This document shows positions 1 through 64,000 of a stretch of 64,000 nucleotides of DNA, piece by piece. The notes beneath the pieces are model-generated. The model worked only from the letters and a program-made list of their open reading frames with translations. It ran no database searches and was not told the origin of the DNA. How positions within the stretch are numbered: the stretch's first letter is position 1; every line of letters begins with the position of its first letter. Position numbers and translations under genes: made by a program. This DNA comes from an uncultured Candidatus Bathyarchaeia archaeon. GTDB taxonomy: Archaea > Thermoproteota > CALKCG01 > B24 > JAWCPE01. The stretch is from assembly GCA_964427455.1 (NCBI GenBank), contig CAYRUY010000002.1, positions 3,474 to 67,473 of the forward strand. Direction: 5' to 3'.

Positions 1-471
1 ACTTCCCTGAACAAGGACAACATCGACCAAGGCATCATCCCTGGGTTTTTGGAGCAGAAAGTGAGCCTCCCCGACGAGAACTTCTAAGATCTCGGGGTAC
101 GCCAGCCCAGCTTCGACCTCCCGATGATAATGTCCCGCGGTCTTGACGGGCTCTTCGCCTAGCCTAGCCGGGGGAATGACGGTGATGTCAAAGCGAACCT
201 TCCAGCTCTCGAAGAGGGCTGCGTCTTGGGGCCTAGCTAGGCCTCTGTACATGAAGTATAGAGGTATCTCGTTGTCGACATGGCCATACAACATAGCCCT
301 GTAATACAGATAGCTCTGCTCGTCGGCATGCAGCTCATAGTGGGGATCCATGGCAAAAAGGGCTAACTCGCTTCCTAACCGTACGGATGGGTTCAGCCTT
401 CGCCCTTCCAAGAGTAGGCTCACGGGCTTAGGCGTGAATTCAAGTTTGAGTGGTGTCGTGTTAAGTATCAT
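1..471 (-). CDS. Cupin-type glucose-6-phosphate isomerase family protein; 3' end runs off the window
   Basis: Absent from the ORF track because it has no stop in the window. My translation from ATG 471 is open to base 1 and contains RFDITVIPP...VKTAGHYH...YPEILEVLVGEAHFLLQK, the cupin PGI signature. Confidence 0.85.
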   Translation of the reverse strand, partial: MILNTTPLKLEFTPKPVSLLLEGRRLNPSVRLGSELALFAMDPHYELHADEQSYLYYRAMLYGHVDNEIPLYFMYRGLARPQDAALFESWKVRFDITVIPPARLGEEPVKTAGHYHREVEAGLAYPEILEVLVGEAHFLLQKPRDDALVDVVLVQGS

Positions 472-947
472 CTTCCTATACTAATTGCTTTGGTTGATTA
501 AAGCCTTTGGCCTTCTCCTCGTGGAGGCAGGACGACCAGATGGTGACGGGCACGGAGACACACGGGTATGCTACTCGGGCAGCGGGGCACCAGCCGCGTC
601 CCAGGAGGGGCGACGCATACCTTGGGCGACCATCCTATCGCCGACGAACTGCGTAACTTGAGAGTGGGCGGCACATCGTTGGAGCACACGTATGCACCTC
701 AGCAGCGGGCGATGCTTCACCTCCCGCGAGCATCTGCCGTTGTAGTTGTCCACGGGCGCTATCGGTGAGTCACTTTCGTGAAGCTTGGCCTAGGCTGAAT
801 CTGACCTGAACACACTTCTGCCGGGAGCAGACATGCAGGCATACGATCAATCACCTGTTCGGATGGAATATGTTTAAACGGCTCGTGAAAGAGAAGAGGC
901 AAAGTGGCGGTTGAAGGCCCAGATGGAGAGCGAGTTCTAATGTCCTT

Positions 948-2024
948 TCAGCCGAGAAAGCCGAAAAAGAAGGAGAAGAGAAGAGGGATGCGTGCGAGAT
1001 CAGGCCATAAAAGAAGAGCGAGAGAAAGAAGGGCCAGACAACAAGCGAGAAAAGATGTGGGCTTGACGAGCACCTTTACCGCCAAGTCGGCCTGAAGAGC
1101 TGTCTCGAAGGCTTCCTTAGCCTGAGCCAAAGGATACTCATGCGTTACCAAAGGCGTCAGCGTAACCCTTCGCTCCTTTACGAGCTCCACGGCATCTTCG
1201 AAGAACCGGTCATCCCCACCTGAGCCTACGACGGTCAACTGCTTACCTACGATGGGCTCAGGGTCGATGCCAGCTTGGCGACCGTAATGCGCGATCAGGT
1301 TCACCTTGCCCCCGGCGCGGACCAGCCTGAGCGCCTCCCGTGTGGTGACAGAGGCGCCTGCGCACTCGAAGACAAGGTCCGGGCCTTGGCCACCGGCGAG
1401 GCGGCGCACGCTTCTTTCCACGCCCTTCTCGCGGGCATCTACGATCGTCCCGCCCAGCTTCTCCGCTGTCTGAAGCCTCTTCGGCGATTGCTCTACCACA
1501 ATAGCGCGGTGAACGCCTCTGGCGACGCAGGCCTGCAGCATGCAGAGCCCGATCGCCCCAGCTCCGAAGATAAGGACCGTATCCTTCGGCGCGGGGCTCA
1601 GCTGAGATACGCCTGTCAGAGCAACCCTGAGGGGCTCCAACAGAGCGGCCTCCTCGTAGCTCATCCACGAGGGAACTTTCTTCGCGTTCCGGTCGGCGTT
1701 CTCGATCTTCATGTACTCCGAGAAGGCCCCAGGGTTGCGAAGCCAGTTTGCCCCTAACGTTACACGGTCGCCAGTCTTCAGGCTTGAAACCTTCGCGCCA
1801 ACCTCAACCACGCCGCCGGCGTACTCGTGGCCTGAATTCAACGGGTACTTGAACCGTCGACCATACTTGCTACCTACGTATCGGTGCAGGTCAGAGCCGC
1901 AAATGCCGCACGCCCTGACCCGAACCAAGGCATCCTTGGGCCCCAACCTCGGATACTCGACCTTCTCAACTCTAAGGTCATAAGGCCCATAGATGAATGC
2001 CGTCAGCATCTCTCTCAGTTCCAT
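948..2024 (-). CDS. Zinc-dependent alcohol/polyol dehydrogenase (MDR family)
   Basis: GICGSD and GHE catalytic Zn motifs, GAGAIG Rossmann motif. The structural-Zn cysteine lobe is missing, and a ~35 aa hydrophobic tail follows the usual KVLVKP end. Confidence 0.9.
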   Translation of the reverse strand: MELREMLTAFIYGPYDLRVEKVEYPRLGPKDALVRVRACGICGSDLHRYVGSKYGRRFKYPLNSGHEYAGGVVEVGAKVSSLKTGDRVTLGANWLRNPGAFSEYMKIENADRNAKKVPSWMSYEEAALLEPLRVALTGVSQLSPAPKDTVLIFGAGAIGLCMLQACVARGVHRAIVVEQSPKRLQTAEKLGGTIVDAREKGVERSVRRLAGGQGPDLVFECAGASVTTREALRLVRAGGKVNLIAHYGRQAGIDPEPIVGKQLTVVGSGGDDRFFEDAVELVKERRVTLTPLVTHEYPLAQAKEAFETALQADLAVKVLVKPTSFLACCLALLSLALLLWPDLARIPLLFSFFFGFLG

Positions 2025-2444
2025 CGGTCTTGGCGTGTAGCAGCAAGAGAAAGGCCTTGCTGTCCGCAGTCAGGGACCTAGCGTGGAACTGTGGCATACG
2101 AGGCGCGCCGCAGCGGTCCACATGGCCCGGTTCCTCTCTTTCCGCTAGCCTCCGTGTGCGGCGGTGAGTCCCGACGCGCGCCGGCTTGCGAAGTAGCCGC
2201 GGGGGCTTCAAGGTCTGATCCCTGCACTTGGCAGACGAGCTCACGCTACACATTTTCATCTAACAGTGGCTGATCGACCTAACAGGGTTCCTGACTGTTA
2301 GCGCGTCGGTGACTACCGGGTCCTTGTAGACCGACATTCACCTCCATGCGATGCCCTCCGCACCATACAGAGCATAGGTCTGCGCGTGAGCTAAGACTAA
2401 TATATGAGTTCTCCCGTCACATGAGTTCATCTCATAGGTGATGC

Positions 2445-2855
2445 ATGTTGCCATTTCCCCATGGGCTGCTGTCCCCCGAGCTCGGTCGGAAATACGTGAA
2501 GAGATTCATGGACATCGTCGTCTTGGCGATGTTGAAGCAGACGCCGATGCATGGATACGACCTGATAGCTGCCATTCATGATCGCTTCCACATCTTGGTC
2601 GGGCCGGGCGCACTATACCCAGTGCTTCACTCCTTGGAGAAAGAAGGCCTGATAACGGGGCGACTGAGCGGAAGCCGGAAAAGGACGGTCTACAACCTCA
2701 CGCAACACGGGAATACGGTCCTAGATAGACAGCTCAGGGACCTTGTAAAGGTGCAAGACCTCTATTCGCGTGTTCTTCAAAGCATGGCCATGGAAAGGCT
2801 CTCGTTCAGCCCACTCTCGGCCGAGGAGGATAGGCTGGGCATAGCTGGCAGCTGA
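2445..2855 (+). CDS. PadR-family transcriptional regulator
   Basis: MHGYDLI...GPGALYPVLHSLEKEGLI...RKRTVYNLTQHG winged-helix pattern; GGTGAT ribosome-binding motif upstream. Confidence 0.9.
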   Translation: MLPFPHGLLSPELGRKYVKRFMDIVVLAMLKQTPMHGYDLIAAIHDRFHILVGPGALYPVLHSLEKEGLITGRLSGSRKRTVYNLTQHGNTVLDRQLRDLVKVQDLYSRVLQSMAMERLSFSPLSAEEDRLGIAGS

Positions 2856-3034
2856 GACATTCACGAGTGCAAGAGAGACCGTGACATAGCGCTTTCTCCG
2901 TCATCAACTGCCGCATCCCGCCCGGCCTCACCCTTGCGAACAGACGGTCCGCTGTGCCAAGGGCTGCCTAAGTGTTGACGTTCCATAGGTTTTTATCCGC
3001 CCCAGGCCGCCGTATCGGGGAAAGGCTCAGCAAC

Positions 3035-5902
3035 ATGGCGAGAAGGCGCGGCGTGTTTGACCTCTTCTCGAAGCCTGTTCGAGCGATCGTTGACGAACGA
3101 GGTTTCCCAAGCCCCACGGGACCTCAAGTAGCTGCGATCCCGAAGATCCTGAACGGCATGAACGTCCTCCTGATAGCCCCGACGGGGACAGGTAAGACGG
3201 AGGCGGCGTTCCTGCCTATCTTGGACCTATACATCAAGGAGCCCGTCAAGCCTCTCGGAATTAAGATACTGTATATCACTCCTCTGCGAGCCTTGAATAG
3301 GGACCTGCTCGGCCGACTCGAATGGTGGTGTCAACGCCTCGACATCAAAGTCAGCGTAAGGCACGGGGACACAGACGTGAGGGAGCGGACCGCCCAGTCA
3401 CGCAGCCCGCCCGACCTGCTTATCACAACCCCGGAGACTCTCCAAGCTATAATCCCTGGCAGAGTCATGCGGAGGCATCTGAGAGCCGTCAAGTGGGTTA
3501 TCATCGACGAGTGTCATGAACTGGCTGAGGATAAGAGGGGCAGTCAGCTTTCTCTCGCGCTCGAGAGACTACGATGGATAACAGGTCGAGACTTCCAAGT
3601 CGTAGGGCTGTCAGCCACCATCGGAAGCCCTCAAGAGGTCGCGCAGTTCATCGTCGGAAACAATAGGACAGTCGATGTGGTCAGGGTTCCCGTCGCGCGC
3701 GGCATGGACCTGTCGATCGTATACCCTGAACCCATAGCAGCTGATTATGAGTTAGCGGAGAGGCTTTACACACATCCGGAGGTTGCAGCCAGGCTTAGAG
3801 TCATGAGAGAGGTGATCGAGAAACACCAGTCTGTGTTGCTGTTCACGAACACCCGGCCCGCAGCTGAGGTCTTGGCAAGCAGGCTCAGGATCTGGGATGC
3901 AGAGTTCCCAGTGAGCATACACCATGGCTCGCTGGCTAAACCCGCCAGGGTCTCGGCTGAAAGGGGACTCAAGACCGGAGAATTGAGAGGCCTGATCTGT
4001 ACGAGTTCCCTAGAGCTAGGTATAGATGTTGGCAGGATCGACCTCTGCATCCAGTACATGAGCCCGCGACAGGTAACCAGGCTCTTGCAGAGAGTTGGGA
4101 GGAGCGGCCATCAGATTGGGAGGATCGCGAAAGGCGTGATCGTCACGATGGATCCAGACGACACACTAGAGGCGATGGTGATTGCGCGCAGAGCCAAACG
4201 GGAGCGCCTAGAGCCAGTCACAATACCCGTTCGGCCGTATGATGCGTTGAACCACCAGCTCGTCGGGCTACTCGTCCAGAAGAGCCGCTGGTACTTCGAT
4301 GAGATCCTTGACGTCTATGGGAAAGCCTACCCCTACCGTGGCATGGACAAGGAGGACCTGACAAAGGTCCTGACATATATGTACACAAGGTACCCGAGGC
4401 TGGCTTGGGTCTCGTTCCAAGACGAGGTGATGCTCAGGCCAGCCAGGATCAAGCCCCTCTACGAGTACTACTTTGACAAGCTCTCAATGATCCCTGACGA
4501 GAAACAGTACCTTGTCATAGACGAGACGGATGATTCCCCGGTAGGCATCCTAGATGAGGCCTTCGTCGCCGAGTACGGTGAACCCGGGACGAAGTTCATC
4601 GTCCGCGGCAGCCCGTGGAAGATGCTGAGCATCGTTGGGGACAAGATATACGTGCGACCGATCACGGACCCGACAGGCGCCATCCCGAGCTGGGTAGGCG
4701 AAGAGATCCCGGTGCCTCTCGACGTTGCGATGGAGGTTGGCTCAATCCGAAGGTCCGTGGCCGCAGGCATCGCCAGAGGTGTAGAGCCTAAAGTCTTGGC
4801 TCAGAGGATCTGCAGCAAGTACCCTGTCGACGAAGATACGGCGCTAAGAGCCATAAAGGATGTCGTAGACCAAGCGGAGCAGAAGCTGCCCGTCCCCTCG
4901 GACCGGCTGATCACCGTTGAAGAATGGGAGGAGTACATCATCGTTCAGGTTAGCTTCGGCAGCCTAGTCAACCGGACGCTCGCTAGGCTTCTGGGCCATC
5001 TGCTCTCCGAGAGGACGGGCCACACGGTGGGCGTCCAGCAAGACGCCTACAGAATCATCCTTCAGGTCGCCGAGGTAGCCAAAGCGAAGGATGCGGCCGA
5101 CATCTTGGAGGAGCTTCCTAACCACGATGTTGCGAAGGTTGCCATCCAGGCAGCCGAGAAGACAGGGCTCTTCAAGAGAAGGATGGTCCATGTCGCCCGC
5201 CGGTTTGGAGCCCTCTCGAGAAGAGCCGACTTCAGCAAGGTCAGCCTAGACCGGCTTGAGAGGAGCTTCGAGGGGACGGTGATCCACGAAGAGGCGGTGA
5301 AGGAGACATCGGAGAAGGACATGGACATAGCGAACACCCTCAAGGTGCTGGAGGCCATGAGGAAGGGCAAGGTCCGAGTTGTGGTCCTCAGCGGCCGAGC
5401 TGGCGTCACACCTGTTGCACGAGTCGGGCTGGAGAGGATCAGTCGGAGATCCGACCTGATACCGGCGGAGAAGATGAGGCATGTGCTCATTCAGTCGGCG
5501 AAGGCCAGAATCCTGAGCGACTATCGAACGTTCCTCTGCGTGGAATGCTTCAAGCACGCCAAGACCATCAGGCTGAAGGACCTCCCCGAGAGGCCTACAT
5601 GCCCCGTTTGCGGAGGAAACGCGCTGGCCGTCCTGAACAGGACAGAGGAGCAGGTCTGGCGGCTCGTCGAGAAGCACGGGAGGAACCTTTCAAGACTCGA
5701 ATTGCGGACGGAGGAGGATGCAAAGGCCTCCTCTGAGCTCGTCAAGAAGTATGGCTCACCCGCAGCCTACGCTCTGGCCGGCAGAAGGCTAGGCGCTTCA
5801 GAGGCAGCGGAGATCCTCGGGAAGGGCTCTGAGGTAAACGATAGGTTCTTCGAGCATATCGTAGACGCAGAGAGGCGAGCGACGAGCAAGAGATTCTGGT
5901 AA
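3035..5902 (+). CDS. lhr: Lhr-like SF2 helicase with C-terminal Zn ribbon (paralog 1)
   Basis: APTGTGKT, DECH, SAT, TSSLELGIDVG, QRVGRSGH, SMIPD and C-terminal CxxC..CxxC. ORF is open from 2972; ATG 3035 taken as likely start. Confidence 0.9.
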   Translation: MARRRGVFDLFSKPVRAIVDERGFPSPTGPQVAAIPKILNGMNVLLIAPTGTGKTEAAFLPILDLYIKEPVKPLGIKILYITPLRALNRDLLGRLEWWCQRLDIKVSVRHGDTDVRERTAQSRSPPDLLITTPETLQAIIPGRVMRRHLRAVKWVIIDECHELAEDKRGSQLSLALERLRWITGRDFQVVGLSATIGSPQEVAQFIVGNNRTVDVVRVPVARGMDLSIVYPEPIAADYELAERLYTHPEVAARLRVMREVIEKHQSVLLFTNTRPAAEVLASRLRIWDAEFPVSIHHGSLAKPARVSAERGLKTGELRGLICTSSLELGIDVGRIDLCIQYMSPRQVTRLLQRVGRSGHQIGRIAKGVIVTMDPDDTLEAMVIARRAKRERLEPVTIPVRPYDALNHQLVGLLVQKSRWYFDEILDVYGKAYPYRGMDKEDLTKVLTYMYTRYPRLAWVSFQDEVMLRPARIKPLYEYYFDKLSMIPDEKQYLVIDETDDSPVGILDEAFVAEYGEPGTKFIVRGSPWKMLSIVGDKIYVRPITDPTGAIPSWVGEEIPVPLDVAMEVGSIRRSVAAGIARGVEPKVLAQRICSKYPVDEDTALRAIKDVVDQAEQKLPVPSDRLITVEEWEEYIIVQVSFGSLVNRTLARLLGHLLSERTGHTVGVQQDAYRIILQVAEVAKAKDAADILEELPNHDVAKVAIQAAEKTGLFKRRMVHVARRFGALSRRADFSKVSLDRLERSFEGTVIHEEAVKETSEKDMDIANTLKVLEAMRKGKVRVVVLSGRAGVTPVARVGLERISRRSDLIPAEKMRHVLIQSAKARILSDYRTFLCVECFKHAKTIRLKDLPERPTCPVCGGNALAVLNRTEEQVWRLVEKHGRNLSRLELRTEEDAKASSELVKKYGSPAAYALAGRRLGASEAAEILGKGSEVNDRFFEHIVDAERRATSKRFW

Positions 5903-5931
5903 CCCGCGAGCGGGTTACGTCAAGCAGCATC

Positions 5932-6771
5932 TCATCCGAGCTGAAGCCCGACTGCTCGGCAGGCGCCGACAACCCTTCTGTAGGCCATCCTAGCAGCCTC
6001 GGCGGCGTCGTAGCCTGGCAAGCGGCTACGCATCACCGAGATCTCGGCAGTGACAAACCCATTATAGCCTGTGCCCGCCAGCGCTGATAGGAACTCCTCG
6101 AACGGGAAATCCCCCTCGCCAGGGATGAGGAATCTGAAGTCGGGGAACGATCCCCGAGTATCCTTGACATGCGAATGCGCAATCAACCTGCCAAGTCTTC
6201 GAGCAATAGCTGTCACATCCCAACCGCGGATTGAGAAATGGCTTGCGTCAAGGTTCACAGCTAGGTACTCCGAGGAGACCTCTGCGAGAAGGCGCTCCAA
6301 AGCCTCAGGAGAGTCGACCGGCATCCCGACGTGCGCTTCGAACGCGATCCGCACATCCCTCTCAGCGGCGTGAGCGGCCACCTCTGAGATCGACCGTATC
6401 AAGATTGGCCATGCCTTCTCCCCCGGCATCTGCTCCGGGACCGCACCGGAGAACGTGTCGACGACTCGAACACCGAGGTCTGAGGCTACATCAACAGTCT
6501 TCATGGCTCGCGCCACGGATTCTCTTCGAGATGCCTCGTCTGGCTTGATGTATGACGCGTCGCAGCCGAGGGCGGAAATCTCGAGGCCGGCGGCCTCGGT
6601 TGCCTCACGAATCCGCGCCCAGTCCCGGTGGTCTAGCTTCACTATGTTTGTCGCGTATCCGTTCCAAGCGTTGATCTCGAGCCCCCGGTAGCCTGCCGCG
6701 CTGACAACCCCGATAACCTCGCTTATCGCTGTCTTGTAAGGAAACGAGAAGGACGCGAATCCGAGCTTCAA
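5932..6771 (-). CDS. Sugar phosphate isomerase/epimerase (xylose isomerase-like TIM barrel)
   Basis: IAFEAH, NLDASHF, HSHVKD, PGEGDFPF, GFVTAEI metal motifs. The family-like N-terminus starts at TTG 6771 (MKLGFAS); the longer ORF-track start belongs to another gene remnant. Confidence 0.85.
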   Translation of the reverse strand: MKLGFASFSFPYKTAISEVIGVVSAAGYRGLEINAWNGYATNIVKLDHRDWARIREATEAAGLEISALGCDASYIKPDEASRRESVARAMKTVDVASDLGVRVVDTFSGAVPEQMPGEKAWPILIRSISEVAAHAAERDVRIAFEAHVGMPVDSPEALERLLAEVSSEYLAVNLDASHFSIRGWDVTAIARRLGRLIAHSHVKDTRGSFPDFRFLIPGEGDFPFEEFLSALAGTGYNGFVTAEISVMRSRLPGYDAAEAARMAYRRVVGACRAVGLQLG

Positions 6772-6851
6772 TGGACACACCGCTGTGAGGATCAGTGTGA
6801 GGACTGGAATAAGTGAGTTGATGAGGGGAACAAGCTTTCCTCTTAAACCCG

Positions 6852-7164
6852 GCACCGCATGCGACAAGCTCTTCCATATGCATGACTGTGGCTGGGGTCC
6901 AATGTCGGGACTGAAGAGGGTTATCTTTCGTCCTGCCAGCTCGCCGTTATAGAGTGGTCGTGACTCCCCGTACAACCAGAGCTGAGAAAGCCTTGCGCCA
7001 ATGGCTTTCACAAGCTCCATGAACGTTTGAGGCGGAAACACCAAGAGGACTATCTCACCGACCCCGATATGCTCTACTCTCTTACCACGCCTCGTAGTGA
7101 ATGAACCTATGAGATCGGAGGGGGTAAGCTGTGGCTTCCCCACACCCATTCTTACAACGCTCAA
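6852..7164 (-). pseudogene. Truncated, frameshifted nucleoside (uridine/purine) phosphorylase
   Basis: LYNGELAGRKITLFSPDIG continues after a 1-nt shift near 6895 as PATVMHMEELVACGA (GxGxP...EEL..CGA motif). Similarity then ends at a TTTAAG box. Confidence 0.6.
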
Positions 7165-7228
7165 GTCCCGGCCAGACTTAAGGAACGACGGATATAAGGC
7201 TCAGAAAGTAGTGGGCTTTTTCTGCGAG

Positions 7229-8347
7229 ATGATGTCCAGTTGTATGCGCATGCAACCTCGCGTGCAACAGAGAACGAGCATACCCGACCTCCATGGAAGA
7301 GACGAGGGCGAGGATTCTGCTAGCTGCGCAGACTTCGCCTGGAATACCATAGTCATCCGACTCAGCGGAGAGATCGGGATCAAGAGCCGTCCCGTCAGAT
7401 CGAGGCTCGAGCGGACGGTCACGGTGCACATCAGGAGGGCGCTCGAGCGTCGAAAGATCCCTTTCGACGCGATCCTTCGCGGCCCGGGCAGAGTGTACGC
7501 TAAGCTACGGTATCGCAGCGCCGCAGGCCATGCTTTGGGAATGGTCTTCGGCATCTCATCCTTCTCGCCTGCGCTCGCGACCCCCTCAGACCTTGACGAC
7601 ATCACGTCTGCTTCCCTTCAGGCTGCACGGAGCGCGCTCACTAAAGGGTCTGCTTTCGCCGTCTCATGCAGGCGGACGGGGAAGCACAACTACTCGAGCG
7701 CTGATGTTCAGGCGAAGGTCGGCCAAGCGATACTGACGAGCTTCAACGAGATGGCCGTAAGGGTCGACCTCTCCAGACCCGAAGTGACGGTGGGCATAGA
7801 GGTCGTGAATGAGAGAGCGTACGTTTTTACCAAGACACTTCCAGGAGCAGGTGGGATGCCGTATGGCTCGCAGGGAAAGATGGTCGCCATCTTAGATGGC
7901 TCGGTGAGGTCCGTTGTGGCATCATGGCTCATCATGAGGAGGGGGTCGCCCATCGTGCCTTTGCTCGTCAGTTCGGCCCCCGATCGAACCCAGCCGCCCA
8001 GGGAGGTGCTTCGCCAACTCGTCACGCTGGCGGACTGGTCTCCGTTGCCCGGCGCTAAGTGCTATGCTCTGTGGAGAGAAGAACCGCTTGTAGCGTCCAA
8101 CGAGGGAAGACCTGCGAATGAGCGAGTATTGCCTTGGGCGTTCATCTACGCTGATGCTCTCTCGGAGTTCGAGGGCGCAGAGGGCATCGTGGTCGACGAA
8201 AGGTTTGGGCTCGGACTCTGCGGTTCAGGCGTTCAGGCTCAGCCCCTACGAGCGTATCGTTGCGCGCGCCCTGTCTACATGCCGCTGATCGGCTTCGGTG
8301 ACCAAGAGGTCGAGCGCCTGGCTGAGAAGATCGGCCTTGCAACATGA
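7229..8347 (+). CDS. THUMP-domain ThiI-like protein with degenerate PP-loop
   Basis: IVIRLSGEIGIKSR N-terminus, THUMP (FAVSCRRTGKH..S...VDLSRPEVTVGIEV), GAGGMPYGSQGK. PP-loop reads LDGSVRS instead of LSGGIDS. Start uncertain (ORF open from 7097). Confidence 0.8.
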   Translation: MMSSCMRMQPRVQQRTSIPDLHGRDEGEDSASCADFAWNTIVIRLSGEIGIKSRPVRSRLERTVTVHIRRALERRKIPFDAILRGPGRVYAKLRYRSAAGHALGMVFGISSFSPALATPSDLDDITSASLQAARSALTKGSAFAVSCRRTGKHNYSSADVQAKVGQAILTSFNEMAVRVDLSRPEVTVGIEVVNERAYVFTKTLPGAGGMPYGSQGKMVAILDGSVRSVVASWLIMRRGSPIVPLLVSSAPDRTQPPREVLRQLVTLADWSPLPGAKCYALWREEPLVASNEGRPANERVLPWAFIYADALSEFEGAEGIVVDERFGLGLCGSGVQAQPLRAYRCARPVYMPLIGFGDQEVERLAEKIGLAT

Positions 8348-8430
8348 TGGGTGGTCATCGAGGGTAACGGCTCCCGACAAGACATATAACGCTGTGATGA
8401 GGTATTCCTCCGCTCCGGGAGCCGAGGTCC

Positions 8431-9639
8431 CTGTTTAACACTGACGCGGTTCGACGTGACTTCCCCATACTCGAATCTGGCCTAGTCTATCTGGACAACG
8501 CTGCTTCAAGCCTGACGCCTGAGCCGGTCCTCGAGAGGATGGCCGAGTTCTATCACAGCTACAGAGCGAACGTAGAGAGGGGAGTCCACAGGTTGTCGCA
8601 GAGAGCCACTGAGGAGTACGAGCATGCTCGCCTCGTAGCTGCCACGTTCATAAACGCTCCAGCTGACTCTAAGGTGGTCTTCACCAAGAACACGACGGAG
8701 AGCATCAATACCGTCGCAAACGGTCTTCCCTGGGGGAAAGGCGACCGCATCGTGACAACGTTGCTGGAGCATCACTCGAACTACATCCCTTGGCTGAGAC
8801 TGAGGGAGAGATACGGCGTCGAAGTCGACGTGGTTAAGCCTAGCGCCGACGGCATCCTTGACGAGTCCCCCTTCCAAGACGCTATCAGACCTGGCACTAA
8901 GCTGGTAGCCGTGACGCACGTGTCAAACGTGCTGGGGGTAACACTGCCCGTCGAGAAGATCGCCAGGATAGCCCATGAGAACGGGGCCTTCATCCTCGTC
9001 GACGGCGCCCAGTCCGTGCCTAGACACAAGACTGATGTACAGAGGCTGGGGTGCGACTACCTCGCCTTCTCAGGACATAAGATGCTTGGGCCTACCGGAA
9101 TCGGCGTGCTGTACATAGCGCCGTCCGCGCGCGACCGCCTCGAGCCACTGTGCGTAGGCGGCGGCTCGATAGAGGACGTGACTGTGAGCAGTTATCGTCT
9201 CGCAAGAGGAGCAGAGGGCTTTGAGGCGGGAACCCCTCCGGTAGCTGAGGCGATAGGCCTAGCAGCGGCCATAGACTATCTCGAAGGTCTGGGGTTGCCC
9301 GAGGTCGAGGCTCATGAGCGAGAACTGACCGAGAGGCTTCAGGCGGGGTTGTCCGAGGTGGAGGGAGTTGAGGTCTATGGCCCTCGAGACCCGAGGAAGA
9401 GGGTAGGGATCGTTCCTTTCAACGTCGCGAGGCTCAATCCCCACGATGTCGCTCTGGCTCTTGATGTAGCGGCGAACATCATGGTCAGGTCAGGGCTTCA
9501 CTGCGCGATGCCCCTTATGAGGCAGCTCCTTGGAAAGCCTCAAGGCTCCGTACGGGCCTCGCTCTACCTCTACAATACTTCAGACGAGGTGGACAAACTG
9601 ATCGCGACCGTCTCAGACCTAGCTCGATCCCTTGCGTGA
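8431..9639 (+). CDS. sufS: Cysteine desulfurase, SufS-like (class V PLP enzyme)
   Basis: RRDFPIL..YLDNAA, FTKNTTESIN, DGAQS, FSGHKMLGPTGIG, RSGLHCA. The conserved N-terminus lies upstream of the first ATG (8539); CTG 8431 proposed as start. Confidence 0.9.
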   Translation: MFNTDAVRRDFPILESGLVYLDNAASSLTPEPVLERMAEFYHSYRANVERGVHRLSQRATEEYEHARLVAATFINAPADSKVVFTKNTTESINTVANGLPWGKGDRIVTTLLEHHSNYIPWLRLRERYGVEVDVVKPSADGILDESPFQDAIRPGTKLVAVTHVSNVLGVTLPVEKIARIAHENGAFILVDGAQSVPRHKTDVQRLGCDYLAFSGHKMLGPTGIGVLYIAPSARDRLEPLCVGGGSIEDVTVSSYRLARGAEGFEAGTPPVAEAIGLAAAIDYLEGLGLPEVEAHERELTERLQAGLSEVEGVEVYGPRDPRKRVGIVPFNVARLNPHDVALALDVAANIMVRSGLHCAMPLMRQLLGKPQGSVRASLYLYNTSDEVDKLIATVSDLARSLA

Positions 9640-9682
9640 AGTTTCGCCCTGAACTAGCGCCAGTTCCCGTCGGATATCGGAC

Positions 9683-10972
9683 ATGGACCCCCAAACACTG
9701 TACGACGTGTTCCCCGGGCTTGACTGCGGAGCCTGCGGTGCAGCGACATGCAACGCCTTCGCGAGAGGAATCTTAGCAGGAAAGTCGACGCCAGACGATT
9801 GCCCTACCCTCCGCAGCCCTGAGTACGCTGACCGGAGAGCTCGGCTCTCGGCCGAGCTGCTCGAGACGCTTCAAGCCACATGCGAGGGAAGAGCGACAGC
9901 CGAGTCGATGGGCGGAGTCACGTACATCCGTCCATGCGCGGAAGACATCGCCAAGGTGACGGCTGAGACACGCCTACAGCGCAGATTCACCGTTCCTCCC
10001 CCGCTTAGGTTTGAGGTATTCGACCCGTCGACCTGGGACTGGATGCTCCAGTCCATAGAACTCTTCGGGAACGCTAGGTGCTCCGAAAGTCTCGGGGTGG
10101 CCAGGATCGAGGCGTGCGGCATGACTGTCATGGTCCTCAGGGATGGGAGGGTGAATGTTCGCGCAGCCCCAGACGAGGAGCAAGCGATGGCGGTAATCCA
10201 CCTCGTAAGCCGAGCGCTATGGGGCTCTGTCATCTGTCACTGCGGGAACATCTCTATGGACTGCGCCGGTGGGGCGTGCACCGAGTGTCTTGACGCAGCT
10301 TGCCCAGCTTCAGACACAGAACCCTTCACGTTCACGAGCACAACCACTCGGTCTCAAGCCGACCAAGATATTCGCGGCGCTTCCTTGCCCAGTGGTCCCG
10401 CCGGCGACCCCCTCCGAGCCTTAGGCAACTCTGTGGACCAGGCAGCTCGTATGCTGGAAGACATGGCCGCGCGCCTGATCTGTGGCTTGGCGAATGGCTA
10501 TACGCGCGAAGATCTGGGTAAGATGCTCTCAGACGCGCGGAGAAAGGCCGTGCAAATGCTTGTCCGGGCACCTGAGGGTCGACATGCCCGAAGCGCTCTG
10601 ACGGCAATGGGCGCTCTTATGGACCTTCAGAGAGTGAGCGACGGCCTTGACCTCGCCACTCACACTGAGCAGACTATCACGGGAGCGTCAATGGCTTTGC
10701 TAACTGAAGCCTTCCAAGTCTTTGCTCTGTCCTTGAAAGGGCTCCGGTCTGGGCAGCCCGCTGATGTGACTGCTGCCCAAGAACGATTCGACGCGTTCCG
10801 AGACGCGTGGATGATCGAGTTCGGAAACCTGGGGAACACGCGGACGCTCTCAGCCTTCTATAAGATAGCGTCGAACGGGCTCTACCTGTCGAGGCTTCGC
10901 AGCTCTACCCGCGCAGAGGCTCTTGAGTGGCTGGGGCACCAGAGCGACCGGCTCTCATCCTCTCGGGAATGA
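9683..10972 (+). CDS. Uncharacterised Fe-S-binding protein
   Basis: N-terminal FPGLDCGACGAATCNAFA...CP (putative Fe-S domain), a second Cys cluster CHC..DC..GAC.EC...C, then a helical C-terminus. Confidence 0.65.
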   Translation: MDPQTLYDVFPGLDCGACGAATCNAFARGILAGKSTPDDCPTLRSPEYADRRARLSAELLETLQATCEGRATAESMGGVTYIRPCAEDIAKVTAETRLQRRFTVPPPLRFEVFDPSTWDWMLQSIELFGNARCSESLGVARIEACGMTVMVLRDGRVNVRAAPDEEQAMAVIHLVSRALWGSVICHCGNISMDCAGGACTECLDAACPASDTEPFTFTSTTTRSQADQDIRGASLPSGPAGDPLRALGNSVDQAARMLEDMAARLICGLANGYTREDLGKMLSDARRKAVQMLVRAPEGRHARSALTAMGALMDLQRVSDGLDLATHTEQTITGASMALLTEAFQVFALSLKGLRSGQPADVTAAQERFDAFRDAWMIEFGNLGNTRTLSAFYKIASNGLYLSRLRSSTRAEALEWLGHQSDRLSSSRE

Positions 10973-11873
10973 TGGGGTTCGAGAGGCCCTCATCCATGCT
11001 TCCTGACCTATAGCCCGCTAGGTCGAGGGTCACGTATCTGAAGCCGAGCGCTCTCAGCTTCTCGCTGACCCTGTCCATTGCCGCTTCGCTAGCGAGGAGA
11101 GACCTCTCCGCTCTCCCCACCTCGATCCTCGCCAGGTCCCCGTGACAGCGAACTCGCAGTTGCCTGACGCCCGTCAGTGTCTTTATGAAGCTCTCGGCCT
11201 CTGCGACCCTTTGGAGGCCTTCGGCCGTTATCCTCTGTCCATACTCAAATCTGGAGGATAGACATGCCATGGATGGCTTGGACCACGTCGGAAGCCCGAG
11301 AGCCCTCGAGACGGCCCTGATGTCAGTCTTCGTGAAGCCGAGCTCTGCCAATGGGCTTCTGACTCCTCCCTCACTCAACGCTAGGGCGCCAGGCCTATGC
11401 ATCCTCAGGTCGTCAGCGTTTGTGCCATCAACGATCACGTCGATCGCCTCCTGTGCCGCGACCTTCCTCAACTCGTCGATCAGCCGCTTCTTGCAGTAGT
11501 AGCAGCGATCCGGCGGGTTCTCGACGAACCTCTCATCGTCCAGCTCGTTCTCCTTGACAACCACCTGTTTCAGGCCCAAAGCGGAGGCCAGTCTCTGGGC
11601 CTCTGACAGCTCGCCTGGGGGAAGAGTCATAGAGTCTGCGGTAACAGCGACAGCCCCGTGGGCCAACGCGATCTTCGCCGCTGCCGCTAGCAAGGAGCTG
11701 TCAACCCCGCCCGAGAGTGCGATAAGCACTTTGCCTCTGGCACGAAGCCACTCGATAAGCGAAGAGAACTTGCCTTGGAGCTGCGGCTCCAGCTGTCGGA
11801 GCCCTGCCTCCGCGAATGATTGGCCAATCCCTTCGGCGAGAGGCATCTCGACAGGCTTTTCCTTGGCTGACAT
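10905..11873 (-). CDS. larE: LarE-family ATP-dependent sulfur transferase (PP-loop)
   Basis: ALSGGVDSS, RCYYCK, DGTNADD..HRPG, KPSMACLSSR, LRVRCHG, YVTLDLAGYRSGS. Confidence 0.9.
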   Translation of the reverse strand: MSAKEKPVEMPLAEGIGQSFAEAGLRQLEPQLQGKFSSLIEWLRARGKVLIALSGGVDSSLLAAAAKIALAHGAVAVTADSMTLPPGELSEAQRLASALGLKQVVVKENELDDERFVENPPDRCYYCKKRLIDELRKVAAQEAIDVIVDGTNADDLRMHRPGALALSEGGVRSPLAELGFTKTDIRAVSRALGLPTWSKPSMACLSSRFEYGQRITAEGLQRVAEAESFIKTLTGVRQLRVRCHGDLARIEVGRAERSLLASEAAMDRVSEKLRALGFRYVTLDLAGYRSGSMDEGLSNPIIPERMRAGRSGAPATQEPLRG

Positions 11874-11994
11874 AGGGGCTGCTGTCTAACCGCCCCGTGG
11901 TTCACTTAAGGGTTTTTCACAGAGCGCCTACGAGTGAGAACGAGCGATCAGAGAGCATATAAGGCCTCAGCTGCGGGGTGCAAAGGGTCAAACG

Positions 11995-12402
11995 ATGCCC
12001 TCGATGGAGCGTGATCCCGCCAGGAAGTTCTTCGACCCGAGCGTCAGTGACAGGGAGCGAGCTATCTTCGAGGGAGGCATCGCCTTGGGTGCGCTCTACC
12101 ATCAGTTTGCAGGGACACCTGTTTCCTCCGATAGGAGGGTCCTCAGGACTCTCGAGGAGGCGATTGAGAGAACAATGGCGGTTCAACCCTACAGGGAGCG
12201 TGTCGAGGTGCGAATAGACGAAGCTGCTCTTCGGAACGAGGGTGTAGAGCCCTACCGCTACGAGACTCTGAAAGGAAGACATCTCACAGTCGAGGTCACG
12301 GTCAGGTACGGGAACGCGAGAGCGACCGTGGCGATGCGCCACGTGCCCGAGCTGAAGTTCAACCTGATGTTCATCAAGGACATCACGGAGGAAGAGGCTT
12401 GA
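11995..12402 (+). CDS. mptD: Archaeal dihydroneopterin aldolase
   Basis: ERAIFEGGIALGALYHQFAGTPV...AIE...QPY family signature. Confidence 0.85.
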   Translation: MPSMERDPARKFFDPSVSDRERAIFEGGIALGALYHQFAGTPVSSDRRVLRTLEEAIERTMAVQPYRERVEVRIDEAALRNEGVEPYRYETLKGRHLTVEVTVRYGNARATVAMRHVPELKFNLMFIKDITEEEA

Positions 12403-12502
12403 TCCGCGGGTCCTCTGGCCAGCAGGGCTGGTGCCGTGGCAGCACATGGAACGGTTTTACCCCTCCCAACAGAATGTTTGCATTATATAGGAGAGAGCCT
12501 AG

Positions 12503-13075
12503 TTGAGCTTAACGCAGCCTATCAGATGCTTCCTCGCCGTCGACATTCCAGACGCGAACATAGTCGAGAGGCTCGTTGCTACTGGAAGAGACCTGTTGCA
12601 GACCGGCAACGATCTGAGGCCGGTTTCGCCTGAAAACCTGCATGTGACGCTCAGGTTTCTCGGCGACGCTAGCCCCGAGATGGTCAGGTCTGTCGAAGCT
12701 GCTCTGGACGAGCTTCACGTCGCCCCGTTCGCTGTCGAGCTCAGGGGCCTAGGCTTCTTCAGGGATCCGAAATACATCACGACTATCTGGGCAGGCATTA
12801 AGACCGGGGCTACTGAGCTAACAGGGATCTTCAACACGCTCGAGCCTAAGCTGGAGCGCGGAGGGTTCAGGCGCGACCCCCGTGGATTCTCGCCTCACCT
12901 CACTATCGCAAGGGTCAAGGCTGTCCGAGACCGAAGAGCTCTTCTGGAGTTTGTGGCGAAGAGGGCTGACTACGCCTTCGGGACCTTCACGGCTCAAAGC
13001 GTCAAACTGAAGCAAAGCGTCCTCACCCCGAAGGGGCCGATCTACACAACTCTCAGAGAGAGGAGCTTCGAGTGA
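12503..13075 (+). CDS. thpR: RNA 2',3'-cyclic phosphodiesterase (2H family)
   Basis: RCFLAVD N-terminus, two HxT motifs (ENLHVTLRFLG, FSPHLTIARVK), S.LTPKGPIY C-terminus. Confidence 0.92.
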   Translation: MSLTQPIRCFLAVDIPDANIVERLVATGRDLLQTGNDLRPVSPENLHVTLRFLGDASPEMVRSVEAALDELHVAPFAVELRGLGFFRDPKYITTIWAGIKTGATELTGIFNTLEPKLERGGFRRDPRGFSPHLTIARVKAVRDRRALLEFVAKRADYAFGTFTAQSVKLKQSVLTPKGPIYTTLRERSFE

Positions 13076-13102
13076 ACGCTCGGTGGTCCGGAAACCCAAT
13101 GA

Positions 13103-14626
13103 GTGCTCGGCGGCGCTAGAGACGAGGACGTGATGCCCTGCATGCCCCCAGGTCAGAGCGTCAGATCCCGCGAAGAGAAGCTGGCGCTCGAGGTCTGCAA
13201 CCAAGTGACGCTGAGGGTCACTCCTAGCTCTGATGAAAGAGAACGGGTCTATTCCCTCGTCAACAGACTAGTTAAGGCGGCGGAGGTCCGCTGCCGCAGT
13301 GTAACGTTGGACGCGAGGGCTGAGGTCTTCGGCTCTGTGGCCAAGGACACGTGGCTGAGCGGCGAAGCCGACATAGACCTGTTCCTGCTCGTGACGCCTG
13401 AGACTCCACGTGACGCAATGGTGGTAAAAGCCCTACAGGTCGGTAGGGCGGTGATAGAGGAGTTCCACGGACACTGGACCGAACGGTACGCCGAACACCC
13501 TTACGTTGAGGGCTGGGTCGAAGGTACCCGCGTGAACTTTGTTCCATGCTACGAGGTTAAGAACGGAGGGTGGCTGACCGCTGTAGACCGAACGCCTCTC
13601 CACACCCAATACGTCAAGGGAAAACTCAGCGACGAGGCAAAGAGAGAGGTCAGGCTCCTCAAGAGGTTCATGAAAGGTGTTGAGGTCTACGGGGCTGACA
13701 TCAAGGTCAGCGGCTTCAGCGGGTACCTCTGCGAACTACTCGTGATCCGCTACAGCCTACTTCTCGAAGCCCTCAAAGCGGCCGCCAGATGGAAGCCAGG
13801 AACGACTCTACTGATCGAGCCCATAGAAGGCATAGGCTTGGAGGAGGCCAAAACAGCCTTCCCCGAACCACTGATCGTCGTTGACCCGGTCGACGCGAGA
13901 AGGAACGTTGCGAGCGCGGTCTCGCTCCAGAGGATGAGCGAGTTCATCGCTGCGTCCAAGGCGTTCCTCAAGCGGCCAACGATTACCTTCTTCTACCCGC
14001 CGGCGCCGGAGGTTCCTGATACGCGGCAGCTGGTCGAAGACCTTTCGGCCAGAGGAACAGACCTGCTCGTCTTGGGCTTCGGTAGGGTCGACGCGGTTCC
14101 GGACGTGCTCTGGGGGCAGATGTACAGGACCATGAAGGCTCTCGTCACGCTCCTTGAAGAACACGATTTCAACGTCCTAAGGGCATCTGCGTGGAGCGAT
14201 GAGAAGAATTCGAACGCGTTCACCTTCGAGCTGGAGCAGGCACACCTGCCCGTGGCGAAGACCCAGACCGGCCCCCCAGTCACCGCGCGCGAGGTGCAGG
14301 ACTTTATGAGGAAACACCTCCACAGCTCAAGAACAATCTCGGGTCCATGGATAAGAGATGACAGGTGGGCTGTCGTAACAAGGCGCAAGGAGACCGACGC
14401 CACTTCACTACTGGAGAAGATCTCCCGAGAGGCGGCTGAGATAGGTGTGCGCGACAAGATTGCGGAGGCATTGAAGAGAGGCCACAGATTCTACGTCGGC
14501 ACGGAAGTGGCCGAGTTCAGCAAGGCCAACCCAGCCTACGCAGCGTTTCTCGCAAGCTTCCTCGCTGGAGCCCCTATCTGGCTTGAGCCTCAGAAGCCGC
14601 TGAAGCGGGATCGAGTGGCCAATTGA
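13103..14626 (+). CDS. cca: CCA-adding tRNA nucleotidyltransferase, archaeal class I
   Basis: GSVAKDTWLSGEADIDLF, YAEHPYV, VDRTPLHT, GFSGYLCELL, DPVD..RNVA. True start may be slightly downstream. Confidence 0.95.
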   Translation: MLGGARDEDVMPCMPPGQSVRSREEKLALEVCNQVTLRVTPSSDERERVYSLVNRLVKAAEVRCRSVTLDARAEVFGSVAKDTWLSGEADIDLFLLVTPETPRDAMVVKALQVGRAVIEEFHGHWTERYAEHPYVEGWVEGTRVNFVPCYEVKNGGWLTAVDRTPLHTQYVKGKLSDEAKREVRLLKRFMKGVEVYGADIKVSGFSGYLCELLVIRYSLLLEALKAAARWKPGTTLLIEPIEGIGLEEAKTAFPEPLIVVDPVDARRNVASAVSLQRMSEFIAASKAFLKRPTITFFYPPAPEVPDTRQLVEDLSARGTDLLVLGFGRVDAVPDVLWGQMYRTMKALVTLLEEHDFNVLRASAWSDEKNSNAFTFELEQAHLPVAKTQTGPPVTAREVQDFMRKHLHSSRTISGPWIRDDRWAVVTRRKETDATSLLEKISREAAEIGVRDKIAEALKRGHRFYVGTEVAEFSKANPAYAAFLASFLAGAPIWLEPQKPLKRDRVAN

Positions 14627-15411
14627 CCGAAGCCCTAAGTGTTGACCAGCTCCTCCGAGACAGGAGATACGGATTAGTACTCACGTATCCTAGGCTCAGC
14701 CCTCCCACTGCGCGACGCAGATTGAGCGAGTTGAGACGACTAGACGTGACCCATATAGAGTTCGGAGGTCGGAGTGAGGTCTACGGCGTCCGAGTCCTCG
14801 GCAAAGGCTGTGTCGGCCTCGTCGTCATCGCAAAGACTTCGTCGGGAAGGGCAGCGTTGAAGATCCGCAGACTTGACGCTGATAGGAGAAGCTTACGGCC
14901 TGAGGCGAAGATGCTAAAGGCGGCGAACCTAGCCGGGGTAGGTCCTCAGCTCTACTCGTATTCAAGCAACTTCATCCTGATGGAGCTCATTGAGGGGAGA
15001 TTGCTCCCCGACTGGGTCCGAGCCCTCGGCGGGAAGAATGCCAGAGCTAGGCTGCGAGAAACGCTGACTAGGCTCATCGAGGACTGCTTTCGGCTTGACG
15101 AGGCGGGCATAGACCATGGCCAGTTGAGCCGGGCCTCGAGGCACATCATCGTTCAGCCCTCCGGCAGCCCGCGGGTCATCGACTTTGAGTCGGCCAGCCT
15201 ACGGAGGCGCCGTTCAAACGTCACCTCGATATGTCAATACCTCTTCATCGGCAGCGAGACTGCAAGAGCCATCGTCAGGCTCTTGGGGGGCCTCGACAAG
15301 GAGCGGCTCATCACCGCTCTTAGGGCTTACAAAGCAGACGAGAGCCTTGAAGCCCTACACAGGGTAGAAGGGACAGCAAGCCTTTCCGCGCCAGGTACGA
15401 CGCTTAAATAG
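14623..15411 (+). CDS. Ser/Thr kinase-like protein (cca-linked archaeal type), atypical catalytic loop
   Basis: LGKGCVGLV Gly loop, ALKIRR, E, IDF. Catalytic loop reads HGQLSRASRH. Confidence 0.8.
   Translation: MTEALSVDQLLRDRRYGLVLTYPRLSPPTARRRLSELRRLDVTHIEFGGRSEVYGVRVLGKGCVGLVVIAKTSSGRAALKIRRLDADRRSLRPEAKMLKAANLAGVGPQLYSYSSNFILMELIEGRLLPDWVRALGGKNARARLRETLTRLIEDCFRLDEAGIDHGQLSRASRHIIVQPSGSPRVIDFESASLRRRRSNVTSICQYLFIGSETARAIVRLLGGLDKERLITALRAYKADESLEALHRVEGTASLSAPGTTLK
15404..15410 (+). promoter_or_regulatory. TATA box of the tRNA-Pro gene
   Basis: TTAAATA beginning 32 nt upstream of the mature tRNA 5' end. Confidence 0.6.
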
Positions 15412-15435
15412 AAGCCAAAGGCTAGGTGGCCGCGC

Positions 15436-15605
15436 GGGGCCGTCGTTCAGCTTGGTCTAGGTCCTACCGCCAAGAGGATCCCAGAGCAGGCAACGCGGGG
15501 AGCCTGGGGCGCAGGATCGCACAGACCGCTGGTGACCTAGGCATCCTAGGCCAGAGATCGTGGGTTCAAAATGACGGGCACGTCATGAAAGTCCCACCGG
15601 CCCCA
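15436..15605 (+). tRNA. tRNA-Pro(GGG) interrupted by five introns (20b/21, 30/31, 37/38, 45/46, 59/60)
   Basis: Acceptor GGGGCCG/CGGCCCC+A73. Removing 15459-15474, 15485-15502, 15510-15526, 15535-15556 and 15571-15591 leaves 76 nt with D stem GTTC/GGAT, anticodon arm CCAGC-CTGGGGC-GCTGG and T arm GTGGG-TTCAAAT-CCCAC. Confidence 0.9.
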
Positions 15606-15751
15606 TCACTTGAAACACAGAGCAGGCGATGAGATGGCCGAAGCCGTCTCCATTCCCGAGCCTGGCAATTCCTGAAGCTAATAGAGTCCAGCACCGCCTC
15701 GTCGCAAACATCTTATCTCGGCCGCTGCCACTGTATCCTCGGCGAAGAAGG

Positions 15752-17131
15752 TTGCCGATTCACCCGATCGAGTACAGGTACGGGAGCGCCGAGATGAGGG
15801 CGGTCTTCGACCGCAGCAGCTGGCTTGAGAAGATGCTGAGGGTTGAGGCAGCTCTGGCTGAGGCCCATGCCGAAGTCGGGGATATCCCGGTTGAGGCCGC
15901 GAGAGCCATCTCGGAAAATGCGTCTCTTAAGCACGTAACCCTGGAAGCCGTCGCGAGGTACGAGAAGGAGATAGGTCACGAAGTTATGTGCGTAGTCAAG
16001 GCGTTGTCTGACGCCAGCGGCAGGTTTGGCGGCTACGTCCATCTGGGAGCAACGTCAGCGGACATAACAGACTCGGTCCTGGCGCTTCAGGTCAAAGAGG
16101 CCCTATCGATAATCAGAAAGGACCTGATGGAGCTTACGAGCCTTCTTGCTCAGAGCGCCGAGAGGTATCGAGACACAGTCTGCTTGGGGAGGACACACGG
16201 TGTCGCAGCGATCCCGATGCCGTTCGGTTTCAAGTTTGCAGTCTGGGCTTCCGAGGCGAAGAGACACCTCGAGAGACTTAACGAGGCCGAACCTAGGATA
16301 TGTAGGGGAAAGATGAGCGGCGCCATAGGCACGATGGCAGGGCTGGGCAAGAACGCTTTCAAGGTTCAGGAGCTCACAATGGGGAAGCTAGGCATACGAG
16401 CGTCGGAGATCTCGACGCAGGTTGTTCCTCGTGATGGTCTGGCCGAGTTCATAGGCCTCCTCTGCCTCGTCTCGTCCTACCTAGACAAGATCGCGAATGA
16501 GGTGAGGAATCTCCAGCGAACCGAGATCAGGGAGGTCGAGGAGCCCTTCGAGGAACGAAGCCAGGTCGGCTCAAGCACGATGCCGCATAAGAGGAACCCT
16601 GAGAAGTGCGAGAAGGTGTGCGGTTTGGCGAGGACTATCAGAGGCTACGCCCGAACTGCGTTGGAGAACACCGTGCTCGAACACGAACGCGACCTGACCA
16701 ACAGCTCCTGCGAGAGGGTCATGGTTCCTGAAGCATGTATTCTCCTCGATGAGCAGCTGAAGACTATGCTCAAGGTGATGCGCGGCCTAATCGTCTACCC
16801 TGAGAACATGCTGCGGAACATAGAGGGAACGAGGGGCTTGGCGATGTCAGAAGCGGCAATGCTTGCGCTGGCGGCGAAAGGCCCAGGCAGACAGTGGGCT
16901 CACGAGTTGACCCGCAGATACTCCATGGAGGCCTGGCGGGGACCGCTCGGCTTGGCTGAGATCCTCAAGAAAAGCCCAGAAGTTCGCAAGTATCTCACTG
17001 ACCAAGAGGTCGATGCCCTCTTCGACCCGGAGAGCTACCTCGGCACGTCCCAGCAACAGATCGACAACGTAGTTGCGGAGACACATCTCTTCCTAGAGAG
17101 CTACGGAGTGCCCAAGCCTAAGGAAGGGTAA
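15752..17131 (+). CDS. purB: Adenylosuccinate lyase
   Basis: VHLGATSADI, GRTHG, GSSTMPHKRNP fumarase-superfamily signature, EHERDLTNSS. Family start MPIHPIEYRYGS at TTG 15752 (ORF open from 15629). Confidence 0.95.
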   Translation: MPIHPIEYRYGSAEMRAVFDRSSWLEKMLRVEAALAEAHAEVGDIPVEAARAISENASLKHVTLEAVARYEKEIGHEVMCVVKALSDASGRFGGYVHLGATSADITDSVLALQVKEALSIIRKDLMELTSLLAQSAERYRDTVCLGRTHGVAAIPMPFGFKFAVWASEAKRHLERLNEAEPRICRGKMSGAIGTMAGLGKNAFKVQELTMGKLGIRASEISTQVVPRDGLAEFIGLLCLVSSYLDKIANEVRNLQRTEIREVEEPFEERSQVGSSTMPHKRNPEKCEKVCGLARTIRGYARTALENTVLEHERDLTNSSCERVMVPEACILLDEQLKTMLKVMRGLIVYPENMLRNIEGTRGLAMSEAAMLALAAKGPGRQWAHELTRRYSMEAWRGPLGLAEILKKSPEVRKYLTDQEVDALFDPESYLGTSQQQIDNVVAETHLFLESYGVPKPKEG

Positions 17132-17252
17132 ACGACCTGAAGATGGACACCAGTTACCTACCGGCTCAAGCTGAGGGGTATCGAGGACAAGAAAACGACC
17201 CGTAGGCTGTGTGCAGGGTGGAGCCACGGCTGAAGCGGGTTAAGGGGATCAG

Positions 17253-17558
17253 TTGGTCAACCAGGATGAAAGGGCCGAAGAACATCGGAAAGCAAGGGTG
17301 CACCTGTATATCTCCGGCCTAGTCCAGGGCGTGTTCTTCAGAGCGTATACGAGGAGCATCGCTCTGAAGCTCGGGGTGAAAGGATGGGTCAGGAACCTCC
17401 GAGATGGAAGAGTCGAGGCCATCTTTGAGGGAGAGAAGGACAAGGTTGAGAAGCTCGTTCAGTGGTGTCGTAGAGGTCCCGAGGGCGCCGTGGTGAAGAC
17501 AATAGAGGTCTCGGAGGAGCTTTACCAGGGCAACTTCAGGTCTTTCGAGATGAGGTGA
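17253..17558 (+). CDS. acyP: Acylphosphatase
   Basis: SGLVQGVFFR, GWVRNL.DGRVEA, GPEGAVV. Confidence 0.95.
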   Translation: MVNQDERAEEHRKARVHLYISGLVQGVFFRAYTRSIALKLGVKGWVRNLRDGRVEAIFEGEKDKVEKLVQWCRRGPEGAVVKTIEVSEELYQGNFRSFEMR

Positions 17559-17643
17559 CCTCGAAAGCCCGTGGTCAGCTTGGAAATGTTTAAACCGGGT
17601 CTCTCACAGGTAGGCACATTGCATCTGAAAGAGGACTAAGGCA

Positions 17644-18516
17644 TTGGCCATCCAGAAGGGAGCGTTCGTCGTACTTGACTACACGGGCAGGGTCAAGGAG
17701 ACAGGCGATGTCTTCGATACGACCTCCGAGGAGGAGGCGAAGAAGCATGGGTTACGCCGGCCGGGCGCTCTCTTCGAGCCGCAGCTAGTCGTCGTGGGCG
17801 AAGGCTGGGTTGTCAAGGGCCTAGACGAGGCGTTGCTTGAGATGGAAGTCGGGAAGACGATCACAGTGGAGGTGCCGCCCGAGAAGGGGCTTGGACAGAG
17901 AGACCCCTCCAAGATGAGGCTTATCCCGCTGAGGAGATTCAGGGCAAGAGATGTCACGCCCCAGCCAGGTATGGAGGTAGATGTTGATGGCCGAGCCGCC
18001 ATCGTCAGAGCAGTTGGCGCCGGGCGAGTTCAGGTCGATTTTAATCCCCCGCTGGCTGGCCGGACGCTTACATACGAGGCCACGGTGAAGGCCATCCTCG
18101 AACGGCCGGAGGACAAGATCAGAGCGCTGGTTCACAGGCGGATCCCGTCCGTGCCCGCAGAGAAGTTCGATATTCGAGTAAGGGCCGGAGCTCTCAGGAT
18201 AACCGTGCCTCAAGAGGCGTTTCTCGCAGAGGGGCTCCAGTACGCGAAGCGCGGGATCGCCTCAGACATCGAGAAGTTCCTGCCGGAGATCCGAGAGACA
18301 ACCTTCATCGAGACCTTCGCGAGGCCCAAGCCTACCCGTGAAGAAGCAAAGCCAAGTGAGCAACGCGAACCCCAGCCTGAGGCCAAGGCGGCTGCGGCTC
18401 CGCAATCTCAGCCCATCGAGGCCACTCCAAGTCCGGTGGCAGAGGACCAACCCGTCCCGACACCGAAGAGTCGTCGATCAGGGCCGAGATCAAGGGTCCG
18501 CTCGGCTCGCTCTTAG
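17644..18516 (+). CDS. FKBP-type peptidyl-prolyl isomerase (archaeal long/SlyD-like)
   Basis: DYTGRV..G.VFDT, GLDEAL, VPPEKGLG.RD, VDFNPPLAGRTL; Pro/Glu/Ala-rich low-complexity C-tail. Confidence 0.92.
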   Translation: MAIQKGAFVVLDYTGRVKETGDVFDTTSEEEAKKHGLRRPGALFEPQLVVVGEGWVVKGLDEALLEMEVGKTITVEVPPEKGLGQRDPSKMRLIPLRRFRARDVTPQPGMEVDVDGRAAIVRAVGAGRVQVDFNPPLAGRTLTYEATVKAILERPEDKIRALVHRRIPSVPAEKFDIRVRAGALRITVPQEAFLAEGLQYAKRGIASDIEKFLPEIRETTFIETFARPKPTREEAKPSEQREPQPEAKAAAAPQSQPIEATPSPVAEDQPVPTPKSRRSGPRSRVRSARS

Positions 18517-19019
18517 GGCGTTCTTTTGAGCAGAGCCGTTCTCAGCTCTCTACCTTTCGGGCAATCCACCCTTGCCAATAGCGAGAGCACCTGGCATCTG
18601 TCCCCGTTGAAGAGACCGACGGGATGACACTCTCGCGACGAGGGGCAACTCTGCATGTCGCACTCTTGCTGGTTGAAGAGGATGACCGCGCCCTCGATGG
18701 CTAAACGGACGGGAACAACCGCCTGGACAGTCGCCTCCTCGACCTCCACAGCTCTCACACCACCCTCATGCACAGCACAGGGGAAGACCTTCTGCCTCAG
18801 CGCAACGACGACGTAGATCCGGCCCTCCTGCAGCCTCCCCTGACAGAACCTGAGGAGATCGCAACCCAAACACTGTTTCGTTGGGCCAAGATGTACGAAA
18901 CGGAACCCAAGTTGGGCCTGCCTCAAGCCGCAGAGAGTTATCAAGGTTGGTCTCGCCCCGCAGGCTGACAGCGCGGGCAGCAAGAGACCTTCCGGGTACC
19001 TCTTCGACTCGTCCCGCAA
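18513..19019 (-). CDS. UPF0179-family protein
   Basis: ITL.G...A..G..F...G....C.GC.L...C...L..G..Y.V...R...FPC.VHEGGV.AVEV pattern. Confidence 0.8.
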   Translation of the reverse strand: MRDESKRYPEGLLLPALSACGARPTLITLCGLRQAQLGFRFVHLGPTKQCLGCDLLRFCQGRLQEGRIYVVVALRQKVFPCAVHEGGVRAVEVEEATVQAVVPVRLAIEGAVILFNQQECDMQSCPSSRECHPVGLFNGDRCQVLSLLARVDCPKGRELRTALLKRTP

Positions 19020-19102
19020 GGCACTTCGGGCCCATCGAAAGAGATCTGACCTAAGGCTGGCTGTTTCGGACAGACCTCCCCGATTTTTCTGGGCATGTTG
19101 CT

Positions 19103-20440
19103 TCAGTCCTTCCTCACAAGCTTTGCTATGAAGGATCCATAGCAGTTGTCACGGTGAGGATAGAGACGTCTGCACATCGTCAGTCCTCGGAGCCCGTGTG
19201 AGCCGAGGTCAGGCTTCAACTCTGCCAGTGTGAATCCAGGATAGTACCTCAGCAGTCTCTGGATGTTGACCTCGTTCTCCTCGACCGTTATCGTGCGAGT
19301 TGAGTACAGCAGCACACCGGACCTTCGGACTCGGCCAGCGCTGCTCTCTAGTATCTTCCACTGAGTCGATGCGTATCTTGAGACCGCCTCAGGCGAGCTC
19401 ATCCACTTAGCGTTTGGGTCTCGAGCCCAGGTGCCGATCCGAGAGCAGGGCGGGTCGACAACGACGATGTCGAACTCCGCATCTGAGGGCATGGCCTCCG
19501 TAGCATCCGCTACGACAACGATAGCGTTTCGCACCCCCATCCGCCTCATTTCATCCTTCCAAACTCCTGCTCTCTGCCTTGACAACTCCACGGAGCAGAT
19601 CACGCCTTTGTTATCCATCAGCTGCGCCATATGGGCGGTTTTGACTCCGGGAGCTGCACAGATGTCGAGTACGAGCGCATCTTCCGTCACGCCTGAGTTC
19701 TCGACCGCGTATGCTGTCGGCAAATCCTCTGTGGAGACTAGGCCTTCCTTGAAGACCTCCGTCCCGGTGACCGGCAGTTCACCCCGTGATAACCTGTAGA
19801 GTCCTCTGATCGAGGCAACCTCCGTGAGGTCAAACCCAGCTTGACCAAGCCGCTCAGATACGCTCTGAGGCGTCTGCTTCAACGAGTTAAGCCTGACGTA
19901 TGTCGGCGGGGAGGTTGAGAGGCTCCTCAGAAACGCCAGGGCTTCAGCTCTACCGAGAAGTCTAGAGGCGTAGATGACGAGCCACTCAGGAGCATATAGG
20001 CGCAGAGCCGTTCTCTCGACCTCGGGCAGACCTCTCAGGACTGAGGTCGCTTCAGTGTTGAGGATCTTACCAAGGTGCTGTTCGACAGGGTGGAGGGTGT
20101 TCCAGCCGAGGATCTCTCTTGCAGCCTTGACGTACTTCAAAGCGTTAATGTGCCTCCGCTGCCCGACTGCCGACTCGTGGACAAGTATCCTGAGAAAGGC
20201 TCTAACTCCCAACGGAAGCCCAGCATACTTGTCCCTTCCGACAGCCTCTTCCGCGACCCTGTCAAGGAGGTTGAGCCTTCTCATCGTCTCGAAGACCTGC
20301 CGGTACGCCATGCCTAGGGTTTCTCTGTCACTGACCTGCAGTTGCCTGGCTGCTTTCTGAAACGCCCCTTTTGCGCTCAGCTTCTCAAGCTCGATCCAGC
20401 TCAGAGCTTCAATGGCCACGGCCAAGGCGTCTCGAAGCAA
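19103..20440 (-). CDS. RsmB/NOL1/NOP2/Sun-family RNA m5C methyltransferase-like protein
   Basis: NusB-like N-terminus, DICAAPGVKT, VVDPPCS.IG. Motif VI reads YSTRT rather than YSTC. Confidence 0.88.
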   Translation of the reverse strand: MLRDALAVAIEALSWIELEKLSAKGAFQKAARQLQVSDRETLGMAYRQVFETMRRLNLLDRVAEEAVGRDKYAGLPLGVRAFLRILVHESAVGQRRHINALKYVKAAREILGWNTLHPVEQHLGKILNTEATSVLRGLPEVERTALRLYAPEWLVIYASRLLGRAEALAFLRSLSTSPPTYVRLNSLKQTPQSVSERLGQAGFDLTEVASIRGLYRLSRGELPVTGTEVFKEGLVSTEDLPTAYAVENSGVTEDALVLDICAAPGVKTAHMAQLMDNKGVICSVELSRQRAGVWKDEMRRMGVRNAIVVVADATEAMPSDAEFDIVVVDPPCSRIGTWARDPNAKWMSSPEAVSRYASTQWKILESSAGRVRRSGVLLYSTRTITVEENEVNIQRLLRYYPGFTLAELKPDLGSHGLRGLTMCRRLYPHRDNCYGSFIAKLVRKD

Positions 20441-20504
20441 TATAAGCTACCAGATACGAATCACCTGAACGAACACGATTAAGGTTTCTCTCAGGGGTGA
20501 CCGA

Positions 20505-23165
20505 GTGCCCGCGAAGACCCTTCAGGAGTACTCTGAGAAGACGGTTGAAGCAAACGCTGGAAAGGCCACTGAGACAAGCGGAAGTGTCGCCAAGCCCCTG
20601 AGCGTTCGAGCGATGCTGGAGCAGGCTACCCCTCGAGACCTCGACGAGTCTCTCCTCGTCTCGGCTTCCTACGACGGTGAGAGACAGAGAGCCGTCCTTA
20701 AGCTGTATAGGGAGAGGGACGAGACGATCCACCTCTGGTATGACGACACCGGTCACATGCCCTACTGCCTCTCAGACCTTGAGCCCGGTGAGCTGAGGAC
20801 GCTCCCTGACCTAGCCTCCCACCCGGGCCTTGAGCGACTCGAACAGGTGAAGAAGTACGAGCCCCTAGGAGACGAAGAGAGGGTTTACACAAAGATTGTG
20901 GCCAAAGACCCTTTGTCCATAGGCGGCAGGCCGTCAGGCTCGATAAGAGACATCATACCGAAGGCGTGGGAGGCCGACATTCGATACTACGAGTGCTACA
21001 TCTTCGACCGGGACCTGAAGGTGGGCATGCCCCATTCCATCCAAGACAGTCACCTGAGGGAGTTACCGTACCGAGTGTCAAGGGAAGTCGCAGACTCGAT
21101 AGAGGAGCTTTTCGGCAAGGAGCCCACCGAAGTCCAGGAGCATCTCACGCGATGGGTTAGCCTCCTTGAATGCCCCGTACCCGACTACCGCCGGATCGCG
21201 CTCGACATCGAGGTCGGTTCTCCCGTTGCCACGAGGATGCCGAGCGCCGAGCAGGCGGAAGACCCCGTCATCGCAGTTGGGCTCGTTGACCACAAAGACC
21301 GAGAACAGATCTTTCTTCTAAGGCGGGAGGGCATCGAACTAGGGCAACTCCCAGAGGGTGCTCAGGTCAGGTTCTTCGAGGACGAGAGAGGCCTCCTCGA
21401 AGCGACCTTCGCCGTGATCGCTGAGTATCCTTTCGTCATCACGTTCAACGGTGACGATTTTGACCTCCGGTATCTCTATCATAGAGCCGAGCGTCTCGGT
21501 CTGTTGAGGGACCAGATTCCCATTGAGCTGACGAGAGACGCGGCCAGTCTGAGCTTGGGAGTCCACGTAGACCTCTACAAGTTCTTCTTCAACAGGTCAA
21601 TCCAAGTCTACGCTTTCGGCCAGAGATACAGAGAGATAACGTTGGAAGATATAGGTGACTCACTTCTCGGTGCTGGGAAGCTCAAGATCGAAGGCTCTTT
21701 CACAGAGCTATCGTATGGCGCTTTGGCAGATTACTGCCTGAGAGACGCAGAGATAACCATGCACTTGACGAAGCTGGAGCACGGCTTGGTGCTGAAGCTG
21801 AGCACAGTGCTGGCGAGGATCAGCCGAACCCCCATCGACGACCTGACCCGGCAGGGGGTTTCAGGCTGGATAAGGAACATGTTAAGGTACGAGCATCGGC
21901 GCCGGAACTGGCTCATACCTCGGCCTGAGGATATCTTGGAGACGAAGGGCGCTGCCGCAACGAAAGCTATCATCGATGGCAAGAAGTACCGGGGAGCTGA
22001 GGTGATCTCGCCTGAAGCAGGCGTCCACTTCGATGTTCCCGTTCTTGACTTCCAGTCGATGTATCCGTCGATCATCAGTCGATACAACCTGAGCTATGAG
22101 ACGGTTAGATGCCCACACCCTGAGTGCAAGACGAACAAGGTTCCAGACACCCCTCACTGGGTCTGTATCAAGAAGAGGGGCATCTCAAGCCTAGTCATAG
22201 GCTCGTTGCGCGACCTGAGGGTGAAATGGTACAAGCCCAAGTCCAAGGACAAGCACCTGCCCAAGACGACTGTGGACTGGTACAATACGATCCAGAACAG
22301 CCTCAAGGTGTTGTTGAACGCCTCATACGGGGTCTTCGGGTCTGAGGCTTTCTTCCTCTACTGCCCACCTGTTGCTGAAGCCACAGCTTCGATAGGGAGG
22401 TACGCCATAACGCAGACCATCGAGAAGGCGCGTGCAACCGGGATGAAGGTCGTCTACGGGGACACGGACTCCATCTTCTTGGAGGCTCCCAGCCAGGGCC
22501 AAGTGCAGAAGCTGATCGCGTGGTCGGAGCAAACGCTCGGCATGGAGCTCGACATAGACAAGGTCTACCGATACGCGGTCTTCAGCGCGAGGAAGAAGAA
22601 CTACCTAGGAGTTTACCCTGATGGAAGCGTAGACATTAAGGGCTTGACAGGGAAGAAGAGGAACACGCCGGAGTTCCTCAAGAAGGCCTTCTTCGAGATG
22701 ATCAGAATCCTGAGCGGCGTGAGTTCACCGGACGATTTCGAAAAGGCAAAGGAGAGGATACAGGAGCTCGTGAAGTCCTCCTACACGAAGCTGAGGAGAC
22801 GTGAATACTCGCTTGAGGACCTTGCCTTCAACGTGATGATAAGCCGCGCGCCCAGCAGGTACACGAAGACAACCCCACAACACGTGAAGGCAGCGCAGCA
22901 GCTGCAGAAGGCAGGCCGCGAAGTCATGCCCGGCGACGTGATCTCCTACGTGAAGGTGGCGGGTTCCGTAGGCGTAAAGCCGATTCAGCTGGCAAGAATC
23001 GACGAGGTGGATGTCGGGAAGTACGCTGAGTACGTCAACGGCACTTTCGAGCAGGTCTTAGACGCGTTAGACATCGATGTAGGCCAGGTAGCTGGAGCCC
23101 CACGCCTTGACCTCTTCATGCCTAGCTCGGCAAGCAGACCTGCCTCAAACCGACAGCTGGGCTAG
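20505..23165 (+). CDS. polB1: Family B DNA polymerase, PolB1 type
   Basis: DIEV, FNGDDFD, YCLRD exonuclease motifs; DFQSMYPS, KVLLNASYGVFG, YGDTDS, KKNY, KGLTGKK polymerase motifs. Confidence 0.95.
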   Translation: MPAKTLQEYSEKTVEANAGKATETSGSVAKPLSVRAMLEQATPRDLDESLLVSASYDGERQRAVLKLYRERDETIHLWYDDTGHMPYCLSDLEPGELRTLPDLASHPGLERLEQVKKYEPLGDEERVYTKIVAKDPLSIGGRPSGSIRDIIPKAWEADIRYYECYIFDRDLKVGMPHSIQDSHLRELPYRVSREVADSIEELFGKEPTEVQEHLTRWVSLLECPVPDYRRIALDIEVGSPVATRMPSAEQAEDPVIAVGLVDHKDREQIFLLRREGIELGQLPEGAQVRFFEDERGLLEATFAVIAEYPFVITFNGDDFDLRYLYHRAERLGLLRDQIPIELTRDAASLSLGVHVDLYKFFFNRSIQVYAFGQRYREITLEDIGDSLLGAGKLKIEGSFTELSYGALADYCLRDAEITMHLTKLEHGLVLKLSTVLARISRTPIDDLTRQGVSGWIRNMLRYEHRRRNWLIPRPEDILETKGAAATKAIIDGKKYRGAEVISPEAGVHFDVPVLDFQSMYPSIISRYNLSYETVRCPHPECKTNKVPDTPHWVCIKKRGISSLVIGSLRDLRVKWYKPKSKDKHLPKTTVDWYNTIQNSLKVLLNASYGVFGSEAFFLYCPPVAEATASIGRYAITQTIEKARATGMKVVYGDTDSIFLEAPSQGQVQKLIAWSEQTLGMELDIDKVYRYAVFSARKKNYLGVYPDGSVDIKGLTGKKRNTPEFLKKAFFEMIRILSGVSSPDDFEKAKERIQELVKSSYTKLRRREYSLEDLAFNVMISRAPSRYTKTTPQHVKAAQQLQKAGREVMPGDVISYVKVAGSVGVKPIQLARIDEVDVGKYAEYVNGTFEQVLDALDIDVGQVAGAPRLDLFMPSSASRPASNRQLG

Positions 23166-23198
23166 ACGAACCGATGCTGGCTTGGGGAGGTCGGGTCT

Positions 23199-23828
23199 CT
23201 GAAAGTCGAGGAACTTGCAGACAAGTACGGTGAACTCTACTCCGAGGCTTTGGGCATTAAGCTACAGAATGGCGCGAAGGAGGAGGTTGTGAAGTGGTTC
23301 CTAGCCGCCATTCTCTATGCGAAGCCCATCAGGGAGTCCACCGCTACGAAGACATACAGGTGCTTCGAGAGCCGAGGCATCGTTACAGCCGCGAGGATAC
23401 TCGAGACCGGCTGGGACGGCCTCGTAGCCCTACTTGACGAGGGAGGCTATACCCGCTACGATTTCAGCACTGCCGACAAGCTCCTGCGGGTCTTTCAGTC
23501 CCTCGAGGCGGAGTACGGAGGCGACCTGAACCTCCTCCATGAAACGGCCTCGGATTCTGCCGACCTTGAGAAGAGGCTCAAGGCCCTGGGCGAGGGAATC
23601 GGTGACGTTACGGTCTCGGTATTCCTCAGAGACCTGAGAGGAGTCTGGGCGAAAGCGAACCCCAGACCCACACCTCTGGTGCAGAGGGCCCTGAAGAGGC
23701 TGGGAACCGCTGACATCGAGACGTTCGCCGCAAGACATGGCCTTGCCGCGGCGCGGCTGGAGACCGCGCTTGTGAGGCTCGAGAAGGACCTGATTAGGAA
23801 AGACCCATCGCTTCAGGTGAGTGTCTGA
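23199..23828 (+). CDS. HhH/endonuclease III-like helical protein (conserved hypothetical)
   Basis: KWFLAAIL...GWDGLVALLDEGGYTRYDF...GIGDVTVSVFLRDLR. Frame is open upstream of TTG 23250 to CTG 23199, which has GGAGGT 7 nt upstream. Confidence 0.7.
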   Translation: MKVEELADKYGELYSEALGIKLQNGAKEEVVKWFLAAILYAKPIRESTATKTYRCFESRGIVTAARILETGWDGLVALLDEGGYTRYDFSTADKLLRVFQSLEAEYGGDLNLLHETASDSADLEKRLKALGEGIGDVTVSVFLRDLRGVWAKANPRPTPLVQRALKRLGTADIETFAARHGLAAARLETALVRLEKDLIRKDPSLQVSV

Positions 23829-23900
23829 GGCCTGCCCGATTGAGATGACCAAGGAAACGTTTATGAAGCCTAGGCGGCCGGACCCATATGGAGAACAGCT

Positions 23901-24899
23901 GTGTCCTCACCTGGTCTGCTCCCGGAAGTTGAGGAGGCTGGGCGCAAGATAAGAAGCATGGAGATCCGAGGCGCCACAAGGATTGCCCAGACGGCTGTCC
24001 AATGCCTTCAACTCACCGCGACCAAGAGCTCCGGGTCGAGTACCGCAGAGCTTGTCTCTGAGATGGACTACGCGGCAAGGTATCTCCTAACAACCAGACC
24101 GACCGCTGTGTCACTGCCGAACAGCATAAGGTACGTCATGTACAGGGCTCTGAAGGCTCAGCGCCAGGCCATGCCGCTAGAGGAGGCGCGGAAAGTGATC
24201 CTCGCAGCGTGCGAAGCCTTCCTCACCAACACTAGGGACGCGGTGGCCAGGATCGCTGAGATCGGGGCGCGCAGGATAAACGAAGGCGACACTGTACTGA
24301 CGCATTGCCACAGCACCGCAGTGATCTCGATCCTGAAGAGAGCAAAGGACGAGGGCAAGAAGGTCGAGGTTTACGCTACGGAGACCAGGCCACTTTACCA
24401 AGGTCGGATAGTCGCTGAGGCGCTCGACAGCTACGGCATCCCGGTCACTTTGATAGTCGACGGCGCGGCGAGACACTTCATGAAGAGGATCGACAAGGTC
24501 ATAGTGGGAGCCGACGCGGTTGCAGCCAACGGCGCAGTGGTCAACAAGATCGGAACGTCGATGGTAGCTCTCGCAGCCCACGAGTCAAGAACATTGTTCT
24601 TCGTTGCAGCCGAGACCTACAAGTTCAGCCCTGAGACGATCATCGGCGAGCTGGTAAAGATCGAGGAGAGGCCCTCTGATGAGGTCGTTCCACCGGAGAC
24701 GAGGGGGAAGTGGCGGAACGTGCAGGTCCGTAATCCCTCGTTCGACGTGACCCCCCCGGATTACATTGACCTCATCATCACCGAGAGGGGAATAATCCCG
24801 CCTCAGGCAGCGCTAACGATCCTTCAGCAGGAGCTCGGGGAGATACCGATCGAGGAACAGCAGAGGTACAGCACCTACCTGGCCGGCGACTTTGAGTAG
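23901..24899 (+). CDS. Ribose 1,5-bisphosphate isomerase (eIF-2B family)
   Basis: MEIRGA, TRPTAVSL, LTHCHS (catalytic Cys), ETRP..QG, VGADAV (catalytic Asp), NKIGT, NPSFDVTP. Confidence 0.9.
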   Translation: MSSPGLLPEVEEAGRKIRSMEIRGATRIAQTAVQCLQLTATKSSGSSTAELVSEMDYAARYLLTTRPTAVSLPNSIRYVMYRALKAQRQAMPLEEARKVILAACEAFLTNTRDAVARIAEIGARRINEGDTVLTHCHSTAVISILKRAKDEGKKVEVYATETRPLYQGRIVAEALDSYGIPVTLIVDGAARHFMKRIDKVIVGADAVAANGAVVNKIGTSMVALAAHESRTLFFVAAETYKFSPETIIGELVKIEERPSDEVVPPETRGKWRNVQVRNPSFDVTPPDYIDLIITERGIIPPQAALTILQQELGEIPIEEQQRYSTYLAGDFE

Positions 24900-25127
24900 C
24901 CCAAAACGGCTCGCCAGTCCGCGTGAGCGCAGACCTGATCATCGGCAGTGACTGTGTGCAGCGCCTCGAGGCGTTCGGAAAAGACACCTCCAGGCAAGGT
25001 CTCGATGCCGCCAGCCTCTCGTCAGCCGGGGAAACTGGGCCTCTTAGGTAGACGAGTTGTGTTTCCCTGAAGCAAGGTTTGGACCTAGGAAGCGTAGACG
25101 ACACGAACTGTCCAGCATTCCCTACGC

Positions 25128-27056
25128 TTATCTGCCCCACGGCACGAAGGTTACCCTTCGGCTAAGCTCGACAGGAACATAGGAAGGTCTGAAGGGCATA
25201 TCCTTACACTTGCTTCTAGTCTCCTCTATGAGTTCAAACAAGATCATGTTTTGGCGGAACTCCTCCTTGATGCTCGATCTCTCCCTTATGACCACGGGAA
25301 GGGTTTCGCCCTGCATCTCCTTGTCTCCTACCACAATGATGTATGGAACCCAGCTTGTCTTGGCTTCCATAACCCTCCTAGACACCGAGAGGTTTCTGTC
25401 GTCCAAGGATACACGGGTCTTTTCCCGACTCAGTTTCTCGGAGATCTCCCTGCATTTCTCCAGATGTCTCTCAGCCACGGGGATCAGCCTTATCTGGTCT
25501 GGGGAAAGCCAAAGGGGCAGCATAGGAGCCCTACCCCTCTCCTCGTCCTTCGCCGCTGTTTCGAGGATAGCGTACAGGGTCCTCTCAATACTGCCGAAGG
25601 ATGAGGCGTGGAGTATGATGCATGGATGCTTCTTCCCATCCTCGCCTACGTAGCCGATCCCAAACCTTTCCCCATTCTTCACATCATACTGTACGGTTGA
25701 GACCTGGACGTTGGCTTCGTCAGCGCCTATGGCTTGGTACTCGTTCTTAATGGCGTAGTAATGGGTCATCTCTGAGGTTAGCTTGAAGAACGCTGGAACA
25801 CCCATCTTAACGCCTAGGCCTTTCAACCACTCCTTACGAGGCTCATAGAACGATTCAACACCTTCCCATCCGAGAACCCAGTTCCCCTTAGCGATCACGT
25901 TATCCATCAAGTCCTTGAACATGAGGCAGAGCCGCTCGAACTCTTCCCTAGCCTGCTCCTCATCGCCGCAGAAGCAGTGCTGGTCTGTCATGGTGAAATG
26001 TCTCAGCCTCCTCAGCCCGACCAATTCGCCGCTGAGTTCCCTTCTGAAACATGGGACTTCCTCGTAGACCTTCACTGGAAGATGCCTATAGCTGAAGCCT
26101 GCCTTCTGCATGTACGGGAAAGCGCCTGGGTCTGATGAGAACCGCAGAACGAAGGCCTCGTTCTCAAACTCCATCCCATAGTCTCTTTCATGGAACTCCC
26201 CCATGAGTTCCCTTATCTCCTTCACGCTTTGACGATATATGAGAGGGTTCTGGATCTTCATCGCGCCCCAAGGCATGGCAACGTTGTATAGGGCATAGTC
26301 CTTGATGAGGTCGAAGATCAGGACGCCGTTCGGGTAAAGCTTGAAATTCCCAACGTCGCTTTCAGGGCAGTAGTCGATAAGCTCAAGCTTCCTCATGTAG
26401 TCAATGTGCTTAGGGCTTCCCTTAGGTGGGTTCCCCTCTAGCTCATTCCTAACGAATGTCCATAAGAGCTTGAACACATGACCAGGCTTGGCGAAGATGG
26501 GGCAATCTCTCCAGTTCTGGGGGGTAACCTCATACTCCTCTCCGTCCACGCCTAGGAGGATGAACCGCGTAAACCTCCCAGCCCCCTCGGCTTTCCCAAC
26601 CTCCTCCCGTTTAAGCTTCAACTCCTCGGCCTCAGGGGTGACCGACCTTGAAAGCTCAGACAGGGGATGGCCTTTGCACGCGACCGTGAAGGCTTTGTAC
26701 CATCCGAAGGGGCTGCGATGGGCATCGATCCCGCTTGCCTTCAACCCCTCTTCTACGGCTTTCAGGATGGAAAGGGAGGCGCTAGGCGATGCTAGATGAG
26801 AGGAGAGATGAGCGTACGGGTAGATCACCACCTTTCGGGCGCCAAGCCTACCGACGACATCCAACACGTTCTCAACAGCCTGTCCTGCGACCTCCCCGGG
26901 CGATCGCTCATCAGGCTCCTCTACTGTTGTGAAAACAACGAGCACCTCTTGGAAGGAGGATTCTCTCTCAGCGCCCTCCAGGGGCTCGGGGTTCTCGATG
27001 GCCTTGCTCACAACCTTGTATTGGAACCTGTCAGCGTGGATGAAGAGAAGTCGCAC
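25128..27056 (-). CDS. thrS: Threonyl-tRNA synthetase, archaeal type
   Basis: MRLLFIHAD...YPYAHLSS editing domain, FRRELSGEL.GL.RLRHFTMTDQH, ILHASSFGSIER, PLWLSP.QIRLIPV. Confidence 0.95.
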   Translation of the reverse strand: MRLLFIHADRFQYKVVSKAIENPEPLEGAERESSFQEVLVVFTTVEEPDERSPGEVAGQAVENVLDVVGRLGARKVVIYPYAHLSSHLASPSASLSILKAVEEGLKASGIDAHRSPFGWYKAFTVACKGHPLSELSRSVTPEAEELKLKREEVGKAEGAGRFTRFILLGVDGEEYEVTPQNWRDCPIFAKPGHVFKLLWTFVRNELEGNPPKGSPKHIDYMRKLELIDYCPESDVGNFKLYPNGVLIFDLIKDYALYNVAMPWGAMKIQNPLIYRQSVKEIRELMGEFHERDYGMEFENEAFVLRFSSDPGAFPYMQKAGFSYRHLPVKVYEEVPCFRRELSGELVGLRRLRHFTMTDQHCFCGDEEQAREEFERLCLMFKDLMDNVIAKGNWVLGWEGVESFYEPRKEWLKGLGVKMGVPAFFKLTSEMTHYYAIKNEYQAIGADEANVQVSTVQYDVKNGERFGIGYVGEDGKKHPCIILHASSFGSIERTLYAILETAAKDEERGRAPMLPLWLSPDQIRLIPVAERHLEKCREISEKLSREKTRVSLDDRNLSVSRRVMEAKTSWVPYIIVVGDKEMQGETLPVVIRERSSIKEEFRQNMILFELIEETRSKCKDMPFRPSYVPVELSRRVTFVPWGR

Positions 27057-27265
27057 CTAGACTCACGCTCTCACTCTTGGTTCCGGCGAGTCGATCGCCG
27101 CACAGGGCTGGAGACGGCATCGCCTCTCTTCGATGCTATGGGGCTTTCCGACGCAACAGACGGCCTCTACGGTCATTCAAAGAGCCACCTGATCGACAAC
27201 CGAGGCGTGAAACGATGAACTGACAACCGGGGCGAGGTCTAGGCAGGGCTCTGTGGGCGGGTCGG

Positions 27266-28012
27266 CTATTCCTTGATCGGAATGGGGCCCGCCTCCTCGC
27301 CGAGCTTCACCATGACGTCAATCCTCTTCTCGATCCTGTCCACCTTTCCATCGCGGATCCAGAAGATCCTGTCGGACACATCGATCATCTTCAGGTCATG
27401 TGTCGCTGTTACGATGGTTACGCCCTTCTCCTGGTTGAGTTGACGAAGTAAGGTTATGACATCGAGCCCCGTGTGCAGGTCAAGGTTGCCCGTCGGCTCG
27501 TCCGCAAGGACGATCACCGGGTCATTCGCCAAAGACCGTGCGATCGCGACCCGCTGTTGCTGTCCTCCCGAGAGCTCAGCGGGCTTATGGTTAAGTCTGT
27601 CCCCTAGCCCCACCCTGCTGAGTATGTCTGCGGCCTTTCTCACTCGCTCCTCCCTGGGAACGCCTGCGAAGATCATTGGAAGGGAAACGTTCTCGTGAGC
27701 CGTGAGGACCGGGATCAGGTTGAAGGTCTGGAAGATGTAGCCGATCTTTCGACACCTCAGCCAGGCTAACTCGTAGGCGTCGAGCTTCGATATGTCAACC
27801 TCGTCGATGTAGATCTTGCCGCGCGTGGGTCTGTCCAAGCCGCCGATCATGTTGAACAATGTTGTCTTGCCGCTGCCACTAGGACCCATTATTGAGAGGT
27901 ATTCCCCGCGTCTAACCCTCATCGATATGCCGTCAAGAGCCTTAACGGTGATCTCGCCCATCTGATAGTACTTCGCGAGGTCCTCCGTCTCGACAGTGTA
28001 CTCGTATCTCAC
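27266..28012 (-). CDS. ABC transporter ATP-binding protein (LolD/MacB-like)
   Basis: [34 protein letters not shown]-loop. Confidence 0.93.
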
Positions 28013-28167
28013 TGCTCCCTACTCCCAGTCTTAGTGCCCGTTCCGGCCGGATAGTAGGCTAACATGGGCACGGAGACGATAAAAAGGTAGCGGTTCCAAC
28101 GCTGCGAGGCCACGTTTCTGTTCTCTCGTTGTTCTTGACCTGCGTTCGCCATGGTTCAACCACGGCG

Positions 28168-28767
28168 CTAGACCTCGTATCGCAGGGCGTCGGCTGGGTC
28201 AAGGCTTGCAGCATGATAAGCCGGATAGAGTGTCGCCCCGAGGCTGAGAACTATCGCGATAAGGACAGCCTGACCTATCGTAACCAAATAGCTTTGAAGG
28301 AGAGCCCCGGCGAGGAGATTCACTTCGTACTGAAAGAGCGAGACGGCGAGCCCCACCCCCCAGCCTGCTACAGCGCCGAGGCCGCCTCCTATGAGCCCAA
28401 GGATTGTGGATTCAGCCAGGAATATGGCGAGTATGTGGCCATCCATAGCGCCCAAGCACTTCATCGTGCCAATCTCCTTGGTTCTCTCCGTCACGGCCAT
28501 GAGCATGGAGTTCAGGATACCGACTGCGCAGAGCACTAGGGAGATTATGGCCATCCACAGCTGGTAGGCCTGAGTCTCCGGCGATCCTCCTCTAGCGAAA
28601 CCTAGTATGTCCGCTGAAGTCTTTAGCGCAGCGAAGAATGCTACTCCAAGCACCACCGATATGGCGGTGATCAGCGCCCTCGTGAACCTCTTTCTGATGC
28701 TTTCGACACTGAACCTCAATGCCTCACTGACCGGGAACCTGACTTCCTTTACTGGACCGAGGGCCAA
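28168..28767 (-). CDS. FtsX/MacB-like ABC permease, short form
   Basis: Four hydrophobic segments, ERTKEIGTMKCLGA, PAYHAASLDPADALRYE. Confidence 0.88.
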   Translation of the reverse strand: MALGPVKEVRFPVSEALRFSVESIRKRFTRALITAISVVLGVAFFAALKTSADILGFARGGSPETQAYQLWMAIISLVLCAVGILNSMLMAVTERTKEIGTMKCLGAMDGHILAIFLAESTILGLIGGGLGAVAGWGVGLAVSLFQYEVNLLAGALLQSYLVTIGQAVLIAIVLSLGATLYPAYHAASLDPADALRYEV

Positions 28768-28955
28768 ACCTCACCACGGCGCGACGTATCACCCTCAACA
28801 GCTTATAAAGGTGCTGTCCACGTACCGGCTTGCTTGATCCCGCTCCAACAGCGAGTGCGAAAGGTCTCTACGAAACCGCGAGCTCGATGCGCAGCGCCCA
28901 TGTAGGAGTCCAGTTATCCCTTAAATACCAGCCAGTCGGGTAGATTGCCGTTAGA

Positions 28956-29102
28956 ATGGTTGGCGAGGACCGATTGCCTGAGGGCATTTTCGACCTGATA
29001 GGGCTTGTGGTTTGGATACTCGTGATCGTCGCGGGATTACTCGCCTTCCTGTACCCGTTCCTCGAAGAAGCCGGCGAGGAATCTGGGAGAGAGAAGGCGT
29101 AG
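28956..29102 (+). CDS. Small (48 aa) single-pass membrane protein
   Basis: My translation: MVGEDRLPEGIFDLIGLVVWILVIVAGLLAFLYPFLEEAGEESGREKA. TTAAATA box at 28921-28927. Confidence 0.55.
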   Translation: MVGEDRLPEGIFDLIGLVVWILVIVAGLLAFLYPFLEEAGEESGREKA

Positions 29103-29130
29103 CCGCTTTACCCTCTGTCCTCATCTACAG

Positions 29131-32007
29131 GTGCTCTTCGAGAACAAGGGGGCCGTGAGGACGTTGAATGCCTTCCGTCTCCTTTCCAAGCCGCTCGTTG
29201 ACGCGCTGCGGCAGGAAGGCATAGATCGGCCTACGAGGATCCAGGAACAGGCCATACCTGTGATCCTCTCTGGGAAGAACGCGTTGCTGATAGCCCCAAC
29301 AGGGACAGGAAAGACCGAGGCGGCATGCCTCCCTGTTTTTGAGCTCTTCCTCAGGGAGAGAGCACAAGGACCGTCGAGGGGGATATCGATACTATATCTT
29401 ACGCCCCTGCGCGCCTTGAATCGAGATGTCTTCAGGAGACTCCTCGACATCGGCGAGAGGGTCGGCGTCAAGGTCCAAGTAAGGCACGGTGACACCGGGA
29501 CGACTGCAAGGAGGCTCCAGGCGCTAGAGCCCCCCTCCATGCTGATAACCACACCCGAGACACTGCAGGCAATACTTCCCGGAAAGCGGATGAGAGAACA
29601 CCTCCGTGAGGTGAAATGGGTTGTGGTTGACGAGATCCATGAGTTGGTCGCCGACAAGAGAGGCGCCCAACTGTCCCTAGCCTTAGAGCGACTGACTGAG
29701 CTTTCGCCGCGCCCCTTGCAGAGGATAGGCATCTCGGCCACGGTAGGTGAACCTCAACTGGTTGCCAGGTTCCTTACGGGTGGAAGAGACGTGGCGATCG
29801 TGAAAGCCGTATCGCCGAAGGAGGTCTCCGTCTGGGTCGAAAGCCCTACACCAACGATTGAGGATGAGAAAGAAGCTAAGAGGCTGCTGATCTCAGCCGG
29901 CGCGGTGGCGAGGATGAGGAGGATTCTCACCCTGATGGAGACAAGCAGTCCGATGCTGATCTTCACGAACACACGGGAACACGCGGAGGCTCTTGCCTCG
30001 AGGATGCTCTCCATGAGGCCGGATCTGAGGATTGGGGTCCACCACGGCTCATTGTCAAGGGAGACTAGGGTAAGGACTGAGAGAGACCTGAGGGAGGGGG
30101 CTCTCAAGGCTGTGATCTGTACCTCTTCTTTGGAGTTGGGCATCGACATAGGCAGCCTTGAGTTCGTAGCCCACTACATGTCCTCGAGGCAGGCCACTAG
30201 GCTTGTTCACCGGATTGGGAGAAGCGGTCATCACATCGATGGTAAGAGCTCTGGCTGCATCATCGCCAGTTCCCCTGACGACATTCTAGAGTCCGCAGTT
30301 CTCGCGAGGAGAATGATGGAGGGCAGGCTTGAAAGGCCTAGGATGCAACGTGGAGCGCTTGATGTCCTAGCCCATCAGCTCGCTGGGCTTTCGCTGGACC
30401 GGTGGAAACTCTCCCTCGGGGAGGCTCTCGCTTTGGTCCATCGCGCACTGCCCTTCCGCCACCTCGGGGTCGAGCAGCTAGCGGCTACGGTCAGACAGTT
30501 GTCAAAGACGGGCATGCTCTACCAGGCTGCGGACTCCATCAGCAGAAGGGGGAGGAGGCTTCACGAATACTACTTTCGCAACATCTCGATGATCCCTGAC
30601 GTGAAGCAGTTTGAGGTCTACGACTTCCTGGGGCGGAGGAGCGTCGGTACCCTAGACCAAGAATTCGTGGGAAGAAACGGGGTGGCCGGAACCGAGTTCA
30701 TCATGCACGGTCAGACATGGCGCATCCTCAGCGTCGACGAGGAAGAGCAACGCGTGGACGTGGAGCCAGTCCGTGAAAGCCTAGGGGCCATTCCCAGCTG
30801 GGAAGGTGAGATAATCCCTGTCCCGATGGACGTTGCCGAAGAGGTTGGGAGGCTTCGCGAACAGATCGCTGGTGAGGCCCAGAGAAACGGCGACCCAGCG
30901 CTACCCCTCAAGCCGTATCCTCTCACCGAGGAGGCGAGGTCGAAAGTCATCGACTACGTCAAGAGACAGATCGACGAAGGATTCGAGCTGCCTGGCAGGG
31001 ACACCTTCGTTGTTGAGGCGTTTGAAAGGTTTGTCGTACTGCATTCCTGCGCTGGGGATATGGCGAACGAAGCGCTTGGCAGAGCCCTAGCAGCGGTCTT
31101 AAGCAGCAGGTTCGGCGCAACCGTAGGCGTGCAGGTCGACGCGTACAGGATCGTCCTCATGGGCGGAGGCGTATTCGGGCCTGAAGATGTCGTCAAGGAG
31201 CTTGCCTCACTCAAGCCGAGGGACATAAGAACAGTGCTTGACGCAGCCTTGCCTGAAACCTCGCTCTTCGCCTGGAGGCTCTGGCAGGTAGCCAAGAGGT
31301 TCGGTATAGTTGAGAGAGAGGCCGACTACAGGCTGTCGCTCGCCCGGACCCTTGTGAGAACTCTGAAGGACTCGCCCGTCTTCGAGGAGACGGCAAGAGA
31401 GATCCTCTTTGAGAAGTTGGATGTGGGAGGAGCGGAGAGGATCGCGCGGAAGATAGCGAATGGCAAGGTGAGGATGCTTGCGTCCTATGGGTCAGAGCCT
31501 TACTCGCCTATGGCCTACCCGATTCTCGACAGGCTGACTCCGCATGACCTCCTCAGACCGGCTTTACCGACGCATGATGTGGCCACGATCGTCAAGGAGC
31601 GGCTGGAGAACGAGAGGGTCAAGCTCGTCTGCATCGCCAAGAACGACTGGGAGGCCATATACCCCGTAAGGCTTCTAACGGAGCCGGTTAGATGTCAGAA
31701 GTGCGGTTCGGCCCTCGTGGCCGTGACCTTCCGCCAAGACTTCGAGCTTCGGAAGATCCTCTCAAAGCGACAAAATCGAGCGAGACTCACCCCAGACGAA
31801 CAGAAGAAGTTCCTAACGGCGTGGAAATCAGCCAATGTCGTTCAGAGCTATGGGAAACGAGGTGTCCTCGTCCTCGCAGGTAGAGGAGTCGGGCCGACCA
31901 CTGCGATAAGAATACTGCGGGGATACTACAGGAATGAGGACGAACTCTACTACCGGGTCCTCAAGGCTGAACGCGACTACATCAGGACGAAGCCGTTCTG
32001 GGACTGA
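29131..32007 (+). CDS. lhr: Lhr-like SF2 helicase with C-terminal Zn ribbon (paralog 2)
   Basis: APTGTGKT, DEIH, SAT, TSSLELGIDIG, HRIGRSGH, SMIPD, C-terminal C...CQKC, RTKPFWD end. Start may be GTG 29155. Confidence 0.9.
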   Translation: MLFENKGAVRTLNAFRLLSKPLVDALRQEGIDRPTRIQEQAIPVILSGKNALLIAPTGTGKTEAACLPVFELFLRERAQGPSRGISILYLTPLRALNRDVFRRLLDIGERVGVKVQVRHGDTGTTARRLQALEPPSMLITTPETLQAILPGKRMREHLREVKWVVVDEIHELVADKRGAQLSLALERLTELSPRPLQRIGISATVGEPQLVARFLTGGRDVAIVKAVSPKEVSVWVESPTPTIEDEKEAKRLLISAGAVARMRRILTLMETSSPMLIFTNTREHAEALASRMLSMRPDLRIGVHHGSLSRETRVRTERDLREGALKAVICTSSLELGIDIGSLEFVAHYMSSRQATRLVHRIGRSGHHIDGKSSGCIIASSPDDILESAVLARRMMEGRLERPRMQRGALDVLAHQLAGLSLDRWKLSLGEALALVHRALPFRHLGVEQLAATVRQLSKTGMLYQAADSISRRGRRLHEYYFRNISMIPDVKQFEVYDFLGRRSVGTLDQEFVGRNGVAGTEFIMHGQTWRILSVDEEEQRVDVEPVRESLGAIPSWEGEIIPVPMDVAEEVGRLREQIAGEAQRNGDPALPLKPYPLTEEARSKVIDYVKRQIDEGFELPGRDTFVVEAFERFVVLHSCAGDMANEALGRALAAVLSSRFGATVGVQVDAYRIVLMGGGVFGPEDVVKELASLKPRDIRTVLDAALPETSLFAWRLWQVAKRFGIVEREADYRLSLARTLVRTLKDSPVFEETAREILFEKLDVGGAERIARKIANGKVRMLASYGSEPYSPMAYPILDRLTPHDLLRPALPTHDVATIVKERLENERVKLVCIAKNDWEAIYPVRLLTEPVRCQKCGSALVAVTFRQDFELRKILSKRQNRARLTPDEQKKFLTAWKSANVVQSYGKRGVLVLAGRGVGPTTAIRILRGYYRNEDELYYRVLKAERDYIRTKPFWD

Positions 32008-32247
32008 GACCCAGCCCCGCTTTGGGTCTTAAGCTAGATTCAACTGGGTTTAAAGATCCGTCTTGGGCTTCCCAAGAAGCGCGCTCTTCTTCGCACAAGG
32101 ATTCTTCCCTCTTAGCCCATCACATGAACTGCTACGGTGTTTCAGCGACAGTCAGGCTGGCCAGGGTCGGGTTCTCTCCTGAGCGGTTAAGCCTCTGTCC
32201 GAGCAATCCTTAAAGGAGTTCAGGCGGTAATAGGGCGACGATGGACG

Positions 32248-33984
32248 TTGGAGGCAACACCAGCCCATTCTAAGCCTGAGCATGCGATCCCTAGGATTCC
32301 GGTAATGGAAGCCGTTATCGACATCCTTGAAAGTGAGGGGGTCAAGGCGGTCTTCGGCATCCCTGGGGCAGGCATTCTTCCTTTCTACAGCGCTCTTCAG
32401 CATTCGAAGACGATCAAGCACTACTTGGTGAGGCATGAGGAGGGCGGCACGCACGCGGCCGACGGCTACGCGAGAGCGAGTGGAGAAGTAGGCGTGGTCG
32501 TCGGCACCTCCGGTCCGGCTGGGACGAATATGGTGACCGGACTGTACGCGGCCAAGGTAGACTCCGTACCTCTCGTCGCGATCACCGGCCAAAACGTGAG
32601 AGCCCAACTCGGTAAGGAAGCTTTCCAAGCGGTTGAGATCGCTGAGATCGTTCAACCGGTCACGAAGAAGAGCTACTGCGTGAAGGAGACAGCGCAGATA
32701 CCACAGGTCTTCCGCGAAGCCTTCAGGATAGCCCGGGAGGGAAGGCCGGGGCCCGTCCTGATCGACCTTCCCTTAGACGTGCAGAGAGCCGAGGTTGCCT
32801 ATGACCCAGCGTTAGACGCACCTTTGGAGATCGTGAAGCTCGGGCCTAACATGGAGGCAGTCAGGCAGGCCGTTGAGATGGTCCTCGAGGCTGAACGTCC
32901 AGTGCTCCTGATGGGCGGAGGCGTCATAGGCTCCGGGGCGTGCGAAGATTTCGTTAAGCTTGCCGAATACCTCTCCGTTCCGGTTGTAACGACTCTGATG
33001 GCGAAGGGTGGGATCAGGCCAGACCATCCGCTCTACGCGGGGCAGGTCGGAGTCTTCGTGAGCACTCGACTCGGGAATCAGGTCTTCTTGGGCGCCGATC
33101 TCGTGCTCGGGGTGGGCTGCCGGTTCTCTGACAGACACACAGGAGACTTAGGGATCTACACGAAGGGGCGGAAGTTCATCCACGTCGACATTGAGCCGAC
33201 GCAGATAGGGAGGATCATTCCCTTCGACCTTGGGATAGTCTCGGACGCGAAGCTCGCCCTTCAGGCGATGCTTCAAGTTGCGCGCGAGAAGACGCCGCGG
33301 AGAGATCCGAGCGCAAGGGTCAGGGAGATCCCTGAGCTGAGAAGACGGCTCTCGCGAAGAATGGATTTCGACGATGTCCCGATCAAGCCGCAGAGGGTCT
33401 TCAAGGAGATCAACGAGTTCTTCGACGAGGAGACGATCTTCGTCACCACGATCGGGCTGAACCAGATGCTCTCCTCGCAGCTTCAGGACGTGCACAAGCC
33501 GCGACATTACCTTGTGCCGGGCGGAGCCGGGCCTCTCGGCTGGGACCTTCCAGCCGCGATCGGGGTGAAGATAGCACGCCCGGACAAGGTCGTCGTCGAC
33601 ATCGTGGGCGACTATGGCTTCGGCTTCTGCTGCGAAGAGCTGGGGGTCGCATGCATGTATGACCTGCCTGTAATAGTGGTCATCCTAAATGATGGACACC
33701 TTGGGCTTATCCGTCAGACCGAGAAGTACGTCTACAACATGCATTTCGAGGTTGACACCTGGTACTCAGACCACAGGATCGGCTATCCGAGGCTGATCGA
33801 CTTCGTCAAGTTCGCCGACGCCTTTGGAGCTACGGGAGAGAGAGTTGAGAGGCCTCAGGACATAAGGGCAGCACTCGAGAACGCCGCCAAAGCAGATGTG
33901 CCGTACATCATCGATGTGATAATCCATCGGGAGACCGACGTCTCCACAGGAACCGCTCTGAACTCTGTCGTCGAACGAGAATGA
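32248..33984 (+). CDS. gcl: ThDP-dependent glyoxylate carboligase-like enzyme
   Basis: GTSGPAGT, KEAFQAV, RHTG..YTKGRKFIHVDIEPTQIGR, IKPQRV..E.N, VTTIGL.Q, AGPLGW, LGLIRQ recall bacterial Gcl more than AHAS. Confidence 0.75.
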   Translation: MEATPAHSKPEHAIPRIPVMEAVIDILESEGVKAVFGIPGAGILPFYSALQHSKTIKHYLVRHEEGGTHAADGYARASGEVGVVVGTSGPAGTNMVTGLYAAKVDSVPLVAITGQNVRAQLGKEAFQAVEIAEIVQPVTKKSYCVKETAQIPQVFREAFRIAREGRPGPVLIDLPLDVQRAEVAYDPALDAPLEIVKLGPNMEAVRQAVEMVLEAERPVLLMGGGVIGSGACEDFVKLAEYLSVPVVTTLMAKGGIRPDHPLYAGQVGVFVSTRLGNQVFLGADLVLGVGCRFSDRHTGDLGIYTKGRKFIHVDIEPTQIGRIIPFDLGIVSDAKLALQAMLQVAREKTPRRDPSARVREIPELRRRLSRRMDFDDVPIKPQRVFKEINEFFDEETIFVTTIGLNQMLSSQLQDVHKPRHYLVPGGAGPLGWDLPAAIGVKIARPDKVVVDIVGDYGFGFCCEELGVACMYDLPVIVVILNDGHLGLIRQTEKYVYNMHFEVDTWYSDHRIGYPRLIDFVKFADAFGATGERVERPQDIRAALENAAKADVPYIIDVIIHRETDVSTGTALNSVVERE

Positions 33985-34075
33985 CGGGGAAGGAAGGAAA
34001 GATCGCAGTAAGGCTTACGCGCCCACCACGATCCTCGTGAGTACACGGCGTGAGATCCGCATATAGCCGTAACCC

Positions 34076-35248
34076 TCACTCGACTCGGAGGCCCATTGCC
34101 TCCGCTACAACCTCCGTAATATCGAGCATCCGAACAGAGCTGCCTGAGGCCGCTATCGCGTCGGAGATGTTCAGCTTGCATGCGGGGCAACTTGAGACGA
34201 TGACCTCTGCGTTAGCCGAACGTGCCCCTTCGAGCTTCTTCGACGCTAGAGTCAGGGCAAGATCGGGGTACGTTGCCTTGAGCATGCCTCCCCCGCCACA
34301 GCACGCAGCGGTCGCTTTGTTCCTCTCAAACTCGGCGAGGCTAAGCCCGGGCACCATGCGAAGAACCGTCCTAGGCGGCTCGTAGAGGCCGAGATGTCTC
34401 CCGAGGTCACAGGGATCGTGATAGATGGCCTTGACCCCTAGCGATCGCGCGAACCTCAGCCTGCCAGAAGCGCGTTCTTTCTCAAGCAGCTCTGTTATGT
34501 GCATCACGTTCAGCCCTTTCTCGCCGACCAGCCGAGGATACTGCTCGGCAAAGGTTCTGGCGCATCCAGGACAGGAGGTTACGAGAGTCTTCGCGCCTTT
34601 TCCGCGGAGAGCCCTCAGGTTCCTAGTCGCTACCTCTCTAGCCATCGAGACCTGCCCTGAGAGTAGCAAGGGGTTGCCGCAACACCATTCGTCCTCGCCC
34701 AGAATCGACCAGTCAAGGCCGAGCGCCGAGAGGATCTGGCTTGACGCTGAGGCGATACCCATCGCTCTACCAGACATCGATGAGACGCATCCTGGGAAGT
34801 AGATCACATCAGCCCTCTCCGCGTTGGGAACCAGGCCGTCCAGCCCCATGTAGCCTATCCAGTCAGTTCTCGCCTCGGCGGGCAACTCGTAGATGCCGTG
34901 GCTCTCGTTCACATTCCTCACTGCGGCCTCCGCACCTTCAGGTATGAGACCGCGCTCCGCCAGGTAGGCTCTCGCCGCGAGAATGGCGTCATTGGTCTCT
35001 ACGCCCGGCGGGCATCGCCAGAGACAGTATCCGCAGAGAGCACACTCGTAAAGGCGCGACATCACATATTCGTTCGCTTCGCCGCGACGGTCCAAGAGCA
35101 TCTTAATGAGCTGCATTCGTCCCCTTGGGCTGCCGCTCTCCCAGCCGACGACCCCCCAGGTGGGGCACTGAGCCCTACAGTAGCCGCACCGCATGCATCG
35201 CTGGACCTCTTCCCTGTACCTCTCGAGGTCAAAGTGATCGCCGGCCAC
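34076..35248 (-). CDS. glcF: GlcF/HdrD-like Fe-S oxidoreductase (two ferredoxin motifs plus CCG domains)
   Basis: CMRCGYCRAQCP, CALCGYCLWRCP, FPGC, WCCG, HDPCDL, ACCGGGG, CPAC. Confidence 0.8.
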   Translation of the reverse strand: MAGDHFDLERYREEVQRCMRCGYCRAQCPTWGVVGWESGSPRGRMQLIKMLLDRRGEANEYVMSRLYECALCGYCLWRCPPGVETNDAILAARAYLAERGLIPEGAEAAVRNVNESHGIYELPAEARTDWIGYMGLDGLVPNAERADVIYFPGCVSSMSGRAMGIASASSQILSALGLDWSILGEDEWCCGNPLLLSGQVSMAREVATRNLRALRGKGAKTLVTSCPGCARTFAEQYPRLVGEKGLNVMHITELLEKERASGRLRFARSLGVKAIYHDPCDLGRHLGLYEPPRTVLRMVPGLSLAEFERNKATAACCGGGGMLKATYPDLALTLASKKLEGARSANAEVIVSSCPACKLNISDAIAASGSSVRMLDITEVVAEAMGLRVE

Positions 35249-35250
35249 CT

Positions 35251-36735
35251 TCAGGTCGCCTCTAGTGGGATCGGTCCTCCCTTGCCCTTGCCCGGGTTCA
35301 GTATAAGGTTCGGGTCCAGCAGCTGCTTTATGCTCCTCATCACGTGAACGGCCGCGCCATGCTCCTCCTCGATGTACTTCGCCCTCACTATGCCTATTCC
35401 ATGCTCACCCGTCACGCTTCCGCCGAGAGGAAGCACGATATCATTGTACAGTATGTCGAGCGCCATCAGGAAAGCGTCTCGCTGCTCTCCGATACGTTCA
35501 TCGAAGATGAAGGTAGGGTGCATGTTCCCATCGCCTATATGGCCGAAGTTGCCTAGGTCGAAGCCCTCGACCTGAATCCGCGACGGGATCCTCGCTATGC
35601 TCGACGCCGCCTCCGGGACCTTCGTCGGCAGAACCGTACAGTCCTCGATGATCGTGGACGGCCTCAGACGTGCGAGAGCTGGTAGAGCAGCCTTCCGAGC
35701 CGTGATGAGCCTAAGCCTGTACTCGGGTTCGAGGGCCTTCTCAACGTGGCTGGGCCGTTGCTCCCGGCAGATCTGCAGACACTTCTCTAGGGATTCGGCA
35801 ACCTCGGCCTTTGACCCGCCGCAGTCAATCAGCAGGAGATTGCCCCTCGGAAGGCCTGTGACCCCGGCGTAATCGAACGCCGCCTGTGTAGTCTTCTCAT
35901 CCATAAACTCTAGCATCTCTGGAACTATTCCTGCGCGCCTGACCCGGGTCGCGGCTCTGGCCAAGTCTTCAACGGAGTCGTAGAGAAGCAGCCCGGTGGC
36001 ATAGCTCTCCGGGACCGGTATCACCTTCAGCCCTATCTTCGTCACGACACCAAGCGAGCCCTCGGAGCCCACGATCAACCTCGTCAGGTCATAGCCTGAA
36101 GCCGACTTGAGAGTCTTTGACCCTGTCGTGATCGCGTCACCATTCGCCAAGACGACCTCAAGCCAAAGCACGAACTCCCTCGTCGACCCATATTTTATCG
36201 TCCTGTTCCCCGCAGCGTTGGTGTTAACCATGCCACCGATGGTACAGGCGGGGCTACTCGCCGGGTCGGGAGGAAAGAAGAAGCCCTGCTTCATCAAGTG
36301 GTCATTGAGATCGTCGCAGACCACGCCAGGCTCGACGACGACCATCTGGTTGTCTAGGTCGGTTGAGAGCACACGGTTCATCCCTGACATGTCTAGCAGT
36401 ATGCCGCCAGCGACAGGCAGGGGCGAACCCGCCGCGCTCGTGCCGCCTCCGCGCGGAGTAACCGGGATCCTCAGTCTATTGGCGAGGTTGAGAGTGCTCG
36501 CCACTTGGTCAGTTGTGGCCGGGCGAATCACGACATCGGGACTGTACGTGTATATGGTGGAGTCCCTCGAGTAGCAGATGAGGTCCTCCGGCCTTGCTGA
36601 GAGATTCGACGCACCCACGATGGCTTCCAGTTGCTTAACGACGGCTGGAGTCACTCTGCCATAGCGCGGCAAATCTAGACAGCCTTCCTTCCTACTGCCT
36701 TCAATCCCCGCAGACCTTGGCAGGAGCTCTACCAC
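35251..36735 (-). CDS. glcD: GlcD-like FAD-linked 2-hydroxyacid dehydrogenase subunit
   Basis: PRGGGTS, VEPGV, FPPDPAS, TIGGMVNTNAAG, GYDL..L..GSEGSLG, GHIGDGNMHP, GEHGIG, NPGK. Confidence 0.85.
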   Translation of the reverse strand: MVELLPRSAGIEGSRKEGCLDLPRYGRVTPAVVKQLEAIVGASNLSARPEDLICYSRDSTIYTYSPDVVIRPATTDQVASTLNLANRLRIPVTPRGGGTSAAGSPLPVAGGILLDMSGMNRVLSTDLDNQMVVVEPGVVCDDLNDHLMKQGFFFPPDPASSPACTIGGMVNTNAAGNRTIKYGSTREFVLWLEVVLANGDAITTGSKTLKSASGYDLTRLIVGSEGSLGVVTKIGLKVIPVPESYATGLLLYDSVEDLARAATRVRRAGIVPEMLEFMDEKTTQAAFDYAGVTGLPRGNLLLIDCGGSKAEVAESLEKCLQICREQRPSHVEKALEPEYRLRLITARKAALPALARLRPSTIIEDCTVLPTKVPEAASSIARIPSRIQVEGFDLGNFGHIGDGNMHPTFIFDERIGEQRDAFLMALDILYNDIVLPLGGSVTGEHGIGIVRAKYIEEEHGAAVHVMRSIKQLLDPNLILNPGKGKGGPIPLEAT

Positions 36736-36806
36736 TAGCGTACATAGGTTCTCTGAACCACATGTGCAAGGGTTCCGCTGGGTACGTCACTTGACGACGC
36801 GCGGAC

Positions 36807-37271
36807 CTAGGCTCTCTTGCCCTTCTTGACACGTTCCTCAATCTCCCTCTTCAACCACTCGTAGATGGCTTCGCCGCGTATCGTGTTGGCTAGCTCCTGC
36901 TCGATGTTGCCCGTGGCCTGCACCTTCACGAACCATCCCTCGCCGTAGGGGTCCTGGTTGACAAGGCCTGGCCTTGTCCTAAGTGCCTGGTTCACTTCCT
37001 TGACGACCCCTGTGATCGGCGCCTTTAGTCTCTCAACCCATTTCGCTGATTCCAGTGTACCAAAGGCCCTTTCAGGTGTCAGCGGTGTGCCCTCCTTAGG
37101 CAGCCGTATGAACATGATTCGCCCGAGGAGCTTCTGTCCCATATCGTCGAATCCCACCGTGAGGATGCCAGCAGGCTCCCTTCTTATCCAAAGGTGTCTG
37201 TCAGTGTAATATAACGAATCAGGAAGGTTGTATCCTTCGAGCTCAACCATGCTCTGTTGCCTCGCGGGCAT
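36807..37271 (-). CDS. gcvH: Glycine cleavage H-like lipoyl carrier protein
   Basis: YYTDRHLW, VGFDD, lipoyl-Lys motif ESAKW, AP..G.V.EVN, VNQDPYGEGW. Confidence 0.88.
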   Translation of the reverse strand: MPARQQSMVELEGYNLPDSLYYTDRHLWIRREPAGILTVGFDDMGQKLLGRIMFIRLPKEGTPLTPERAFGTLESAKWVERLKAPITGVVKEVNQALRTRPGLVNQDPYGEGWFVKVQATGNIEQELANTIRGEAIYEWLKREIEERVKKGKRA

Positions 37272-37574
37272 GAAACTGAGCCGGCATCATGCCTGCGCAA
37301 CTCATAAGGGTTTGCTGGACAATCCGGCGCTGCATTCCGTCCTCACCCGTTCACTGCGCAAGGAGGCGAACCGTAGCTCTCGCTCCGGTAGTTGACGGCA
37401 CCGCACACGCACCCATCCAGCTCATGCTCACACCGCGGGGCGCACAATGATCCTTCTAGATGAGAGAAAAGGGAAAGACTGGGGGTACTACGCCGCCGAC
37501 GGTTCTCTCGTTACGGCCGGCAACCCGATCCATCGCTTTCGCCAGTGGCGCTGCCGCTTTTTCATGGTCTCGAC

Positions 37575-38372
37575 TCAGTCTCGCGTTAGTCCCTTATCCA
37601 AGGTGTCTGCGAGCTCTCGGACCGTCGTTACGGCTCTGCAGGAGGGAGCGAAGTCGACCGGAGCGACTCTCGACATGTCAGCCTCCTCGACCGGTCGGTC
37701 GTATGGCACTATGGTAAAGGGGGACAGTCCCTCCTCCGCTAGGGCATCGCGTAGGAACTTCTCCTCAGCCTCGTCTCTCACCTTGTTGCCGATGAAAAGG
37801 GTCTCCCGGACTTGAAGCTCTTTTGCCAATGCAAAGATCCTGAGGCTGGTCTGAATCGACTGGGTTCTTGGCTCAACTATGTCTAGCAGCACGTCGAAGC
37901 CCCTGACGACGCCGCGACCAAAGTGCTCAAGCCCTGCCTCTGTATCCACCACGACGTCTTCTTCCTTGCGCGTCAAGTGATGCCTTAACAGCGCCCTCAG
38001 CAATGCGTTCGCAGGACACATGCATCCAGCTCCAGCCGCCTTTACAGTCCCAAGGACGAGCAGACGAACCCCATCCGGTGCTTGTAGTCCATACGTCTCG
38101 ACTATGTCGTGAACCCTCGGCGCTAGATTGAAGACTGAGCCCGTGGCTCCCGGCCTAGTCCCAGTCCTCTCTTCGACGAGGTCAAGGTTGTCCGACAGAG
38201 GGAGAATCGAGTGCGCCTCCTGAGCAGATACTCCCAGCGAGTAGGCGAGGTTCATCGCTGGGTCTGCGTCTATGGCAACGACTCGCCGGCCCTTGCTGCC
38301 GAGCATCCGCGCGAGCGTTCCGGCGATGAACGTCTTTCCGACACCGCCCTTCCCTGCGACTGCAACCTTGAA
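37575..38372 (-). CDS. cooC: CooC/AcsF-like ATPase (Ni-insertion/maturation family); start anomalous
   Basis: KVAVAGKGGVGKT, IDADP..NL, GCMCP, DTEAGLEHFGRG, GNKV. The Walker A motif lies upstream of the ORF-track start and has no in-frame canonical start before it. Confidence 0.8.
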   Translation of the reverse strand, partial: FKVAVAGKGGVGKTFIAGTLARMLGSKGRRVVAIDADPAMNLAYSLGVSAQEAHSILPLSDNLDLVEERTGTRPGATGSVFNLAPRVHDIVETYGLQAPDGVRLLVLGTVKAAGAGCMCPANALLRALLRHHLTRKEEDVVVDTEAGLEHFGRGVVRGFDVLLDIVEPRTQSIQTSLRIFALAKELQVRETLFIGNKVRDEAEEKFLRDALAEEGLSPFTIVPYDRPVEEADMSRVAPVDFAPSCRAVTTVRELADTLDKGLTRD

Positions 38373-38463
38373 CTTACCCGGGCCCCCTGGTCAACGGTTG
38401 GATCTCGCCCATCGCCGGAATTAAACGCTGCCATGACGTTCTGGCCCTGGGGACGAGTGACGA

Positions 38464-39114
38464 TCACCGGCGGGAAACGCCTTGACCTATAGTAGGGCGC
38501 GCTGACTTTCCCATAAAGAGGTTGAAACCCTTGCTTCCATAGAGGCCCGAGACCAAGATGCCCACGACGAAAAGCTCGATGAAGGCTTTGATGAGGATCG
38601 TCGCCGTGATGGGGATGAGTACGAAGCTTGGCGTTCCGAATACGAGGGGGAACACTACGAGGAAGAGTAAGGCCGTGAACACGGCTTCTGGAACGTACGC
38701 CAAGACGGCAATAAGGGCGACGACGAGTCGATTTCGGGACCGTCTCGGTGGCCCCATTGACCTCAGCAGAATACCGCTGAAGATTCCCGTGAGAGCCTTG
38801 CCCACGGGAAGGCCGAATCCTGTCACTAGGTTGCCTTTCGAGAACCCGAATTGGACCGCCGCCACGAATCCACCTACAAGACCAGTCAAACCTCCCACGA
38901 GGGGCCCTCCACATAGGGCGGCGATGATAGTTGCAACATGAGACAGATCCAGGGCAATGGAAACGCTATACGGGCCTAGAGGAACCGTGGGCGTGAGGGG
39001 CGCTGCCAGCGTGGACATCCATGAGAGAACATTGCCTAAAGCTCCCATGACGGCGATGAAAGCCACCGCTTTCGTTCTCTCGACAGAACTTGGTCGACCA
39101 ACAGCCTGAGTCAT
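38464..39114 (-). CDS. ECF transporter S component-like membrane protein
   Basis: IAVMGALGNVL...SIALDLSHVATIIAAL.GGPLVGGLTG pattern and about six hydrophobic helices. Confidence 0.7.
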   Translation of the reverse strand: MTQAVGRPSSVERTKAVAFIAVMGALGNVLSWMSTLAAPLTPTVPLGPYSVSIALDLSHVATIIAALCGGPLVGGLTGLVGGFVAAVQFGFSKGNLVTGFGLPVGKALTGIFSGILLRSMGPPRRSRNRLVVALIAVLAYVPEAVFTALLFLVVFPLVFGTPSFVLIPITATILIKAFIELFVVGILVSGLYGSKGFNLFMGKSARPTIGQGVSRR

Positions 39115-39355
39115 GGACGCTGGCGAAGCGCCTCCTACCTATAAGAAGGTATCTACTCAACTTCGAGTAAGCGCGAGCACGTTCGCAGGATGGTCGAGTC
39201 AGACCCGGCGCTGCGCGTATCGCAGCCACCGAGTGGACGATGAAACTCTCCGCAGAGAAGAGGCTTGCTTCGAGGACGGGGTCGATCAAACCAGACCGCG
39301 CATGAGAAACCTTGTATAGCAAGGCTCCAGTGTAGAGTACCTTGGAGCCCAGGCT

Positions 39356-40618
39356 ATGAGACGGTTCCTTGAAAGCGTCGACCACATGACCGTCAAATCG
39401 GCTGTTTCGACTAGGCTGGAGGCAGCGGAGATCCTTGCCGCGCAGAAGAGACCTGTGCTCTTTGAGCGGGTGAACGACTACGCTGAGGCAAGGATTGTGG
39501 GAAACCTCTGCATCTCAAGGGGTCTAATCGCTAAGGCCCTCGGCACGACGAGCGACTCCTTGGTCTCAGCGATAGCGGAGGCCTTGGAGAAGCCCAGAGG
39601 TTATGAGGTGACGCCGTCAGCGGACTTCCTTAAGAACAAGGAGGAGAACCCAAACATCATAGACATACTTCCCCTATTGACGTATCACCGGGCGGAAAGC
39701 CGAGTGTACACCTCGGCGACCGTTGTCCTTGCAAGGGATCCCCAGACGGGCAGGCAGAATGCGTCGTTTCACAGGATGATGTACCTAGGTAGGAACAGGT
39801 TTGCGATACGCATTGTCCCCCGCGACCTATACAGGTTCTGGAACATCAACAAGATGAACGGGTTAGATACGCCGGTCGTTGTAGCTTGCGGGCTTCACCC
39901 AGCGATCTGCCTCGCCGCTGCTACCTCGTTCCCCGACTTGAACGAGCTTACGCTGGCCCGGGCCTTCTACCCCTTCGAATGCTGCCCCGTGAACGGCATA
40001 GATGTCCCGGTCGACGCGGAGGTTGTGATGGTGGGCAGGATTCTTCACGACGAGACCGCTGACGAAGGCCCTTTCGTAGACCTCACAGGCACATGGGATA
40101 CAGTGAGAAAGGAACCCGTCGTTGAGATTGATACGCTCTACTGGCGGGACAACCTCATCTGGCAGGCGATCGTCCCCGGCGGGACGGAGCACAGGCTTCT
40201 CATGGGTTTGCCCCAAGAGCCTCGGATGCTTAAGATCATCAGGAACACGACGCCTTCCGTGGCCGCCCTCGCCTTGACTGAGGGAGGCTGCAACTGGCTC
40301 CACGCAGTTGTGTCGATCAGAAAGAGGGTCGAAGGCGAGGGCAAGAACGTAGGCCTCGCAGCTCTCGCAGCTCACCCAAGCCTGAAGATGGTCACCGTGG
40401 TGGATGAGGACATCGATGTCACCGACCCTGTTAATGTCGAGTGGGCAGTCGCTACAAGGCTGCAGCCATCGAAGGGCATTCTCGTTATCCCCGACGCCCA
40501 TGGGTCGACCATCGATCCTTCACAAGCGAAGAGCGGCCTCACGAGCAAGTGGATCATAGACGCGACGATCCCTCTGGACAGAGACAGGAAGGATTATGTC
40601 CGCGTTATGACTGGATAG
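39356..40618 (+). CDS. UbiD-family decarboxylase, probably anhydromevalonate phosphate decarboxylase
   Basis: NASFHR, AIRIVPRDL, EGPFVDLTG, PGGTEH..LMG, VDEDID..D...VEWA.ATR, TIDPS. acnX pair nearby. Confidence 0.88.
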   Translation: MRRFLESVDHMTVKSAVSTRLEAAEILAAQKRPVLFERVNDYAEARIVGNLCISRGLIAKALGTTSDSLVSAIAEALEKPRGYEVTPSADFLKNKEENPNIIDILPLLTYHRAESRVYTSATVVLARDPQTGRQNASFHRMMYLGRNRFAIRIVPRDLYRFWNINKMNGLDTPVVVACGLHPAICLAAATSFPDLNELTLARAFYPFECCPVNGIDVPVDAEVVMVGRILHDETADEGPFVDLTGTWDTVRKEPVVEIDTLYWRDNLIWQAIVPGGTEHRLLMGLPQEPRMLKIIRNTTPSVAALALTEGGCNWLHAVVSIRKRVEGEGKNVGLAALAAHPSLKMVTVVDEDIDVTDPVNVEWAVATRLQPSKGILVIPDAHGSTIDPSQAKSGLTSKWIIDATIPLDRDRKDYVRVMTG

Positions 40619-40902
40619 TGTTATATCGTTCGTGAATGGTGTCGGCGGCGGACAGATACACGGCCTGCGGCCGACGCGTGGAGAGATGCCCCTTGACGGT
40701 TCAGAACGAGTCAGACGTAGACCCAGGCATTGATGGGGAGAGGGTTCTGGGGCCCTCTAGAGGTCGATGACTGGGAAGAGGGGGGAATGCGTCGTCGTCT
40801 TCGACGCGGAGGAGGTACACGCAAGGGTTGGCCGTAAGCCCAACTGATCCCGGAGCAAGTTGCTGCCCAGGTCCCGAAGTCTCAAGGCTTAGGGGGTTCT
40901 GA

Positions 40903-41436
40903 GTGCCCAACACAATCGTTGAGTCAGCGTCTCCACAGGTGATGAAAGACACTGAGTATCTTGCAAAGGTACTGGGCAAGCTTAAGCCCGAGCTATGTTA
41001 CCAATGTATGAAATGCACGAGTGGATGCCCAGCTGCCAAGGTTTCCGACTATAGACCCCACCTTGTGGCAGCAATGGCCAAGTTTCGCTTCACGGATGAA
41101 CTGCTCAGCAGCGGCATACTGTGGGCATGCTCGCTCTGCCTCAAATGTAAGGAGTACTGCCCACAGGATGTCTCACCAATAGAGCTTAACATAGCGTTGA
41201 GGAACCTGGCTATCGAGAGAAACGTCAAACCTCCAGAAACAGTCACACGTATGGCGAAGAGTGTCGCTGAGAGCGGCTTCAGTTTCGAAACCATGGGTGT
41301 GCTCACTCGAGGTTTCGAAGATGTTTCCAGAGGCGATCTAGGCCTGCCCGAGATTTGCGGTCCAAAGTCTCAGGACAACTTCCGTCAGATCATAATGCGT
41401 TTCATGAATTTGCGTAAGGAGGTTGAGAGAACATAG
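40903..41436 (+). CDS. hdrC: Heterodisulfide reductase subunit C
   Basis: CYQCMKCTSGCP and CSLCLKCKEYCPQ, directly upstream of hdrB. Confidence 0.9.
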   Translation: MPNTIVESASPQVMKDTEYLAKVLGKLKPELCYQCMKCTSGCPAAKVSDYRPHLVAAMAKFRFTDELLSSGILWACSLCLKCKEYCPQDVSPIELNIALRNLAIERNVKPPETVTRMAKSVAESGFSFETMGVLTRGFEDVSRGDLGLPEICGPKSQDNFRQIIMRFMNLRKEVERT

Positions 41437-41438
41437 TC

Positions 41439-42317
41439 ATGAAGAAGATGTATCTCTTCTTAGGGTGTATAATACCTACAAAGCAGTACGCTTATGAGCT
41501 TTCGCTCCGCTCTACACTTCCACAGCTCGGAGTGGAGCTTGAAGACATGCCTGAGGCAAACTGTTGCGGAACGCCTTTGAAGTGCGTAAGCATACTGTAC
41601 CCAGTCTATGCCTCGGCAAGGATCTTCGCCGTGGCTGAGGCTTCTGGGTTGGATATACTAGCTCCCTGTAACGGCTGCCATCTTACGCTTTCAGAGAACT
41701 TCCACCTGCTCCAAGAGCGACCAGACCTACTAGAGCACGTGAACCGTCTGCTGAAGGAAGATGGATTGAGGTACACCGGCAAGGCTCAGCTGTACCACCC
41801 CGTTGAAGTTCTCCATGACATCATAGGCTTAGATAAGATAGCTTCTTCAGTGCAATCAAAGTTACCACCACTTAAGTTCGCTTCACATCCAGGATGCCAC
41901 CTTGTCAGGCCTTCTGGAATACCGAGGCCTGAATCAAGGAGAGGCCCTCTGAAACTCGACAGCGCACTTGAGGCGATCGGGCTGCAATCGGTGGATACTC
42001 CAGAGAAATTCGAGTGTTGTGGCGCAGCAGTCTTGCCATACTCAGCTGATGCGGCTCTCAAGATCGCCGGTATGAGATTGACGAAGATTGGAGAGGCTGG
42101 GGTGGACGGTGCAACGACTCTCTGCCCCTACTGCTTCGAGATGCTTGATGGTAAACAGGATGCTGCCAAGATTGTCGCTGGAAACGCGACGCCTACAGTA
42201 CCTGTACTCTACTACACTCAACTCCTCGGACTCGCGTTGGGAATAGGCGACAAGGAATTGGGTCTTGACCTCAACATGAGTCCGATTGACACTGTCCTAG
42301 AAAAGGCGAGGAGGTGA
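41439..42317 (+). CDS. hdrB: Heterodisulfide reductase subunit B
   Basis: FLGC, NCCG, PCNGC, HPGCH..RP, ECCG, CPYC (CCG domains). Confidence 0.92.
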   Translation: MKKMYLFLGCIIPTKQYAYELSLRSTLPQLGVELEDMPEANCCGTPLKCVSILYPVYASARIFAVAEASGLDILAPCNGCHLTLSENFHLLQERPDLLEHVNRLLKEDGLRYTGKAQLYHPVEVLHDIIGLDKIASSVQSKLPPLKFASHPGCHLVRPSGIPRPESRRGPLKLDSALEAIGLQSVDTPEKFECCGAAVLPYSADAALKIAGMRLTKIGEAGVDGATTLCPYCFEMLDGKQDAAKIVAGNATPTVPVLYYTQLLGLALGIGDKELGLDLNMSPIDTVLEKARR

Positions 42318-42323
42318 GTACAC

Positions 42324-44294
42324 ATGCCCGGTGTACCCAAGATCGGTGTGTACGTCTGCCACTGTGGTTCAAACATCGCTGCAACAGTGGATGTAGCCCA
42401 AGTGAGAGATTACGCAGCTGAGCTTCCTAACGTCGCCATATCAAGAGACTACCCGTACATGTGTTCAGAACCGGGCCAGAAGGTGATAGTCGAGGATGTT
42501 AGGAATCTTGGGATAAACAGGGTGGTCGTTGCATCATGCTCACCAAGGATGCATGAACCTACCTTCCAGAAAGCGGTTGAAACAGCTGGGCTTAACCGAT
42601 ACTTGCTTGAGATGGCGAATATCAGGGATCATTGTTCATGGGTTCACACAGACGACCCTGAACGAGCGACTGAGAAGGCGAAGATCCTCGTTAAGGCCTC
42701 TGTAGCCAAAGCAGCTCAACTCAAGCCGCTTACGACAGAAAAGCTGAGCGTGAACCCTACTGCCCTGGTGATCGGGGGAGGCATTGCAGGTATCAGAGGT
42801 TCACTTGACATCGCGAACGCAGGCTTCGAAGTGTATCTGGTTGAGAAGAGACCGAGCATTGGAGGCAATATGGCAAGACTTGACAAGACTTTCCCTACAC
42901 TCGACTGCTCACAATGCATACTGACACCCTTAATGGTGGAGGTTGCTCGCCACCCGAAAATCCACTTATACACTTACAGCGAAGTGCAGTCGGTGGAAGG
43001 CTCGGTCGGCAACTTCACGGTCACGATCGAGGGGAAACCGAGGTACGTGAACGAGGCGAGGTGTACTGGCTGTGGGACCTGCGTGAGCAAATGTCCGCTC
43101 AAGGTACCTAGCGAGTTTGAACTAGGCCTTGGGCAGAGAAGCGCCGTCTACTTCGAATTCCCGCAAGCAGTTCCACTGATCCCTGTAATCGACCCGGAGC
43201 ACTGTGCATACCTCACCAATGGTAGATGCAGAGCGTGTGAAAAACTCTGCCCAACCAAAGCTATTGACTTCGAACAGAAGCCTCGCGAGGTCAAGTTGAA
43301 CGTGGGCACAATCATACTCGCAACAGGTTATACGCTCTACGATGTCGCAAACAAGATGCCCGAGTATGAATACGCCAGAAACAGAAACGTGATTACAGGC
43401 CTGCAATTTGAAAGGCTCTGTTCAGCCACTGGCCCGACAAAGGGCAACATTCAAAGGCTGGAAGACGGCAAGAGGGCCAACACGGTAGCCATAGTACTCT
43501 GTGCAGGCTCAAGAGATACGAAGCATCTACCATACTGCTGCAGGTTCGGATGTGCAGCTGGCCTCAAGCACGCATACTATGTTGTTAGCCACATACCTGA
43601 AGCCAGAGTTTACATATGCTACACAGACATCAGGTCGTTCGGGAAAGGCTACGAGGAATTCTATGAGAGAATAAGAGGATATGAAAACGTATACTTTGTG
43701 AGAGGCAGGCCTGCAGAGATCTACTCAAACCCGCACCGCTCACTCTACTTCGACGTTTACGATTCGAACACCAACCGATTCCTGAGGATCAACCCAGACC
43801 TCGTCGTCTTGGAGACCGGTGTAGTACCTGATCCAGCGATGCTGCAGTTGGGCAGGATGTTGAAGTGCTCCAGAGGCCCAGATGGATTTGCTTTAGAGCT
43901 ACATCCCAAACTGCGGCCGACGGAAACATCGGTAGACGGTGTGTTCCTAGCGGGTGTGGTTCAAGGGCCGAAGGACATACCTGACACAGTTGCCCAAGCC
44001 GGTGCTGCAGCTTCATCAGCCATCGCGCTAATGTCAAGAGGCTATGCGGAGTCGGTGCCGTACATAGCCGAAGTGAATGAAGACGTGTGTAGCGGATGCG
44101 GCGTATGCGAGCCGCTCTGCGCTTACAACGCCATAAGTATCGTCGAAAAGAACGGTGGGAAACTGGCGAGCATAGATGCGGCAAAATGCAAGGGATGCGG
44201 TGCGTGCGCAGCAGGATGCCCATCCGCCGCCATGGACCAGAAAGGATTCGACAGCCAGCAGATACTTGCCATGGTGGAGGCAATCACGACGTGA
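42324..44294 (+). CDS. hdrA: Heterodisulfide reductase subunit A
   Basis: IGVYVCHCGSNI, CSPRMHE, GGGIAG, DKTFPTLDCSQC, ferredoxin motifs, LHPKLRP, QGPKDI. Confidence 0.95.
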   Translation: MPGVPKIGVYVCHCGSNIAATVDVAQVRDYAAELPNVAISRDYPYMCSEPGQKVIVEDVRNLGINRVVVASCSPRMHEPTFQKAVETAGLNRYLLEMANIRDHCSWVHTDDPERATEKAKILVKASVAKAAQLKPLTTEKLSVNPTALVIGGGIAGIRGSLDIANAGFEVYLVEKRPSIGGNMARLDKTFPTLDCSQCILTPLMVEVARHPKIHLYTYSEVQSVEGSVGNFTVTIEGKPRYVNEARCTGCGTCVSKCPLKVPSEFELGLGQRSAVYFEFPQAVPLIPVIDPEHCAYLTNGRCRACEKLCPTKAIDFEQKPREVKLNVGTIILATGYTLYDVANKMPEYEYARNRNVITGLQFERLCSATGPTKGNIQRLEDGKRANTVAIVLCAGSRDTKHLPYCCRFGCAAGLKHAYYVVSHIPEARVYICYTDIRSFGKGYEEFYERIRGYENVYFVRGRPAEIYSNPHRSLYFDVYDSNTNRFLRINPDLVVLETGVVPDPAMLQLGRMLKCSRGPDGFALELHPKLRPTETSVDGVFLAGVVQGPKDIPDTVAQAGAAASSAIALMSRGYAESVPYIAEVNEDVCSGCGVCEPLCAYNAISIVEKNGGKLASIDAAKCKGCGACAAGCPSAAMDQKGFDSQQILAMVEAITT

Positions 44295-44301
44295 TGTCCA
44301 C

Positions 44302-44772
44302 ATGAGTAAAGAGCGGTTTGAACCTAACATCGTAGTCTTCGCATGCAACTGGTGCTCTTACGCAGGCATGGACTTGGCTGGCACAAGTCGAACACAATAC
44401 CCGGCTAACCTGAAGACGGTTAGGGTGATGTGTTCCGGTAGAATCGATCCATCATGGGTTCTCAAAGCTCTCCAGAACGGTGCCGACGGCGTGTTAGTAA
44501 CCGGATGCCACCCTGGAGACTGCCATTATATCTCCGGCAACTATAAGACGAGGAGAAGAATGTTCCTCCTCAGAAACTTACTCAAGGAGTTCGGAGTAGA
44601 TGAGAGCAGAATGCGTCTCGAATGGATTTCTGCATCAGAAGGAGACCGTTACGCAAGAATAGCAGCAGAATTCACCGAGCAAATACGAAAGCTCGGCCCC
44701 AACCAGATAGCATTAATGGTGAGAAAGAGTCTGGGCGAGCTAGATGGTGAGAATGAGCGGACACAAGCCTAA
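44302..44772 (+). CDS. mvhD: Hydrogenase iron-sulfur subunit D
   Basis: FACNWCSYAG.DLAG, RVMCSGR, GCHPGDCHY..GN, WISASEG. ATG 44302 rather than ORF-track 44176. Confidence 0.92.
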   Translation: MSKERFEPNIVVFACNWCSYAGMDLAGTSRTQYPANLKTVRVMCSGRIDPSWVLKALQNGADGVLVTGCHPGDCHYISGNYKTRRRMFLLRNLLKEFGVDESRMRLEWISASEGDRYARIAAEFTEQIRKLGPNQIALMVRKSLGELDGENERTQA

Positions 44773-45751
44773 ACTTGCGATAGTCCCAGGAATGGACTGC
44801 TCTGGATGCGACTATTCACTGCTAGACCTGGGGGAAGCAGTGGTTGATGCATTGTCAAGCGTAGAGCTAGTCTTTTGGCCCACAGCCACAGACTCTAAGG
44901 TCAGCGATCTGAGAGACCAGCCAGACAAAGGGGTCGACATCGTACTCTACGAAGGAGCTGTGGGAAACGAGGAAAACCTAGAGCTGGCTAGACTTGCAAG
45001 GAAGAAGGCGAAGACACTCTTCGCTTTTGGCTCATGCGCTTGCATCGGCGGTGTACCTGGGCTGGGCAATGTTACGAATAGCAGGGAGCTGATAGACACC
45101 GCATATGTTATGGCACCGAGCAACGTCAACGGAGATAAGTTAAGGCCTAAAGCACGCACGAAAATAGATGGTAAGGAACTAACCTTGCCGGTAACCTTCG
45201 ATACAGTCGTCCCGCTCGACCAAGTTGTCCATCTGGACTACTATCTGCCAGGGTGTCCACCTCCGCTCAAGTTCTCCCTTGAAGCGTTGACGGCAACCTT
45301 GAAGGGCCGACTGCCTCCCAGAGGTTACGTATTTGCCTCCCCGAAGTCTCTATGTGACGAATGTCCAAGAAAGCGTGAAGGGAAAAATGAGATTGCGATG
45401 ATCAGAAGATTCCATGAGATCGAGCCAAACGCCGACAGATGCTTATTGGAGCAGGGACTAGTCTGCCTAGGCCCAGCTACAAGAGGGGGATGTGGTGGAG
45501 CGTGCGTGGAGACGAACATCCCCTGCAGAGGATGTATGGGACCTACACCTGGATCGATCGACCAGGGTGCAAGGATGCTCTCCGCGATAGCCTCCGTACT
45601 GGGCGTGAAGAACGAGGCTGAGCTAACCGATGAAGAGGTGGAAGAGGTGGAGGAACAGATAGAGGAGATCAAGGATCCTCTAGGCACATTCTACAGATTC
45701 GGCCTTCCCGCATCACTGTTAAGAAGGGTTATGATGAAGGAACAAGTGTGA
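44744..45751 (+). CDS. mvhG: [NiFe]-hydrogenase group 3c small subunit
   Basis: CSGC, FGSCAC.GG.PGL, PGCPP, CDECPR, CLLEQG..CLGPATR.GC...C...NIPCRGC.GP. Confidence 0.92.
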   Translation: MVRMSGHKPKLAIVPGMDCSGCDYSLLDLGEAVVDALSSVELVFWPTATDSKVSDLRDQPDKGVDIVLYEGAVGNEENLELARLARKKAKTLFAFGSCACIGGVPGLGNVTNSRELIDTAYVMAPSNVNGDKLRPKARTKIDGKELTLPVTFDTVVPLDQVVHLDYYLPGCPPPLKFSLEALTATLKGRLPPRGYVFASPKSLCDECPRKREGKNEIAMIRRFHEIEPNADRCLLEQGLVCLGPATRGGCGGACVETNIPCRGCMGPTPGSIDQGARMLSAIASVLGVKNEAELTDEEVEEVEEQIEEIKDPLGTFYRFGLPASLLRRVMMKEQV

Positions 45752-45755
45752 GGAT

Positions 45756-47219
45756 ATGGCAGACAAAGTGATAAAGATACATCCAATGACCAGGCTAGAA
45801 GGGCACGGCAAGATCATTATCTTCCTCAACGATAAAGGTGACGTAGAAGACGCATACCTGCAAGTCGTCGAGTTCAGAGGCTTCGAAAGATTTTGCAAAG
45901 GTAGACCAGTGGAGGAGATGCCTCTTATCACACCACGCATATGCGGTGTATGCTCATGGGCGCATCATATGGCCTCCACGAAGGCTGTGGACTCAGTATA
46001 CCACGTAGCACCCGCCGAGAAAGCAAGAAAACTCAGGGAACTGGCTTACAATGCGTTCTATATACACGACCACTCAGCCATCTTCTACGTCCTGTCTGCA
46101 CCAGACTTCGTAGTCGGACCGAATGCTCCTAGACCTGATAGAAACGTGCTAGGCGTAGCGCGCAAGCTGGGCGTAGATGTAGTGAAGAGAGTCTTGAGGA
46201 CAAGGAAGCTTGCCGCACAGATCCTGCAGATGCTAGGCGGCAGGTCCGTGCATCCAAGCTTCGGCCTGCCGGGAGGTGTGTCGAAGGGCCTAAGCGAAGA
46301 CGAGAGGACAAGGGTGGAGGAATATGCGAAAGAGCTTGTGGCGTTCGGCAGCTTCACGCTGGATCTGCTAGAGGATGTGGTGTCAAGGAATGAAAACCAC
46401 ATGAAAATGTTCGCAACGGACACCTATAAACACAAAACCTACTATATGAGCCTAGTAGATGACCATGAGAAAGTGAACTACTACGATGGGTTAGTGAAGG
46501 TGGTGGATCCGGAAGGCAAGCAATTCGTGAAGTTCCCAGGCAACGAATACCTAAAGCATATAGGCGAGCATGTAGAGGAGTGGACGTACTTGAAATTCCC
46601 CTTCTTGAAGGCCGTCGGATGGAAGGGACTGATAGACGGCAAGGACTCAGGCATATACAGAGTAGGGCCCCTGGCAAGGTTGAACACGTCTGAGGGCTTC
46701 GCCACCCCACTCGCAGATGAAGCCTACAGGAACCTGATATCGGTGCTAGGCAAGCCTGTGCACACTGCACTCGCCTATCACTGGGGAAGAGTACTGGAAA
46801 TCCTCAACGCAGCAGAGAGAGTTTCAGAGTTGAGCCAAGATAAGGAGATTGTGGGCAAGAACATACGCAATATGCCGAGAGAGAAGCCCGACGAAGGGGT
46901 GGGTATAGTTGAGGCACCGAGGGGTACCCTTATCCACCACTATAGGACCAACAACGAAGGACTACTCACTGACGTCAACCTCATAGTTGCTACAGTACAC
47001 AACAATGCAGGTATGTGCATGTCAGTGAAAAAATCCGCACAGCAGCTCATCAAACAAGACAATGTGGATAACGGACTGCTGAACATGGTAGAGATGGCGT
47101 TCAGAGCCTACGACCCATGTCTCGCCTGCGGAACACACGCCCTCCCAGGACACATGCCCATCGAGATCGAGATCTACGATGCAGGTGAAAGGCTCGTTAG
47201 GAACATAAGAAGAGACTAG
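45756..47219 (+). CDS. mvhA: [NiFe]-hydrogenase group 3c large subunit
   Basis: TRLEGHG, PRICGVC (L1), EAPRGTL.HHY, RAYDPCLACGTH (L2) followed by a cleavable C-tail. Confidence 0.95.
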   Translation: MADKVIKIHPMTRLEGHGKIIIFLNDKGDVEDAYLQVVEFRGFERFCKGRPVEEMPLITPRICGVCSWAHHMASTKAVDSVYHVAPAEKARKLRELAYNAFYIHDHSAIFYVLSAPDFVVGPNAPRPDRNVLGVARKLGVDVVKRVLRTRKLAAQILQMLGGRSVHPSFGLPGGVSKGLSEDERTRVEEYAKELVAFGSFTLDLLEDVVSRNENHMKMFATDTYKHKTYYMSLVDDHEKVNYYDGLVKVVDPEGKQFVKFPGNEYLKHIGEHVEEWTYLKFPFLKAVGWKGLIDGKDSGIYRVGPLARLNTSEGFATPLADEAYRNLISVLGKPVHTALAYHWGRVLEILNAAERVSELSQDKEIVGKNIRNMPREKPDEGVGIVEAPRGTLIHHYRTNNEGLLTDVNLIVATVHNNAGMCMSVKKSAQQLIKQDNVDNGLLNMVEMAFRAYDPCLACGTHALPGHMPIEIEIYDAGERLVRNIRRD

Positions 47220-47220
47220 C

Positions 47221-47814
47221 ATGGCAAACAGGATACTTGTAGCCAGCCTCGGCAACCATATACTCGGCGACGATGGTGTAGGTCACCACGTGGCAAAAAG
47301 GCTGAAGGCTGAACTGAAGGACTACCCAGTAGACGTGAAAGAGACGCAGACTAGTTGGCTGAATGCAGCTGAGGAGGCACAAGGGTACAATACGGTCATA
47401 TTCATCGACTCGTTGATTGCTGATAAACGTGGAAGACTCTGCAGGCTCAGCTTAGACGAGCTGGGAGAATTGGATTATCCATCCTTCATACACGGATTCA
47501 GCATTATCGCTGCACTGAGGCTACTGAGTAAAGGCGTTAGCGATATGCCGAGACACTTGACGTTCTACAGCATCACGATCAAGCCTCCTAGCGAGTATTG
47601 CGAAGGCTTGAGTAAGGAAGTGGCCGATGCTGCCGATAGATGTGTTGAGGCTGTGAAGCACGAAGTTAGTGAGATTATATCTGGGAACTGTGCTCACGCT
47701 GAACCTAGCCATGCTTGGCCCGCGCCACCGACAAGGTCCCACCGGTCGACTTCTACGTCCCTGGGTGTCCACCGAGACCCGAAGCCATCACCGAAGGCAT
47801 CACCTTGGCGCTGA
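47221..47814 (+). CDS. Hydrogenase maturation protease
   Basis: [19 protein letters not shown]. The last ~35 aa appear to be read-through over an unrelated remnant. Confidence 0.88.
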
Positions 47815-47837
47815 AGAAGCTTGTTTCCCATAAGTAG
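47724..47837 (+). pseudogene. C-terminal fragment of a NuoB/EchC-type (group 4 hydrogenase or complex I) small subunit
   Basis: Alternative frame reads [37 protein letters not shown], with an in-frame TAG at 47706-47708 and no N-terminal part. Confidence 0.7.
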
Positions 47838-47852
47838 AGGCAACTGGTCCTA

Positions 47853-49052
47853 ATGTACCTGACAAGGGAGGAAGAGCAGATTCTTGCTGGCGAAGGTGGG
47901 ATGGTCAAGCAAAAAGCTATGGAAATCCTCGTCGCGCTCGGCGACATATACTCGGCAGAGAGACTGATCAAGGCCGAGTCAGCTCAGGTCGCAGGTGTGA
48001 GCTACAAGACGATCGGTGACGCCGGCCTACATTGGCTTGAATCCCTCTCCGCGGGCAGAGTCCAAGTGCCAACGACACTCAACCCCGCCGGAATGGATCT
48101 GGCCCAGTGGCGAAAGATGGGCGTACCGCAAGACTTCGCGGAGAAACAGCTCAAAATAGTGCAGGCGTACATGGCGGTCGGGGCCATCCCTGCGTGCACA
48201 TGCACACCATACCTTGTCGGCAACAGGCCTAGCCCAAGGCAGCACATAGCTTGGTCCGAGTCCTCAGCGGTCTGCTACGCGAACTCAGTCCTAGCAGCTT
48301 ACACCAATAGGGAGGGAGGCCCTTCAGCCCTCGCCTCGGCGCTGACCGGCCTGACACCGTACTACGGTTACCACTTAGACGAGAACAGGCTTCCCACAGT
48401 GACCATTGAGGCTAATGCAAACCTTGCTGAGGAAAGCTCTTTCAGCATACTCGGTTGGTGGATAGGCCGAGCCGTAGGGATGGGCGTTCCGTACGTTCGA
48501 GGACTGGGAAGCCCCACGGACGACTGCTTGAAGGCGCTTGCGGCCGGGCTTGCAACGACAGGCTCCATAGCGATGTTCCATCTAGACAGCAAGGTGCACC
48601 CTAGGACCGAGGCTACCGGCTGGGCAAACACCGAGAAGTACAGTTTCACCGACGAAGATCTGAAGGCGTCCAGTGAGACGTTAACCACCTGCAGAGTTGA
48701 CAGGGTTGATCTTGTTGCCTTCGGTTGCCCACATGCATCTCTCTGTGAGATCCGGAAGATCGCGAAGCTCCTGGAGGGACGTAGCATCAGGCGTCGCTCA
48801 AAGCTGTGGGTGTTCACCTCATCCCGCATCAAGGCCCTAGCTGAGCGAGAGGGGATTTTGGCCCCGATAACGGAGGCCGGGGGAGAAGTCTACGCGGATA
48901 CCTGTATGGTCGTCGCGCCGCTAGAGAGGATGGGATTCTGCACGATTGCGGTCAACTCTGCAAAAGCCGCTACTTACGCACCGACAACGTCTAGCGTCGA
49001 CGTTGTCTTCAAGAGCCCAAAGGAGTGCATCGAACTCGTTTGCTCCAAGTGA
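47853..49052 (+). CDS. Aconitase X large subunit (phosphomevalonate dehydratase large subunit-like)
   Basis: MYLTREEE.IL.GE.G, AQVAGVSYKTIG, TTLNP, CTCTPY, ESSAV.YANSV, GCPHAS, DTCMVV.P, NSAKAA.Y. Confidence 0.9.
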   Translation: MYLTREEEQILAGEGGMVKQKAMEILVALGDIYSAERLIKAESAQVAGVSYKTIGDAGLHWLESLSAGRVQVPTTLNPAGMDLAQWRKMGVPQDFAEKQLKIVQAYMAVGAIPACTCTPYLVGNRPSPRQHIAWSESSAVCYANSVLAAYTNREGGPSALASALTGLTPYYGYHLDENRLPTVTIEANANLAEESSFSILGWWIGRAVGMGVPYVRGLGSPTDDCLKALAAGLATTGSIAMFHLDSKVHPRTEATGWANTEKYSFTDEDLKASSETLTTCRVDRVDLVAFGCPHASLCEIRKIAKLLEGRSIRRRSKLWVFTSSRIKALAEREGILAPITEAGGEVYADTCMVVAPLERMGFCTIAVNSAKAATYAPTTSSVDVVFKSPKECIELVCSK

Positions 49053-49060
49053 GGCAGTGA

Positions 49061-49528
49061 TTGGGCTTGCTGGTCAACTGTAGGAGAATCTCAAAGGGAG
49101 TGGCGCAGGGATTCGCGTTGGTCTCATCACAGCCGATCAGTTTCTTCGGAATGGTAGATCCCAAGAGCGGCATCATCGTAGACAAGAGCCACGAGCTGCT
49201 CGGCCGCTCGATCGCGAGGAAGGTTCTGATCTTCCCGCATGGAAAAGGCTCCACGGTCGGCTCCTACATCATATACCAGCTCGCGAGAGAGCGAAAAGCG
49301 CCCGCGGCGATGATATGCGAAGAGGCCGAGCCGATAGTGGCGGTGGGCGCGATAATAGCAGGCATACCGATGGTTGACCACCCGGAATCGTTTGACTTCA
49401 AGACCGGCGAATGGGTCAGGGTCGACGCGGACGGCCAGACGATAGAGACAACGGCATCGCGGCGAAACCTAGCCAAGGCGCCGCAAAGAGAGAGCAAGCG
49501 CTGTCGGCCGGGCTGCAGGCTGCCCTGA
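49061..49528 (+). CDS. Aconitase X small swivel subunit (DUF126)
   Basis: PISFFGMVDPKSG, FPHGKGSTVGSY, EPIVAVGAIIA.IP. Confidence 0.9.
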   Translation: MGLLVNCRRISKGVAQGFALVSSQPISFFGMVDPKSGIIVDKSHELLGRSIARKVLIFPHGKGSTVGSYIIYQLARERKAPAAMICEEAEPIVAVGAIIAGIPMVDHPESFDFKTGEWVRVDADGQTIETTASRRNLAKAPQRESKRCRPGCRLP

Positions 49529-49680
49529 TCCGCGAATACACGGGAGTTGAAGGTTGTGGCGCGGAGGGTTGTGCGCGGTAGAAACGAAAGAGTTTGGGGC
49601 TACGTTTTGGAAAAGCCCTATAGAGCTTTGGGAAAACCTGAATGAACCCTTATTATCTGACGGGCTGATGCTCGGCTGCA

Positions 49681-50046
49681 TTGACGATCCTCGAACTGGA
49701 GTCGCCTGGGCTCGAGGAGTTAGCGTGCAGATACTACCGGAGGCTAAGATACGCCGTTCGCAAGCAGGTGGAATTGGAGGGCCGGTCAGGGCGGCGCCAC
49801 AAGTTCGACCTCCTTCTGTCCGATAGCCGCGTTTCGAGAGTCGCCTGGGTGAAAGACTGGAACAGGTCTGTAGGCATCAACGTGGCAATCGCTCTTGACG
49901 TTGCGGCGAGTGACGTAAAGCTTCCGAGCCCCATAATGATCGCGAGAGAGTTCAGCGACGACGTGAAGTCTTACTCGAAAAGGCGGGGGCTCGCCTTGCT
50001 GATGAGAAGAGAGATACTGACGACCCTTGGGCTAGACCGTCAATGA
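49681..50046 (+). CDS. Small Mrr/restriction-endonuclease-fold protein
   Basis: V.LEGRSG..HKFDLL...VKDW.RSVGIN...LD..A.DV...MIAREFS, a PD-(D/E)XK-like pattern. Confidence 0.55.
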   Translation: MTILELESPGLEELACRYYRRLRYAVRKQVELEGRSGRRHKFDLLLSDSRVSRVAWVKDWNRSVGINVAIALDVAASDVKLPSPIMIAREFSDDVKSYSKRRGLALLMRREILTTLGLDRQ

Positions 50047-50705
50047 CGCTCAGACTCCCTTGTCGAGCTGCGGAGACTTCGAGCAAACCAAGTGTTGCCG
50101 GCGTGCCTGAAACGCCTCTCCGGGTCAGCCCAGAGGGCCATCGCCAGATTTCTCACAGAGGGGATCTCGAAGCCCCAGGCAACCAGACGAAAGTACAAGT
50201 CCTTGGAGCTGAGGCCGCGGCTTTCGCTTAGGACTTGGAGTGCGACCTCTCTGATGTCGCCGATAACCTCCAGGTAGGCGGGCCTCACTCTTCCTGGCTT
50301 GGGAAGCCTCCATTCGCGCATCAAGGGCTCGTACATGTCGTTAGGCTTCTCCACGTGTTCAAAACGGCTCAGGGCTACCGCCAACCGTTGAGCGATCAGG
50401 TGATAGCAGAGGAAAGCCTTGCCTTGGAGCACCTTGAAGTAGAAGTCGTCGCAGCTGCAGAAAGGCGCAACGGGGAGAACCTCGTACTCTCTGCTACGGC
50501 CTAGGACGATCCAGACGACACGGCTGCTAGGTTGGAAAACGTATCTCTTGACCCTGCCTTTGTCGACAGCTTCGCGGGCGAGCTGAATACGGTTGGGGAA
50601 CAGAGCGGAGAGTCTCGACCCGATCTCGTCAGTTATCCCAGCTAGTCGAGATATCTCCGCACAGGCCTCTTCGAACTGCTCAAACTGGTCGCCGCAAGAC
50701 GCAAC
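50040..50705 (-). CDS. SWIM zinc-finger protein with C-terminal winged-helix-like domain; start non-canonical or uncertain
   Basis: In-frame upstream extension of ORF 50040..50432 contains RVKRYVFQPS.RVVWIV.G...EY...FCSCDDFYF...CYHL (SWIM). Frame closed by TGA 50709-50711. Confidence 0.7.
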   Translation of the reverse strand, partial: VASCGDQFEQFEEACAEISRLAGITDEIGSRLSALFPNRIQLAREAVDKGRVKRYVFQPSSRVVWIVLGRSREYEVLPVAPFCSCDDFYFKVLQGKAFLCYHLIAQRLAVALSRFEHVEKPNDMYEPLMREWRLPKPGRVRPAYLEVIGDIREVALQVLSESRGLSSKDLYFRLVAWGFEIPSVRNLAMALWADPERRFRHAGNTWFARSLRSSTRESERH

Positions 50706-50820
50706 GACTCACCTCTTTCCCAGCTGAAAGGTTCGTCGACGTACTCAAGCTTTCCTCCGAAGGATTCAAGTTTATCTGCGTCTCCCCCGCTCGATTGAGG
50801 GGCCATCGAGAGACCTAAAC

Positions 50821-51720
50821 GTGGTGTCCGTGAAGGTTGCGATCCTGACGCGGAATGCGAATGCATGGTGCTCCTTACAGTTGAAGCAGGCTTTTGCCAG
50901 GCTGGGTGTGGAGCCCACCTCCTACAGTTTCAGGGACTTGTGTGCATGGGTTGCTCACGCTCGTGGGATCGAGGTGGGCGAGGTCCAAGTCACGAAGGAC
51001 ATCGACGCGATGGTTGTCAGGCCGATCGGCGGCGGGTCAGCTGAAGAGATCTTCTTTAGAATGGACCTCCTTCGACGTGTTGAGAAGGAGGGCGTTTACG
51101 TCGTGAACGCGGCGGCCGCGATAGAGAGAGCGGCCGACAAGTACTATGCGCTAACGCTGCTTCACGACCGTGGACTCCCTGTGCCACGCACCTTGGTTGC
51201 AGAGGACCCCGAGATGGCACTCAGGGCCTTCGACGAGTTCAATGGTGACCTCGTCGTCAAGCCACTCTTCGGATCGAGGGGCGTGGGCGTAACGAGGGTA
51301 CGCGACAAGGAGGTTGCGCGCAGAGTATGCCGCACCCTGGCCTACTTCCACCATGTCCTCTACCTTCAGGAGTTCGTCCCACACGGCTACTCAGACCTCA
51401 GGGTCTTTGTTGTTGGGGACCAGGCCGTAGCAGCTATGAAGCGCGCAGCTACATGGTGGAAGACCAACGTCGCTCAGGGCGCAAGGCCGCATTCCCACGT
51501 CGTATCAAGAGAGGAGAAACGCCTCGCCGTTGAAGCCGCCCAAGCACTAGGGTGTGCGGTGGCGGGGGTCGATATCATGAAGACAAGACGAGGAGACTTC
51601 TGTGTCAACGAGGTGAACAGCCAACCCGACTGGAGGGGTCTTCAGTCCGTAACGCCTATCTCCATCGCTGAGAAGATCGCCGAGCACGTGAGGCGCGCTG
51701 CGAAGGACCACGCCTCGTGA
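50821..51720 (+). CDS. RimK-family ATP-grasp alpha-L-glutamate ligase (MptN/CofF-like)
   Basis: DKYYAL..L...GLPVPRT, VVKPLFGSRG.GV, YLQEFV, DLRVFVVG, WKTNVAQG, GVDI, NEVNSQP. Confidence 0.88.
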   Translation: MVSVKVAILTRNANAWCSLQLKQAFARLGVEPTSYSFRDLCAWVAHARGIEVGEVQVTKDIDAMVVRPIGGGSAEEIFFRMDLLRRVEKEGVYVVNAAAAIERAADKYYALTLLHDRGLPVPRTLVAEDPEMALRAFDEFNGDLVVKPLFGSRGVGVTRVRDKEVARRVCRTLAYFHHVLYLQEFVPHGYSDLRVFVVGDQAVAAMKRAATWWKTNVAQGARPHSHVVSREEKRLAVEAAQALGCAVAGVDIMKTRRGDFCVNEVNSQPDWRGLQSVTPISIAEKIAEHVRRAAKDHAS

Positions 51721-51840
51721 GCTAGCGTTGCTTCCTAAGAGGTCACCGCGACCGGTCTGCCCGAAGGCTTTGGTCCACGCTCACGGAGCTGCACGAAGGA
51801 GAGGTAGAGTGGCTAGGTTTCTGGTCGCACTCAGGATCGC

Positions 51841-52461
51841 GTGAGCCCCTTGCTCGTCTCGTTGATCGTCTTGGCCGGGGGCGCTTCTACACGGTTCGGC
51901 AAGGACAAGGCGCTTCTCCAGATAGCGGGTCAACCCATGATCGCGCGAGTGGTCACGAGGGCGGCCTGCGTGGCTGACGAGGTCATTGTGACCGCGAACT
52001 CGCACAAGAGAGCAGCTGCTCTACGCAGAGCGCTCGGCTCCAAAGCCCGTGTCGTCCTCGACGCGTTCCCTGAGGGTGGGCCGCTCGTAGGTTCGGCGAC
52101 CGGCCTCCAACACGCGCGCGCAGAACTGTCAGTCGTGCTCGCTGACGATCTGCCCTTTGTCTCAGGAAGTGTTCTGGAGGCGTTGCTCCAGCTTTGCTCG
52201 CCCACGACAGAGGCGGTTGTTCCTCGTTGGCCAAACGGCTTCATCGAGCCTCTTCACGCCGTCTACAGAACCACGCCCTGCCTCGCGGCCGCTAGGAGGG
52301 CCATCAAAGAAGGTGGCCGCAGGATGGCATCGATGATCGAGAGACTAGGGTATGTCGTATGGGAACCGACGGAGGGCCTACGTAGGCTCGATCCCCAGCT
52401 CTTGACGTTCCTCAACGTCAACACCCACGAGGATCTTGAGAGGATCAAGGGCTTGCTTTGA
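51841..52461 (+). CDS. mobA: Molybdenum cofactor guanylyltransferase
   Basis: VLAGGASTRFGKDKALL, GGPL.G, DDLPF, EPLHAVY, FLNVNT.EDL. Confidence 0.88.
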   Translation: MSPLLVSLIVLAGGASTRFGKDKALLQIAGQPMIARVVTRAACVADEVIVTANSHKRAAALRRALGSKARVVLDAFPEGGPLVGSATGLQHARAELSVVLADDLPFVSGSVLEALLQLCSPTTEAVVPRWPNGFIEPLHAVYRTTPCLAAARRAIKEGGRRMASMIERLGYVVWEPTEGLRRLDPQLLTFLNVNTHEDLERIKGLL

Positions 52462-52507
52462 CCACCCGCGTGGAGGCAGACAGAAACGCTTGACTTGGGC
52501 AGTCAGG

Positions 52508-53245
52508 TCAGCGGAAAAGGTCCTCTTCGATAGGTCTTACGAGGTCTCTGGCTGACCCGACGCCGCGGGCTAGGGTGCATCCTTTCACTATGGCAACTGG
52601 CACTGCTTCGGCCTTGCCCATGACTAGTTCCGCTGCCGCCGCAAGCTCATCGGCGACGGCAATTGAGGTCACCTTAAGGACGTAGCCGAACATATCCTTC
52701 TCGCCTCGATGATCTCGGATTGGCCGGATGCCGGCCACGCCGATCGCGACATCGACCTGTCCCATTCTCCAGGCCCGTCCGAACGTGTCGGATACTATGA
52801 CGCCAACGTCTACGCCAGCTAGACACCGTAAGCCCTCCTTGATACGTGCAGCCGAGCGGTCTGGGTCTTCAGGCAACAATGAGGCAACCTCCCCTCCTGA
52901 CACGTTCGAGAGGTCAACGCCAGCGTTGGCACAGACGAAGCCGTGCTTGGTCTCCATGATGAGGTGGCCGTCTCTCATCCTCACAACCCTCCTTGCCTCT
53001 CTGAGAACCAACTCGACGTGTCGAGCGTCCTTGCCCTCCACGGCGGCCACCTGGCTAGCGAACTTGGACGGTTTCACATCTGCGAGCGCCACGAGCCTAT
53101 TCTCAGCCTTGGAGACAACCTTCTGGGCAACCACGATGACATCGCCGCTCTCAAGGGCCACATCATTGTGTCGAGCAGCTTCGACGATCATCTTCGCCAA
53201 GTCGTCGCCGGGCTTGACTAACGGCATTCCTTGCAGACCGATCAC
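52508..53245 (-). CDS. cofE: Coenzyme F420-0:L-glutamate ligase
   Basis: GDDL, QKVVSKAE, ETKHGFVCANAGVD.SN, LPEDPD.SA, SDTFGRAWR.GQVDVAIG, ADELAAAAELVMG. Confidence 0.92.
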   Translation of the reverse strand: MIGLQGMPLVKPGDDLAKMIVEAARHNDVALESGDVIVVAQKVVSKAENRLVALADVKPSKFASQVAAVEGKDARHVELVLREARRVVRMRDGHLIMETKHGFVCANAGVDLSNVSGGEVASLLPEDPDRSAARIKEGLRCLAGVDVGVIVSDTFGRAWRMGQVDVAIGVAGIRPIRDHRGEKDMFGYVLKVTSIAVADELAAAAELVMGKAEAVPVAIVKGCTLARGVGSARDLVRPIEEDLFR

Positions 53246-53532
53246 TCGGATCGTTGCTGAACACCTCGACTCTCCAGCCCTATCAGCCGGGTAGACATGT
53301 TATAAGCGCTGCCTAGAGGCAGGCGCACGTCTCAGCCTCCTTGCCAGGGGTGACATTTCCGCTGGCCACTCCTGCGGTCTTGCATGTCCAATGCGACATG
53401 TTTTTATCAAGACGTCCACACCTACTGGACAGACTGCCAAAACCGCGTAGTCCTAGCTGAGTCCAAGCAGGCTAGCGCGCTGGTTCAACAGAAGAGCAGG
53501 CAACAGGTACGGGTTTCGGGAAAGGAGAGGCA

Positions 53533-55098
53533 ATGAGCCTAAGGTTCATGCTCGAAGCGGTGTTGCACGCGAGCGGCGACCTAGAGGGCATAGCCGCTGA
53601 CATCGGAGAGTGGATCGGGGAGGCCAACGAGACCATACTTGTCAAGGGTGTGCCACGAGCGAAGCGAGACGAGGCCGCTAGGATCACAGGGTGGAATCTC
53701 CAGGGAAGCGCCCTGCGACTTTCCATCTCGTCGGGGAGGAGGGTCAGGGCCCATGACGGGCTCGTAAGGCTTCGTAACTTCCTAGCATCAAGGCTGGGCG
53801 AGAAGCACCGAATCGGGCTTCGAGCGCTGAGCGTCACGAGATACACGGTAGAGGCCCAGAGCCCCGGCGTCACAATCGAGGAGGCGCAGAGAGTCATTGG
53901 AGACTTGGCGAGGATCAGGGCGTTCGAGAACAGGCTGGTTATCGAGTTCAGCGACCTGACAGAGAAGGACCTTGAGAGCAGGCTTGTCGACCGAATCCTC
54001 CGCCAGATCGAGGCCAAGCCAGAACCCATGAAGGGGGCGAAGCTTGTGCCACTTGGGACGGTGCTCGCCCAGACGCCCCACAAGCCCATCAGCGAGACGA
54101 GAAATGCGACTGAGACCGCTGAGAGTCTGGGCTGGGTCAAGAGGTTTCCGGGGCGAGGTCAATGGATCTTCACCGCGCCAATGGCTGCGCTTGTGATGGG
54201 GATAAGCGACCTGATCATCGACAACGTGTTGAGGCCCATGGGCTTTGAGGAATGGATGCTCCCGAAGCTAACGCCGTTTGAGGTCATGGCCAGAATGCCA
54301 GGCTACTTCGACCACCTCGCGGAGGGAATGATATACGCGTGCACGCCGCCAAGGAACCCAGGGGCCCTAGGGGAGTTCAAGAGGGACTTTCAGCTACGCA
54401 GAACCATTGGCGTTGACGCTTTGAAGAGGGAGCTGAGCGACCCAAGCTACGTCTTGGAGCCTGCGCAATGCTCCCCATTCTACCAGCTATTCTCAGGGGA
54501 GACGGTCGCCTTGGACGAGCTGCCCGTGAAGGCGTACGATGCAAGCGGCTGGACCTGGAGATGGGAAGGACAGGCTACAACTGGCCTTGAGAGAACGATT
54601 GAGTTCTACCGGGTCGAGTCGGTCTGGCTTGCTGAGCCAGAGGAGGCCTTGGAGATCAGGGACAAGGAGGCTGAGGCATCGTTGAAGTTCGCCGACAAGG
54701 CCTTGGACCTCGAGGCGAGATTGGTGGTCGGCGCGCCGTTCTATATGACCTCGGACGAGGCTGCCAAGACGCTGGTGGACATCTCGGACCCAGCCAACTA
54801 TCCCACGGTCGATATCGAGGCTTGGCTCCCATACCGAGGCGCAAGAGAGAGCTCGGAGTGGCTTGAGATAGGAGGCGCGTTTACATGCGCGAAGGACAAG
54901 TACGTCAAGAGCTTCGCAGTAAGGGAGGCGAAGAACAGACCCATATGGACAGGGTGCGGAGGCTTTGGGATCACACGCTGGGCTACCGCGTTGCTGGCCC
55001 AACACGGCTTTGAGTTTAACGAGTGGCCTAGGGAACTCAGGCAGAGATTGGAGACGCCTCGCAAGCCCCTCAGACTCGTCACCTGGCCCAGAGCCTGA
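53533..55098 (+). CDS. serS: Seryl-tRNA synthetase, type 2 (methanogen-type)
   Basis: SGRRVRAHDG N-domain, GWVKRFPGRGQW, AQCSPFY, WRWEG, EFYRVE, WTGCGGFG.TRW (Cys/Glu/Cys Zn ligands). Confidence 0.9.
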   Translation: MSLRFMLEAVLHASGDLEGIAADIGEWIGEANETILVKGVPRAKRDEAARITGWNLQGSALRLSISSGRRVRAHDGLVRLRNFLASRLGEKHRIGLRALSVTRYTVEAQSPGVTIEEAQRVIGDLARIRAFENRLVIEFSDLTEKDLESRLVDRILRQIEAKPEPMKGAKLVPLGTVLAQTPHKPISETRNATETAESLGWVKRFPGRGQWIFTAPMAALVMGISDLIIDNVLRPMGFEEWMLPKLTPFEVMARMPGYFDHLAEGMIYACTPPRNPGALGEFKRDFQLRRTIGVDALKRELSDPSYVLEPAQCSPFYQLFSGETVALDELPVKAYDASGWTWRWEGQATTGLERTIEFYRVESVWLAEPEEALEIRDKEAEASLKFADKALDLEARLVVGAPFYMTSDEAAKTLVDISDPANYPTVDIEAWLPYRGARESSEWLEIGGAFTCAKDKYVKSFAVREAKNRPIWTGCGGFGITRWATALLAQHGFEFNEWPRELRQRLETPRKPLRLVTWPRA

Positions 55099-55188
55099 GC
55101 AGGACAAGGCCTTGCCCGGACGAGTGGCTCACCCTAGTTGAGCTGTTGAGGACCCTCCTTGCACGTGTTGAGGGCCTGCTGGGGCTGT

Positions 55189-55644
55189 CTAGCCAGTGAT
55201 GTCTATGTCGAGGCGTTCCTTGACAGACCTTAGAACGATCATCGTCGTTGTTGAGATTATCCCCGGGGTTGCTCCTATGGCATCGATGACACCTGCTAGG
55301 CTCTGCCTATCCTTTGTCTTCACTTTGAGAACTGCGTAGTATTCCCCTGTGACGTCGTATATCTCGGCTATCTCTTTGATCGCTGAGAGTCTTTTCAAGG
55401 CCTCCTCATACCTTGACGGATCAGCCTTCAGGCAGATTATCGCCTTCAGGCCCAGCCCGACCTTCTCCGCGTCAAGCACAGTGTAGAAGCCCTTAACTAC
55501 TCTATCCTTCACCAGCTTCCTAACCCGTAGGTGCACGGTGCCCTCACTCACACCGGCGTTCTTCGCTATCGCCGCGAATGAAGCTCGCGCGTTGGTCTGA
55601 AGCTCCGAAAGAATCTGTCTGTCTATGTTGTCAAGCTCAGCCAA
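55189..55644 (-). CDS. Lrp/AsnC-family transcriptional regulator
   Basis: LDNIDRQIL.ELQ.NARAS...IA...GVSEGTV..RVRKL HTH and VTGEYY RAM domain. TTG 55644 chosen as start. Confidence 0.92.
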   Translation of the reverse strand: MAELDNIDRQILSELQTNARASFAAIAKNAGVSEGTVHLRVRKLVKDRVVKGFYTVLDAEKVGLGLKAIICLKADPSRYEEALKRLSAIKEIAEIYDVTGEYYAVLKVKTKDRQSLAGVIDAIGATPGIISTTTMIVLRSVKERLDIDITG

Positions 55645-55779
55645 GATGACACCTTGAAGACAGGCGTTAGCCCAGCTTTCGCCTCGAAGCCATATAAGGC
55701 TAGGCGTCACTTGAACCTCTGGTAGCGTAGGGCAAGGAGAAGAAGACAGCGCACTTCACGAGACCAAGGGGGTGACGCT

Positions 55780-56550
55780 ATCGCAGAGCTTGGCATTCTA
55801 AGAGCCATCCTTAAGGCGACGAAGGCGGGACCGACCTCAGTCCTCCAGGTGGCGGAAGAGGCCCGAGTTCCCCGGCAGGTTGCCGCTGCCAAGCTACGCC
55901 GACTGAGAGGAGAACGCCTGATCGAGATGACCGGCGGCGTTGTGACAGTCGACGAACAGCAGCGGGCGGAACTCCTACTTAAGGCGATATCAGCGGGAGG
56001 CGACCTCGAGGAGACATCAAAGCTGTTGGAGTGGGGCGAGTTCGAGAGGCTTGTGGAAGGAATAGTGAGACAACACTCCTACTCTGCAGTGTTGAACTTC
56101 AGGTTCAAACGTGGCCGCAAGTTGTGGCAGACGGATGTTCTCGCCTCGAAGGAGCCTCTAGTGCTTTGCATTGACTGCAAGCATCTGCGAAGCAGGCAGG
56201 CTGCTGCCCTACGGAGGGCGGTTGAGCTGAACGCCCGAAGAGCTCGGGATCTAGCCGAGGAGCTCCCGCGCCTCAAACGAAGAGTGGCTACCCGGACTTG
56301 GAGAAAAGCGGCCGTCATTCCTTTGATTGTCACGTTGAAGCCCGCACCTTGGAGAACCCACGAGGCTATGCCAATTGTGGCTGTCAACCAACTGCGCGAC
56401 TTCCTCGACGGCATCCCGGCCGAAGCGAGTCACTTCATAGGGTTCAACCGAAGCTTGATGGGCACTGAGGCGCCTCTAGCCGAACCCCTCAGTGGCCGGG
56501 AAACAGTTGCTCCCAAGGACCACATCGAGAGCCGGGGCCGTCTCACCTAG
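55780..56550 (+). CDS. Winged-helix plus Mrr/PD-(D/E)XK nuclease-fold protein; start uncertain
   Basis: EWGEFERLV..., QTDVLA.K...LCIDCKH. HTH-like segment ELGILRAILKATKAGPTSVLQVAEE extends upstream of GTG 55849 to ATC 55780, after GGGGGTGA. Confidence 0.65.
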   Translation: MAELGILRAILKATKAGPTSVLQVAEEARVPRQVAAAKLRRLRGERLIEMTGGVVTVDEQQRAELLLKAISAGGDLEETSKLLEWGEFERLVEGIVRQHSYSAVLNFRFKRGRKLWQTDVLASKEPLVLCIDCKHLRSRQAAALRRAVELNARRARDLAEELPRLKRRVATRTWRKAAVIPLIVTLKPAPWRTHEAMPIVAVNQLRDFLDGIPAEASHFIGFNRSLMGTEAPLAEPLSGRETVAPKDHIESRGRLT

Positions 56551-57080
56551 ACATGCATTTGAGCTCTTTCGCGGTAGGCCTTCTTGAAAAGCTCCTCTAG
56601 ACGCCTTGCCAGCTCGCCGTCAACCTCGCCTTCGCTCCGCGTAAGCATCCTCTTCACCTCATGTGTCGATTCGGGAGAGTACTTGCCGACCCCATGAGCA
56701 ATGATGGCTCCGGAGTCGGTTTGGGGGAAGACTGCTTGGAAGATGAACGGGTTGCCGGTTAGCGTGAGCCTCCTCCGGATCTCCTCGTCGATGTTCCTGA
56801 TCTCAACGCCTAAGGACATGAACTCCATTGGATTGACTGGTTTTGACTTGAGCTGCCAAAGCTCTGGGCCCCTGTGCGATATGAAGAGGTCGAGTTTACC
56901 CTGGTCGTCGGGGGCGGCAAGGACGCTCCATCCTCGCCGGTCTCTGTCGTAGAGCCGTTTGATGCGCCGGATAAGCTCACCTGCGGGCTCGACTTTCAAC
57001 CCCGCGTTCCCAACATGGGGTATCCTGCCCGGGTGCTTATAAGGAGTGATGGGCCTCAAGTGAGCGTCACATCTACCCAT
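56547..57080 (-). CDS. Conserved hypothetical protein
   Basis: 177 aa ORF with natural composition filling the space between two real genes; no motif recognised. Confidence 0.6.
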   Translation of the reverse strand: MGRCDAHLRPITPYKHPGRIPHVGNAGLKVEPAGELIRRIKRLYDRDRRGWSVLAAPDDQGKLDLFISHRGPELWQLKSKPVNPMEFMSLGVEIRNIDEEIRRRLTLTGNPFIFQAVFPQTDSGAIIAHGVGKYSPESTHEVKRMLTRSEGEVDGELARRLEELFKKAYRERAQMHV

Positions 57081-57281
57081 GTGCGTGTCCCCCGCAGTGA
57101 GGGGGTTCCGTTCCCTCGTCGGTCAAGCGAATTGACGACGGGCGGACATGCTAGGCCCCTTCATCGGTAGAACGTTGGGCGAGCCCCGAGTCTCAGGACT
57201 TAGACTGACGATGGGCGTAACTGATAAATAGCTTCCTCGATTCAGCTTGAATGCCTCTGAGATATATCGGGACGTGCTTCT

Positions 57282-58370
57282 GTGAAAGCGGTTGTACTGG
57301 CCGGGGGATTCGGGACTCGTCTTCGGCCTTTAAGTTGCACCCGGTCTAAGCCGATGTTCCCCATAGCGAACAAGCCTATCCTTGCTTGGATCATTGAGGG
57401 GCTGGCTGAGGCCGGGGTTGAAGAGGCCATTCTCGCCGTCAACTACCTTGCTAACAACATCCAGTCATACTTTGGCAGCAAGTTCAACGGGGTCAGGATC
57501 AAGTATGCGCACGAGAGCCGGCCGATGGGCACAGGTGGCCCTTTGTGGGCAGCACGACGATGGGTGAAGGATGGTCATTCATTCCTCATGCTTTATGGCG
57601 ACATCTTCTCCGCATTCAGCTACTCTGAACTAATCGATTTCCATGACAGGAACGGCGCGACAGCGACCTTGGCGCTCTGCGAGATTGAGGATGTCAGCAT
57701 GTACGGGGTGGCAGAGATGGACTCGAACGGTCAAGTCTCGCGTTTCCTAGAGAAGCCCGAGCCCTGGGAAAGCAAGAGTCGTTTGATAAACGCGGGCGCC
57801 TTCGTTCTCGACCCATCTGTGTACAAGTATCTCCCTGGCCGCGGAAGGTTCTCGATGGAGAGGCAGGTATTCCCGAGGCTAGCCTCGGAGGGGAGGCTAT
57901 TTGGGCACGTGTTCAAGGAGCCTTGGACCGACGTAGGTCGACCCGCGGACTACCTGTCCGCAAACTTCCTCGCCTTGGAAAGATGCAAGCCTGTGCATGG
58001 GCCTAGTAGCCGTGTTGATGCAGGCGCCACAATCGTCGAACCCGTGGCGCTGGGGGCGCGTGTGAGGGTCAAGCGTGGGAGTCGGATAGGGCCCTACGTC
58101 TCCATCGGTGACTTAGTGGTCGTCCAAGAGGGGGGAAGAATCGAGAGGTCTGTCGTCATGCCTCAAGCAGTTATCGGAGAGCACTCTTCGATCCGTGGCG
58201 CGATCGTGGGTGAGCGCGCCTCGGTCGGTGCCTGGGTGAAGGTGGAAGATGGGGCGATAATCGGGGACCACGTGCAGATACTGGACAACGTCACCGTCAC
58301 TAAGGGCTGCCTGATCTGCCCTTTCAAGGAGCTCTCTGAGAGCGTCCTTGAGGAAACCCACGTCATGTGA
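57282..58370 (+). CDS. NDP-sugar synthase (sugar-1-phosphate nucleotidyltransferase, mannose-1-P guanylyltransferase-like)
   Basis: LAGGFGTRLRPL, KPMFPIANKP, MGTGG, YGD, FLEKP, INAG, W.DVG.PADY, C-terminal hexapeptide repeats. Confidence 0.9.
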   Translation: MKAVVLAGGFGTRLRPLSCTRSKPMFPIANKPILAWIIEGLAEAGVEEAILAVNYLANNIQSYFGSKFNGVRIKYAHESRPMGTGGPLWAARRWVKDGHSFLMLYGDIFSAFSYSELIDFHDRNGATATLALCEIEDVSMYGVAEMDSNGQVSRFLEKPEPWESKSRLINAGAFVLDPSVYKYLPGRGRFSMERQVFPRLASEGRLFGHVFKEPWTDVGRPADYLSANFLALERCKPVHGPSSRVDAGATIVEPVALGARVRVKRGSRIGPYVSIGDLVVVQEGGRIERSVVMPQAVIGEHSSIRGAIVGERASVGAWVKVEDGAIIGDHVQILDNVTVTKGCLICPFKELSESVLEETHVM

Positions 58371-58476
58371 ACGAGACCACTTCTGTCGCCTACACGTCTT
58401 GGTTGAGAGGACCCTGTGCCTGCGTGAACACGATGGAGGCGCGTTCTCCTTGCACCATAAGGGCGAATACGTTGAG

Positions 58477-58815
58477 TTGAGAGAGGCCTTAAGAGACTTC
58501 CTGAAGGAGAGCGAAGTAACACTGGATGACCTGCTGGCTGCGATGGACGAGGAGAAGCATGGCCTTCTCGAGGCCCTCAACAAGAGGGTGTCTCTTTCAC
58601 ATGAGGACAGCCAAGCATTAGAGAGACCGCTGTCTAGCAGAGAGCTGAACCTTCTCCTGTTCGTGATCCAAGCCTTCTACATAACGAGCCTCTCCGGGCT
58701 GTATAAGGGAAAGGTCATCTATCCTGTGCGGAGAGATGTGGTACGTGGCGCGAAGGCGACGTTAGAAGGCTTGAAACACGTTGGCAGAGCCTTGGGGGTT
58801 CACATCAATCTATGA
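58477..58815 (+). CDS. Hypothetical protein
   Basis: Helical acidic ORF (REALRDFLKESEVTLDDLL...). TTG 58477 chosen within ORF 58348..58815. Confidence 0.55.
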   Translation: MREALRDFLKESEVTLDDLLAAMDEEKHGLLEALNKRVSLSHEDSQALERPLSSRELNLLLFVIQAFYITSLSGLYKGKVIYPVRRDVVRGAKATLEGLKHVGRALGVHINL

Positions 58816-58906
58816 GGGCTGCCATGAATGCGCCGACAATGTTTTAAGGACTCAGGCGAGTGTGTTGGAGAGAGGTACTCGTTTGAAGCGATCTCTGGCT
58901 AATCCG

Positions 58907-59239
58907 ATGAACGTCGAGGTTCTGCCTACGAAGCGTGTGCGCATACTAGGCTTTGACAAACGAGCGACAGATGATATGGCTTGGTGCGCTGTCTCGATGG
59001 ACCTGTCAAAGCTCTTCTGGGTGGATGGCTACTTCCTCTGCATCGAGACCTATGAGAAAGCCTTCGAGCAAGAGCTGGAGACAGGCATCTTCTCAGTCAG
59101 CCAGGTCTGCTACGCAAAGGCGCCGAACTACGTGAAGCTATACGATGTAGGCCGAGGCATCCAGATCCCGGTCGTCAACGTCTCCGGAATGCGGCTGTTC
59201 GAAGCCGTAGCCAAGGCCGTGCGCGAGAACGGGACCTAA
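58907..59239 (+). CDS. Conserved archaeal hypothetical protein
   Basis: MNVEVLPTKRVRI...LFWVDGYFLC...IPVVNVS. ATG 58907 within ORF 58781..59239. Confidence 0.6.
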   Translation: MNVEVLPTKRVRILGFDKRATDDMAWCAVSMDLSKLFWVDGYFLCIETYEKAFEQELETGIFSVSQVCYAKAPNYVKLYDVGRGIQIPVVNVSGMRLFEAVAKAVRENGT

Positions 59240-59403
59240 GGCTTGAGGCTGTTTCAACCAACCGGTGGCATGTCAGTCGACGAGGTGCCTTACAGCGCTC
59301 AGCCAGGTCACAGTATCTGCCACGGCCCCCGCGCATACGACCATCATACGGCAGCGCTGACTGGCTTTGAGCGCTTCGTTGGGCCTCGCTCTATCCCCGA
59401 AAG

Positions 59404-62400
59404 CTACGCTTGTGTTGTTGGCAGAGGGGCCTCATCTGAGCCTCGACGGTGGCCACGGGAGGAAGCCACGCTCCGCTTCTTCAGCGCCCGGGTGGTCGAG
59501 ACCACGAACCCTAGCAGGAAGCAGCTCGACATAAGTCCCAGGGCCAAGGCCACAACGGTGGGTCCATGATCAACCACAGTGAAGGAAAGGGCCTGCCTGC
59601 TGGCCGCGCCGAGAGTATCCTGGACCAACACGGTCACCTCATACCTTCCCGTAGGTGCCTTAGCGTCCGGCTGGAATCCTGCAAACCACACGTCGCCGTA
59701 GCGTTGAGCCTCTAACGAGATCGTGAGACGATCTGGCTGCGTGAGCGTACACGTGACCTTCAGTCGGCTAGGTGGCGTATCAGGATCGGCGACTCTCAAC
59801 GCGATGGTCTGAGCTTCGATCCACCTGGTGATCTGTCTCTTGGCAAGGGTTGCTGACTCGAATCGAGGATGCTTATTCGGTATCGTTTGGAGGGTTATGG
59901 CTGCAAGCTTGCTGTTCGCCTCGTTTGGCGACGGGTTCGCGATGACGTAGCCCTGCGGCTTCCCTGCCTCAATGGTCCAGTTGACGTAGAACCCTGTCTC
60001 CAGCCAGAGGTCGTCGAACGAGTAGTCGCTCGCGTAGGCCAAGACCCTTCCCCATCCTCCGCTCCCTTCGAACTGCGCTGCGGATAAGAAGCTGTCTGAG
60101 CCCCTTGCGAACTCGTAGAGCCCGATCTCCACGGCGTGTACGAGCCCCACAACCGTGCCATTAGCCTCCACACCTGTGAGGTTGAGTGCAACGCCGCGTC
60201 CGTCTAGGCTCGGGAGTTGAACCACGGTCAGGTTCGTCAAGCCAGGGACGTCAGTTAGCGTCGCGGAGGCATTGCTCCACCTTGTATATGTTGAGTTAAC
60301 CACTCCTATTCCGAAACGCTCCAATAGGCCAATATAACTGAGCTGCTCTCTAACCCATAGGCATCTCCTTCCTACGAAGACGAGGAAAGAGCCCCCGCTC
60401 TTCACATAGTCGGTAAGCTGCTCCATCAGCTCAGGCTCGAACTTGAAGAAGGGGTCCGGAAGAATGATGGCGTCGAAGCGGGTCGGTTCCAAGGCTGGGT
60501 CCAACGAGTGAGCGAGCAACCTCACCCCCTGACGCGCGGCGATGCGAGAGAAGTCCACGTACCAGGCTTGAAGATACTCCCAGCCGGGGTTTAGGTCCAA
60601 CTGGTCCTCCCACAGCACGGTGGCCGAGGGCTCAGCCACGCCTATTCTGAGAGTAACGTTCGCAACAGCCCCGGAGCCTGCCGTGAGCGCGATCTGACCC
60701 TCATGTAGACCCTCATTCGCCGACTGTGGAACCGTGACTGTAAGCGGGACGTAGCTATACCCCAGCTGCTCAGGTTCTGAGGGCTGCTCCAGCTTCACGG
60801 AAAGGTTGGCTAGTCCTAGGGCTGCTGCTTGGATAGACCCTCGAGTTGGATCGTGGAAGACCGTGAGATTGAGATAGTTCCTGTCGCCGGGGAAGCGAAC
60901 CATGAGAGGCCCTGCAAGACCAGTCAGGTTAGATGGGAACACGGCGTTGACCCAATGAGGTTCGCCAACCCTGATTCTTTCAAACCAGCTCGTTTCAGGT
61001 GCCTCCGGTTCGCCGCCCAGTCTGACCGACACACTGACGTTGAACACACCCTCATCCTCGAAGCTGAGCTTGAAGGTCGCGGAGGAGGAATCGAATGGGG
61101 CAGCGGTGGGGAGCATGCCTGTCAGGTTCTGAACGGACTCGTTCAGTCCGATGTTCAGGACCTCCACGGAGTACGTCAGGTTCGTTTCAGGTACCATTCC
61201 TAGATTCGCCACGGAGATGTTGTAGGTCGCCTCCATGCCTTTTCGGACGATTAGCGACGGCGAGCCCACTTCAAGCGATGTTTCTCGCGTTCGACGGCCC
61301 GTGAGCGCTTCGACGGACTCCAGGAAGCTCCTCCGACCCTCGGCGAAGATGAGGAAGAGTGCCTGTTTGCTCTCGTCCCCAAGGCCACTGATTCGCTTCG
61401 GCTGCCACTTCATCGCTAGCGCCACATCTCCGGAAGCGCGGCTTGCGTTCTCAAGCGAGTCTCTCTCCACTTGGCCTTCGACCGTGTCGGGGTCGCCTAC
61501 TTGATGGGCTACGGACAGCTCTTCGCCCACCATTCCAACCCAGCTGTAGAGCCGCGCAGCCAGGGCATCGCCCCCGAAGAGGTAGGACGCCTCGTTGCTC
61601 GAACTCACACCGTCGGCATCGACATCGATGAAGTGGCAGACGGTGACGTTGTCGAGGGTCGAATTGCTTCGGAGGATATACTCGATCTCCGCGTAGGAGG
61701 CGTTCGAGAGGAGGGTCAGCCTCATCGTGACCAGTAGTGGAGGCTCCTCTGCGGAGCCCTCCGCGACAAGTCGGTCGTTCTCGTCGCTTGTGATGTTGAA
61801 GTGGTCAGTGACGCGGAGGTTATCGTTCCAGAGATATGTCCGGTTGCCGTTAGCCGTGAAGCCGAAACGCGTCGCAGAATAGGCGATATTGTTCCCTCCT
61901 CCGTAGAAGCCCCACGTGATCCCAAGATTGTCTGACACGATGAGCTGAACCTTCCCGTTGCGGAGAACAGTGTAACCGGGGTATTGTTCCCAACGAGTTC
62001 TCTGACGCTCCGGCAGCAGCTCAGGCGACGTAGCTATCGGGGGTCTCTCCCTCAAGACACTAGCTCTGGGTCGGGCAAGAGCCTGCACTGGCGCGGGCTC
62101 GTCGTGGCTTGAAGCTGAAAATGCGACCCGGTAGGCTTCGTATACGTTCAGCATCCCAGCACCGATGTTGTTGGGGTCTTCGTCCGGGTGTTGGGCGCTG
62201 GCGACGAGCGCAGCGGATACAGAGGATGGAACCATGCCCTTGAACGCTGAGAGAAGAAGCGCCACGGCGCCGGAGACGTGGGGCGTCGCGACAGAGGTGC
62301 CCGACATGGTCATGTAGAGCGGGTTCTCTGGAAGAGCATACTCCTCAGCGAGAGAACCGCTCGCTGGCGCGACGACGTTCACTCCCGGCGCGGAGAGCAA

Positions 62401-63528
62401 AGGGAGCGACCGCAAGCTGAATCGGTCTGGCCCGCGGCTGCTGAACCACGCCCTTCGGCCCTGAGCGTCCGTAGCCCCGACCGCCACGATCCCTGGGATA
62501 TTCGCAGGCGTCGTGACGCTCCAGTGGTATCCGGAGTTCCCCGCCGCGGCCACGCCTAGGATTCCTGATCGTCTCAGCTTCGCGATCAACTGGCTTAGAG
62601 GATGGTCTTCTCCGAGCGGAGAACGTGTGCTGAAGCTCATGGAGACCACGTCGGGCATCTTCTGGATCACGTACTCCAAGGCCTGGATGACGTTCTCGTA
62701 GGTGCCGACGCCTTCTTTCGAGAACGCCTTCACGTTCATCAAGAGGGCGCCAGGGGCCACGCCTTTGAAGGTCCCGTTTGACGCGCGGCCTGTGCCAGCT
62801 ATCGTCCCCGCGACGTGGGTGCCGTGGCCTAGGTAGTCCATCGAATCTTCGCCCGAGACGAAGGAGACGTTGCTCACGATCTTGCTCCGCCCATCATCGA
62901 AGAAGAAGTCGGGGTGCGTCGAGTTGATGCCCGTATCGATCACAGCTACGACCACTCCTGAGCCGTTGTAGCCGAGGTTCCAAAGCCTATCGGCGCCGAC
63001 CGCGATAGTCGTCTGGTTCAACGTTACCTTAGGCAAGGCTTCGGCCGCTCTGGTCAGGTCTGAGAAACTCTGGACTCCGCTTCGTGGATATGCTAGGGAG
63101 ACATTGCCATCCAGCCATAGCCCAGTCACGTACGGCACATCTCCGATACTCTCGATCCCGCGGACGGGGATGCGCGCTGCAACCACAGGTATGTAGCGGG
63201 AGATGAACTCCACATGAGCACCGATGTTGCGCAGCTCAGGTAGGAGTTGTCCCCCATACTCTTCGCGGTAGGAGACCAAGACTGGGACGTAACCGTCGAG
63301 TGAGACGTTAGTCAAGGTGCGGTAGAGCTCCAAGTCCATCTTGCCAGCGAAGGCTTCATCGAGCCGCGCGATCAGCTGGTCGCGTGTGCCGGCCGCTATG
63401 AATCTGGTCTCTTTCAGAGAATGGCCTTCGACGGCCTCAGGGGCAAAGAGGCCGACTGAGGCGTAGGCTGGTGCTACGATGATCAGCGTGATGAGCAGGC
63501 ATATGACAACGGGTCGAAGCGGCTTCAA
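59404..63528 (-). CDS. Membrane-anchored multidomain S8 (subtilisin-like) serine peptidase
   Basis: Signal peptide, VIDTG, GHGTHVAG, AAGNSG, SGTSVATPHVSGA catalytic motifs, ~850 aa of accessory domains and a C-terminal TM helix. Confidence 0.9.
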   Translation of the reverse strand: MKPLRPVVICLLITLIIVAPAYASVGLFAPEAVEGHSLKETRFIAAGTRDQLIARLDEAFAGKMDLELYRTLTNVSLDGYVPVLVSYREEYGGQLLPELRNIGAHVEFISRYIPVVAARIPVRGIESIGDVPYVTGLWLDGNVSLAYPRSGVQSFSDLTRAAEALPKVTLNQTTIAVGADRLWNLGYNGSGVVVAVIDTGINSTHPDFFFDDGRSKIVSNVSFVSGEDSMDYLGHGTHVAGTIAGTGRASNGTFKGVAPGALLMNVKAFSKEGVGTYENVIQALEYVIQKMPDVVSMSFSTRSPLGEDHPLSQLIAKLRRSGILGVAAAGNSGYHWSVTTPANIPGIVAVGATDAQGRRAWFSSRGPDRFSLRSLPLLSAPGVNVVAPASGSLAEEYALPENPLYMTMSGTSVATPHVSGAVALLLSAFKGMVPSSVSAALVASAQHPDEDPNNIGAGMLNVYEAYRVAFSASSHDEPAPVQALARPRASVLRERPPIATSPELLPERQRTRWEQYPGYTVLRNGKVQLIVSDNLGITWGFYGGGNNIAYSATRFGFTANGNRTYLWNDNLRVTDHFNITSDENDRLVAEGSAEEPPLLVTMRLTLLSNASYAEIEYILRSNSTLDNVTVCHFIDVDADGVSSSNEASYLFGGDALAARLYSWVGMVGEELSVAHQVGDPDTVEGQVERDSLENASRASGDVALAMKWQPKRISGLGDESKQALFLIFAEGRRSFLESVEALTGRRTRETSLEVGSPSLIVRKGMEATYNISVANLGMVPETNLTYSVEVLNIGLNESVQNLTGMLPTAAPFDSSSATFKLSFEDEGVFNVSVSVRLGGEPEAPETSWFERIRVGEPHWVNAVFPSNLTGLAGPLMVRFPGDRNYLNLTVFHDPTRGSIQAAALGLANLSVKLEQPSEPEQLGYSYVPLTVTVPQSANEGLHEGQIALTAGSGAVANVTLRIGVAEPSATVLWEDQLDLNPGWEYLQAWYVDFSRIAARQGVRLLAHSLDPALEPTRFDAIILPDPFFKFEPELMEQLTDYVKSGGSFLVFVGRRCLWVREQLSYIGLLERFGIGVVNSTYTRWSNASATLTDVPGLTNLTVVQLPSLDGRGVALNLTGVEANGTVVGLVHAVEIGLYEFARGSDSFLSAAQFEGSGGWGRVLAYASDYSFDDLWLETGFYVNWTIEAGKPQGYVIANPSPNEANSKLAAITLQTIPNKHPRFESATLAKRQITRWIEAQTIALRVADPDTPPSRLKVTCTLTQPDRLTISLEAQRYGDVWFAGFQPDAKAPTGRYEVTVLVQDTLGAASRQALSFTVVDHGPTVVALALGLMSSCFLLGFVVSTTRALKKRSVASSRGHRRGSDEAPLPTTQA

Positions 63529-63649
63529 GGTGCCCCTCTTCCTAGTCGCCTCCGCATTGAGCCCAAGGGATCAGAGGACTCCCGGGACTGATTCCGGTCG
63601 ACGCGTTCCTTGGCCAGCCTTGGACGAAGCCGGTGCTCTCATCCTTCCA

Positions 63650-64000
63650 CTAGCGGTCACCTAGGTCTTTCACGTCTGTCGAAGCAGCTTGCTCAGGCTG
63701 CGGTGCTTCCTCTCCCATTATCAGGTTAAGCAGCAGTTTCTCGTCTATCTCTGCTCTGCTTCGCCAACCCAGGTAGAGCATTCCCCGCTCGTCCCGAGTC
63801 AAGTATCCTCTTCGCAGGAACCTTTCCAGGTCGTATTGGACCACCCATCCGGGGAATTTTGGCTCCAGCAGCCTCTCGACATCCCTCTGCAACGCCTTCC
63901 CCTGCCTCGAGAGGATGTATGCAACGGTGGCCGCCAGCGCAGCGACATCGTCGATCCGCCAACCGGAGAGCCGCGCATCAGTCGCTGTTGGCGGGCCTCG
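63650..64000 (-). CDS. Winged-helix-like hypothetical protein; 5' end outside the window
   Basis: Frame open to base 64000: ...ATVAYILSRQGKALQRDVERLL..KFP.W....DLERFLRRGYL......LYLGWRSRAEID. Confidence 0.65.
   Translation of the reverse strand, partial: RGPPTATDARLSGWRIDDVAALAATVAYILSRQGKALQRDVERLLEPKFPGWVVQYDLERFLRRGYLTRDERGMLYLGWRSRAEIDEKLLLNLIMGEEAPQPEQAASTDVKDLGDR

Follow-up and report, generated by a model that had tools for sequence, protein, structure and literature searches.

The window (by which we mean the whole 64-kb stretch of DNA analysed here) contains a 170-nt gene on its forward strand that, judging from its sequence and from those of its relatives, is very probably a functional Bathyarchaeia gene for tRNA-Pro(GGG), the precursor of which would carry five bulge-helix-bulge (BHB) introns. 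Its six exons (of 23, 10, 7, 8, 14 and 14 nt) lie between positions 15436 and 15605 and join to give the 76-nt sequence GGGGCCGTCGTTCAGCTTGGTCTAGGATCCCAGCCTGGGGCGCTGGTGATCGTGGGTTCAAATCCCACCGGCCCCA; the coordinates of each exon and intron, and of the neighbouring features, are collected in Table 1. This parsing was proposed in an earlier note, worked out by hand from the letters alone, and its exon and intron boundaries and sequences have proved exact: presented with the joined sequence, ARAGORN returns a tRNA-Pro(GGG) with a standard cloverleaf—acceptor stem of 7 bp, D stem of 4 bp, anticodon and T stems of 5 bp each, with 7 nt in both the anticodon loop and the T loop.

Taking the core nucleotides of tRNAs and the identity elements of proline tRNAs as a checklist, we see that the joined 76-mer has U8, A14, G18–G19, the G15/C48 combination, U54–U55–C56 and A58 (within a T-loop of sequence UUCAAAU), and we can also read from it the Pro-type features G35, G36, G37 and A73; the CCA end is not encoded in the gene. 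The spliced sequence is identical at 70 of its 76 positions to the uninterrupted tRNA-Pro(GGG) genes found at five other archaeal loci (L094, L092, L089, L039 and L021), and this match runs across every one of the exon junctions.

The unspliced DNA is invisible to the usual tools, as the earlier note had suspected it might be. ARAGORN, run on all 64 kb of the window, reports no tRNA and Rfam, at its gathering score, finds no match to the unspliced gene; relaxing the latter to E ≤ 10 around the locus yields noise only, without a partial tRNA match, and orthologues with three, four or five introns are equally missed by Rfam at the gathering score. A scan of the whole window for a T-arm joined to an acceptor strand—a heuristic that is blind to genes with an intron within positions 54–58—produced eight candidates, of which just the present locus is tRNA-like; the other seven lie inside coding regions, do not resemble tRNAs and were rejected. 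The 68-aa open reading frame called here, which had been thought spurious, does exist (15426–15632) and is explained by the tRNA gene.

Table 1. Positions in the window of the tRNA-Pro(GGG) gene, its introns with their predicted BHB motifs, and the features upstream.
Feature	Coordinates	Strand	Description	BHB pairing	BHB class
RNA 2',3'-cyclic phosphodiesterase ThpR/LigT	12503-13075	+	Pfam, NCBIfam		
Archaeal CCA-adding enzyme	13103-14626	+	Pfam, NCBIfam		
Small protein, weak similarity to Bud32/RIO kinases	14623-15411	+	Pfam, NCBIfam		
TATA-box-like TTAAATAG, putative promoter	15405-15412	+	23 nt 5' of mature tRNA end		
Exon 1	15436-15458	+	tRNA positions 1-20b: acceptor 5' strand, D-stem 5' strand, most of D loop		
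Intron 1	15459-15474	+	16 nt, position 20b/21; in all 7 orthologues	Central UGGU/GCCA; inner GGU/ACC, 3 bp; outer 2 bp (U.G plus C-G)	Borderline strict
Exon 2	15475-15484	+	Positions 21-30: D-stem 3' strand, position 26, anticodon-stem 5' strand		
Intron 2	15485-15502	+	18 nt, position 30/31; in all 7 orthologues	Central UCCC/GGGG; inner 2 bp; outer none	Relaxed HBh'
Exon 3	15503-15509	+	Positions 31-37, with anticodon G34 G35 G36 and G37		
Intron 3	15510-15526	+	17 nt, canonical position 37/38	Central CUG/CAG plus G.A mismatch; inner 2 bp; outer = anticodon stem	Strict only late
Exon 4	15527-15534	+	Positions 38-45: anticodon-stem 3' strand, variable-loop start		
Intron 4	15535-15556	+	22 nt, position 45/46; five-intron clade only	Central CUGG/CCAG; inner hairpin 6 bp; outer single G.U	Relaxed HBh'
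Exon 5	15557-15570	+	Positions 46-59: variable loop, T-stem 5' strand, T loop up to A59		
Intron 5	15571-15591	+	21 nt, position 59/60	Central UUCA/UGAA; inner 5 bp; outer = 5-bp T stem	Strict hBHBh'
Exon 6	15592-15605	+	Positions 60-73: T-loop end, T-stem 3' strand, acceptor 3' strand, discriminator A73		

Each of the five insertions is framed by a BHB. The motif was sought by a fixed rule, in which four exon bases ending 2 nt before the 5' splice site pair with four intron bases ending 2 nt before the 3' splice site, leaving two 3-nt bulges. Applied mechanically, this rule places all five introns in exact register, with 4, 4, 3 (plus a G.A mismatch), 4 and 4 central pairs, that is 19 of a possible 20, and bears out in every detail the five motifs described by hand in the earlier note. 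Sliding both splice sites by 1–5 nt in either direction reduces the count to between 5 and 10 of 20, and not one of 20,000 shuffles of the introns reaches the 37 central plus inner pairs observed (mean 11.7, maximum 24). The same geometry—a 4-bp central helix between two 3-nt bulges—is seen in every orthologue. The insertions are thus supported as BHB introns and, by their sequence, are predicted substrates of the endonuclease EndA.

The motifs are not all of one kind. A strict hBHBh' motif has been defined as one in which both flanking helices contain at least two Watson–Crick pairs (PMC7714728); on that definition 59/60 is strict (h and h' both of 5 bp), 30/31 (h of 0 bp) and 45/46 are not, and the outer helix of 37/38 becomes complete only once introns 2 and 4 are out. 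The central helix of the 37/38 motif, imperfect in the window, is a perfect CUGG/CCAG in two of the four-intron relatives (L059 and L128).

Scans of genome and metagenome collections with exon 1 and a gapped T-arm/acceptor pattern recovered a graded family of orthologues, so that the survey of intron counts among relatives suggested by the earlier note has yielded a series of five, four and three introns. Five are present in the window, in L131 (metagenome contig Ga0315307_1000034) and in L123 (Bathyarchaeia MAG JZ-2_201808_bins_182); four in two Bathyarchaeia MAGs (L059 and L125) and a metagenome contig (L128), all missing the intron at 45/46; and three in a single Bathyarchaeia lineage (L126/L127/L130) that is missing both 45/46 and 59/60. 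Those relatives that carry a name are all Bathyarchaeia MAGs. Wherever an intron is absent, its flanking exons are contiguous exactly at the predicted junction, as seen for exons 4 and 5 in L059, L125, L128 and L126. One further hit, L129, matches the 23 nt of exon 1 exactly but continues into unrelated sequence and is not an orthologue. Beyond this family, spliced-alignment dynamic programming places 1–4 putative introns in the tRNA-Pro genes of L120, L121, L122, L124 and others, the BHBs of those in L120 and L121 being poor.

The mature sequences of the orthologues differ from that of the window by 0–2 nt (74–76 of 76 positions identical). Exon 1 is identical in six of the seven, L123 having a single difference, and exon 3 (CCTGGGG) is the same in all; the introns are 68–86% identical. 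In the two five-intron relatives, 76/76 and 75/76 exon positions are retained, set in a region that is colinear with the window over ~9 kb at ~75% nucleotide identity and in which the flanking genes encode proteins of 71–86% identity. The CCA-adding enzyme is 71–74% identical in these relatives and only 49% in the three-intron lineage, the exons of which nevertheless remain 75/76 identical. Every orthologue has a (T)TTAAATA(G/A) element 22–27 nt before the gene, and we infer that its counterpart in the window, the TATA-like element of Table 1, is the promoter. At least three independent assemblies contain the five-intron form, and its syntenic occurrence in L131 and L123, together with near-invariant exons, lends support at the level of sequence to the earlier proposal of a functional gene.

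Substitutions within the introns also respect the predicted pairing. A whole-gene MAFFT alignment misplaced the 37/38 intron between the five-intron genes and those with four or three, and set L125 off by one column; we therefore used pair tables built from the BHB geometry and free of any alignment. These reveal double-sided changes in the inner helices of introns 1, 2, 3 and 5: the second inner pair of 20b/21 goes from G-C to A-U in L123, a compensatory change; the third of 30/31, where formed, is G-C, C-G or A-U; the third of 37/38, where formed, is G-C, U-A or A-U; and inner pairs 3 and 5 of 59/60 change from A-U to G-C (L131) and from G-C to A-U (L128). A formal count, confined to the well-aligned parts of the gene (acceptor stem, T stem, introns 1 and 5), finds 98.5% of cells paired, as against 37–56% with slid partners, and three pairs changed on both sides. 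The helices of 45/46 show no sequence variation at all among their three carriers and so have no covariation support of their own. Exons and splice motifs are both kept whilst the flanks diverge, and the intron helices compensate; we take this to mean that exons and splice motifs are under purifying selection.

With near-identical exons interrupted three, four or five times in close relatives, the gene appears to record recent and precise gain or loss of introns. Intron sequences and upstream synteny place the three-intron lineage with the five-intron clade, the two sharing the gene order thpR–cca–kinase-like–tRNAPro; this grouping suggests, from sequence, that 59/60 was precisely lost in the three-intron lineage and that 45/46 was gained in the five-intron clade. 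The identities of adenylosuccinate lyase (68–71%) do not discriminate the polarity of the series. For that protein, the closest genomes are all Candidatus Bathyarchaeia, JZ-2_201808_bins_182 leading at 86% and the next following at 67–71%, with more distant Thermoproteota and Korarchaeia beyond. A thermal habitat is likely, since one metagenome match bears the prefix Ga0080004, as does a Methanodesulfokora record from the Washburn hot spring.

Three other readings of the locus deserve to be weighed. The 22-nt element at 45/46 could be retained in the mature molecule as a class-II-like long variable arm (hairpin CCUAGG-CAU-CCUAGG), leaving four introns only. It does sit in the variable region and can form a stable hairpin of 5–6 bp; it is also the youngest or most restricted of the insertions, and the one for which covariation among the three carriers is lacking. 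A variable arm would have no need of BHB pairing, however, yet the CCAG-AG that follows the hairpin pairs at four of four positions with C40–G43 in BHB register, with two 3-nt bulges, and this pairing disappears when the register is shifted. Retention would moreover leave six unpaired bases (CCAGAG) at the 3' base of the arm, where class II tRNAs (Leu, Ser and Sec) have few, and in the orthologues with four or three introns the variable loop is an ordinary one of 5 nt, between exons that are otherwise identical. Long variable arms are not known outside the Leu, Ser and Sec tRNAs, bacterial Tyr tRNAs apart, which counts against such an arm in a tRNA of isotype Pro. Taken together, we regard retention as quite improbable, although of the three alternatives it is the only one that still merits consideration, and treat 45/46 as a fifth intron.

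That the locus is a decaying pseudogene or remnant, the real tRNA-Pro(GGG) being encoded elsewhere, might be thought from its failure to be recognised by standard callers. Decay is hard to square with exons that stay at 76/76 and 75/76 identity between flanks of ~75% (DNA) and 71–86% (protein), or at 75/76 where the neighbouring CCA enzyme has fallen to 49%; nor does it sit well with compensatory substitutions in the intron helices and a conserved promoter element, and we consider it very improbable. There is finally the concern that five free gaps could force almost any GC-rich 170-mer into the shape of a tRNA, a reasonable worry for a hand parsing with many degrees of freedom, in which two exons are just 7 and 8 nt long. 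Against this, relatives lacking introns 4 and 5 have those very junctions as contiguous DNA, uninterrupted genes match over every junction, sliding the register and shuffling the introns show that the BHBs are not due to chance, and the window-wide T-arm/acceptor scan singles out this locus; the contiguous junctions, uninterrupted homologues and controls effectively refute over-fitting, to which we attach a negligible probability. A functional gene with five BHB introns accordingly remains our preferred reading.

Maturation of such a precursor would follow known steps. Transcription would start just downstream of the TATA box at 15405–15412; EndA would cut at both 3-nt bulges of each BHB; the exons would be joined by an RtcB-type ligase, refold into the cloverleaf once the introns were gone, and have their CCA end added afterwards. 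Relaxed motifs need an EndA of the (alpha-beta)2 or epsilon2 type. The lack of an exon-side outer helix at 30/31 and 45/46 (HBh') therefore implies that the organism would possess a broad-specificity EndA of one of these two forms, as expected for a TACK archaeon; Pfam scans of the 56 open reading frames in the window detect neither a tRNA-intron endonuclease nor an RtcB domain.

Three of the BHBs borrow bases from the future D stem (G22, G23 and U25) and anticodon stem (C27, C28 and C40–G43), such that the cloverleaf would have to await removal of the introns. No nucleotide belongs to more than one of the five BHB cores, and all five could coexist in the primary transcript; no strict splicing order is therefore imposed. 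The 37/38 motif alone relies on its neighbours, and solely for its outer helix: before splicing this helix has three pairs, with intron 2 lending two of them, as against five after removal of the neighbouring introns. Of the two linked suggestions made in the earlier note, that the BHBs make use of bases destined for the D and anticodon stems thus stands, whilst the ordered splicing drawn from it is plausible but not forced.

A preferred order can nonetheless be predicted from energetics. In the MFE fold of the precursor the BHBs are absent, and all that is recovered is the acceptor stem, the T stem and the hairpin of intron 5; constraint energies were computed instead. In the nearest-neighbour model, the fold with all BHBs formed lies at -53.6 kcal/mol against -80.7 kcal/mol for the MFE structure, a gap of 27 kcal/mol. 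The cost of forming each motif increases in the order 59/60, 45/46, 30/31 (approximately equal to 20b/21) and 37/38, the last of these requiring 6.5–17 kcal/mol depending on the gene, the temperature and the other introns remaining; neither a change from 37 to 75 °C nor the choice among the three five-intron genes alters the ranking. On this modelling, we predict that 59/60 and 45/46 are the earliest to go and that the canonical intron, at 37/38, is the last.

Multiply interrupted tRNA genes are known from several groups. Reviews, as well as the paper describing tRNAscan-SE 2.0, give three introns as the maximum for an archaeal tRNA gene. Amongst Asgard archaea, most tRNA genes of Atabeyarchaeia and Freyarchaeia are interrupted, many of them multiply and at non-canonical positions (Valentin-Alvarado et al. 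2024, PMC11291895, Supplementary Data 4); their introns are under-counted by tRNAscan-SE, and the top count is four, in Arg-TCT, Ile2-CAT and Leu-GAG of Freyarchaeia and in Trp-CCA of Atabeyarchaeia-2 (PMC11291895). The tRNA-Pro(GGG) genes of these organisms, which belong to a different phylum, have 1–3 introns compared with the five seen here (PMC11291895). The remark in the earlier note that five goes beyond what is usually described is consequently upheld, whether the reference is the three of the reviews or the four of the 2024 supplement. We found neither a five-intron tRNA nor any Bathyarchaeia tRNA intron in the literature searched, which covered few subscription papers, so that an earlier report is possible.

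The closest parallel lies with the multi-intron tRNAs of the Thermoproteales, reported for Pyrobaculum, Thermofilum, Caldivirga and Vulcanisaeta (Sugahara 2007/2008 and Fujishima 2010, via PMC4033280 and PMC8450103). Those genes also have short introns with BHB or relaxed-BHB motifs, at 37/38 as well as in the D loop, anticodon stem, variable loop and T loop; there too a motif can depend on the prior removal of a neighbouring intron, and tRNA callers often miss the genes. The reported maximum there is three, whereas the present gene has five and belongs to a Bathyarchaeia lineage. Of 'intron transposition', the copying of one intron into further tRNA genes, we saw no sign within the 1.5 Mb searched: copies of introns 4 and 5 outside the orthologues are absent from the window and from 1.5 Mb of loci, these two introns carrying the test since fuzzy searching with the shorter ones was too permissive.

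The tRNA genes of the red alga Cyanidioschyzon merolae can hold as many as three BHB-type introns, located at 37/38, in the T loop and in the D stem or loop (Soma et al. 2013, PMC3728597), and the order of processing tracks BHB stability, with 37/38 shown experimentally to be last in tRNA-Ile (PMC3728597). Our modelled energetics predict the same position for 37/38 here, although in the alga the genome is a nuclear one, the endonuclease is eukaryotic, the count stops at three introns and the system has been validated by experiment. The split and tri-split tRNAs of Nanoarchaeum equitans and Caldivirga maquilingensis likewise assemble the tRNA body from short pieces by way of BHBs cut by EndA, but from separate loci whose products are joined in trans; the six pieces described here are colinear within a single 170-nt gene.

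The mechanism is a known one, and what is new is the number of introns, the lineage and the series of three, four and five. We lean, if only just, towards regarding this as the tRNA gene with the most interruptions yet described, whatever the organism, and as the first sign that a thermophilic lineage of Bathyarchaeia, outside both Thermoproteales and Asgard archaea, has been accumulating tRNA introns. One practical consequence concerns annotation: a spurious open reading frame is called in place of the tRNA gene, and because ARAGORN and Rfam both miss it, genomes of the lineage seem to be without a tRNA-Pro(GGG) and may score as incomplete. If our reading is correct, the precursor must pass through a non-cloverleaf fold resembling a 'string of hairpins', and would be naturally suited as a substrate for work on the coordination of EndA, the ligase and RNA refolding; the prediction that the first introns to leave are the two whose presence varies and whose hairpins are strongest, and that the canonical 37/38 intron leaves last, is open to direct test. 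Near-identical exons carrying three, four or five introns, with those at 45/46 and 59/60 precisely present or absent among relatives, provide a clean system in which to ask how BHB introns are gained and lost, and the five introns found here extend the known limit for a tRNA gene, with the piling-up of introns occurring in the Bathyarchaeia too.

The Rfam tRNA model detects none of the three-, four- or five-intron tRNA-Pro genes, and ARAGORN mis-calls the three-intron orthologue (in L126, and also in L127 and L130), giving it just one intron, of 34 nt, and an aberrant tRNA-Pro body; tRNA-Pro(GGG) is probably missing from the public annotations of these MAGs. In the four-intron relative L128, another tRNA gene lies ~5.3 kb upstream of the tRNA-Pro.

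Looking to other lineages, we see that two further tRNA-Pro genes (L120 and L121, Thermoproteota archaeon Flange_M5_B4) share the T arm and a 59/60 intron. Several further insertions are clear, numbering 3–4 by spliced alignment, with clean bulge-helix-bulge (BHB) motifs not obtained by this means for every one of them; the longer gene (L120) may represent a further example with at least four introns, in a different lineage.

Features in the window and in the compared sequences
Feature	Location	Remarks
ThpR/LigT (RNA 2',3'-cyclic phosphodiesterase), archaeal CCA-adding enzyme, kinase-like protein	window 12503-15411	directly 5' of the tRNA gene
sR7/sR28 match	window 15300-15318 (-)	within kinase-like ORF
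TATA-like element of the tRNA gene	window 15405-15412	kinase-like ORF ends at 15411
Lhr-type large helicases, two paralogues	window 2972-5902 and 29131-32007	DEAD, Helicase_C, WH_Lhr, DEAD_assoc domains
Class II aminoacyl-tRNA synthetase core	window 53533-55098	N-terminal PF18490 tRNA-binding domain
tRNA-Pro, 189 nt	L120 3299-3487	Thermoproteota archaeon Flange_M5_B4
tRNA-Pro, 138 nt	L121 648-785	Thermoproteota archaeon Flange_M5_B4
Three-intron tRNA-Pro	L126 480-609	ARAGORN mis-call
tRNA, 102 nt, apparently one intron	L128 7257-7358	Rfam tRNA, 57 bits
Insertion, ~1.3 kb	L123 2130-3460	directly 3' of five-intron tRNA gene
Exon-1 match	L129 9840-9862	exact, 23 nt

Within the five-intron clade, the insertion in the Bathyarchaeia MAG L123 is missing from both the window and L131. 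It is visibly more AT-rich, has no ORFs but short ones on the minus strand (90 and 122 aa), and may represent what remains of an element that integrated beside the tRNA gene. The match to exon 1 in L129, an unrelated, GC-rich and bacterial-looking metagenome contig, gives way to unrelated sequence; it could be due to chance, or be what is left of a tRNA fragment or an attachment site.

Elsewhere in the window, the synthetase has the architecture known from the rare methanogen-type seryl-tRNA synthetase.

On the 5' side, the kinase-like ORF, whose 262-aa product is weakly similar to Bud32/RIO kinases, has its stop codon within the TATA-like element (TTAAATAG) of the tRNA gene. The same ORF harbours a weak match (E ~4), UGAUGA included, to the 5' ends of the C/D-box sRNA models sR7 and sR28, incomplete in that it stops at the edge of the searched segment; this is probably fortuitous. 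The order of the three upstream genes and the tRNA-Pro is kept across the five-intron clade and in the three-intron lineage (L127/L130), even though the upstream proteins of the latter are only ~48–50% identical. EndA products carry 2',3'-cyclic phosphate ends, and CCA is not encoded in the window's tRNA-Pro gene; the placing of ThpR/LigT and a CCA-adding enzyme beside such a gene is therefore suggestive, any functional tie between these upstream genes and the tRNA-Pro being putative.
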